A stretch of DNA of 60,057 bases, counting the filler, from Bipalium vagum (taxonomy: Eukaryota): assembly GCA_037834085.1 (NCBI GenBank). It is 3 parts of 3 records of this genome, joined end to end, with 100 filler letters (N's around TTAATTAATTAA, not from the genome) between each part and the next. Parts side by side here need not be neighbours in the genome. Positions count along the whole stretch, not along the records: positions 35,374 to 60,057 come from JBBMKC010199164.1; 2 more parts are not named here. One strand, 5' to 3'. Shown here in pieces: positions 1-60,057 of this stretch. The position numbers and the translations under genes are program-made. Position 1 is the first letter of the stretch; every line of letters starts with the position of its first letter. The notes under the pieces were generated by a model. The model did no database searches. It had not been told where the DNA came from and was given only the letters and a program-made list of their open reading frames with translations.

Positions 1-30
1 TTTGTTATTCTTGTAATTGAATATATTGAA

Positions 31-64
31 TAAAAACGCTAATGACTTTTGACTCAACCTGGTA
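31..64 (+). mobile_element. 3' terminal inverted repeat of a mariner element (body upstream of window)
   Basis: Reverse complement TACCAGGTTGAGTCAAAAGTCATTAGCGTTTTT resembles mariner TIRs of the TTAGGTTGGTGCAAAAGTAATTGCGGTTTT type; ends at TA. Confidence 0.45.
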
Positions 65-372
65 TATATATAATTATTTTATATAATAATTTTAATAATT
101 TTATTTATATAATTATTTTTCAAATTTCAACAAAATTTGTTAAAAAATAATAATAATTTTAAAAATAATTATTTATTTAGAAAAAAATAACTTCATTTAA
201 TTAATTAAATTTCTTAATTAGTTGCTTAAATTTTCTCATGACTAATATGAGCATTTGTCTTTAATGAAATTCACCTCTGAAGGACTTTGAATTTTGAAGT
301 ACTATGACTTTTAATGATAATTGAAAAGGGTTAGTGGGCTTGGTTTCAATTTCTTTAAAAATAAATTTAAAG

Positions 373-1420
373 TGAAAGTGCTATAAGAGAGACTTTTAAT
401 CGATTTTGTGAGATTGGCTTTGTGGAAGATCGTTAACATTCTGGAAGACCAAGGCTGATCACTGAAAATGAAGTTCAGAAAATGAGTGAAGTTATTGAAA
501 GTGATCCAAAATGCAGTGTTCGATCTGTTGCAAACACTTGCTTCATTTAGCGAACAACAACCCATCGAATTATGAGAAAAGAGTTACAATTGAAAACCTT
601 TAAAGTCCATTTTATGCAGGAATTACATGAAGATGATTTGCAAGACAGGGTTGAGATGTGCAAAACCCTGGTCCCAATGTTAGAAAATGTGGATATTCAG
701 GAAAATATTTTCTTTTCAGATAAAGCAACGTTTTATCTAAAAGGATTAGTAAAAAAAACCTAACGTCAGATATTGGTCAGACAGTAATCCTTATGTTACT
801 TTTGAAACTGCCAGAAAATACCAGAAGATTAATGTTTGGTGTTCTTTGTCAAAAAATAAAATTATCGGTCCGTATTTCTTGGAAGATGAGACTGTTAATG
901 GCCAAAATTATCTATCAATGCTTCAAGACTATTTTATGTTTGAAGTGAGGAAAATGTACAAAGTATGGTCTCTGATATTTCTCTTGCACATTTTTCAACA
1001 AATGTACAAAGTTATCTTGATGCTCATTTTCCGAACAGGTGGATTGGAAGAGGTGATTCAATTCAATGGACTCCACGTTCACCAGATTTAATTCCTCTTG
1101 ACTTTTATTTATGGGGGCATTTAAAGAATAAGATATACAAATCTGAAATCAAAAATATTGACGATTTGAAAACCAAAATCACTGAAAAAATTAAAAGTGT
1201 TACAACAAAAACTTTGAATAGCGCATTTTTAAATATTGTAAAAAGGACGAATTTATGTATATCAGTTAATGGTGGTCATTTAGAACAATTTGTGTAAATA
1301 TTTTTATATGAAATAAAAATTAAAATATTTGTCTAAATTTTTAAAGCAAGCGATTAAAGATCTCAATCTGTTTAAGAAATATTTAAGTTCACTTTCCGCG
1401 GGCACTTATAGGACACCCTG
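373..1420 (+). mobile_element. 5'-truncated Tc1/mariner transposon, probably DD41D (rosa/Visitor-like); pseudogenised transposase, copy 1
   Basis: Fragments FFSDKATFYL, KIIGPYF, AHF...FPNRWIGRG...WTPRSPDLIPLDFYLWG across frameshifts; 3' TIR ...GGACACCCTG followed by TA; colinear with the copy at 49914-51310. DD41D spacing is inferred by restoring the deleted QQDG motif. Confidence 0.85.
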
Positions 1421-1539
1421 TACATAATATTATTACATAATGCATACCATTAGTTTTTGATAATTCATGATTATTTTTATAAAAAATCAATAAAGAATTT
1501 GTCTAAACTAGCCTGTTTTTAGATTTTCTAATACATAAC

Positions 1540-1985
1540 AGGAGCGCATAAATTAACTATTGATGAATGTACAAGAGTGATGGTAATGGCTGAACTTGGA
1601 ATAAACTATCATTTAATAAAATTATGAAGAAAGTACTTGAAACAGGTACTGTAAAAGACATAGTTAGATCAGACCAAACCTGCTTTATTCTGCAAAAGTC
1701 TCAAAATTTGGCGTCTAACATTCTCTGAATTAAAAATGGAATTTAACAATTACTAGAGTTTCTGTAACAGCAGAAACCGTGATAAATATTCTCCGTAAGT
1801 ATGAATTGCATGGCTGTGGGGCTGTCAGAGACTAATCGCATAAAGATGTTAGCTTTCGCTCTCGACCACTTGTCATGGACGGTAGACTAATGGAAGTACA
1901 TTCTTTGGAGTGGTGAAAGCTCATATAAATTATTTTGTGGAGCTAAATGCAACTATGTATGAAGTAGAAAAAATGAAAATTTTGT
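1540..1985 (+). mobile_element. Tc1-family transposase relic (N-terminal half)
   Basis: Translates to KKVLETGTVKDIVRS, VTAETVINILRKYELHG and LAFALDHLSWTVD*WKYILWSGESSY, matching Tc1 ETG..DxxRSGRP and WxxVLWSDESKF motifs, with stops and deletions. Confidence 0.7.
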
Positions 1986-2024
1986 TTAAATATGTCATAT
2001 AATTTTCTAGGTTACGCATTTGAA

Positions 2025-3032
2025 ATGAATGTAAAAAAGACCCATTTCAAACATTTATTACTTTCTTATTTCCGAAAAGGTAAAAATGCAAATGAAGAAA
2101 GGAAAATGATAGACGTTTATAAAGGTAATGTTTTGTCAATTCACCAATGTCAATACTGATTTCAAATATTTTGTTCCAGTAATTTCGATCTTGAAGACTC
2201 ATCACTTAGTGCTAGACTATTCAAGGCTAATGTAAGTAAAGTAATGGCATTTGTAGAAGAAAACAGATATTTATGACTCGAGAGATTGCTACAACATTTA
2301 TTTTATCAAATCCAGCTTTCATAACCGTTTGAAAAAGATGGGTATTGTTTAAAAGCTGAATATATGGGTACCTCAATTTCTTAAAGAACGAGATTTCGTG
2401 TTTCGCATTGATATTTGTGATTTGCTTCTACAACGTCAGAATAATGATCCATTTTTATCCATATAGGAATCGGTGACTAGAAATAAATTATATACAACAA
2501 TGTAAAACGGAAACGATCATGGTGCGCAGAAGATAAGTTATGCTCGGTTGGGTTGGATTTTAAAAGAATAATTTACTTTGATCTTCTGACGAACAATACC
2601 ACAATAGATTCGATAGTGTACTGCAATCAATCGAACAAATTGAATGAAACTATAAAGCAAAGAAGACCAGAATTGATTAACAGAAAGGGTGTGATATTCA
2701 AGCAGGATTATGCCCAACCTCTTTGTACACTGATCAGAAGCTGTTGCCACATCCACCATATTCACCATCTGATTATTACTTCTTTTGGAACTTAAAAAAT
2801 GTTTTAGATAGTAAAAATGTCAGTGTCAATGAGAAGGTAAAAATCACTTAAATGAGTTTTCGCGAGTAAGGATATAACCTTCTGTGAACGTAGAATTCTA
2901 CAACTCCCCAAAAGATGGCAAACCTTGTTGGACAAAAATCGTCAATATGTAATTGGTTAAAATATATGTTTATCACAAAATAATTTGACTTTGGCTTTTA
3001 TAAAAAAACGCAATTACTTTTCGAACAATCTA
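2025..3032 (+). mobile_element. Degenerate mariner (DD34D) element
   Basis: MNVKKTHFKHLLLSYFRKGKNA start, WVP motif, IGD*K*IIYNNVKRKRSW, IKQRRPELINRKGVIFKQD, C-terminal LPKRWQ..GQYVIG*; 3' TIR AAAAACGCAATTACTTTTCGAACAATCTAA. Confidence 0.85.
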
Positions 3033-4379
3033 AAAAATAATCTTTTTAAAATGTCTTCTCTGACTAACAAGGCTAAGCCAATCAGTTCCAGTTCTGATAC
3101 CCATCGGTCTGAATGGTTAGGAAGAATTATTTATTTAACCATCTTTCGGAACAAGGAAGCACATTAAAGAGAAGAAAAGATAAAGTGAAACTCATTAGGA
3201 TAATTGTGACTAAAAATTTTTGTTTCATGGAAATCGTTTATGAGAAAGGTATTATCAGATTTGTAATGTGTTGACACATTCTGGAGTAGTGATTTGACTA
3301 CTGATAGTTTCACAGGAATGTAAATGACGTTTGCGGCTTCCTTTGAAACATTTATTGATTGACATAGTTTTGGTAATATGATTATCGATTCAATAAAAGT
3401 TTTATATTTACAAACTTATTTATTTCATTGCGCAAATAGTAAATCTAACACTGAACCAAACTATAAGATTTTGGAGTCAGATATTAACTAGCTTGATTAT
3501 TATTCACAAAATCCTAATGATCACTGCTTTGCCTTTGTATTTTTATGTTGGTTCAATGTATATTTGTGTGATTTCCATGTCACGAAAAATTCCTATGAGT
3601 AAAATAAAAAATATATACATCATAATTGTGAAAAATTTGAAACGTAATTTGCGCTTAACATTATTTGAATAATAAAGTAAAAATAGATTCTCAAGCACAA
3701 TTATTTTTTGCTCAATAGACGAAGGCCGTGATATTTTCCTATTATTATTTCGCTTTAATTTGTTGTTATTATATTATTATTATATTTTAATTAATTAAAA
3801 ATATCAAAATTTCAGACTTGTTACTGTTCAAATAAAAGCATGACTTAATGAATGTGTCTATATTCTAATGACTTCAGAGATGATTTAGTCTCTCAAGTAT
3901 GGAAATCTCGAATTATGAAACGATCCAGATAGTGTCAGATCATTTACTACGGGTGCCGACGATATTCTACTATTGCTATCTAAGAAAATCATTGTCAGAT
4001 TATGGACAAATGAATTAATTTCTTGTCTTTAAAAATCGGTTAAATAAACAATAGGGACTTGGAATAATAGATTTTTACTAATTAGAACAGTGGAAGAATG
4101 AAGAGTTTTTGGATTATGTAATAACTTATTGAGAGGAGTAAATAATGTAGGCTGATTCAATCAATGGAATCAATGGTTTCAAAAAAACGGCATAACTTCA
4201 CTAAAAGGTCAATAATTTATGAAGAAAAATAGAATACAGAAACTATCTAAGAGTTACGCAGATAGAAAATAATTATTGACTCGCATCTTGCAGGAAAATA
4301 TATATATCAATGATTTCGGAGATGATTAAATAAAAATCAAATAATAATAAAATATCTTTTAAAGAAAAATTGAAAAAAT

Positions 4380-4640
4380 AAGGAAGACTGTTATACCCAA
4401 AAAAATAACATCCGAGCAAGAAAGTATAATATTCAAATGGATTGACGAAGACTGATCAATTTCATTAAATAAAATTTCAACAAGGTGTGAAAAAAAATCA
4501 TAGAAATTCGGTTTAATAATGGATGACAAAAGTAAAAGAATAAAAGATTTGTTTGAAAATGGATTGAGTATTATCTTTTGATCTTCGTATCACCTTTCTT
4601 GAACGCCGTTGACTTAATGGAACTGGTGCATCAAGGAAAA
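4380..4640 (+). mobile_element. Possible highly decayed IS630/Tc1-like transposase relic
   Basis: Weak motif remnants WIDED*SISL, LIMD..KSKRIKDLF and SPFLNAVD (cf. YSPFLNPIE). Confidence 0.3.
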
Positions 4641-7600
4641 TTAATGATTACAAATGAATGCTGTTCTGGTTTCTATCTAAATATGGATTTTTACTTTCCA
4701 ATTTGCTTGACTACAGAAATTATTCATGAATAAAATATTTCTGTCTTATGATTTGTCTTTAATGATATAAAAGGCTGAGCTAAAAGTAATGGTTATTATG
4801 ACTTAACGGCGAAGGTTGCTTTTATTATTGATATTAAAACTTTTAAATATTAAAGTTAAACAAAATCGAATGCAAGTAACCAAGTCAAATTCTAATTTTC
4901 AAAATTATATTTTTTAATAAATAGGAACTTTATTTTACAAATGCGGATGATCGTCCTTGATGGATTTTTTAAAGCTTTTTATTTTATCCTCTCGCTCTTA
5001 GGTTCAGATGTCCTCAATAAAGAAAAACAATTAACTCATCGCCCTATTTAGCGTGTGAGTTAAGAACAAAAACAAAAACGGAAATGAATGAACTGATATT
5101 GTATGGAGTAATGAGGATTGAGTTTTAGTATAAAATCTTGTGAATTTTGGTAAAATGACTGTACAATGGATTACTTTTGAAATAAATCAATATATAACAA
5201 TACCGGTTTCTATTGTCCTAATAAATAATTAAATAAAATCATCTTTAAAGAAAATTGCACGAAATTCTGATACTTTAAAAATTTTTAAATCGTTTTGAAC
5301 TCCACGAACACAGCGAAAATATATGAGTTTCAGACAATATTTCAATAAATAATCTTGAAGCATTTTGAGACTTTAATCGGTAATGTTGCAACTTACGTTC
5401 GTAAATTTTAATAAAAATAATTTTAAATGTAAAACCAAATTTTTATTACACAAAGTATATCACTACTATCAATAATTAAGCACATTTTATTGGGTGTTGA
5501 AAAGATAGACAGAAAACTGTTTATAAATAATCTCGATGTGCAAATAACCATATTGAAAAATTACGAGGAATTAACTCACAAAAATTTGAATTTAAATTTA
5601 AAATTATGGATTTACAAACGTTAACTGCGACATTTACATTAATTTTTTTACATTTCCCTTTCGTATCACTAATAATTAATAATTAATGATTATTTGATTC
5701 TAAAATTTCAAAACGTCAATTTAAAATTTTAGTTTTAAGTGAAAAAATTATAATTATTGATTAAAGTTTTATAAACGATTAATTAAGTTTTTTCAGAAAT
5801 TTATTAAAAATTTTGTTGAGATTTAAAATTTACAAAAGTAAAATAAATTAATATTGGTGCGATTATATTTTTGGAATTTTGTAAAAAAATTCAATGAAAA
5901 AACATTGCAAAATTTAGAAAAAAATTTAAATGATTTACTTTGTTTAAATATTATCTTTGTGACGGTCAAAAGATTTATAAAAAATACCGAAAAAATCAAA
6001 TCAACCAATAATTGAAATTTTACAATTTTGACATTCCAGTTATATTTGAAGTTTTTCTTTTTTTGTTCAACATATTATGTAACCAAGTAACTTTCTTTAC
6101 GAAATATTGTAACACGATAACTTCTTTTACCACTAGATAAGATCAACTATAAAAATGTGATCCATGGCTTCGATACACTTATCATTAATTGGTTTTAATA
6201 ATTTACGGTTTTAAATAACATACAAATGCAAAATAATAAGATTTATTAATATACGCGTCGAGTAGGACAGTCTTTTTACTGAAAATTTTTAATTTGTACA
6301 GTAAGATAAGCTGAAAGAAATGCAATTTTAAGACAATAAGGACGATAAATGTAGCGATAATTAGATAAAATTTTTACGACAATTATCTTAACAGAGGGCT
6401 GAAATTTGATTAAAATTCTGTAGCTTTGTTTCAGTATATTAATTTAAACATTTTTTAATATGAAACATTAAATAATGATTGTTTCCAGTCCTCTTTCGAG
6501 TCTTGATATATTCCTATGATATAGATCTGTTAATAAGTGGTTTATTTTCAAGCATTTTTGGAACTAGGAAATGATAATGCTGTGTTGGGAAAATGTGGTG
6601 ATCTATCACTTAGGTAATTAAAATCCCTTGGAAATTTCTATAAAGAGCGAACGTTAAGAATCACAGTTTTCAAAATGAGATGACATCTTTAAAATATTAT
6701 CCTATAATCTTTTTCCGTTCATGTGCCATACGATTTTCTTCATTCATTAAAGGATATTGTGCTCATTTGAAATTTCTTGTTGAACAAAACCTCATCTGAC
6801 AGACAAAGATTAAATTGATATTTCACTAAAATCTATTTTAATAAAAAATCTTAAACTTTTCAGATAAATTATTGATTAATTATTTGTTAATTACAAATGC
6901 TTATTCGAGGGGTTTTAACTCAAATGAGATCAAAAAAGTTCACGAGGGCGTCTCATAACAAAAACTGATTAATAATATTACAATTAAAATTATGGTTCCG
7001 TAAATATTTTAATAATAATATGTAAAAGGAAAAAAGAAGTTTTGCTATTTAATTGTTCTGAGACAATTAAAAATAATTGAAGTGGTTTAAATTTTCGAGA
7101 AATTTGGCAGATTTTTGATTAAATAACCTGTTAAAAGAAAAGGATTTGTCATTTCCTAAAGATTAGAGCTCTGATGAAGCTCACAATTATATTAATTTTT
7201 TAATCCAATGAGAAAAACATTTAATAAAAGTGATGGAATCAAACAAATTTTGTAAAAGATATGCGTATTTAGAAAGGTTGTGGTGAATTTCTCACATAAT
7301 CGGTTTGTTTCTTTTCATTTTTCAAAGTTTATTATTTTTCCTTTGCAGAAATATTTCTTTTTATTTCTTCATACCACCGGTTATACAATGACCGTCATAT
7401 ATCGTTTCAGCTTTTAACTATTTTTCTGAGAAAATTGGCTTATTGGTTTATTAAGGACTTTGAAACAGAATAATTTATTTTAATAATTTTGGAAAAATGA
7501 GAAACGTCAAATTTAATTTAACAATGAAAAAAAAATGTTTGGTTCAAATTTAATTTCAATATTTTACTTTATATTGATTTAAACAAAATTTTGAAAGATA

Positions 7601-8699
7601 TAAAAAAACCCAATATTTTAATTCAGCATATATGTAAAAATAGAGGTAAATTTTTAAAAAAAAAATTAAATTATTTCTCTTTTTTATTTTAGTTGTTGAA
7701 TATAAGAAATTCTAATTTAATTATAAATTTAATATTCTTTAAAAAAGAATATTATTAATTAGACGAGAGTGATGTAATTAATTTAGGGTTAATTTTGCTT
7801 AATTTTTCCCTTATATATTATTTTAGATTTTCATTACTCGCTTGAATTATTCTTTTATTTAATTAGAGCTTGGATATTTTCATATATTAAATGGGTTTAA
7901 AATCAATTATAAGCTCAAGAAAAATTTAATCTTATTAAAACTAAATATTTTGAGATTTATAAAAAAATAGTAGAAAATATATTTCTGCATAAAATTTATC
8001 AAGAATACTCTCCATACATTGTAGAATGTGATAATTTTCCTTTTTGACTATAAGTTACAAATATGATTTCCAAGAGTCACTTTATCTTCATAATAACGTA
8101 GATCGCTAAGGTCTTTTATTAATTGGTTAAGAATCTAAAATATTTTCAATCTGATTAGTTTTGAGAAATTGATTTGCTTACCTTTCTCCTTTCAAAAAGG
8201 TTCTTTAAAATTACGATACTCTTTTCCTTTAGAATATAAGTAACATTTTAAAATTTTTAATCCTTTAATTTTTAATTTTTTAATTTAAAATCCCGACGTG
8301 CCAGAGCAAAACTGATAGTAATTTTAAAATTAACATCAAAAACTGAACTAAGAAAATATGATTTTATTTTTGATGAGAAATAATATTTTTCTACTGACCA
8401 GTGTTATCAGTTGAAAAGAAATGAAGGTTTTCTCATTTTTGACCTGTTTATACATATATGAAACCTTTGTAGCCAAAAGTGTTTCAATATTTGAATGTTG
8501 ATTTATTAATATTATTTGTTTATATTTGTAATATTTGGTGTCTTTACAAATAAGTTTTAAAGCGTTTTCATTAAATATATTTCTTCAATTCAATCTTGAA
8601 TGCTAATTATGTTTTTTGCAAATTTTTTTTATTTGAACAATTATATTGATTTGTTTTATTAATATTTTTAATAATCTAAATTTAAGCGCAATATTTTAG

Positions 8700-9050
8700 A
8701 TATGGAAAAATGTCCAAATTATGGAAAGGGATTACCTCATACATTGAGACAGAAAAATAAAGATGAACTTACTAAACAGCATAGAAAATCATTCTGATGG
8801 AAAATGGTTAGTGGTGACGAGACATGGATCCATTACAAAAATCTTAAAAGATTAACAAATTGTGTAGATTTAAGTCAATCAACAGAATGAATATCGAAAC
8901 GCCAAATTCATTGCAAAAAGCTTATGTTATGTATCTGGGAGATATCATTGGCGTGATGTATCATGAACTGCTCTAACCGGCTGAAGCTGTTAACTGTTAT
9001 CTCTTTAAAGCCTAGTTGCAGCGATTGAATGAACAAATTCATCTAAAACG
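8700..9050 (+). mobile_element. Mariner (Mos1-like) transposase central fragment
   Basis: SGDETWIHYKNLKR..IHCKKLMLCIW..GVMYHELL*PAEAVN resembles Mos1 TGDEKWI..KKTMLCVWWD..GVIYYELLKPGETVN. Confidence 0.7.
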
Positions 9051-9114
9051 TATATTTATTTATATGGATATCACAAATTGTAGGTCACCTTTCAATCCCT
9101 CTTTCTATCAATCT

Positions 9115-9450
9115 ATATGGGACCCATTTTCTAAATTTCCAAATCATTCCCATATTTCTCAGATGTTGGGAAATGCATTCTTGGGTCATATTTAACATTA
9201 TGAACAATTCGGTTTGTGTTTCACATGGGTTTTCGTGTAGTAATTGTGCTTATTTTTCATCTTCAAACACTTTTTGTGGTCTACTATGATCTTTGTCCAT
9301 AATGTCGTAATCTTCATTACTGAATCGACAAAACTATTCTTTGCATATTGTTGGGGAAGGAACAAATTGCCGTAAGCTTCTACCAACAAGCCATGTTTTT
9401 CTACACAGCTTTTCTTTGCAAAAAAGTAATGGGACATTACTTCCTGCTTA
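9115..9450 (-). mobile_element. Mariner (Mos1-like) transposase N-terminal fragment
   Basis: HYFFAKKSCVEKHGLLVEAYG..DKDHSRPQKVFEDEK..HENPCETQTEL..ISQHLRNMGMIWKFRKWVP with frameshifts. Confidence 0.75.
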
Positions 9451-10216
9451 CTTAAAGTAACTCTTACGTCTTCCTAGCTTTATCAACAGGAGCACAGTCT
9501 TGTAGGAGTGGATTCATCCTCACACCACTTATTTCGTGGTATCCAAGGCTTTATAACCACAACTAACACGCCGATATATAGGTATCAGTATCCACTTTGA
9601 GACTAAGTTGGGAAAAGTGAAGTGGTATTATCAGAAATTCTTCATTTTGCATGCAGTCAGATTGTTTAATGGGACACTTACTTTTGACATTAAATATATG
9701 TCATTTGTTTCGGTGAAAAAAAAAAATAAAAATTAAAAAAAAACTAATAAAAATTAATGCGAAGTGATTCAAGACTAATTTTCTGTGGTCATAAATCATC
9801 ACTAATATTAAATAATTCAAATTTGATTAATCTATTTTATTGTTAATTTAGCTTATTTAAACAAAAATAATAGTGAATTTTCAAATAATCATCTATTAAT
9901 ATAACTTTGAAAATGTTCTGGATTTATCTCGACTACCCTACATATCTCAAATTCCTTCGATTTTAAAATAAAAGGAATATGATTGCATAATAATTTTTAT
10001 TGATTTGTTTGTAATTTTTTTAATATCATTTTTTGATAATTCTGTTATTATACTTAAACGAATTAAAAATGATGCAATTTAATAAACTAGAAAACCATTT
10101 ATAAGCAATGAAGACTAAATAAAGAAATATTATATAAAAATATATCCACCTTAAGGAATCTGAAACCTTTCACTAGATTTCATAGGGGTCCGTATCAAAT
10201 GGGCATCCTTAAAAGT

Positions 10217-10257
10217 GACCAATCAAAATTCTTTAAACAAAAATCATCTGATTGGTG
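10217..10257 (+). promoter_or_regulatory. Pair of CCAAT boxes upstream of the protocadherin
   Basis: GACCAATCA (CCAAT 10219-10223) and CTGATTGGT (ATTGG 10251-10255), 32 bp apart and ~230-260 bp before the ATG. Confidence 0.4.
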
Positions 10258-10482
10258 GTTTGTAATAATTCTGTGTAAAAAAAATTGCGTAATATAATTT
10301 ATTATTAAATCTTCACCAAAACCATATGCTGCGACTTCTGATATTTCATATGATAGAATCTAAAGAGTATCATATTCCTTCAATATCTTTGTCAATGAAA
10401 GATCAAAGTTCACAATGAAATACTTAATTCATATTCATATATCATGATACTTCCGAACTATTAAAGTGGAATCAATGTTTTC

Positions 10483-13281
10483 ATGTGGATTGTAGTGATT
10501 CTAGCTGTTATGGACTTTTTATCATCGTCTCAAGGAATTGTAACGGATATTACATTTAAGTTAGTCGAAAACTGCTCCATAGGCACAATAGTGGGAAACA
10601 TCAATTTATCCGCTGATTTATATATATTGAAGACTATAGAGTTGAGATTGGAAAACTCTGACTATTTCGATGATATGAGTTCTATATCAGAGATCCGATA
10701 TGGTAAATCATCGAAAAAGCTTTTTAAGATCAACGATGTCACGGGTGATTTGGTGACAATATCGGAAATCGACCGAGAAACCCTATGCCAATTAAACATT
10801 CTGAAAAAAATAGAAAATTGTACAATTTTACAAGTTGTCTCTGTAAATAAAGTGATATGGATAAATATCAACATAGAAATCATTGACATCAATGATAATG
10901 CTCCCGAATTTAGAATGAAACAAATTACTTTAACTGTTAGTGAAATATCTAAAGTGAAGATAGCAATAAATTTGGAAGAGCCCATTGATTTCGATTCGGA
11001 ACAATTCCGACCCATCCAATATTCAATTCTGCTGAAATCTGTAAATCCCTTTCCTTTTGAATTGTTACAAAACCCTTTGAAGCTATTGCTTATTCAACCT
11101 TTAGATTACGAAACTGTCCAGTCGTATACGATGATTATTGAAGCATGTGATAATGGAAAGCCACCGTTATGTAACAATCAGACTGTTATTATTAAAGTTA
11201 TTAATGAAAATGACGAATCCCCCATGTTTGATAGATCAAATTATACGGCAATTATCAATGAAGATGCTCCCGTAGGACAGTTGGTTATGTCTCCAACAGC
11301 ATCTGATAAAGATGCCGGGGATTATGGAAAGTTGGAGTACAGTTTTAGTTCGGGATATGAGGAAGTGAAAAAGTACTTTTCCATTGATAAAAATAATGGG
11401 AAAATAAAAACCATAAGACATTTTAATTATCCAACGAAATATAAGTTTTCCATTAAGGCCACAGATAAAGCACCTAATCCTTTGATCGGCAGAACTTGGA
11501 TCATACTCCATGTTGTAGATGTAAACAATAACAATCCCCTCATTCTTGTAAATCCCAAAGATTCTCTTCTGATCTCCAAAACCCACAATCACACGAAAAT
11601 TGAAATAGTTGAAAATAATAAAACCCCCTGTCAGTTGGCATATATAACAGTATCCGATCAAGATCAAGGTGAAAATGCTCGTTGTTCCTGTCAGATCGAA
11701 ACGACCCCTGACAGTGAATATGCAAAATTTTTCAAACTGGTAAACGTCATTGAAATGAGTGAAAGAAGTATTTACAAACTTGTTACCGAAAAATCGTTTG
11801 ATGCTGAAGAAAAACAAACTTATGTAATACTGATCCTGTGTTTTGATTACGGCGAGCCTCAGAACTCAGCCAGAACGACGATTGAACTGTTCATCAAAGA
11901 CGAAAACGAATATCCTCCTACGTTTGACCAAAATATTTACGAACTGTACATTCCTGAAAATATGGAGCCAGGAAGTATAGTGAAAACCATTAACATACAT
12001 GACCGAGACCTGACAAAGTCTAATGTTTTCGATTTGACAGTTCCCGGTTCCATGTTTTTCGGTATAAACAATTCCGGAATACTTCATACCAAGGCCATAT
12101 TCGATTATGAGAAGCAGCAAAAGTTATCTTTTCACATTGTTGCCATAAACCGCGGCATAAAGTCTTTTACTTCATCTGCCAAAGTGCTCCTGTCCATTCT
12201 TGACGTAAACGATAACGCACCGGAATTTTCGGTAGCGTCCAACAAGTTCGATGTACAGGAGAATATAAAGGGGCGCTATGTGGTCGGTAAAATTGAGGCG
12301 TTTGACAGAGACAGTGGTAAAAATTCCAAACTGAATTATTATTTGCTCAATGTAACATCTGGGAACAATCTCAAAACTCACCCTTTGCAGAAATTCGAGG
12401 TGGATAATGAAACTGGCGTTATTTATTCCAACGTCTCACTGGATTATGAGGAATGTAACTTGTATGTGATCACTGTCAAAGTGATCGACAACGGAGAACC
12501 GGCTCTAAGCAGTGTCCAAACGTTTTACATATATGTAACAGACGTCAATGACAATGGGCCTGTTTGGCAATATCCGAATATCCGTGATAATATACTGAAC
12601 ATATCTTTGCAAAATATACGGGATTCGGTATTGACAAGAGTGAGAGCGGTCGACAGTGACAGTGACAAGTACAATGTTGTCCATTACTATTTGCTGAGCC
12701 ACAACAACGTTTTCAATATAAATCAGTTCACCGGGGTCATCACCTTCAAGAGCCTGAGTGTGAAGCCCAGTCAAATGACTCTCCATTTGAAAGCGGTCGA
12801 CGCTGATTCCAAATCCATTTATAGTTCGCAAATCCTCATCGTTTACATCATGGACGATGGGAAATACTTTCTCCAAATCTCACTTTCATCCTCTCTTACA
12901 TTTCCAGTTATGATTTCTATCATCGGAATTTCTTCATTAGTATCAATTATTTTAGTAATTTTTGTTTTTTATTTTTGTTATCGAAAAAAATATATGTATA
13001 GAAATTATAATCAATCTTCTGCGGTCGATAACTGTCGACTCGAAGACAAAACTAAAGTCAAGTTTCACCAAGAAAAACAAAAAAAAATTGACATACCTTT
13101 AGATTTAGTTACTGATAACGATGCATTTAACTTAAATATCATTGAAGATTCAATGAAACTCATTCTCGACCCTCTCTATACTAATACCAGCTCATCTTGT
13201 AAAGGTTTTAATCCAAACGAAGATAGTCTCAAAACACAATCTATGTTCTATAAATTGGAAGGGGACGGCTTCTTGACTGAG
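10483..13281 (+). CDS. pcdh: Protocadherin (7 cadherin repeats), large first coding exon; downstream exon(s) not identified
   Basis: Signal peptide MWIVVILAVMDFLSSSQG; seven EC repeats with linkers DINDNAPEF, NENDESPMF, DVNNNNP, DENEYPP, DVNDNAPEF, DVNDNGP and DRE/LDYE motifs; TM FPVMISIIGISSLVSIILVIFVFYFCY; phase-0 donor GAG|GTAAGA at 13281/13282 (933 codons). The ORF continuation to 13425 is probably intron read-through. Confidence 0.93.
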
Positions 13282-14554
13282 GTAAGAATGGCTTTATTTA
13301 TTTTTATTCGGATTATCACAAAAAGGTTTAAGTGGATCAAAACATATATAAATATTGATTTACTATTTATTAATAATATTATTTATTTATATTTAAAAAA
13401 TCAATTATTTGAAAATCTTATATGATTTATTTTCAAATTATTGTTTTTATTTTGTTTAAATCATTTAAAATTTTTAAAAAAATAAATAATTTTTATTATA
13501 ATATTTCTAGTAATAAATAAAATTATTAATAAATAAAAGTATTAATACTTAAAATAATATACTATAAATTAATTAATATTTAAGATTTTGTTTAATAATT
13601 GAATTTTATTTAATGTAAAATTGAGAAATTTTATAAAAATTATTTAAACGAAATCCCTAGAAAAATCAATGAAAGTATGGTTAAAGATAGAAGAAATATT
13701 AAAAAAATACAAAAAATAAAAATATGTAAAAAAATAAGATTAATAAATTTAATATTTAAAGTAAACAAAAATTGAAATATATTATTTTTATAAGAGAAAT
13801 TGAATATAATTTAGTCTGTCTCTTCCAAGTATAAATATATGCATTATTTTTTCCTATCATTAATTATCCATGCAGTGTTTTTTGATAAAAAATAATAAAT
13901 ACATTATCATTGTATAATATTTTTTATATTTTTATTCTTTAATATAAAGCAACAAGAAATGATAATTTATTTTTTTTCTATTTCTGTTTTTCGATTGAAA
14001 AAAGATAATAAAATAGAAAAAATATTATAATAATTTATTATTTAAAAATATTTGATTTACCTTAAATAAACAGTGAAATATTTAAACAAAACAAATTTAA
14101 TTAAAAAAGCTTTTAAAGTTAAAATATCCTTGATAAAATAAGATAAAAGATGAAATATAAATATAATTAATTATATAAAAGTTATATTATTTTATTTGTA
14201 TCAATAAATCTTCAAAAAAATTAAATGAATAGTTTTTGTTATTAAATAATTCTTGGACATGTTTTGGGATAATAAAAAGAAAGAAAATTTTTACTGACAT
14301 CAAATGGAACTGTTACAATTAAATTGGAAAAGTTTAATTATTCCTTTCTTTTCATTGAAAATAAATTTCATAAAAAAGCTTGGTAAAAAAATAGAAAAAT
14401 CGAAAAATATTATAAAAGTAAATTATTGATAAAAATTTGGAAAAAAAATTAAAAAATATTTTTTAATTAAAGTTTAAGTTAAAATTTAAAATGCATTAAA
14501 AAAAAATTTAAAATTTAAATTTTTTAGAATTTATATTTTATCTCAAATTATTTA

Positions 14555-15350
14555 TATTTTATAACAAATGAGAAATAATATCTAATTTATTGTTCTAAAT
14601 ATTACTTATTATAATTATATATAATTATGTTAGTTGTTTTATTTAATTTATATAAAAATTTTAATATATTTTATTTTTAAATAATATATAATTTGTTTTT
14701 TATAATTTATGTTTTTATATATTATAAATACATTATAACAAATGAGAAATAATATATAATATATTGTTCTTAATAACATTCTCGTATTATTTAATTAATA
14801 TTTTTAAAAATATTTATGTATTTTATATATATTATTTATATATATTATTTAATTTATATAATTTTTAAATATTATAAAGTAAAAAAATTAAGAAACATTA
14901 TTTATATATTATGAAAAATGAGAAATAATATATAATTTATTGTCCTAAATATTACTTGTATTATTTAACTTTATTTAATTTATATAAATATTTTAATATA
15001 TTTTATTTCAAAATAATATGTGTATTATTTAATTTATGTTTTTATATATTATAAAATCAATTAAAATTTTTACAAATATTATTTATATACTATAACAAAT
15101 GAGGAATAATACATAATCTATTGTTTTTAATAATATACCTGTATTACTTAATTTATACGCTTTTTAAAAAGTTATTGTAACATATTTATTTTTTAAATAT
15201 TAAATAATAATTTTATTATTTTAATTTCTATAATTCTTTTCCGATATTATAATAAAATCAATTAAAAGTTTTATAAACATTTTTATATATTATAAAAAAG
15301 AGAAATAATCTAAAATTAAATTGTTTTAAATAGTACTTGTTTTATTTTAT
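14555..15350. repeat. Degenerate AT-rich tandem repeat, ~175-200 bp unit, 5 copies
   Basis: Anchor ATAACAAATGAGAAATAATAT.TAAT.TATTGTT recurs at ~14561, 14735, 14911, 15092 and 15292. Confidence 0.7.
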
Positions 15351-15379
15351 TTGTATAATTTTAAAAAATATTTTAACAT

Positions 15380-15494
15380 TGGGAGATAAATTTAAAATTC
15401 GTTGGGGGATGTAGCTCAGCGGTCACAGTAGTCCATGCACATGTTCGTATCCCGGGTTCGAATCCCTGTATCTGCGATAAATTTTTAACTAACA
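15380..15494 (+). mobile_element. tRNA-Ala-derived ~115-bp element with TG...CA ends and 5-bp TSD (solo-LTR/TRIM-like), copy A
   Basis: Flanked by AACAT (15375-15379) and AACAT (15495-15499); internal GGGGATGTAGCTCAGCGG (A box) and GGTTCGAATCC (B box); homologous end-to-end to 50471-50584. Confidence 0.85.
15405..15476 (+). pseudogene. tRNA-Ala-like sequence inside the mobile element (degenerate anticodon arm)
   Basis: GGGGATG 5' strand typical of eukaryotic tRNA-Ala, intact A and B boxes, mismatched D and anticodon stems. Confidence 0.7.
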
Positions 15495-16914
15495 AACATA
15501 TCTAATTTTTAAATAATTAATAATTTCTCTTTTTTGAATTTTATCTAATTTTTTTCAGATATTAAAATAAAATCAAAAAAGAGTTTTTACAAATATTTTT
15601 AAAAAATAAAATCCCCAAAATAACAGTGATAAAAAGTCAGAAAATGTCGTAAAATCGTTGAGATTTTCCCCCAGTTTTCCTCATTCTTAAAAGTCGCTTA
15701 ATAAAAGATTTCCAGTTCATTAATGTCGTGGATTTTTTCCCCTTTCTTTTCGCACAAGAAAAATTAAAATCATTATAAATTTGTATTTTCTTATAAACTT
15801 ACATTGTCTGGGACCGTAAATTAAAAGGGAATTTTTTATTGTTGAATAATTTTCGAAATAATAATTAACAAATCTCCGTTGCAGCACTTTGCTTCAGAAC
15901 GGGGAATAAAGATGGAAATCATTTTATTGTGGAAATCATGTTTTTCTTAGCAAATTTCTTTTTAATGATTATCAGAGCTATGGATCACTTCTGAATGTCA
16001 TATCGAAAAATATATTGGAAATGCCAAAACTTTAATAATAATATTGGGAATTTTCGTATTGAAAATAAATTTCATTTTTATACACATTTTTATTATTTTT
16101 TCCATAACTGAATGAAATCTCTCTCGAAAATTCTGAAAAATATATAAATATATATGTGAAAATTTTTATTTTGTAATTCCAACATACAATTTTAAATTTC
16201 TGAGAAAAATACGCTTGACCTGTGATGATGCTTCATTATTTATAAATGTAATATTTTTATTCTTTTTATAAAAAAAGATTTTTTTTTCAATGTATTTTAT
16301 TGAAATCTGTGGCATATCCCACCCATTTTTTAATCGATTAATACATGTATATTTTGAAAGTATCTTTCCCTACTAAACGACACAACTGGAGTTAGAAAAA
16401 AATTTTAATTAATTAAAATAATAAATTATAATAATTTATTAAATAATAGTTGATGTGGAATTTAATTTTTTAAAATTATTTTCATTGTGTTAAATTATTT
16501 TTAAAATTAAATATTGATTTGTTCAGTTAGAAATGAGCGTTTTTTAATGAATAACATTTATTATAGCATAAACCACCAAAAACAGAGCATTTTTAATTTT
16601 ATTATTTATATTTGTCTCATAATACCAATATTAACTTTCATTTCATTTTCTTTTTTTTTAGATTGTAATAAAAATTTCTGTGATTTTGATAACTATTTTT
16701 TCTTTTAAAATAATTTTTTTAATAAAAATTCTTGAAAAATTGATTTTTGTTGTTGTATTTTATTATCAAACCATATTTGTTTAAATAAACATATCAATGG
16801 ATTTATTTGAATTTATAATTATTGCAAAATGTTTACATAAAAATTGCAATTTGAGGTTTGATCTGTCATTATTGCAAAAAAGGAAATCAACTTGGAAAAT
16901 AAATTTAAAAATAT

Positions 16915-17160
16915 AGATGACCAAAAATAAACGAATTGTATTTGTATGTGGTTGGATGTTAAATAATGAAAGACTGCCGCAGAATCATACCGAACAATGT
17001 GTGATGTGTTTGGTTACTTTGTTATTAGTAATATTCAATAAAAAATATGTTTAGAGCTATTTAATATGGAAATGTAGATTTGAAAGATGATCAGCATGGA
17101 CGACGTTTTTAGACGCTGGATAATGATGATTTAAAAGAAGTCATTTAGACATATCCTATA
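16915..17160 (+). mobile_element. Mariner transposase N-terminal relic
   Basis: KTAAESYRTMCDVFG..GNVDLKDDQHGRR..LDNDDLKEVI matches the mariner HTH and DxxRSGRP region. Confidence 0.6.
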
Positions 17161-18994
17161 GGAATAACAAAATAATACAAAAATTGCAAAATATTACAAA
17201 CAAATTTCTATCAGAATTTTGAATCTGTCCTAATACAATACTAATTTCTAAACCATTAAAAATTAATGTGTAATCTTATTGTTTTTTTATTTTGAAGTCG
17301 AAGAAATTTGATATATACAGGGTCGTCGAGATAAATTTGAAACATTTTTAAAGTTATATGAAGAGAAGATCATTTGAGTAATCAATAATTATTTTTCTTT
17401 AAGTAAGCTACTTAACAATAATATAGATTAATCAAATTTCAATTATTTAATATTAGTGATGGATTCAGAATATGATCGGATAAATAACAACTAATAAAAA
17501 CTGATAATAAATGATTTATTTTTTTATTTAGCTCAGCAGCTGGTTAATCTTTGTTAAAGTAATACGAACCAATATGCCTGAAATGAACATAAATATCTTT
17601 TATATTGATTTATTTAAATATCCAATAGAAAATAGGTTTTTTAAACAAAACATTCTTTTGACACAAATAATTTTTTTAATTTGTCATTAAAACTACTTTT
17701 ATCAAACTAAAAATTTAGAAGCAATTTAACGCAATTCTTCAAAAAAAATATTATCCAACCCAATATAATGATTGAAATATATTATATTATAATATATTAT
17801 ATTAAAATTATTATAATCAATTTATACTATGATTATATTGTGAAATATTAATTATAATAATTTATTAAATGATAATATATAGAAAAAGTGTATTTTTCAA
17901 ATGAAATAATAAATGCCACATTAATTATTATAATAAGCGATAAACGATAAAATTAATGTTCCAAATAAAATATTATTTGTATTATTTAATTCAAATAGAT
18001 AAGAGTAATTCAACTTATCAGTGCAGTAACACATTTGACGATTTAAACAAAAAACAAAAATTAAAAATGGAAAAATAAATAATTTTTTTGATATATTTAA
18101 AAAAAAGATTCGATTAAATTATTATAAAAAAATCACGAAAAGTTCTATTTCCAAACTATTTCCGAACGTCTTTCCAATTTCTAAAGATCCCATCATATTG
18201 AAAATGGTTCCCCTTGAAAGAAAGAGAGGATATTTTTTCCGTTTTTTCTATTTTTTTTTAACGAAATTTTCTTTTTGAGACGCTAAACATTTTCACCATT
18301 TGTTTATTTTTCGAGGAAGAAAATTTGTTTGCAATAATAGACATTTGAAAATAGTCAAGTTGTTTTCAATTGATTCACTTAAGGAGAAAGGTTAGAAGCA
18401 TCTGAAATGGAGGAAAATTGAATTGGGTTGATAATTTATCAAGTGTTTCTTGTCGACGCTCAGATGAATTAATACAGCTGTTCTCCCCTCAATAACCCTA
18501 TCTTACAAGTAGTACTTTTTACGAGTTTCATTTACAAATCATCACCGCTTATACATATATAAAATTTAATTTTCGTTTCTCCAACAAAAAAAATAATTTT
18601 TCAATTTTTTTTCCTCAAAATATTATGTATTATTTTTTCCTTAATTCATTACAACACCAAATGGACGAATTTCTATGTGAGAAGATTTGATGGTTTTGCA
18701 AATTCCTTTTAGAAAAAAATTATAATTTTTTTATTTATTTGTTTCAATGAATTAGAAGAAATTCATAACAATTTGAAATTATGGAATTTTTTGTCAACTT
18801 AATAATTATTATTTTTCTATAATTATTAATTTTGTTTTTTTTGTTGTTTTTCATTGGTTTGTTTAAGAAATAGTAAATATTGACTTGCGATTCTTGAATG
18901 AAAATAAATAAATAATTAAAAATTAAAATTATATTAATAAAGAATTTAAAGTTTTAAAATTATCATAGATAAAATTAAAATTGAAAATTTTATT

Positions 18995-19092
18995 AATTTA
19001 AAATAAAAATTTTAATAATTTAAAATAAAAATTTTAATAATTTAAAATAAAAATTTTAATAATTTAAAATAAAAATTTTAATAATTTAAAAT
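18995..19092. repeat. 22-bp minisatellite (AATTTAAAATAAAAATTTTAAT) running into the gap
   Basis: About 4.5 exact tandem units ending at the N run. Confidence 0.85.
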
Positions 19093-19192
19093 NNNNNNNN
19101 NNNNNNNNNNNNNNNNNNNNNNNNNNNNNNNNNNNNTTAATTAATTAANNNNNNNNNNNNNNNNNNNNNNNNNNNNNNNNNNNNNNNNNNNN
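19093..19192. other. Artificial contig linker N44-TTAATTAATTAA-N44
   Basis: Exactly 100 bp with a six-frame stop spacer in the centre; identical to 35274-35373. Confidence 0.95.
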
Positions 19193-19375
19193 CTTTAATA
19201 TAGAATCTGATGAAGAATTTAAAGGATTTGATTAATAAAATTTTGTATTCTTAATAAAATAATTGTGTTATTTAAATGTACTTAATTTTTCCTAAATTCT
19301 TTAGATAAGACGCATACTTAAGCATAAGGCGGATCTCAAAATTTTTAGATTATTAACTTCCCCGGTACTTTACGG
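19193..19375 (+). mobile_element. 3' end of a pogo/Tc2-like element
   Basis: Acidic C-terminus NIESDEEFKGFD*, subterminal ATAAGACGCA/ATAAGGCG motifs, terminus ...GGTACTTTACGG followed by TA. Confidence 0.55.
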
Positions 19376-19559
19376 TATTCATTCCATGAATTGCCACCAT
19401 GGTAAAAGTTTACTGAATTGAATTTTATTCTGCTATGAAATTGAAATTAAATTCAATTTTAATGAGGTGGGTTACCTTTACGTTTCGGAAACCTGTTATC
19501 ACAAAACTGTCATAAATAGAATACTTGGGTTTCATAATAATACATCGAAGGTAAATACT

Positions 19560-19995
19560 AAAGATGGACATAAGGAGGTTGTTGAAACATATTCATTCAT
19601 CAAGTCCAGATATTACCGTCTCTGAAATCATTGGGATTTTCAGAGGAGAATAAAATTGATGATAATGAAGATGATGAATAAAAAACGATTTGGAGAAAAA
19701 AAAATCAATAATGTTTTGATCACATGTAAAAATAGAAAAAAACGTTACTAAATCATAGAGAATATGTTAAAGAGGAATATATACAAAAAGTTACTGATGT
19801 ATTGATAAAAGTAGAGAAAATTATTAATCCATCAAGGAAATTGAAAATGACGTCATACTTTGAGAAAATTTTGAATTTTATTAAATAAATTCTTCAATAA
19901 AAATTTGTTTCTAGGCAATCCACTTTTTATCAAGATTCGGCTAATCCAGAGTAAAGCTTACGGTCCCCAGTTATCCGGATTAGCCAAACTCCAAA
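19560..19995 (+). mobile_element. Possible Tigger/pogo 3' relic
   Basis: Acidic stretch DDNEDDE, then KLKMTSYFEK (cf. KQTxITxFF) and a TTATCCGGATTAGCC-type subterminal region. Confidence 0.35.
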
Positions 19996-21750
19996 AGTAA
20001 AGCATATTTTCTTATTATTTTTTTAAAAATTCCACAACAAACAGCAAATATAAATTAACATCTTAAAGCAAAATTTTCCTTTCCAAACCGAGAAGAAATT
20101 GCAAAATTGTTTGATTAAAAATAACCCAATTTAAAGTTTGAAAATAATTTGATTTAATAAACTGAAAATTAAATTCGAAATTAATGAATCTCAATGTGGT
20201 GATCGAAGATTTATGGAGAATGGTCGAAAAGAAATTCCATTCAAACTTCAGACTCATATTAAAATCTCACTCTGTATTAGAAAACGTGATAAAAATTAAG
20301 TGGGAAATCTGAAAAAGAAAATCGGTACTCAAAAACACGTATTATAAGAAAAAAAATTAAATTCTGTTACTCTGTCATTCTCATTATCACATTCTCAAAC
20401 ATTTTTATCCTCACAGTTCTACGAATAAAAGATCAATTTAACGGTTCTTTGAGTGACGTGCATCTTTTCTGTTGACTTTTATCACAATAATCAGAAGAAT
20501 ATTGGTGGAATCTTATCACTTTATTCAATATTTTAATATATATATTTCAAATTCTATTGGTTATTATTTTATTTTATTAAGTTAGAAATTGTAAAATGTA
20601 GTCCCGAGAATTTCGAAACAAATTAATTATTTCTTAAGAAATTTAATATTCTTTTTTAAAAATTGTAGAGTAACCAAATAATTACAATAATTTTTTAAAA
20701 ATAAATAATTTAAAATAATATTAATTATTATTATTATATTTTATAAGTAACGGTAAAGATATTAAATAATTACTGGAAGGATTTAGACAATTTATAATCA
20801 AATACATTTAAAGTGATAAAGAAATTTTGATTATATCAATAATTATTTTATTTTTCCTCAGAGGAAAATCTGTCGGTCATTCATATTTAAATTGAAAAGC
20901 AACAGAACTTCAAAATTTAGTTAAATGAATAAAGATAATTAAGATTTTGCCGAATTTTATATGTTATAATGTAAATATTTTGCTTTGATATTTTCTCCGG
21001 TTGTTACACTGTTGAACATCATTTGATATATATTATATTATGGATTTGTAAACTCCTTTCATTGTTTTTCTTAAATTTCAAATTTTAAAGGAAAAGGTTA
21101 TCGCATCATTGTATTTTGTATAAATAACAATGATTATACGAGAATGGGAAATGTAAATCAATAAAACTCATTTATTGCCTTTCCTGATAATTCTCAGCCG
21201 TTGTCAAAAAAGTATTTTTTGAAATCTCTGGAATTGAAACCATGAATCATTCATGTGACAGGATTGGTTTAGAAAGTTTCAAAGTAGCAATTTTGATTCA
21301 ACCGAAAAGTCAAAAATCGACAGACTTTAAGATCTCACGAAGTGAAAACCATATTGGTTTTCTTCATTGTGAATAAAAAGCACGAATAAAAAGATGACAA
21401 AGCTGCATAGGAAGATAATATATAAACCTTTTCTTTATTTCTGGACTTTATAAGCAAACAATGAAATAATGCAAAAAAAACTGTCCTTTCAATTTATTGT
21501 GAGTTTTGAAATGAACTAGCTTGAATACATTTGTTTCACTATTTTCAGGATATTTAAGTAGGTAGCTGGATAGTTTCATAAATGTTCAGATTTTTGTGCC
21601 CGTTGCAACATTGTTCATTAGAAATTTATTAAATAATGCATATTGATGACATTTTGGAAAAGGTACCAAATTAAAGATTACAAAGAATTTTTATATTAAA
21701 AAATTAAAAATATTAAGTTTTTAAAGTAATTTAGAATTTTTTTAAAATTA

Positions 21751-22442
21751 AGGGTATGCATAAGTTCACATCGTTTTAAGATAAATAATTATTATTAATA
21801 TTACAAATAACACAGTACATTCAATCAAAATATTTTCCGTCATTATTCAAAACTTTCCCCCATCTTTCAGATGACAGATAGATACTCAGATGAAAAAAGT
21901 CTTTGTTCTTGGATTGAATGAATTTTCGTACCTCTTCAATATTGCCGAATCGAGTATCCGAAAGACTGCTGCATGGAACAAAATAGATGAAAATCTGACG
22001 TTGAAAAACTTTCTTGTCAATTCTACACACTATTGAGTAGAATCCTCTTGCAAAAGTGCTTCCACGAGAGCCAATTTCCTTTCATGTGGACGCCAAATGC
22101 GTTTTTTGTTATTCACACCAAAATCTTGAGTTTTGAAACGTCAAAACATTTGACGACATTAGCTCTGGGGTACTGCTCCATCACCATATGTATTGCAAAT
22201 GATCTGAGTTGCTTCGGCTGATGTTTTGCTCTGATTAAACAAAAGCAACTTGCAGCAGCGTATATGAATTTTATCTACTTCCATTATAATTTCTGCAAAT
22301 GAATTGGTAAACTTAGATTAAATATCAAATTAATGCTATAAATATAATCAATATTGACTTACTTACAAAATACAAATTTTTAGATGTTATATTATTAATA
22401 TTACTTAAATTCCGCATACACAAGTGAAATTATGCATACCCA
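21751..22442 (-). mobile_element. Internally deleted mariner with both TIRs and TA flanks
   Basis: TIRs AGGGTATGCATAAGTTCAC and (rc) TGGGTATGCATAATTTCAC, each bounded by TA; N-terminus MEVDKIHIRCCKLLLFNQSKTSAEATQIICNTYGDGAV; C-terminus RFGNIEEVRKFI..ERWGKVLNNDGKYFD*; catalytic core missing. Confidence 0.85.
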
Positions 22443-25400
22443 TAATAAATACAGATCGCAAAATTCGTGGATGGTTTCAACTTAATATTTGTATTCATTA
22501 GTATATATATAATTAAACTTAAGTGTTTTACGAGATCATATCACTGTTACCTTACACAATATAATTGGAAAAATCCCCGATAAAGAACTCTGAATAAAAA
22601 TTAATTAAAAAAGTGTCTTCATATGAATATCTGAACATTTTATTTTTACCAAATTCTCAATGGCATATTCGGAAATTTTAGTTTTATTGATCATAACTTT
22701 TGAGAATTTATATTTGAAAATATTTAAAGATTTTATTTATGTTTTCATATTGAAAAAGATTATTGTTCTTTTCTTTTAAAATGGAAAAAATTTTTAATTA
22801 AAGATAAAAATAAATTTTATCAAGAAAAATAATTTGAAAAACAAAAAGATTACTGAAGAGGGTGTTTGGAAAAATTGACAAAAATATCATAAAAATATAC
22901 AAATAAAATAGTCCTTATAAACAATCCTTATTGGAATTTAAAGAGAAAAGCTATGAAGGATAATTATATTTAATTTGAAATCTATAGACCAATTCATTAA
23001 AAAATATAATCAATACAAAACACAATAAAAATTATAGATCAATAAATTGTCTTTTTTATTTAACAAATATAGAAATAATTTGTTGCTCGTTTCAACAATA
23101 TTTGATAAAAACTCATTCTCACTGTGCTCTGAAAGTAAACAGATAAGAGATAAATAATTAACCAACTTCAAGCATTGTTGACAATCAATGAGTGGGCTCA
23201 AGAACTGGCTGACCATAAAAATAAATATGGATAAAATAGGAAAATTACTAAAAGATAAATTAGACCTCGCACTGTCGAATTGGTTTATGACAGTTAAGAA
23301 TGGATTATCTGCATTTATATCAGACAGAATAATGAGGAGAACAGATTAACAAGAAAATCTAAACCTCGTAATTGTGTTGATCATAATTAAAACAGAGAAA
23401 AATTGAAAAAATTGATAGAAGAAAAAAAAAGTTAGGAAAATATTTTAAAAACATATTTTCTTTAAGTAAAATATACAAAAATAAATAAATAAAAATATTT
23501 TTATTCTCTTTAATTCTGATCTCTGTACCCCAGGTATGTCAAATTATCAGATTAAATATTTTATTATTATTATATTACATAAAAATATTAACTATTTAAC
23601 AATAATTATTATTTTGATGATATTAATTCTTATTATTTTAATATATTTTAATATAATTTTTATTTTTTCTCATATTTTACCTCAATACATGACGATTTGA
23701 AATTTATTATTGATTTTTCATGATTAAATTTCACAATTTATTTTATACTAAGAATAAAAAAAATGATAAACAGAAATGTTATCACATTTATTATAAATAA
23801 AAAACGACATCAAGAATGTCGTGAGTGGCCCAAAACAGCAGATCTAATTGGAGAAATCTTAAAAATATTTCTGTTCCAGATCAAAAACTCCTCAGTTTCG
23901 GTTGTGATCTCTTTTGTGCCATAAATAATTAATAAAATTCCTGGTAATTATTAAGAAGTCTGTCAAAATTATTTTTCAATACGGATTTAGAGGGATTGCT
24001 TTGAAAAATGTTGTATGATAAATTTTATTAAATATTGTAGAAAAATTGTTTAATTTTTTAAAAATCATTACTGTTAAAGTTCATATGATAACTGTGTTAA
24101 GTCTCTAATGACAAAAACTGAAAACTCTACATTGATGTTATTTTTCCTTTTCCAAAGCAATTACTTGCCAAGGAGACCCAGTGATGCGTGATTAGTTTTT
24201 AGAATTTTGAGAGTGACTAATTGCACGGAAGCTTTTCCTGGGGAATTCTTAAATCTTTTGTTTATTATTTGGACAATGCTGATTCGTTAGGCGTTTTGTA
24301 AAACAATCCTTCTTTGTACAGGAAACATTTGTAATTAGGCGAAATGATATAATAATACTATCAATGTTCGTCAGTCTTATCAAAATATATATTATATCAA
24401 TTTTGATCTGATCTTAAGTAAATGTGAAAAGGTTTTGATGAAAACTGATTGCAATATTTCTCTTGAGTATTCTGACTTCATAATGTGCTTGTTTTATTGT
24501 TGGTATCTTTTCACTGTGAAGTTTAATTTCCTTTGCTATACACTGAGCATTTCATTCATTTTATAAAATTATATAAATAACTTTAATAAATATATTTTTA
24601 TAATTTTATTTCTTCCTAAAAATATCTTAAATAAATAATACTTGTTTCATATGTGGATTAAGGCATAAAATGTTTACTTTGATTAAAGAAAAATAATTCT
24701 TACATTTCATAAAGATTGTTATCAATCACAAAATGTCAGAAACAAACAATGAGTTTGTTGACAATTATTCAAAATCATGAGAAAATTTTCAATTTATGTG
24801 TTTAAGCTCTTTTTTACATATTATATTCAAAAATGTTTTCTCAAAAATTCTGGTAGTATTTATAAAATTATCCCTCAAGTCACATATTATTAATTTTGTT
24901 TTAATAATTGATCATTTTGTTTAAATAAACATTATTTAAGGATATTAAAAATAAAGCTTTATGGCAAATCAAATCAAAGGTTTATCCAAATCAAGCTTTG
25001 ATTTTATAACAATTCTTTGTACAGACATTCGGTCAGAATTTGCAATCTTTTTTTAAGACCAAAGTTATCTTATTCCACGTTATAAGTAGTCAGATGCTGC
25101 TCTGAAACAGTGGTTATAAAAACATGATGCGGTTCTTCTATGGCATTATTACGTCCTGGATGTCATAGAAATTCTTATCAGCTTACATTTGTCGCACCGA
25201 TAAGTCTCGTCAAAAGTGTCATAGTCCTCTTTGTCTAAAATACTGAAGATGATAAAAACTATGTGATATAAGTATCAAGAATCATTCAGCTTGGTCATAT
25301 TAATCCAAGAATGTTAAATTTCTTCTACAACTATTCAAATAACTGATTTGAGATAGGTAATTACATGTTTCAAATGCTGTTGATAGGAGATTTTTGGTTC

Positions 25401-26942
25401 AGCAAATCGTACATTTTGTTTCCTTCTGTGGTAATTAGCTTAATTATTTTTATAATCGATAGCAAATATAGCAATTTTTGGATATCAAAACATTTATAAT
25501 CTAAGCAGGAGGGTCGTGGATCCCATCAAACTACCAAATACTCAGGTCATAAGGATTTAAAATAAAAGAATTTAATTCTATTATGGAAAAATGTGCGGCC
25601 AGTTCATTCAACAACACCAATTATTTCTGGAAAAAATCCATAGTCATAGCCGAGACAAATATTAAAAAAAACTTCCTCTTATAAATGACAACCATATCTT
25701 TGATTTGAAATAAATCACTGCTTTTGTTTTTCCTCAAATGATTTTCATGACACAAATCTTTTTTTCGAAGAATTCTAGACCTATAGTAAAGAAAGTGTCT
25801 TATGATTTAAAAATAAGAAATTCATATAACAAGTTGGTTTGTTATTATATACAAATTTACTAACTGTCTTAATATTTTTTTGCATCCCTACATTGTGACC
25901 TACATGTGTAATATGGTTCGGGCAAGTTTCAACTTTTGACATTCTAAATATCCGTCAACTAATTAATTTTTAAAGGAAAACAAGATTTTTTCTATTGAAC
26001 TTTGGTCACCAATTTTAAGATCTAGTATTCTTCTGTCAATATATGACAATAATTTTGGGTTTCAGCTTCCTTTTAATATTATGTTATTATATTATTATAG
26101 CATATTATTATAACATGTAATCCACTGAGATCATTATTTGATTGTATGCAGTTGTATATTAGCTAGTCTTCACAAGTTCTACGTTTACAAAGATTGTCAA
26201 AAGAAAGAAAGAAAGTAAAAAAGAAATACCAAGCATTTAAATTTTAATGAAATTTCAAAAATATAAATAAAATTATAATAAATTTGAAGGTGGTTTGGTA
26301 CTAAATTGATTTACATACACAAATTGACTATCAAGTTAAATGCTGATTGAAATAGTCGGAATATGTCGGTATACATGTGTGTGATGTATGTGAAAGTATT
26401 ACTGATAAAAATTATTGTAAAAATGATTTTTCTCAAATACTCAAAATATTACATTAAATAAAAGTATTAAGGAAACTTTGAGAAAAATTTCATATCAAAC
26501 TTTTAACGAATATTATTATGTATATGAACATTTCTATTGCATTAAATTGGCAGACAGAAATATGACATGTTAATCTTAAATCAGGGTCTGTTCTGTCAGT
26601 TTTGGTTGAGATCAAAATTCTTACAGGACTTCTATACCAGTTACTGGAAACGGATTTATATAATAGTAAACTGTTTCTAAAAGATAATTTATGAGAAACA
26701 ACGATTTTCAAAGGATAATCAACGGCACTTTATATATGCAAAGCTTTGCTATCAATTAGAATAAATCAGAGTCATTTATCCAACAAGAAATGCGAAACCA
26801 AATTCGACTACCGATCAATGATAATATGTAATGTGAGAATAAATTTATCCTTGCTTTCACATGCAATTAAATAATAGAAAATGAGTCGAGTTACAAGAAC
26901 TAATTTCACAAATGTTATAATATTGTTAACAGGATTATGAAA

Positions 26943-27252
26943 TTACATCAAGTGGCATTTGTCTGTAGCTTCACTGACCAATTGTTTCGGTACCTCGGAG
27001 ACTTTGTTTGCGAATCCTCTCATGTTTCCTGGAGAAAATATTATTTATTTATATTTCTGGGAATAATTTAAAAGTTGTCTTGTAAGCAATAAATTTTATT
27101 TCCCTTCATAAAATCTTACCAATGATACTATCTTCTTCATAGGCTTCTCCATTGGGATCGAAAGTGCTTTTTCTATTTCTATTTAGTTTGCCGTCATCAC
27201 TTCCCATATAGTCATCCATTGCTGGAAAAGCTTCCTTTTTCTTCAACCCATA
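26943..27252 (-). CDS. cplx: Complexin (synaphin), last two coding exons, C-terminal CaaX; 5' exons not found in window
   Basis: Exons 27252-27120 and 27028-26943 with canonical splice sites (CTTTTCTTAAG|, G|GTAAGA, TTTTCTCCAG|) splice in frame to YGLKKKEAFPAMDDYMGSDDGKLNRNRKSTFDPNGEAYEEDSIIGNMRGFANKVSEVPKQLVSEATDKCHLM*. This matches the complexin (RDK)|YGxKKKE motif, the GxLxRxxK and EEDxxI segments, and a terminal CaaX. Confidence 0.85.
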
Positions 27253-27469
27253 CTTAAGAAAAGTGTAAATGAAAACAAATTACATCCATCTTGTGATTTT
27301 CAATTATATAATATATTTTGAATAAGAAATCTAATTTCTAAACTTTCTTTGATAAGTCTATTATTAATAAAGTTTTTATTGAGTATTAGTACTTGGGTTA
27401 CTCTATGTGTATTGCAAAAAGGCAAGAAAAATATCAGAAACTAAAATTTATTTAGTATAAATTACTTTA

Positions 27470-27960
27470 TTATTTTTCTAAATATTCTTCAATGTGTGGA
27501 TCAATTTTCAAAACACTTTGCCCATAGTAAATCTAGTATGAATAATGCGTGAACATCATAGGATTCCTTTGAGTCGAATATCATTGTCCACGAAGTTTTT
27601 TTTAACAAAAGGAAATAAAAAGAAAACTTTAAAAGCTAAACCAGGATGACCAATTAGATTATAATTATTAGATTTCTGAGAGCTCTGAAAAGCTAGTTGT
27701 TTGGTCTGAGATGTTTGATCTGATATTGTCTAGGTGGAAAATGATCCGACGTCTTAAATTGTTCTTTCTTACTTCGTCAAATAATTCTGGCAAATAAATG
27801 TTTGTGTACTATTCATAATTAATCGTTCTAAGAGCCTCTAAAATCACGGTTGAGACATGTTTAATTTTTCCAATAAACAGCTCATCAGTTGCCAATTCGC
27901 AAAACATATCTAGCAGCTTACTTATTGTCTTATATTTATGGTTCTTTAACTTTGGAAATA
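27470..27960 (-). mobile_element. Mariner transposase C-terminal relic, in the intron upstream of the complexin exons
   Basis: KHVSTVILEALRTINYE*YTNIYLPELFDEVRKNNLRRRIIFHLDN..IGHP..FFLFPFVKK.LRGQ..WAKCFEN..EEYLEK*. Confidence 0.75.
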
Positions 27961-28849
27961 TTTAAAGAAAAAATTCGACATTAACAATAATAATATTAGA
28001 TTAATTCTATTTTTCAACAAATATAGAGGTTCCTCTTATTTGGAAACTCGCAAAAATTATATTAATAATTTTCTAGAGCAGACATTGGATATTATTTTAT
28101 TTGTGAGCAAACCAGTTTTAGACAATACATTTTTAAATTTAAGACTAATTTTATTCTGCTATGCTTCATGCCAGCTTTTAAGAATTTTGTCCTCTTCTTG
28201 ATTTTATAACGTTTAAAAATAAAATTTTCTTTATAAATCAGAAAGATTTTGAAAAATTGTAAAAATTAATTTTATTGTTTATATTTTTAATATTTAAAGC
28301 TTTCCGGGATTTGGTTTCAAGGACGGTAAGTCTAAATACAGTGTAAATTAGAGACAAATATATATACCGGAAATGTAAAATAAAATTTATTCTAATTTTT
28401 AAATTTACGCTTCATTTATGTATTATATACATTATATACACTAAAAATAATTAATTAGTAAAACAAAAATAAAATATTTCTCACACTTTCAACAATTCCA
28501 ATTTTCTAATAATTATTTCGATTTCATATCTCTTTCAGTACATCTTAGAATATTAACGTTACAGGAGATCAAGGACAAAGCATATGCTCAATGAAGTAGA
28601 AAATCCAAAGAAATAATTACTTTGTATGTAATATTAATATTATTTATTTAAAAGGAATAAAGCGAAAATTATTTTTTTCTTACAAAAATTAATAATAGAT
28701 AAACAAGAAAAATTTAAAAAAATAATTAAATTAACTGAAACATAAAATTTTAAGAACAAAAAAAATTTCTTTCATTTAACTCGTAATTAATTTTATGTTT
28801 TCGAGAATTAAATTTCGTAATTTTGAAAAATTACTCTTTTTTATTCATG

Positions 28850-29480
28850 TTATCAAAATAATTATCTAACGTGTGAAGCACGGAAAGATTTTCAATACCT
28901 TTGCATAAAATTTTTTAATATTTAAAATCATGTGCGATTTAAGATATGAAAATTATATTTCATACACTTATCTCAAGGCAAAGACAACTTACAAATTTCT
29001 CAAAAACATTTTTATACTGCCACCAGTTGTTGAAGACTTTCTGAGAGGAAATCATTTAATGCTTGAAATGAGCAAGCAGTAGTATGAAGAATCTCACACA
29101 AAGAATCATTCAATTTTGTTGATTTCGTTTGCTACTTGTCATACAACAAAATAAAAATTTTCTGTTGTCCATCAATGACGGACATTTCCCGACCGACACC
29201 ATTAAATTCAATACTTTTTTTAATGTTAACTTTGTTTTGGATGAGTTTGAAATCGAACTTTTATTTTTCATTATGGTGGACTTTTACGATTATTATAAAT
29301 GATCTATTTTTTATTGCATGTAATTGTAATTCTTTGTAACCATCGAACAGTTCACCTTATTCTCCTAGAGTCATTTCTACATTTCAGTCTAGCTCTGCTG
29401 TGATTCAAAAGTTTTCGTTTGTTTTCATCTACTGTTTTATAAATTTTTTTGAAATGATAACCAAAAATGCTAAAATTTGA
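28850..29480 (-). mobile_element. Possible highly decayed mariner relic
   Basis: Scattered motif remnants (ILLYD, CEILH, FYAKGIENL). Confidence 0.3.
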
Positions 29481-31591
29481 AGCAGTAAAACAAGGTCCAA
29501 AATAATACTAATTCTTACAAGAATAGTTTTATTTACTTTTCAAAATAAACAAGTTTTAAAGTTATTTAGGATATCAAATCTTATTATTAAAATATTGCTG
29601 ATACTTTCCGTTTTTAACAGAAAGGATTTTAATAAAATAGAAAGAATTACATTAAAAAGAGACTAAACAAAGGAAAATTATGGCAGCTTTTATGTTTATA
29701 ATTGATTAAACGAACTGAGTCTGATACACTGCAACAAAAAAAAACCTATGATCAATACATATTAACAAAGACAGTATCTGGTACTGACGAACGTAATTCT
29801 AAATTGAATGATTTTTAGCATCAGAAATACTTATAAAAACCTAATGGCGATTTCTCGAGAAAAGCAAATAAATAAATAAAAATTACTCCTAGAAGACGAA
29901 TACAGTGTCTTTTACCTGAACATGTAAAAAATTAATTACCGTAGTATGGAGTATTGAAAAAAAATCGAAAAAGAATTCATTAGCATTCATGTATTCACAA
30001 AAATAATCTTAATTTAAAAATTGATACAAGAGGGGTTTCATGTTGCTGTTTGATGAAAGTATTCCCTCAAAACTGGAATAACTTTAAAGATTATTTTAAA
30101 AAAAGTTTATTTTAGAATTTCAGAATTAAACGAAATAATAAAGAGAAGAAAAAATCAAAACTTTGAAGATCTCTACTAACATCTATATTTTTTGCAAATT
30201 GATTTTGGAATCTGTTATTTATCTTATACATAAAATGCCTTCCAAGAAAGTGTTTGCTTTCAGTCGTATGGTGAGAGACCTTACCAAGATAGAGCAATAT
30301 GAATAGACTGAAGATCAACAATGATATCGCAAGAAGTCTGCTGTTTCAGAAATATATTTCAAAGCTTCAGTCTTACTTTTTATAATTTAATCCAATGTAC
30401 AAAGATGAAGATTGAGATTAGCGTTTTGGACATTGTATTTAACAGTATGGTCAAGTAATAAAAGATACCTTTGATAATTTTTCTCCTTATCTTCGAAGAG
30501 GGCATTGTAAACGAAAATCTTTTTATATGGAAAAAATCATAGGGGTGAGTGAACTTTTTCCACAGTTACTAACTTAACTTTTAAAAATTATATAAAGTCT
30601 GACAAAGTTTATATACAGTATACAGTATACAGTCTCTTATTATCTCTCACTGCTTAACTATTATTAAAGAATTTTTAAAAAAAATTTTCACTTTTAATAA
30701 TCATTTTCACTAAACAATTTTGGACTTTGCTAAATGCTGTGATGAAAATTTTTTAAAAATAATTATTAATAGACCTTTAAAATATTGTAATATATATATC
30801 CTTTTCGAGAAGAATTATTTTCAATCTTTGTTTTATTGATGACATTCATAATAGTGACTTTGAAATAAAATTGACATCCGATTGTGGAGCCAACTATCAG
30901 ATGACATAATTTCCGGTTTTATAATGATCTCACAAAGATAAGTGTTATTCTTTTCAGAGAGATTCCAGATAAATAGCTTTGCGAATTGACAATAGTTAAC
31001 CACTTTTACAATACTTGTCTTTGTCATTTATTTTGAAAAATTAAATATAAAATTTGAACTTTAAGTATAAATTAACAATGTCAGTTTAAAAAATTTAATT
31101 AGTAAAGTATGTGCAGACCATTTAATGCAAAAGCTGACTATCTCGCTGAACTATTAAATGTTATGATCCTTTGAAATATTAGTCTTTTTTAACAATGTCC
31201 AGTTCTAGATAGGTCCAACGAAATTTTTAATCCTTGAAAGAAATCCTCAAGATCAACACATTTATACATGTGGTAATAAGAGATAAATAATTATTTTAAA
31301 AATGTGTTTAAATAAGTTAAATTGTTTATTTTAGTGGTATTAAATTAAATCTAAAGCGAAAATCTTCAGGGGAAATGATAAAAATACCTTCAATACAGGT
31401 AGGATTTATGCTTTGCATATTCAAGCAGGATATGGTTATTACGTTGATGCAATATAAATGCAGGTTTTTGGTGTTTTGTATTTAGCTCAAGTTTAGATCA
31501 ATAAATTATGTCATTTGTAATCTATCTTATGGTCTTTATAAATATTTGTTTAAAATTTATTGTAAAAAAATTATTATTTGGATATTACTCA

Positions 31592-32420
31592 GATGTCGAA
31601 ACGCAATTTCCGCAATATATTCTTCTATGCGTACAAGCTAGGGCGTAGTACAGCTCAAATCTCTCGAAACATCAACGAAGTTTGGGGTGAGCCTCATGCC
31701 AGATGACCAGCAGCCATTGATAATGAGAAATTGAAGCAAGTAATCAAAGATGATACTCGCAAAATTACACAGGAAGTTGCTGAAAAACTCAACATTGACT
31801 AATATAACGTCGCTTGTCATCTGATTGAATTGACGGAGTGGCAAAAACATCGTCTTTTTGAAATTGCATCCTCTCGTTCTACGCAACAAAAACGATCTTT
31901 TCTCGAAAGAATTATAGCGTGCGTTGAAAAGTGGATTCTCTATGACAATCGACGACGTTCGGCGCAGTAGTTGGTCTGCGATCAACAACCACAACATTTT
32001 TTAAACCGAAAGAAGGTTTTGGTGACTGTTTCGTAGTCTGCAGTTGGTCTTGTTCATCACAGCTTCCTACATCTTGGCGAAACGATTACAGCAGAGAAGT
32101 ACTGCCAACAAATTGGCGAAATGTATCAGAAGCTTAAACGTATGTGTGCAGCATTGGTCAACAGAAAAAGATCATTTTTTTTCCAGATTACAACACTCTC
32201 CTGCACGTCGCACAATTGACCCTGAAGAAGTTGAACGAATTGAACTGCGAGACTCATGCGCCCTACTCACTGGATCTCTCGCTCATGGACTTTTTCAAAC
32301 TTACCGCCGATATAAATAAACTTGCTTCATGTTGGCAAAAATCTTTTGATTCTAGTGGTTGTTTTTTCGATTAATAAACTTATTTTTAAGCTGAGTTGTA
32401 TTAATTTAAATTTAAAGTTA
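31592..32420 (+). mobile_element. Degenerate mariner (cecropia-like) element
   Basis: MSKRNFRNIFFYAYKLGRSTAQISRNINEVWG, RNKNDLFLERIIACVEKWILYDNRRRSAQ, KKVLVTV..GETITAEKYCQQIGEMYQKL, APYSLDLS, KLASCWQKSFDSSGCFFD*. Confidence 0.85.
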
Positions 32421-35273
32421 AGATTTAACAACCTGCATTTATATTCCATCAACATAATACAATCGCATTGCACAAGAAACAGGAATAAATAAATCAAGTG
32501 TTGAACACAACTTCATGATTTTGGTCATCATTGTTATGTTTCGTATAAGAAACGAAAGCTTATGATTGGTGATAAAAGAAAACGTTTGTTGTGAGCAAAG
32601 AAGAATGTCTATAATGATTGGTTTGCAGTTTTCTTTAGCGCTGAGTTCATTTTTCAAATTGGTAGTATTAGCATGAAAACTGTGCGAATAAAAATAAAAC
32701 TATAATGAAAAAAAATTTGTACTTTCAGAATTGGTTAATAAAAGCGTGTATTTTGTATCATGTTAACGACTTGTAAAAAAAATCGATCCATTTTCGGAAT
32801 TTATAAATTGTCTACATGAAAATATAAAATTGAAGTAGTGAAAAAATTAAGAAAACGTGATTATTAAATATTACCATGGACATCATTACATACAAATAAT
32901 AATAATACAACAATAAATAAACATTAATTAGTTACTTAGGAAAATAATTTGTTTATATTTAAGTTGTAGTAAAATATACTTTTGGCAGAGCGTATCGATT
33001 TATCAATGCAAATTAATTTAAAGACAGTTTCAGCGACTAACTGAAACTAAAAATTAAAACCTATATGTAGAAACGAAACAGATGCAGAACTATAAACGAT
33101 ATTCTAATAAAAGTCGGTGTGAAGAAAATGCAAAATAATTTGATAAAGGAATTATTCTACACTGTACATTGTTATACGATATGTTGTATAATCAAACAAT
33201 AAAGAGAAACTGGTTATTATTAACAACAGATTCATAAAGAATATATTTGCAATTACTGAAACAGGAAAGATAATCACATATTCATCTAAAAAATTAATTA
33301 GTTAAAAAATGTTTGGAAAAATAATTCAAATGTCACAGAAAAAATTTTTCGATTGATAATTTATTAGTTTTTAATTTATTTAAGTTCTTTCAGATAATTA
33401 ACATTTAAAATTCGTTCATTTCACAAATAAACTTTTAAACAGACTTAATTTCGAATTGTTAAAGTTTTTTTGAAAAGTAAATTCTGATTGTTCATATAAG
33501 GATTGGTTCGAACCATTAGTTTGCTTGAATTTTTAAAAATAAGGACCTCGGGCCTAAATTAAAAATTATTAAATGTTTTTAATTTAAATTTTTAAAAAAT
33601 TATAATGTACGGTTTTTTAAATATTTAAATAAATGTTAATACATTTTTATATAGTAAAAAATTTAATTTGAAAAGAAACTGAGAAGTTTGTTTAAGTAAT
33701 CGGAAATATTACTATTTCTTTGATTTTGTATATTATTATAAATGAAAACACAAGAATATAACTTCACAAGACTAAAATAAATTTTATTTACAACTATAAA
33801 ATCACATTTTTACTTTGGGTGCCGGAAAAAATCAATAATTTTTAGGTAGTGAAATACAAATGATACTGATATATTTGAAAAAATGTTATAAAATAACAAT
33901 GACATACATTTATTTATTACACATTATTTATAAGTAACAAAAAACGAGATTTGTTTCTTAGAATTTTGATTTTTAACTTGATTTCTCTTTGCATTGATAA
34001 TAACTTTCTTTCTTAACAAATTATTTCCAGGTTGTTCTTAAGAATAATTTATCAAGAATTTAGATGCGGTTAATGACTATAAATCAGTAGTTTTGTGTTT
34101 TTCTGTATCCAAATTTTTACATTTGTCGAAAAATATCTCTTCTGGATCCTTTGCAGAATTTTGGTTTTCATTGATAATCATTACGTCAATATCAATGATT
34201 TTAAATAAGAAGTTCATGTATAAACTCTTCAATAATAACCATTTCACCATTAAATTATAATCCATTTCAAAAATGGAACAATACTTTCTTTGAATTAAAG
34301 AAGACGTCACATATGCTGAAGGTTTTATGGATTTTGATCAATTTAAGCGTAATCTATGTCTCACAACTCTTCATTTTTCCTTTTTATTTAATGAGGCAAA
34401 CTAAGGCGGCTACGGATATCAATTACAAAATTGTTAATAAATTGGAAATTTCATATAATTGGTTAATCACAGTATAAATGAGCACCCAAGTAAAAATTGA
34501 AACATAATACTATTTTTCTTTTAAATTTTATTTTCCAAGACATTTTATGAAAGAAATAAATTAAGGAATGGAAACTCAAATTTCATTACCTTGTGGATTT
34601 AACCTATTAAAATATTTTATTAATTAAAACCAGTTTGTAAATAATTAACATAAATCATTGGATTCTATTTCAAAATGAGGCAGAAAAGAATTTAGCTCCA
34701 GTTATAAAAATCAATTTTATATTTTCTTAGATAAAATATCATTTACCATCGAAACATCCCATTCAACAATGCTAATAAACCATTATTGTAACAATTGCGA
34801 AAGTTGAAGAAAATTCTGATAGGACCTCATCCTATCTCTTCGATTCTATTATCTGAATAATTTTGTAAAAAATGACCAAATAGCGGAAATCATTTAATTA
34901 TTTCTAATAAGAATGAGAGATATTTTAGGCTATCTGATGCTTTAATGCATGCATTGTCAAATGATGAGAGACATATTTGTCTTTTAATTAATAGAATGAT
35001 GCTTCAACTCTCAAAGGATTTCCTATTGCTTTCCGTAAAGTTAGACTAACAAAAATGATATTTAATCATTTTTTTAAATTATAAATTTAAGAAATTTTTT
35101 TTATTATTTTTCAAAATTAGTTTTATTACAAATATTACTTTAATTTTAAAATTTTTTTTTACTTTTTTATTTTTATTATTTACTTAATAATGCTTATGAA
35201 TATACTGCTGGGTTTACCTAAAACACTCACTCATCCCAGATGAAAATTGTGAAATTGTGCACAAAATAATGAT

Positions 35274-35373
35274 NNNNNNNNNNNNNNNNNNNNNNNNNNN
35301 NNNNNNNNNNNNNNNNNTTAATTAATTAANNNNNNNNNNNNNNNNNNNNNNNNNNNNNNNNNNNNNNNNNNNN
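35274..35373. other. Artificial contig linker N44-TTAATTAATTAA-N44
   Basis: Same 100-bp structure as 19093-19192. Confidence 0.95.
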
Positions 35374-36744
35374 TTTGCAGATAATTCAGAAGAAAGTTAA
35401 AATTGACTGAAGAAGATCTGAATGAAAAGATCGAAACATGTTTCAAGATAAATAAAGTATTCAAGATTGAATAAAATATTGTGTTTTCGTAAAAATTCGT
35501 TAAATGGGGTTTATTTAAAAAATAAAAGAGGGCTGAAAAGTAAATGAACAATAACATGAACAAGGAAATTATATTGTTAATGACAAATAACATATACAGT
35601 AAATGGAAGACGGCAATTCTCATTAAATGATGTTTGTGAAATGATTTCCTTTAACAGATAACGTTAAATCAATTATTTGTGGGAAGGACAATTTTTTAGT
35701 TTGCAGCTCTTCGTAGTAAAGCGGAAAAATTCTTCGTTTACTCATTTTTCTATTTCAATTAGATTTTTCTTTTTTGTAATGAAAAAACCTTGCATTAAGA
35801 GTATCCCAAAACCAATATAAACTGGTGTGAAGTTTTAGCATGTTATCCTTATGTTGCAAAATACAACCAAAAAATTCAACTTGTTTATCATAGTAATCTG
35901 GTTTCCATTCTTTAAGAAACTATTTTTAAAAATTTTTAACGTCCCTTCTGTTAAAGCTCATTGTACCAAGGTATTTGGAATATTAGTTTCCTCTGATAAT
36001 CTACAAATGGACGTTATAACATACATATCAGCAATTGAACATTTAATGGAGACCTAATATTCTGTGATTTTTTAATATTTATTAAAACATTTAGTGAAAT
36101 GTCAAATTCTGTCACATTATTTCAAGCACATCATCAGTACCATAGGTTGAAATGGACATTGACGGATGAACCTCACGAAATTCGTCCTTTAGACTTGTGC
36201 TACCTAATCATGCGTAAATGCTGTTAACATTTATCAATTTATAACTTACTAGTGAAAGTTTTTTTTAAAGAATTTGTTTTGTAACATCACTAACTTTTGA
36301 TCCGATTTCTCTTTAAGCAGGTCTTTGAGGGTTGAGGAATTTTGTTTATATTGTTAAAAACCTGACATTATGAAACGATAGTTGTTAATAATGACAAATC
36401 ATTCTGACAGGTTAAATGAAGTCTATCGATATACTGATTCGGTGTCTGGTCACATTTAGAATCATAGTAAATCATCGAACGATAATTTTCCCGTAAAAAT
36501 GTCATATTTTCAAAAGTTAACCATTAAAACAAAGTCCCTAATTCATACTTCTACAAATGATTCCCTCTAATTTTCTTATTGTCAGTAATAAAAAGCCGAT
36601 ATAAGAGTACCCGATTTGACAAACGTAACTATCACCCACGTATTATTAATAGGATTGAAAAGAAATTTCTCTTAGAATTTTTCCCTTGTCGTCAGGATTA
36701 GAGACACCAACTCAGTGAGTTGAGGACACATTTATAAATGGAAA

Positions 36745-37790
36745 ATGCATTCCACATTTTAGTAAAAGGTGAAATAAATCATACCCATTCTTCAAATCCG
36801 TATTCGCAATCATATTTCCTACCATAAATTTATAAGATCAAACGAAATCAATTGATTAATATCCCAAACGGAATTGGAAATATTTATAAATATTATTTAT
36901 TTATATTTTATCAAATGTCTACTAATCATTCAGAAGAGGGCCACCACTGAGAAAGGAATCTGGAAATTACTTTTCTGATTCCGTTTTCTATAAAACATTT
37001 CATTATACTTCCATAACAAAATATTTTTCTTTTCTTTTCTCTTATTCCTAACCTAGTAACCTAGCGGACCCCAGCTGCCAATGTCTAAGTTGTGGCCAAC
37101 TTTTCTCCTTTTATAAGCGAAAGTTCTATTGCCTAATTCAGCGTGTGGAGATTTTCAGTAATGCATTCCAAGCATTTTTTTCTGGCAAACAAATTTTTTT
37201 ATTAGTTAACAGTTCAATACAGAACCATACTTGATAATAAATACGATTTTAACATTCCAGGAAGCAGCTTCCTCCGGCTGTCCATCAGTTGGCCTCATTG
37301 TTCAACGTATGAATAGGAAACCCGGAATGCTTTCAGTACAATGTGTCCTGCTAGCCACAGTTCTCCGTCTGAACATTCTTTCCTCTCGACAAACTTTAAT
37401 TAAAATGATTATTATTTATTTTACAATTTATAATCACTGTCTGCACGCAATTAATTATGTGGAACGTCTAATTAATATTAGTAGTAGTAGTAGTAATAAT
37501 AATAAAAGCTGATAAATGTACTAATCCGCATTCCTCAGCTTCCTGGTTCCATCAATGGGGGCAAGAATGAAGGGCAACAGACGAAGACGTCGATGGTATC
37601 AGTGACAACATTGTCATCAGTAATGAGAGAAATGACAAAAGAGACGCCAGCTGTTTTCATTGCTGAACCGGATTAATATAATTTTATTTGTCAATAGTGT
37701 CATATGGTTTTTTTTATATTAATGAAAAGCTTTGAAAGAAACAAATCTCATCAGGGGGTGTGATTGGTCTGAAGAGAAGCAAATTGTTCT
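36745..37790. promoter_or_regulatory. GC-enriched non-coding island with clustered TEAD (CATTCC), E-box and CCAAT motifs; candidate cis-regulatory module
   Basis: CATTCC at 36748, 37164, 37253 and 37529, GGAATG at 37324; CAGCTG at ~37072 and ~37648; TGATTGGTC at ~37761; no convincing long ORF. Confidence 0.35.
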
Positions 37791-38399
37791 CCGGGAAATG
37801 TAATTGTCAAAAATGTTTTTCTATTGTTCCAAGGCTTCTATAGATTACGTCCTCTCTCTCTTTCGCTCATTCAACGGTAATAATTGATTGCGGAGTATTA
37901 TTTTTCTGAGGTCTCTATAATATAAATATAAAATAAAATCTTCAATTGAAAAATTTTAAAATGTGTAACCGCACATTTTAAAATTAAAAATCAAAAACCA
38001 GTGTGAAAAATATTTTAAAATTTAATTATTTCTATTTAATATATTTGAATATTCTAAATATTATATTATTATGTGAAAAAGAAATATTCTCTCGATTTTA
38101 TATAATTGTTCTCTTTATCAAAAAATGCATCAGACAAATTTGAAAAAATAAAATCATTAAATTCTTTTTGAAAAAAACACTTTTATCAATAATATCTTTT
38201 TATTATATTTTGTTGTGAGCTCTGAGAAAGATTTATACCCTTAATTGAGTTCTGAATAATTTTAGAGACAAGACTGAATAAATGACAATAAATATTTATT
38301 AACAATACTTGTAATTATTATTGAAAAATCATAATATCTTAAAATAGTTATATTTTTAGAAAATCTAGATAATATAAAGAAATGGAAAATATACTGAAA

Positions 38400-38670
38400 A
38401 ATAAAATAGAAATAATTAAAGAATTAAATAATAAAATAAAAAAAAAAATATAAATAATAAAATAAGAAAATAATAAAATAATAAAATAAGAAAATAAGAA
38501 AAGAATAAAATAATAAAATAATAATAATAATAATAAATAATAATAAATAATAATCCATAATTAATGATATAAAAAGATTCATTGTGTTACTAAAATTATA
38601 TAAAATAAATATAATTATAACTCTAATATAATGGTATACTAATAATAATATTATTATTATTATATTCATT
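38400..38670. repeat. Low-complexity (AAT/AAAAT)n tract
   Basis: Runs of AATAAT and AAAATAAG; produces the spurious hydrophobic ORF 38424-38669. Confidence 0.7.
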
Positions 38671-41600
38671 ATTCATTCATAATATTCAAACATTAAAAAT
38701 TATTAAAAATGAAAACATTAACAGAAAGTATTGAAATTGAAATAAATAAAATATTTGTTAAAAATAAAACTGCACGGAAATCGAAACGAATGAAAGTGTT
38801 CGTCCATTTGATTTAATCAAAAACCATCTTGAAAAAAATTTCCCATCCCATTATTGTTAATGGAGAACTTAAGAACGGTTTATATTGGAATTTTATTAAA
38901 ATAATTTTAAAAAAAATTCAAGAATTAAAATTACTAATTGTTTTATCAATTATCTCTCACATCTGACAAGCAAGAGGCAATGACATTTCTAAAAAATATA
39001 TAACGGAAAAGGAAAACTGAACGTCTAGACGTGTGCCATCTATGCTGGGAGATGTCAATCAAATTTACAACATAGGCAAAATGAACACTGTAAATGTCAC
39101 TTTTCCATGGAAAATCATGATGGATTTACATTTGGTTATTCATAACGGATACTTCCATTCCATAATACAGAACTGTTTATCAATCGTTTTTTTTTCATCT
39201 ATAAATAATTATGAAACCTATTCTTCATTTATTTATCCATTGCTGACTAAGTTTTTATTCCCATCATGACGACATTTGGGAGATTTTTAGGTTTTCTTAT
39301 CATTCAATATTTCTTTTTGAAAACCAGCGTGAAATTTCATTTTGTTCCGTTGAATTAATTTAATGAACATGATAATTTTTTGAAAATTTTATTTTTTCAA
39401 ATGCAAATTTATTATTATTGATAAATAACATTATATAATAATAATGTTTTAATATTATATTATATTTCTAAAATATATTATTTAAATTTATTTTTATTCC
39501 TCAATCAGTTTCACTACCAGAAATAATATTTTTTTAGTGAAATTAAAAAATAACATTAACTGAATTACAAAGTGCTTTGTCAAATATTTTAAACTGTAAA
39601 ATTAGGAAGTATTTTATTGATTAATTAATCAATGAGGACACATTTGGTATGAATCATTATCAAATATTGATATTTGAAGTCTTTATCAGTCAGTCGTCAA
39701 TACCAATTGCAAATTACTATCAATATTTTCTTAAATAATCGAAACTCGAAATATCTTCCCTTTCTTTTCAATGAACATATAATATTATAAAGCAAGAATA
39801 AATCAAAGAATATAAAGTTTTTTATATTAGCTACAACATGTCAAATAATAATAATAAAAACATGTTATTAAAGATATTTATTTAAAATTATTAAATTTTC
39901 ATAATATATTCCGAGAAATATAAAACCTGATCATTTCGAGAATCATTTATGTAAAGAATTATTTTAATTATAATTACAGAATCCATTCAGATTTATTAAA
40001 AAACACAAAAACAGTGACTTATCCTGTTAATATATTTATATTAACCAAGTTACATTTATCTAGCCCTGTATCTTTTACATGATTAGGTTATACGATGATC
40101 ATATGGGAAAATCAAATAATATAATTACTAAGAATTAATATTCATATTAACTCAAATCACTGCTGAAATGTTGATATAATCACGCAACACAGCACAATTA
40201 ATTGTCAATACCCCTCTGAATCATACTTACAATACGCATATATTCCGATAATAAAACGTTAACTGTTTCCTGTGCGAATTTTTCAATATCCTCTCGACAA
40301 CGACCCGCTTATAAAATTGTAATAACACTGTTACCAACGAAAACGGTAATGATTAAAAATCGAACATAGACAAATACAATAAAGGAATATCAGTCGACAA
40401 TAATAATAAAATTATAAGTCAAAGTGATTAATAATGTAAAAAGAAAAAAGTAAATCAAAAAATAAATAAGGAAAATAGATTAGAAACATCTCGCTGAATG
40501 AGCTATTTCTTCGGGTTCTTGGATCAACGAAGAGTGTTTGGTAGCTTGATAGGACCATGATCAATGTGTAGTCAAATTAATGAAAATAATAAAACTAAGA
40601 AACAAAACTATATTTTTGTATACGACAGTTAAATATGACCACAGAAATTGATTAGAAAAGTGAACGGGGAAAATATTTCATACATTATACAAATAATTCA
40701 ATACATTATTTTGACATCTAGGTCATGACTTAATTTAATTAAAGTCATACATACTTTTAATCCCCATTGATATATCACTCATAAATAAAAACTCTTCTGG
40801 AGCGTGTTATATGGATTTTAGTTTGGAAGATAAATCAATTTTCACCACCCTCGTATTACTGTTCAATCAAACGCAAAATATAAGAATAAATATAATTTGG
40901 TTGTGATCGCAACAGTGATAATGCTAATGACTGTGAGGTAACTGATCTATGAGTGTGACCGGAATCCTATGACTCATTCGCCAAACATTACGCTTTCGTA
41001 TTATCATTTATCTTGCTCGAAACAAATTTTCTTAAACGGAAAAGAGTTTGATTTGTTAAAGACCACCAATACCAACCAAAATGAATTTATCGACCATAAA
41101 CTTTTCAGCACTGAATTTCTCGGTTGACCAACAAACGACGAAGGATAATTAATAGAAAATCATTTTTGTAAATTAAAGTTTAAATTTTTGGTACTTTTCA
41201 CTTAAATCTTTGTCAAAATCCACAAGCCTTTCAAGTTAGTTTTTGTTATTCACTACGATTTCGATGTACCATTATTAACTTAAGGTATAAGAGGTGATTA
41301 GTACACTTCCTTATTTATTGAAATCAGATACTGTTGAACTTGTGTATCAGATACGTGTTTTTTAAAGTCTTTAAAGATTGAATTTGAATATCGAAACTTG
41401 TATTTAATGGAAGATAGAGAAAGGTTCGTTAATATCATATCTTACGAGAGAAAATTAGTGACAGTATACAAAACCACATATTGACATATCCAAAACGATA
41501 AAAATGCTTAACAAGTTTTCTATAATTGTGAACGATTCAGATTGAATATCTCTCTTCGTATTTCTTTTTCTCTTCTTTCGCAATGGTTCCTCTTAGTCTA

Positions 41601-42159
41601 ATGATGTTTTTGTTGAAATCAGTACCATAATTATTATTAAAATAACACCAGTGATTTTTTAAAGTTAATACTAATAATTAGATTTTAGCTACTGATAATT
41701 AATTAGTAGACTGTTTATTTTTTATTCTGAAAGCCTAATTTTAAAATTTTAAATTAAATTTAATGATTGACAGATTAACCTTTCATTTGCAAAATACATT
41801 TTTGTAGAAATATAAAATCAATGACAATTCATTAACCATGAAAATATTTTTTATTTTGCATATAGAATTTCTGTTAAACTGATTGGTATATTTTTACCTT
41901 CTTAGAAAAATTCGGCTTAGATCGAATTTTAAACCATTTAAGCAATTATTTACACTTAAAAAATTCACAATTAATATATAAAAAATATCGATTTATTGAT
42001 AAAAATTATTTCATAATTTATTATTAAATCTTAATTAATAATAATTAAAACAAAATTCACAAAAATAAATTATCGATAATTATATAAAATCAAAAAATCA
42101 ATAGAAATTTTTATTTGAACATTATCAGGACAAAGATTGATTCTTCCACAAATGCCTGT

Positions 42160-43209
42160 TTACGAATCGGTAAATTTCGCATCTCTCTTTTCCAAAAATG
42201 CCTTCATTCCTTCTCTGCGGTCGTTCTGAAAAAATAAATACGATAAGTAACTTCGCTGCAATCATTAATCAATATTGTACTGTTGCGAACGTTCCATAGA
42301 ATATGTTCTTCTCAAAACGGAGACCTGTCTCAAGCGTCGTATTGTAGGCGGCTGTCACGGCCTGTTTAGCAGCTTTCACTGACAGGGCGGACATCTTCGA
42401 TATTTTCTCTCCCAACTTTATGGTTTCGTCGACCAACATATTGCTAGGAAACACTTTACTCACTAAACCACGAGCTAGGGCCTCTTTGGCATCGATCACA
42501 TCTCCTAGATTAAAATCAGTCAACTGAGAATTTCAAATTGAAAACATTCCCCACCTGTCAAGACCAGCTCCATGGCACGAGACTTTCCGATTACTCGCAC
42601 CAATCTTTGTGTTCCTCCTCCGCCTGGAATGGTGCCTAGCTTAATTTCTGGTTGACTGAATTTGGCATTCTCTCCCGCATAAATGATGTCACATGCCATT
42701 GCCATCTCACAACCTCCACCAAATGCATAACCGTTAACAGCGGCAATCAGGGGTTTTGCGTTTGCTCCCACCGTATCAAATTCATTAAGAAAATCAGTAC
42801 CGTACACATTACTGTACTCTCTGGTTGACATTTCTTTAATGTCTGCACCAGCTAAAATCAAATCGATTAAAAACTTCCAATCAAGAAATCTTGCCAGCAA
42901 AAGCCTTTTCACTTCCTGTTAAAATAATACATTTGATACTAGGATCATTGTTAAAATTATTCATTGCATCTTTAAGCTCTACCAATAATTCCGAACAGAG
43001 TGCATTCAAAGCTTTTGGTCTATTAAACTGAATAAATCCTATATTTTGATTTTGACCCTTTTTACTAGTAATTAAAGTATTGTAACCTGCAATAGGATAT
43101 ATGTGTGTGTATTTAAAATTTAATGTTCAATATTACTAGTTGAATAAAATAATTTATTCTTTATTACAGATTTCCATATCCGGGATTTATTTACATTCAA
43201 AAAATTCAT
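42160..43209 (-). CDS. ECHS1: Mitochondrial short-chain enoyl-CoA hydratase (crotonase), 5 exons, 283 aa
   Basis: Exons 43209-43137, 43086-42895, 42851-42555, 42504-42281 and 42225-42160 (852 nt). Motifs [82 protein letters not shown]; basic N-terminal presequence. Confidence 0.95.
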
Positions 43210-46073
43210 TTTACACAAAATATTTAAACAATTTGATATTATAAATATTTCTTTTATTTATTATTGTTTTGAAACATTAACAATGGAATAAAATTAAGAT
43301 CTATTTTCTCTTGGATTAAATATTTTTAAATAGATCGAAAATTTTATATACACAATAAAAAATTAAATTCTAAAAATAAGATTTTTTCATATTGATAATT
43401 TGCAGAAGACTTTAACGATGTGTGATATGATATTAAAACTTAGGATTCTATCAAATTTCTTCAGATTACAACTCAATCTCTTGAGAACTACTCAAACACA
43501 CAAACTTTTTGAAAACGTATATATTTCAGCATTTGGTTAAGTGTAACTGATGACTCTTTAAATATAACAAAGAATTCTTTCGTTGATACATAATTAGTTA
43601 GAAGGCCAACAAAATGCTATACTTCTTCGTACAAGTTCAAGATATACCAATGAAAAGACACAGAACCCATGAATGATAACACAGCGGTTTTGAGCCAGTC
43701 TCTCCAAGTGACTGATAATTTTTCTGATGAATCAAGGCAGTGATGCTTAGTTTCATAACAAATCTCTATTCTGGAATAAGTGTATTCAGGTCGACTTTTC
43801 TCGTTAGCTTATACTTCCGCCTGATCAGAGTATAACTTGAATACTTTATTGTATACCAGAATATTTTGAATTAAAATTTTCAACTGCAGGGAGTTGATAT
43901 GTGGGCCAATCTGGATTCCATAGTTTTCTTGCAGGAAAGCTAAGAATTACTCTTGAAATAAATCTTTATTTTTTGAGAAGATTCAAGACCTGAGCCAGTA
44001 TCAATGAAAATTCTGATCAACCAGACTTAAAGATATCGAGCGGAAGAGGTTGGATTCGAGGCGAATATGAATGCTAGGGTAGACCTTCCAACTTACGAAT
44101 TTCTAAGTGTGCTTTAAACAGTTGAAAACACGTGGACAAGTACTATCATGTTGCAAAATGATTTTATCAGATCTATCTGCGTAAAATTGTCGTTTATCCT
44201 TTACTACCTGGCTTAAACGCATTAATTGAGGTTGGTATCTATCACTTGTGATTGTTTCTTGTGGTTGCAACTACTCATAATATATGCTTCTTAAATAATC
44301 ATACCAATTAGGCAACATAAGGTTTTGACCATGAATACTTGGTTTGGGCGTCCATGTAGATGCAAAAAAACAAAAAATTTAACATTTAATTTGTTAGATA
44401 TTTAATTACATTTTAAAATAGTACTTATTAAACTTATGTAATACCACATATACCTAAGCTGTGGTAACTTATTTCGGATTCCGGAAATTATTTCACATAC
44501 CTAGTAATTAAATTTAATTCTTAATTATTTTAAATTATTAATATTAGAATTTATATTAGTAACCTAATCCTAGGTTTTTATTTATACTTTTTATTTTTTC
44601 TACTTGAAATTTTTTCATTAAAAGTTTTTGTACAATGTTTTTTGACCTATTGCAATATTATAGGTCAAATTATAAACATTTGATGATGAGCAGGTCGTTT
44701 TTCACACATTGCATAAATTAAACTTAAAGATTAGTTAAAGATTATTTTATACAATAATTATTGTATTGCACATATTACAGATTGAAGAAACGATGTTAAA
44801 CCACAATGCTAAAACTCATCGACAAAGATACCTATCTAAGTAATGCTGGGCGTTAGTAATTGCAGATAAAAGCTACAAGCCTGAGAAATTTGAACCAAAA
44901 ATTATATCTTTATAATCATATACAGGATAGCACATTATAATTTTCTTCTTCTTATTAATATTTTGTTATTATTGTTTCTACTTATTTTTTAGATTTTATC
45001 AGTACTTCTTTATATAGTTTTAGAAACACAGGAAAAAATATAATATTTGTTTCCTCCTACTCGGGTTTAATTTTCACATAAAATATAAAATAGATTATAT
45101 CAAAAACAATTATATATAATCACGATAAGTACAAATATTTACAAGCATTCAGAAAGATACAATAAAATAGGATCGTATCGTCACGTGGTATATGGATCAC
45201 ATTATCTTTTCTTTAGATGGAATTTTAAAATGGTAACTGCAAAGCTGTAGATGAAAAAGAGTATTTGGGAGAAATCACAATAGCATTAAGACTAGAAATT
45301 ATTTTAGAGAACAAATCTACAAATGTACACCTAGAATATTACAGACTAAATTCCTATATCAATTTAAATGTGATAGTTTATATATATGGAAAACAAAGCT
45401 TTATCTCTGAACATGTATTTGTGAAGGTGTCCAATCAATTAAAACTAATAAAGTTTTAGATCTCTTCATGATTTGTAATTAAAGAATAAGTAAAATAAAT
45501 GATAAGACTTTTGGATAATCCTGAATAATTTTGATAATTACAAAAGAGAAATCTGGAGTCATTGGTAATCAGATAGAATTGGTTATCAACTATTAAGTGG
45601 ATAAAGTAAAAGGTAAAAAGGAAAATAATAATAAATCATTCGTTAATCGTATTCACTGTCTTGTGTTTTGGCCACTAATTTTAAATTTGAAAAAGGTCGT
45701 GGATAAATGTGATTTAATTGATGCGCTATTTATGTACTTCTTATAAACAAAAAATATTTCTGATTATGAAAAGAATAAAATTTATAAAAAAATATTCAAT
45801 CTGTAATGGTATTAAATACCACATTATTTTCTTGAAAACTTAATAACTTGAAGGCATAGTTTTATAATACATAGTCTAAAATATTTAAAATGGCTAAATA
45901 TTATAGAAAATAAATATAATATAATTAATTCATAGAACGTGTACCATAAATTTCTAAAAAAAATTTATTATTAAAAAGTAATCACCAAATTCAAAAAATG
46001 TCATGTAAAGCAGTATCAAACATGAAAATTTCGTTTTTAAATGAAGGGAATCTATGAGTTGTTTGGGAATATA

Positions 46074-49000
46074 TTATGATTCGTAATAATTATTCGAAAG
46101 ACTATTTAATCTCATCAAAACGCATTCAGCATTTATTCGGGCCTCTGGATCTTCATCCCAGCATTCCGTAATGGTTTTCCACAAAGTCAGTACTTGCTAA
46201 GAATGATTATTTATTGACATTGTTAAAATAAAATACCGGAAATTTGTCCCAAAATGGATTGAATTCAGGTCTTAATATTCTATTATTAACACAATATTTC
46301 AAGTCTTCAAATGTTGGCTTTTCACCAACCAGAACCTGATAAGGAAAATGGAAATCATTTATAGTTAGTCCTGGAAATTCACATCGACTGAGAACTTCCC
46401 AAAATACAAGGGCCATGGAAAATATATCAATACGGAGAAAAGAGTTCATATTAAAATTAATTGATCCTTCCAATAATTCGGGAGCCATATAATACAGTGT
46501 TCCAACCTTCAATGAAGTCAAAAGTTATGGTAATAATCAGTAAAATAATAAATGTTTTAGGTAAAAATAAAAATCTTAATTGTCCAAAAATAAACTTTGT
46601 TTCCTCTTAATTGAAAACTTTATTTAATGTTTTTAATTTAATTGGTTTGTATTATCAGGTTATAACAATTTTTTCATGATTTTGAATATAAATTTATAAG
46701 TAGTAAAACATTTTATTTAAAAATAATCATGAAAATCAATCGATAATGTTATTTCCTTTATTTTTCGGGACCTTTTTCATTTTTTCATCAGTTTACCAAA
46801 ACCTTTTTTCCCGAAGTCGCTAGAAAAAGTTGACCACTCACTTTTGAAGGTCCTCCCCAAAAGTAATGGGCTTCATTTGGTTAGATAACGAGTGTTAAAG
46901 ATAGAAATTTGTTTGTGTAAGATCAGAGAAATATGGATGGTAAAATATTCCAATTAATAACGTGGAAAATGGTTTTCAAGAATATTTTCTATGTGCGGTC
47001 TCATGGATAAGAATGACTCCTGCTCTATTATCCAGTATTTTTTCTTTCATAATATCATTTACTCGATGCAATTTATTTATGTACATGAGCTTGTTGATTG
47101 TCTGGCTTTTCTAGATTATTCTCATTGTATGAAATATGCTCAATTTCACCAAACAGAGATCACGATTTTCTTGGAATGCAAGTCTTGTTAAATTCTGGGC
47201 TTGCTGCGCGAGCAGGAGTCAATCATTTATTTCTGTGGTTCATGTTTGTATCCAAACATGAAGCCTTAACTTTTCATAATGAATTGATGATAAAACCATT
47301 CTATGTGGTCTCGTGTTGTTTGGTGTTTGGTAAAATTTTGAAGTAGAATTTTTAAACAATTTTCCTTGAGTTTTTCGTCCAGAATATATGGCAAATAAGA
47401 ACTCAGTTTTGAATATATCATGTGATCTTAGGTGACTGAAAACTATCATTGGATTGTTGTATCTTCTCTGGACACCAATCTGTGTGCACGACCAAATCTA
47501 TAAAAAAAAGCTTTGCAAAAGCTAACTGAACTATTTATAGACAGCCTACAGTATCTATCGTATTCCCCAGACTTAGTACCAACGGGTTATCATTTCTTTA
47601 AGCATCTCGATAATTTTCTGGTGAAGGAAATTCTTGCGAATTGGAGAAGAATTGAAATGGATATCTCCGACTTCATCACTTCTAGAAAACTATATTTTAC
47701 ATAGATGATATTGAAAACCTGCTAACTCGTTGGGACAAATATATTGGGTGCAACGGTGGGTATTTTAATTGAATAAAATCTTTTAATACGTTCATTATAT
47801 TATATAATCGGACATTTCAAATCACATAGCCTATTTGGTGCAATCCAAAACCTCGTGGGCTACGTAAGAGAAGGAAAGAATAATTCAACCAAATTTATTT
47901 TAATACAAGTCTAATATGAAACAAGAAAATTTAATCACTTGATTAATTTTCTAAATAAGAACCTTGATTGTCAATGCATTTTACCACCAGAGTGCTAGTT
48001 CATGAAAATGAGCTTGCGACAGTGAGTGAAAATATTGTTCGACTTGGCTTTTTAGCTCATGTTGATTCTTAAAAAGTTTACTACGTAAATTCTTTTTAAG
48101 ATGACCAAATAAAAAAATATCTGATGACACCAAATCGGGGCTATATGCTAGTTGGTTGGGTTGAACAATATTCAAATAAATATGCTTCTTTATCTTTTCA
48201 AATTTCTGTTAGAATCCATCCACTATTCTTTGAAAAAACAGAAGTCTTCCTCGACGAAATTCTGCTATCCATTTGTAAATAAAAGCTTTTTGATGGATTT
48301 CTTTTTAAAAAACGTGACTTAATTCATCAGCTATTTCCTTCCCATTTATGTTTTTCTTGAGCAAGTATTTAATTTTAGTACGAACCAGTTGAATCCATTA
48401 TTTAACAAAAACTTGGAAATAGAATTTAGAAGATTTGCCAATTTTACACTAACACAACTGAACATTAAAACAAATATTTTTCATAACCATCAGTTGTTGC
48501 AGTAAATCCATGACACTTTCAGTAAAATATAATCACCTAACGACATTAAGTCCACAAGGTTTGGATCGCATCACGTAATATGTAAACATATATAATATTA
48601 CCCTAAAATCATGTGTATAACACGCGTGTTATACAAGAAAAAAACTAAGTATTTTTGAAAAATTATATCAGCGTGTTATACACAGGTGCGTGTTATACAA
48701 CAAAAAAATAAGTAATAAGTAATAAGATTCAGATAAGTAGCCTTCATTTATTTCTTCGTTAGGTTTTATAATTTTACTTTATAAAAGCCATTTTGAATGC
48801 AACTTTTTGTTACTAATGACCATGATTCAACAATCCACTTCCAACAATATCTTCCACTCTCTAATTGAGGCTTCATTAATTCATTCTTCATTGTAAATCC
48901 GCCCTGCTTCTCGATTGCCGTGATTTTCTGCATATTTAACTGAAATATACATTTACAACCATATTTCAAAAACATATATCAACCCATTTCTAGCTTTTTT

Positions 49001-52000
49001 AAGGTTGAATATGTTTCTTTGTTTCCATGTTTAACGAATAATGTTAATTATTTTAAGAATTCTAAAAAGTTAGACTAATTTGAAAATGAAACAAACATAT
49101 ATAATATTAAAACAAATATGCGTGTTATACACAGGTGCGCATTATAAACGGGATTTTAGGGTAAATGATACTTATATTTTAAAAAAATTGTGATGAATTT
49201 TGGACAAAAGCGTAAAATCCATGAAATAAACCACAGTCTTCTGTATGAGTCCTCCAAGATAGATGAATATTAATAAAAGCTGTTCGTAATCAAAGCACTT
49301 CAAAGTATGTAGTTACTTGTTTTTCAGAAAAATTGAATATCACAACATTGAGTCTAGGGGTTCATATATAAAGGTTAATTCTAAATAATACACAGGCTTT
49401 TGTTTGCCAGAAGATTTTGGAGAAAAAAGAAAACAATTGAAGACATTCTCACACATTTCACAGTAAATAGCTTTTTGAATTCTCAAAACTTGTACTTATG
49501 AGACATCTGACGTAGTTCTGATTTGACTTCTTTTTATTCTCTATGTGAAAAACGATTTTTAATATCAGACAATTCTATTGATGAGTTCAAAACACGTTTT
49601 CAAAATATGTTTTTCTATGACCAGTATTTTGAAAATTGATTCACCGCAAATGAAAAAAAATTTATTGGGAATACAATCTCAGATTTCTGACTGCATAGAA
49701 TTGACAGATTACTGAAAACACAAACTACTGTAACAAATCTTTCTAAAAATTGATAATGAAGTATTATGTAAGCTGAAGGTGAAACATTTTTTTATTTGAC
49801 ACTACTACAGCGCAGACCTAAAATATTTCTGATGATTATAAGAAGTAAAATGCTGATTAAGATGGTTTGGGAACCATCTTAATTACTCCAATATCAACAA
49901 GTTGCTGACTGTACAGGGTGTCCCATAAGTTCCGTGGAAAGTAAACTTAAATATCTTTCATTAAATTTCTATTTATATAATATTAAAGTATGTAAGTCTA
50001 AGTTTTTTTTAATATTTTAAAATTAGATTTAGCAAATGCCGCTTGATTTGAAGTTAAGAATCAAAATTGTACTTTTAATGGTCAAATTCAACTCAATTTC
50101 TGCTGTTAACGGAAATTAAATGCCGAATTTGGGAAAACCTCACCAATTGAAAGTGCTAAAAGAGATACTTTTCATCGTTTTTGTGAGATTGGCTCGGTGG
50201 AAGATTGTGAACGTTCTGGAAGACCAAGGCTAATAACTAAAGATGAAGTTCAGAAAATGAGTGAAATTATTGACCCACAATACAGTGTTAGATCTGTTGC
50301 AACCACCTGCTTCATTTCGCGAACAGCAGCCCATCGAATTATGAGAGAACAGTTATCATTGAAACCCTTTAAGGTCCATTTCACGCAGGAATTAAATGAA
50401 GAGGATTTGCAAGACAGAGTTGAGATGTGCAAAAGCCTGGTCCCAATGTTAGAAAATGTGGATATTCAGGTGTTAGTGAAAATTAGACGGAGATACCGGG
50501 ATTCGAACCCGGGACCTTCACATGCGCATGCACTGCTCTGACCGCTGAGCTACATCCCCCGACTAACTTTCAATTTATCTCACATCAGGAAAATATTTTC
50601 TTTTCATATGAAGCAACGTTTTACCTAAAAGGATTAGTAAATAAACATAACGTCAGATATTAGTCAGAAAGTAATCCACATGTTACTTTTGAAACTGCTA
50701 GAAAATCCTAGAAGGTAAATGTTTGGTGTGCTTGGCAAAAAATTAAATTATCGGTCCGTATTTCTTTGAAGTTGAGACTGTTAATGGCCAAAATTATCTA
50801 TCAATGCTTCAAGACTATTTTATGTTTGAAGTGAGAAAAATGTACAAAGTACGGTCTCTGGTATTTCTCTCCTGCGCATTTTTCACCAAGTGTACGACGG
50901 TATCTTGACGCTCATTTTCCGAACAGGTGGATTGGAAGAGATGGTTCAATTCGATGGGCTCCACTTTCACCAGATTTAACTCCTCTTGACTTCTATTTAT
51001 GGGGCCATTTAAAGAATAAGATATAAAAATCTGAAATCAAAAATATTGACGACTTGAAAACAAAAATCACCGAAGAAATAAAAATTGTTATCACAGAAAC
51101 TTTGAATAGCGTATTTTTAAATATTGTAAAAAGGATGAATTTATGGATATCAGTTAATGGTAGTCATTTCGAACAATTGTTGTAAATATTCTTATATGAA
51201 ATAAAAATTAAAAAAATTGTCTTTAATTTTATAAAGCAAGCGATTAAATATCTCAATCTTCTTTAGAAATATTTAAGTTTACGTTCTTCGGGGACTAATG
51301 GGACACACTGTATTAATCTTTGAAATTATGAAGAGCAGCCGGTCAGACTTAAAATCACTACTTTTCAGTATATATCTAGAATCTTGAGACACATCTTTCA
51401 AGACTTAATAGAAGAAAATTATATTTTATATAATATTGACCAACCGTGCTATATATGGATAAAAAAGTTACAAGAATAATGGTAGGTTATCTAGTCACAA
51501 TTTTGTTTTTAATTCTTACCCATTTCAATTTTATGTTCAATTGAGGATTAATGTCTTCCATAAACCATGGATAAGGGATTTCTAATGCTTAGATCTCCTA
51601 TACTTTACAAAAGATTGACAAGGATGAGTTGAATGTTGAAGTTCATTTCTAGATAAAAATTAGGACTCGCAGAACATTTACTATCGATTATTAATTTATG
51701 TTATATTATATTATTTAATCAATAAAAAATTGATTCTGGATTTAAAGATAACCAATATATTATTAAAATTGATTTTTAAAGGAATAACAGAAAAATATAA
51801 TAAAAATATATAATTACAATTAAAAAAACATCTAAATTATCATTTTAAATTAATTCTTTTAAATATTTAAAGTGAAAAATAACAAATTTATTTACCCTAT
51901 TATTGAATGCGCTTCTGTAGTTTCTTTGGCATACTGCTAAACCGAAATCAGCGATGCAAGCCGTTAAATTAGATTTCAATAAAATATTTTTGGATTTAAT

Positions 52001-55000
52001 ATCACGATGCGCTATCGGGGAATCCTCATGATCAGAGAAGCAGTGCAAATGACGCAGTCCACCAGCGATATCTTGACAAATTTTAAGAAGAGTTGTCCAT
52101 GAAACAGTGTTATTCTTTAGGTACTCCCATAAACTCCCTAACGGGTGATATTCTACTACCAGCCATAATTCTAAATTCGAGTTTTGGTCGACCTAGACGT
52201 TTTACAAGATACTTATTATGAAGTTAGGAGGTTAGTTGAAAATATATAATGTTTTATCGTAATTGCATTAATTTTTTATAATTTTGATGAAGTTTTAAAC
52301 AAATTTAAATTTATATAAAATATTTTTAATTGTGCTTAATCTTAGGTAACCAATAAAGTTCGCGCGGTTTTCCTGATACATCCTATAATGATGTTTTTTG
52401 ATATGTATTGTTTATATTCTGTTAATTGGTTTAGGTAATATTTTTTCTTTGAATTGATTATAAAAATTTAGAAATACATGCTTAAAACGTTCAATTACAT
52501 AAATCAAAATGTAAAAAATGTAAATAAAAAAGTACTAATTCCAAGTTCCTTACTCTCATATTACAATCTTGGAACTAAAATATCGAAACTGTGCGAAGGA
52601 CGAAAGATATTTATGACTTTTGGATATGATGCTATAAGCAATCGGATAGTACAGAAGTGGTTTCAGAAATCTTTCTCGGGGTGTTTACGGTTAACCGAAA
52701 AAAGCACATTCTCGAAGACAATAGGTCATTGATAACGACAATCTCAAAGAGATGGTGTAGGAAAATTCCAGTACCACTGAGAACATGCAGTAAAGTTCAG
52801 TTCGAGCGATAAAACAATTCAAGAGCTGAAGAAGAAAAAGGGTATTAATCAAATGGGTTCTACATGATTTAACAGAATCCATCAAAATAAATCGCTTTTT
52901 CATGTTTTCAACAAACTTCCCAAGATATCAAATTAAGTCCTTTCTAGATCGATTGTTAACCTGCGATGATTATCTCAATGATTAATATTGTATTTGTGTT
53001 TTTTAATAAATCTTTATATCTTTTTTTATTAAAAATCTCACAAAAGTACCTAATAATTGTAATTTTCTTAAAGTAAAATGTTATAGGAAGAAAAAATATA
53101 TTGCAAAGAAATAAGAAAATTTGATTTTTCATAATATTAATGATTTTCAAAAACCTTTAAACTACTTCAATTAATTCTCAAAATTTTTTATTTTATTAAT
53201 TTCTTTTTGATTCATAAAAAATTTGATTTCCTATGAGTATCAAGAGAATATAATAAAAACATTCAGATTCCTTTTCCTCATTAAAATGGGTTTAGAACAA
53301 AGTACATAAATTATATTAAAAATCAAAATTGAAGATTTTCTTAAAACCAGCACCAAGGATCGCTTAATATCCTACGTCAAAGTAAGTAATTTGCTATCTT
53401 AAGATATAGTTCACTAGTGTTCCGAACGTTTAAGAAGTCCTTTTATTGGAAGTTTTTACACTTTTTTATTAATATGAAACCATTTCATAACACTTAGATC
53501 GTAAATTTACTGACCCCTTCACTTTTGTCAATAACTGGTTTCAAAATAATTGAATCAAAACGACTACAATAAAAATGTTATTCTATTAACAAAGATACAC
53601 AATGGTGATCACACATTAAAAAATCTCAAATGTAGAAACGTTGACTCCCGCCGCATAAAAACGGGCATAACCATAAATATTAAAAATATAACCAATAAGT
53701 TTTCTTGTAAAATTTTTTTCTTCCGATAAATATCCTTCTGATACAAATGAAATAATAAAACAAAATACTGCTAAATATTTTGTAGCCGTCCATTGAGAAC
53801 TGCTTTTTATACTGATCAGACGACTATTCAGTCTTAGATCAGTATTCTTAATTGGGAATATCAATTCCCTTTATAGTCACTTAGTCATAAATCTGTCCCT
53901 AATTGCGGACCATGATCTAATCTTGACAATTCAATAATCACAGTTGACAAGATTAAATCATTTAATGATAAAAATTATTATTAATTATTCTAGACCTTCA
54001 AAAAATAATTCAAATTGTTAAAGGGATGTGCCCTTGGCTAACCCAACAAATTTAAAAAACATAACTCACTTGAATTTGTTACCAGAACTTATTTTTCTAT
54101 GATTAGAATAGATCCATAAGTTAGAATTCTTACATTTTTCAAAAAATTATTTTTATCTGTTTTTTTATTCTTCGCAACCAACAAAAGTTTCTGTCGATTT
54201 TTGGTCATATTGTCAACGAAACTTAATTCATCATTAACTGTCTACATTTCTCTGTTTTCATTGTTAGAGCTGCTTACTATCACGCCAGGCTTAAAAGCAA
54301 TATGCCAAGTTGATAATTCTCTGACTTACTAAAGAATTCTTGAAAACCTTGAATGATTTCTTTTTAATACAATAAAAATAGGTTGGCCTGATTTTTTTGC
54401 AGACACTAAAATTTTTGTGGATCTTTTCCAATAGTTTTTTCAGTTCTTCAATTTTTGGTAAAGTAATAAAATGATACCTCCAATGTCAAATCCCATTCGC
54501 AGATTTGCCTTTTGACAAAACAATCTGAATTCGTTCATCAACTGAAGGTAGGACAGTCATTGTATGATTAATAGGCTGAATGGATTATTATGCATTTTAT
54601 CCATATAAACAAATTATCAGTTTATTGTTTTAATTATTTGAAAATTGAAATGAATCGAAACACAATGGTTTGATAACGAGGACATTAAACTAATTGGACC
54701 ACTGCCGGGAAACTCGCCTGACCTAAACGTTATGGAAAATATTAAAGTATAAAGTGGCACAACATTATCCATCACTCAGTTGCAAGAAATTTTCAAAACA
54801 GTATGAGATTCATAAATGTCATCATCTCACTTAGATTCTCTAGTCTCTTCAATTCATAAGAGGATACATGCAAGTATTGAATCCAAGGGGCATCATACAA
54901 AGTACTGAATATTTAATATGTAAACACAATCATTTTAAATTCTTGTATGACCATTTATCCTATGTCTGTTTCCTTTTATCTATTCAAAACTATATATAAG

Positions 55001-58000
55001 CTATTTAAACAAAAATTTCAGGTGTTTCATCCTTTATGGCCAATACTTTACGTAACATATACCGTAATAATTAACCTCTATTATAATAAAATGTGGTTTC
55101 TTCTTACATGTATTATATTAAACCATTCTTAAAACCAATATCCTTGGACTAAAAAACCAGATAGATCTTTCAAACATACTGTTAAAATGAAGGTTAAATT
55201 TCAATATAATTATAATTAGATTGGTCATAATTTGATTATAGACCATTTACGTAACATGTATTGGAAGTTCAATAAATATACCTTTTCGGCTCCGTAGAAA
55301 TGTAAAATATTTTCATGGGGCTTTTTTCTCAACATCAAGTATATCATTAATTCATTTTCCCAACTCTTTTTCCCCTCAGTGTTGCAGGAAAATGTTTTTA
55401 TAGCTACATTTTTCTCACCGTTCTGGCCGATGTCATCAATATAACCACACCAGACTTGGCCAAATCGTCCTTTGGCTATTACTCTCTTTTTCGTGCAAAA
55501 CTTGTATAACTAAAAAAACATAATATATTTAAAAACGATATAATATATCACATTTCCCTTGTTAAAATTTTGAATAGAGAAAATATCTTTATCGTTCTCT
55601 ATTTTGACAAAATCATTATTGGAACTATCTATATTGTCATCTTCTTTTATCTCCTTTTGTTTAGACTTGTAGTAATGTTTGCGCCACAAAGCAAACCTTT
55701 TAGAGAAGACTGCCAGGATTAAAGACAAAAAGCTTACGAAGAGAAATATGCATATAATAATCCAGAAAAACGAAATGTTGACTTCCTTTCGATATAACAT
55801 TGGAAACGGAGTTGTGGTTGAAATATCTGAATTTATATTTTTGAAAGAATATAAATATTAATGTATAAATTAGGTATTACAAGAAAACTATAATATATTC
55901 TGTAATATATTCTTACTATAATACATTTAACATATAATGATAGTCACTGTCTTGAACTTTTCGCCCTGTTAACCAAGCGGTTTAAACAAAGTCGTTTTAT
56001 CTGTATAAGATTTTCAAGAAAAGCTAAATCATTGTGGATTTAATTGATTAAAGTTAGTGTTCTTTCCGCATAATCTTCGCCACGTAGCTGGTAAAGCATT
56101 TGAATTTTGTATCGATACAGTTGAAGGTTAGATCCCAATACATTATGTACTGTTTTAAAACTCTGCCATTTCTTTAGCAGAATTTCGAATGATTCCATAT
56201 AAATTTAAAAAATTTTATTAATTTTTTTTATCATCAATTGATGGAATCCCAAAGTTTGGAATATTGCAACCCGTTTTTAAAAAAAATTTGTAAAACTCTT
56301 TTTTCGACTTTTCTGATGTCTTATTGGTGTTGAGGAATTCATCTGAACATTGACAATACGATTTCAAGTCGTTCTTCAATTTACAGCATTATCCGAAATT
56401 GAATTTGATGAATCAAAATATGATTATTTTAAGTTATTAAAACAAACAAAAGCTTATATAAAATTTAATATCACGCATTTCAATCTACTGTTCACTGCTG
56501 AAACGTCATCAAACAAACTAATTTATGAAATAATTGGTTAAAAAGGCTGAAAAAATGATTCTTTTAACAACATGGTGCGCAAGAGAACACAGAACATAAG
56601 ATGATCATACTCAAACTACATTAAGAAGATTGTAAATAGTTTTTCCAGCTTGGTGAGATTTCAGAGGAGTAATCTACTATAATCTACGGTCAACTGTCAC
56701 AACGATCACTTTGAATGTGCGCTGCCTTCAATTAAGTACATTAAGCCAGGCAATCCAAAAAAAGCATCCAAAAATATCAAACCGTCAGTGCTAGACCTCA
56801 TACATCATTGGTCACCAAAAACAAATTACCAGAAAAATGGAAGGAGGTAATGAATTAAAATGGGCAATACATAATTTATCAAAATTATTTTCACTTTATT
56901 TTTTCATAAATAAGCGAACGGACTTAATTGCCAATCTAATATAATTTTGGATAATCAAAATAAATAGTTCCACAAAACAAAATGTTCCATAAACCATTAA
57001 ACATTGAAAGGATGTTAATTAAAATTATAATTATTAACACTTAATCAATGGTAAAGATAATAAACGTACTAAACCTCTTATTAATCGATATATTTCAAAA
57101 ATAAATGATTATTCCAAATTAGCAAGTCCTTAATTAATTGAAAAATATATATTAACAAAAAAAAACGAATTTATTTGGAATCTGGAAAATATTCAATGCC
57201 AATATTATTTTTGAGTAATTAATTTTTAATCCTACAGTTTAAGTTAAGATATTTTAATCTTATCGACATTTATCCAAAAAACAATAAAAATTTTAAAAAA
57301 AAATTAAGTGATTATAAAATTCTTTAATAAATCAAGAGACATTTCCAAAACGTTTTTGGAAAACTATAAAAACAATCAAAATGGTTTTTAAGAAACTGCT
57401 ATTGATTGAAATAAATAACACTTTAAAAAAATATTCAGGAAACGTTATTATGAACGTGATATACGGTGATGAAAAAAAAGTATTCGTTCACTGCTTATTA
57501 AAAAAATTTGGCTTTCTGATTTAAAAAACGAAAATATTTATTTGACCAAAATGAAACTTCTTTTAATCATCTAATTTGGTTAATTATAATCAATTTAATT
57601 TTCAAAAAATTAAAAGTAGCACAAAGACTGAATTAAATGAAATGACCGAACACAGAATAGTATAAAACAAAATTAGCTTTCGCGATTTTTAAAAATAACT
57701 GAAACTATCTCATTCTATATGTAATAAAAAAATAAAATCCATTGCAAACGAGAAGAGATAAAAAAACCATTCAAAATAGCTAATTGAGAGTTTGGTGAAA
57801 TCATATTCGGAAATAACATTTGAAACTACAAAACCGTTAATGGAATCAACGTTCAGAAGACTCTAAGCCATAATTAACAATAATGCACGGCATGTAAGGC
57901 ATTGAATACGAAGTTAGTATCGAAAATCCACTTTTTTTCAAAAGTTAAATGTATTAATATTTTTACCAACTTGTTATAAAATATATTTAAGATAAATGAA

Positions 58001-59673
58001 ATTTTTGCTAATTACTTATTTTTCGTCGTTATTTTATTGATTTATGTGAAAACCTAAAATATTAAAATAATCAAAACCTGTTCCAGCGTAAAAAGTGAAG
58101 TGTATGAGTAGTTTTCACCATCACAATACGAATTTTACTAAAATCGGTAATGTTAAATAACAAAAATGTAAAATAGTTTCATATTTATATTTTCTTTTAA
58201 AAATAAATTACATTTAATGAGTCTTAAAATCAATTTTTAAAATATCCATTTAATAAATTAAGAATATCTATAACATTATGAATATTACCATTATTAATTG
58301 ATTAAAATACACAATTCATTTATGTTCGATTAATAATTATTAATTAAACATAAATTAATTTTTTAAAGACATTTTTGCACCGATATTCAACAAGTGTATT
58401 AATGAAATTTAAAATTTTAACAAAATTTAATATTTCTAAAAAAAGCCAAATTTAAAAGTTCATTTAATTCTGTAATATATTAAAATTTTAATAAATAAAT
58501 TATTAATTAATGAAAATAAATTGTTTTCTTCAATGTTGAAAGTATAGAAAATGTACTTTCACTGAAAGATTATGAATAAGGTGATCCTAGTGCCAAACAA
58601 CAAAGTTTTGAACATAATAATACTTTTCCGATAAGCAGGTCTAATCTTCTGTACTTTAACTGTTGATTTTACCATAGATATACGAATATATTTTAGTAAT
58701 TTTGTAAACTAACATAATTCAAGACCTGGCTGATTATTTTTCGTCAAGTCCGTTTGATAAGTGATTAGAGACCAAATTGAGAACATTTCGAAATATGTTC
58801 CCCTTAAATCATTATATATATATATTTCATTATAGGTGCAAAATAATATTAAAAAATGCTGATAAGAACTTTAACATTAATTATAAATTCTCATTAAAAT
58901 GAAAATTAAGTTTTAAATATTTTCCGGTTAAAAAAAATTACTATTTGTAAAAATCAAAATTTTAATAAAACGTGTTTAAATTTATATTTTTTTAAAAAAT
59001 TAATTCTTTAACTTGTCCCAATTTTTTTATATTTAATGAATTTATATTGATTATTTTAAAATATTCTTTAAATTAATTCTTTATTCAATTTTATTTTAAA
59101 CAAATTTAATTTTTCTTTATTATAGAGAAAACAAATGGATTAATCGACTTTTTGTAAGTTTTAAATATGTGTAAATCTTAACCAATAGAAATCACAAATA
59201 ATAATAATAATAAAAATAAAAAAAAAATACATACATTAACATAATATAACAATGAACATTCGTATATTAAGCAAGGAATTTACTTTTTAAAGGATTTTGA
59301 ATCATATTCACTGTATTTACATTACAAAGGTTTCCTTTACAACAACAAGCCGGATTCTTAGTATGTGATCCAATTAAATAACATGTACCAATTGTATGGG
59401 GACATTCTGAATCTTTGATAATATTATTAATGTTTAGTTTTTATTATGTTTTTTTAAATATAAAAATTCCCATAATTAATTTATAATATTGAATTACCAA
59501 TCAATGATGGCCATTCCCAACAGCTTTGAGTAACCCTTTTCCCAACTTTCCCGATCACACAATGTTTCACATCAGACCTACATTCGATTTTACCTGTTTT
59601 ATTATTACAAGAATGATGTGAGGATGCTGTGCAGTAGCACCACATTGAATAAACAGAACGAACAATTGAAATA
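46074..59673 (-). CDS. ACVR2: Activin/TGF-beta type II receptor Ser/Thr kinase (ActRII-like), 7 exons found, signal-peptide exon missing
   Basis: Exons 59673-59498, 59412-59284, 55826-55552, 55509-55282, 52192-51896, 46506-46237 and 46196-46074 splice in one frame. Cys-rich ectodomain ending CCCKGNLCN, TM FFWIIICIFLFVSFLSLILAVF, no GS box, AKGRFGQVW, VAIK, HENILHFYGAEK, HRDIKSKN, DFGLA, GTLYYMAPELLEGSINF, ECWDEDPEAR, short tail. Confidence 0.92.
47460..47775 (+). mobile_element. Mariner transposase C-terminal relic (intronic)
   Basis: LQKLTEL..YSPDLVPTGYHFFKHLDNFL..IENLLTRWDKYIGCNGGYFN*. Confidence 0.8.
47950..48420 (-). mobile_element. Internally deleted mariner (irritans-like) relic
   Basis: RTKIKYLLKKNINGKEIADELSHVF joined to AYSPDLVSSDIFLFGHLKKNLRSKLF. 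Confidence 0.7.
48601..49161 (-). mobile_element. Non-autonomous pogo/Tc2-like element with TIRs and TA TSD
   Basis: Ends CCCTAAAATC... and ...GATTTTAGGG, flanked by TA on both sides; repeated subterminal GCGTGTTATAC; residual transposase C-terminus KWIVESWSLVTKSCIQNGFYKV. Confidence 0.8.
50471..50584 (-). mobile_element. tRNA-Ala-derived 114-bp element with TG...CA ends and 5-bp TSD, copy B
   Basis: Flanked by TCAGG (50466-50470) and TCAGG (50585-50589); the paralogous transposon at ~697-701 has one TCAGG and no insert. Confidence 0.9.
50489..50559 (-). tRNA. tRNA-Ala-like sequence (possible CGC anticodon, non-canonical anticodon arm) inside the mobile element; probably not a functional tRNA
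   Basis: GGGGATGTAGCTCAGCGGTCAGAGCAGTGCATGCGCATGTGAAGGTCCCGGGTTCGAATCCCGGTATCTCC: paired acceptor stem with G3:U70, paired D and T arms, poorly paired anticodon stem. Confidence 0.55.
52342..52975 (+). mobile_element. 5' half of a mariner element
   Basis: TIR-like TTAGGTAACCAATAAAGTTCGCGCGGTTTT; TFGYDAISNRIVQKWFQK, IDNDNLKEMV, KWVLHDLTE, SFLDRLLTCDD. Confidence 0.75.
54660..55050 (+). mobile_element. Tc1 (DD34E) transposase C-terminal relic
   Basis: LPGNSPDLNVMENI and KRIHASIESKGHHTKY*. Confidence 0.75.
56570..56942 (+). mobile_element. Mariner 3' relic with TIR
   Basis: W*DFRGVIYY, KLPEKWKEVMN*NGQYII, then CGGACTTAATTGCCAATCTAATA. Confidence 0.65.
57300..57910 (+). mobile_element. Decayed Tc1/Tc3-like relic
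   Basis: NVIYGDEKK and LMESTFRRL*AIINNNARH motifs. Confidence 0.45.
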
Positions 59674-59850
59674 CTTTAATACAGGTTTTAATTAAGTATA
59701 TACAAACCGAAGTGCTTGGTTCTATTTTCGATTGGCCATTAAAGAAATATCGAATGGTTTAGATTAAATCTTCGATCACAAACTTTTTCAGTCTTTGGAA
59801 GTCAACCAATTATAAAAGCAAAATTAAAAAAATTTATGTCCAATTATTTT

Positions 59851-60057
59851 TTTAATTAATTGATTTTATTTTAGTTAATTGATTATATTTTAATTAATTG
59901 ATTTTATTTTAGTTAATTGATTATATTTTAATTAATTGATTATATTTTAGTTAATTGATTATATTTTAATTAATTGATTATATTTTAGTTAATTGATTAT
60001 ATTTTAATTAATTGATTATATTTTAGTTAATTGATTATATTTTAATTAATTGATTAT
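59851..60057. repeat. 19-bp minisatellite with alternating A/G variants (38-bp higher-order unit)
   Basis: (A/G)TTAATTGATTATATTTTA repeated ~11 times to the window end. Confidence 0.9.

Follow-up and report, generated by a model that had tools for sequence, protein, structure and literature searches.

Helenus elements are TRIMs with tRNA-like LTRs (Kojima 2024, PMC10886601). Their LTRs are 104-323 bp long, with many families at 104-123 bp, and many are known solely as solo LTRs; short examples are Helenus-2_TeGr (104 bp), Helenus-9_PSt (112 bp) and Helenus-4/5_PiIm (117 bp) (PMC10886601). A short Helenus LTR consists of TGT, a short leader, a tRNA-like core, a run of four to five T's and a final 8-20 nt ending in ACA, and the published LTRs have imperfect terminal inverted repeats of 6-12 nt. 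The tRNA part is non-functional in most of them. The target-site duplication (TSD) is 4 bp in all described animal families and 5 bp in the fungal and plant ones; six animal phyla are listed, Platyhelminthes not among them, and the largest published family has 5575 LTRs. A first-pass annotation of the locus described here had pointed to the tRNA-like LTRs of Helenus and to the 4-bp TSDs of its animal families, and both statements are correct.

SINEs have their 5' end close to the Pol III start, end in a LINE-related or simple-repeat tail and have variable TSDs. Programs that search for tRNAs take the Sm-alpha-related Gln-tRNA SINEs of Schistosoma mansoni for tRNA genes. Ginger1 and Ginger2-TDD combine TGTNR termini with an integrase-type DDE enzyme and short fixed TSDs (Bao et al. 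2010, PMC2836005); TDD-4/5 duplicate 5 bp of target, while metazoan Ginger elements have TIRs of 40-270 bp and 4-bp TSDs at CCGG/CCGT or RTATAY. A non-autonomous Ginger/TDD derivative with a tRNA inside is not described in that work (PMC2836005).

In the present work, we analyse a short tRNA-bearing insertion in a stretch of 60,057 nt from Bipalium vagum (the window), of which positions 35,374 to 60,057 form one 24.7-kb piece that contains the locus.

An insertion in a decayed mariner transposon

The features at the insertion site are the following.

49912-51312, plus strand: decayed Tc1/mariner-superfamily transposon, with TIRs at 49912-49933 and 51291-51312 and TA at both ends
50466-50470, no strand: left TSD copy, TCAGG, read in the sequence and present as a single TCAGG or TCAAG in empty sites
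50471-50584, minus strand: mobile element of 114 bp, in its sense 5' TGTGAG ... CTAACA 3'
50585-50589, no strand: right TSD copy, TCAGG, from the sequence and the empty sites

The host mariner measures 1282 bp once the insertion is subtracted, has inverted ends of 22 nt and carries stops and frameshifts. Its summed depth is about 20,000, compared with about 30 in the flanks. Among the short transposase pieces, the sole Pfam match is a weak one to HTH_32 in the N-terminal part of the host (this domain was also matched in the relatives P0001 and P0002), so that the host is assigned to Tc1/mariner on the basis of its TIRs, TA ends and motifs.

On the plus strand, the site reads ...GATAT TCAGG, then TGTTAG...CTCACA, then TCAGG AAAAT..., and the target pentamer sits within GATATTCAGGAAAAT. 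The host reading frame gives ...NVDIQ ahead of the insert and continues with ENIFFSYEATF... right after the second pentamer. Beyond the pentamers, the flanking bases on the two sides no longer agree, which sets the duplication at exactly 5 bp, as read at this one copy (50471-50584).

The empty site comes from two sources. In the contigs of three sequencing runs, a joint from 50465 to 50585 omits 119 bp (114 + 5) with a 5-letter ambiguity; it is found in four contigs of X1, which is the run from the source organism itself, and in one contig each of X2 and X4. The other source is L001, a 712-nt metagenome contig reached via mariner protein homologues (only three matches were found). Its mariner, 82-84% identical to the host copy, reads GATATTCAAGAAAATATTTTC uninterrupted with the pentamer present once, and its ORF P0003 (139 aa) reads ...NVDIQENIFFSDEA... 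across the site. The paralogue at about 692-710, on which the first-pass annotation had relied, lies beyond the 24.7-kb piece and took no part in this evidence. In a contig of X3 that spans a whole copy, the flanking 5 bp do not match; De Bruijn assembly through a 114-bp repeat of such high copy number can yield chimeric contigs, and this contig was counted neither for nor against the TSD.

A 114-bp element has thus been inserted into an old mariner copy, with duplication of 5 bp of the target. The earlier description of a minus-strand insert of this length, flanked by TCAGG on both sides and lying inside a transposase, is confirmed by the sequence, the reading frame and both sources of the empty site. 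The pattern is not a chance one, since TGTKAG...CTMACA with a 4-6 bp duplication occurs only once in the 24.7-kb piece, and more than 500 X1 contigs end at the two boundaries of the element and then run into unrelated AT-rich flanks.

Anatomy and abundance of the element

Within the 114 bp, the following parts can be distinguished.

50560-50584, minus strand: leader of 25 nt, starting TGTGAG and holding TGAAAGTTAG, which is complementary to the trailer; in an LTR it would be the U3-like att end and the start of R
50488-50559, minus strand: tRNA-Ala-derived core of 72 nt (Rfam tRNA, ARAGORN)
50542-50552, minus strand: box A, TAGCTCAGCGG, which fits the Helenus LTR pattern TRGCY...YGG (PMC10886601)
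50499-50509, minus strand: box B, GGTTCGAATCC, from the sequence and the Rfam alignment
50471-50487, minus strand: trailer of 17 nt, TCTAATTTTCACTAACA, with a T4 run at 50479-50482 followed by 8 nt ending in CTAACA (U5-like att end, if an LTR)

The Rfam tRNA model matches the minus strand from 50559 to 50488 with 46.8 bits (gathering score 29, E 3e-07), and ARAGORN reports the same span as 'tRNA-???' with anticodon (cg), no normal anticodon being readable; the tRNA-Ala-like content noted earlier is well founded. The core keeps G3:U70 and intact boxes A and B, and has CGC at the anticodon position. Its anticodon arm is one base short and unpaired, with 14 unaligned positions vs 15 in the Rfam alignment. 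Judged from these sequence features, the tRNA-like part is best explained as a promoter and not as a functional tRNA, and the T4 run is a candidate Pol III terminator. All six frames of the element are closed or lack start codons.

The element at 50471-50584 has no A-rich or simple-repeat tail. Its termini, TGTGAG and TGTTAG, are imperfect inverted repeats whose match reaches inward over nearly the whole trailer: 16 of the 17 trailer bases can be aligned with the reverse-complemented leader, with one mismatch per block and one 6-nt gap, and the repeat folds as a 10-bp stem that prolongs the acceptor stem. Both the missing tail and the inverted termini had been pointed out in the first reading, and they are recovered here from the sequence and from the alignment of trailer and leader.

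Sensitive blastn and nhmmer searches of the element against the 24.7-kb piece gave no copy beyond 50471-50584, and an exact pattern of the family-specific core had no match in metagenome, genome or viral contig collections. A looser core pattern gave 73 bacterial matches in genome contigs, which are due to chance; none of them aligns to the element at E<=1e-3.

The sequencing runs give the picture of a large family. The loose ends of X1 contigs fall at 50471/50477 on one side (47 + 90 contigs) and at 50582/50584/50585 on the other (53 + 276 + 47 contigs). At a likeness threshold of 80%, the summed depth is about 10,000 times that of single-copy sequence, reaching about 310,000 over the tRNA core and roughly 110,000-200,000 over the end regions after correction. 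Among the contigs listed, the consensus beyond the X1 loose ends is AT-rich and of low agreement at both ends, where collapsed high-copy junctions, represented by few contigs, could escape notice. The family is sharp-ended, tail-less and very abundant, and its copies appear to lie at hundreds to thousands of genomic sites. The sequence and the sharp contig ends thus bear out the proposal of a mobile, tail-less unit with TG...CA ends and a 5-bp duplication that does not behave as a SINE.

The family is present in at least three related organisms besides the source (X2-X4). For Schmidtea mediterranea, just 19 tRNA pseudogenes have been predicted, which makes this species an improbable source. 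A second variant in these runs has a different trailer that again ends in CTAACA, and variants with other leaders and trailers occur among the run contigs. In one X3 contig (organism C), a purine-rich ..AAATGAGAGGGA lies directly upstream of TGTGAG; this flank resembles the PPT ends of published Helenus internal portions.

Origin of the element

We consider it somewhat better than an even chance, with a probability of roughly 55%, that these 114 bp represent a solo LTR from a non-autonomous TRIM of the Helenus / 'TRIMp3' type with a tRNA-Ala-derived Pol III promoter in its LTR. The tRNA-derived sequence has a box A (TRGCY...YGG) and a box B (GGTTC), the ends are 5' TG...CA 3' with short terminal inverted repeats, and the 114 bp fall within the 104-323 bp of Helenus LTRs (Table S1). 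The first-pass annotation had left two options side by side, a solo LTR and an integrase-mobilised mini-transposon; length and layout match the short Helenus LTRs and favour the solo LTR as the likelier of the two.

In this scenario, a two-LTR parent (LTR-PBS-short internal part-PPT-LTR) would be transcribed from boxes A and B. R would begin about 10 nt ahead of the tRNA-like part and reach as far as the T4 run, while the first ~15-18 nt of the LTR would serve as U3 and its last 8 nt as U5. An autonomous LTR element would supply in trans the RT and the DDE integrase for reverse transcription and integration of the parent RNA, the candidate helper being a BEL/Pao, Copia or Gypsy lineage that makes 5-bp duplications. 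Recombination between the LTRs would then leave a solo unit with the original duplication still around it. We found no two-LTR copy with PBS and PPT, the 24.7-kb piece holding a single copy, and that piece contains no integrase or RT ORF and no autonomous partner. Published Helenus LTRs outnumber internal parts 2- to 15-fold, so that random flanks are expected at most ends.

It is important to point out that some observations run against a solo LTR. A T4 run in the 5' LTR would require read-through; the trailer is almost entirely an inverted copy of the leader, which is longer than in most LTRs and as in a TIR transposon; and the TSD of described animal Helenus is 4 bp, compared with the 5 bp at this single copy.

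Another scenario, to which we give a rather low probability, is a MITE-like unit made up of a tRNA-Ala pseudogene and its terminator within inverted ends (TGTKAG ... TGAAARTTAG), which would have no LTR-internal-LTR form and would be mobilised at the DNA level by a DDE transposase of the integrase type, for example a Ginger/TDD-like one, with 5-bp duplications. In a wider version, which we likewise regard as unlikely, the unit would be a complete but parentless mobile element with att-like inverted ends, moved by the integrase of an LTR element or by a Ginger-like transposase. Such a unit would account for the pairing of 16 of the 17 trailer bases with the leader and for the 10-bp stem, although the score of this inverted repeat is only modestly unusual, being reached by 572 random genomic pairs and 1018 shuffles out of 20,000 each, and terminal inverted repeats of 6-12 nt are also found in published Helenus LTRs. 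A MITE would typically have such a size, sharp ends, a fixed short TSD and a very high copy number, and the X1 flanks, in the contigs listed, have no common PBS- or PPT-like neighbour; the T-run just ahead of a short terminal segment, however, is exactly the Helenus LTR layout. The element ends, TGTGA and TGTTA, conform to the TGTNR of Ginger/TDD, and TDD-4/5 give 5-bp TSDs (PMC2836005). The inverted repeat, on the other hand, is at most 25 nt long and gapped, and the TSD is the 5-bp TCAGG, so that the TIRs of 40-270 bp, the 4-bp TSDs and the CCGG or RTATAY targets of metazoan Ginger do not fit, and the unit is without a known transposase partner.

Even less probable is a larger composite repeat, whether a long LTR or a bigger transposon that ends in this unit or a tandem array that contains it, of which the 114-bp copy would be a deleted or partial form. 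The higher depth over the core than over the ends and the existence of variants with other leaders and trailers could be read in this way, but the excess over the core comes from other sequences that pass the 80% likeness, namely true tRNA genes and related tRNA-like families; moreover, both boundaries of the 50471-50584 copy are the commonest loose-end positions of the family, and the precise 119-bp gap in the empty sites means that the integrated unit is 114 bp. The least probable option, and in our view a very poor candidate, is an unusual tRNA-derived SINE, in which a Pol III transcript would be inserted through target-primed reverse transcription by a tail-independent LINE. The tRNA-derived core, whose A and B boxes are intact, the great abundance and the AT-rich animal genome would suit it, and tRNA-derived SINE families in thousands of copies are known in flatworms (the Sm-alpha-related Gln-tRNA family). 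The common 5' end, however, precedes the tRNA-like part by 25 nt and the 3' end lies 8 nt past the T4 run, and a Pol III transcript would therefore miss both termini. The 5' end at the Pol III start and the LINE-like, A-rich or simple-repeat tail of SINE2 elements are lacking here, hundreds of contigs define the two ends sharply, and the TG...CA ends are accompanied by an exact 5-bp TSD, read at one copy, in place of variable ones.

Returning to the solo LTR, its confirmation would mean that TRIMs with a Pol III promoter (Helenus) reach another animal lineage, with a family among the most abundant of this type. It would also give an animal tRNA-type family with a 5-bp-TSD partner, as opposed to the 4-bp Gypsy partners inferred so far, and such a partner would support repeated independent origins. 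If no two-LTR form exists, the element would instead represent a new route for spreading a Pol III unit via an integrase-type enzyme, and as a stand-alone unit it would be a small-RNA-gene mini-transposon of an undescribed kind. Literature searches gave no description of this element family and no tRNA-carrying MITE, and Platyhelminthes are outside the six listed phyla; the suggestion that the element is possibly undescribed holds to this extent, but the class itself was published in 2024, which makes the novelty smaller than had been assumed. In practical terms, hundreds to thousands of units in the genome and in its relatives will be taken for tRNA-Ala genes, for pseudogenes of them or for Pol III/TFIIIC sites, and masking is therefore needed in tRNA annotation.

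Comparison with known systems

With SINE2 families, such as the Sm-alpha-related Gln-tRNA family of Schistosoma mansoni, the element shares a tRNA-derived Pol III promoter and copies in the thousands; it differs from them in its 25-nt leader, its TG...CA ends, its exact 5-bp TSD and its lack of a tail. Ajax and Cassandra likewise have the Pol III promoter of a small-RNA gene within a short LTR, and Ajax (in nemerteans) has a 5-bp TSD in an animal, as here. Their promoter, however, comes from 5S rRNA and not from tRNA, and their two-LTR structure is documented.

The greatest likeness is to Helenus. Both have a tRNA-derived core with conserved A and B boxes that is unlikely to be a working tRNA, TGT...ACA ends with short imperfect inverted repeats, a unit of about 104-123 bp, and a T4-5 run followed by a short terminal segment; Helenus solo units with a fixed short TSD are common. 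The present element differs in the 5-bp TSD of this copy, compared with 4 bp in described animal Helenus, in its tRNA-Ala origin and in an inverted repeat that spans almost the whole trailer. No two-LTR copy, PBS or PPT was seen for it in the piece and contigs analysed, and its apparent copy number is at least that of the largest published family (5575 LTRs).

The insert and its target site

The element is a tRNA-Ala-like unit that interrupts a transposase gene in the part of the stretch taken from JBBMKC010199164.1 (35374-60057, G+C ca 28%), and its surroundings were annotated as follows.

Features of the element and its surroundings
42523-42912, minus: enoyl-CoA hydratase/isomerase exon (ECH_1, E 1.9e-34)
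46210-46521 and 51848-52048, minus: successive exons of a protein-kinase gene, matching Pkinase profile positions 157-194 and 117-151, respectively
49912-51312: decayed Tc1/mariner-superfamily transposon with 22-nt inverted ends (pair I6) and TA at either end
50466-50470 and 50585-50589: TCAGG pentamers, read directly from the sequence
50471-50584, minus (tRNA sense): 114-nt insert, read directly
Within the insert, minus: 25-nt leader starting TGTGAG
50559->50488, minus: 72-nt tRNA-like core (Rfam tRNA model, ARAGORN)
Within the insert, minus: 17-nt trailer, TCTAATTTTCACTAACA

The mariner and the element lie in a 5.3-kb intron between the kinase exons, whose motif HRDIKSKNILL is similar to that of a receptor Ser/Thr kinase; the tRNA sense strand of the element is that of the kinase gene. 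Elsewhere, a repeat structure of about 570 bp at 48584-49164 has 28-nt inverted ends (48598-48625 / 49137-49164, 82% complementary), an exact 17-nt direct repeat whose copies are spaced by 509 bp, and recurring GCGTGTTATACA motifs, and may be another small TIR element.

On the plus strand, the junctions read directly as ...GATAT TCAGG / TGTTAG ... CTCACA / TCAGG AAAAT..., and the repeat is exactly 5 bp because the bases beyond the two pentamers differ. The host has inverted ends beginning (TA)CAGGGTGTCCCA, measures 1282 bp without the insert and contains stops, frameshifts and dozens of positions unlike the family majority. Its transposase, read as separate natural pieces together with a natural ORF of a related metagenome contig, runs ...VPMLENVDIQ up to the insert and resumes with ENIFFSYEATFYLKGLVNKHNVRY right after the second pentamer. 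An HTH_32 match is weak in the N-terminal part of the host, while it is clear in two related mariner proteins (P0001, P0002).

Empty sites come from two sources, which stand in for the paralogue at ~692-710 named in the first-pass annotation, as that copy falls outside 35374-60057. Logan contigs of four public sequencing runs (X1-X4) were aligned to 49700-51500, and four contigs of X1, one of X2 (shorter side 136 letters) and one of X4 join 50465->50585, omitting exactly 119 bp (114 + 5) with a five-letter ambiguity. Since X1 matches the unique flanks without a single difference, it comes from the source organism or from one nearly identical to it. Schmidtea mediterranea is an improbable source, as just 19 tRNA pseudogenes have been predicted in it. 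At least three other organisms have related mariner copies (80-95% identity), and so does an ENA metagenome contig of 712 nt, L001. The mariner on L001 is 82-84% identical to the host and runs uninterrupted across the site (...GATATTCAAGAAAATATTTTC...), as does the 139-aa ORF of the contig, P0003 (...NVDIQENIFFSDEA...). The first-pass annotation had claimed a 114-bp insert between TCAGG/TCAGG; the sequence, the run joints and L001 together establish this insertion, both of its boundaries and the duplication of 5 bp.

The tRNA-like core and its family

The Rfam tRNA model covers the core end to end with 46.8 bits (gathering score 29). ARAGORN reports the identical span as 'tRNA-???' with an anticodon of only two bases, and in the Rfam alignment the anticodon arm is one base short; by direct reading, the anticodon position is CGC, within a palindrome unable to make a normal stem. 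The acceptor stem retains G3:U70, the alanine identity pair of tRNA, and both promoter boxes, A (TAGCTCAGCGG) and B (GGTTCGAATCC), are intact. Together, these features mark the core as a predicted Pol III promoter unit derived from tRNA-Ala and non-functional as a tRNA. No further tRNA-like sequences or element copies were found in 35374-60057 by tRNA and element searches, and the only TGTKAG...CTMACA pair bordered there by a 4-6 bp repeat is the element itself.

The family is abundant in X1, where summed contig depth is ca 20-47 in the unique flanks, 13,000-50,000 in the mariner (ca 500-1500 times the flanks) and 310,000 in the tRNA-like core; as summed depth is no copy number, this is to be read only as copies in the 'thousands'. 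Stronger evidence comes from the loose ends: contigs of X1 leave the stretch at 50471 (n=47) and at 50477 (n=90, unaligned letters finishing TGTTAGT), and at the other boundary at 50582 (n=53), 50584 (n=276) and 50585 (n=47). Every group continues AT-rich with an agreement of just 0.43-0.55, so the flanks are mutually unrelated. The family is thus bounded by one shared pair of sharp ends, without a tail, at several hundred distinct sites or more, which bears out the mobile, tail-less cassette proposed earlier. Among the best-supported 40 of 150 base differences none falls inside the element, despite the peak depth there, which suggests that this copy is near the family majority.

Copies also occur in other organisms. 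One contig of X3 matches 50471-50586 with 3 differences, and one of X4 matches 50471-50555 with 2 and departs exactly at 50471. A second tRNA-Ala-like variant, aligned over 50489-50539, is common to X2, X3 and X4; it has one added base in the variable region (T behind 50516), another leader (…ACAAATGAAT in sense) and another trailer (AATTTATTTGAACCTAACA in sense), and ends CTAACA/TGTTAG as in the element. The variant may belong to a sister subfamily, or the family may have arisen from it.

Mode of insertion

TG...CA ends with a short fixed duplication are a mark of DDE integrase-type insertion. This link has been restated for Gypsy, Ginger, IS3 and IS481 (PMC2836005). The termini, the duplication and the absent tail of the element speak for an insertion of this type. 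An atypical SINE is very improbable, as a leader of 25 nt separates the shared 5' end of the family from the tRNA-like part and another 8 nt separate a T4 run from the 3' end, so that a Pol III transcript would contain neither terminus; a LINE-like, A-rich or simple-repeat tail is also absent, and the TG...CA ends are bordered by a short duplication that is exact. These points agree with the non-SINE character first assigned to the element.

A stand-alone TIR mini-transposon would account for the pairing of the two ends, which weighs to some extent against an LTR: all but one of the 17 trailer bases (16) match the leader reverse complement (TGTKAG, a 6-nt gap, TGAAARTTAG; one mismatch per block) in an alignment that folds into a 10-bp stem prolonging the acceptor stem. 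However, the local inverted-repeat score is matched by 572 of 20,000 random genomic pairs and 1018 of 20,000 shuffles, so the repeat is a hint short of proof. The integrase-type DNA transposons described so far fit poorly: Ginger elements have TIRs of 40-270 bp and, in metazoans, 4-bp target-site duplications (TSDs) at CCGG or RTATAY, in contrast to the 5 bp found here, and among such transposons 5-bp TSDs are known only from the Dictyostelium elements TDD-4/5 (PMC2836005). We consider a stand-alone mini-transposon unlikely. Membership in a larger composite repeat seems less probable again, and the remainder falls to something beyond the readings considered.

Comparison with Helenus elements

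We favor, with a probability of roughly 0.55, the reading of the element as a putative solo LTR of a Helenus-type (TRIMp3) element, that is, a miniature LTR retrotransposon with tRNA-like LTRs, with a partner that makes 5-bp TSDs. Helenus was described by Kojima 2024 (PMC10886601), with LTRs of 104-323 bp (many families 104-123 bp) and many families represented by solo LTRs only, their internal part given as 'n.d.' (Table S1). In several published consensus sequences, the short LTRs consist of TGT with a short leader, a tRNA-like core, a T4-5 run and 8-20 nt ending ACA, with imperfect 6-12 nt inverted repeats at both ends. The element has the identical layout and a typical length.

Published Helenus LTRs exceed the internal parts 2- to 15-fold (PMC10886601), and mostly random flanks are therefore expected. 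The X1 loose ends listed are ordered by contig number and include no LTR-internal junctions; collapsed, such junctions would be few contigs and may be unlisted, so their absence there is evidence neither way.

One X3 contig with a copy of the element has on one side 29 nt matching mariner positions 49982-50010 and on the other a purine-rich, PPT-like stretch (..AAATGAGAGGGA) directly upstream of TGTGAG. It may be an independent insertion in another mariner copy or a piece of a two-LTR element, and is possibly chimeric. The stretch is similar to the 3' ends of published Helenus internal portions, which are purine-rich as well, and as a single case it is only a lead.

Helenus is known from six animal phyla, Platyhelminthes not among them, and its TSDs are 5 bp in fungi and a plant and 4 bp in animals, in agreement with the 4 bp that the first-pass annotation had given for animals; Ajax, related nemertean elements, carry 5S and have 5-bp TSDs (PMC10886601). 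The element would represent a new kind only if a two-LTR form proves absent genome-wide. The class is already known, and the element would add to it a member with a tRNA-Ala origin, very high abundance and, in this copy, a 5-bp TSD in an animal, against 4 bp in the described animal Helenus.
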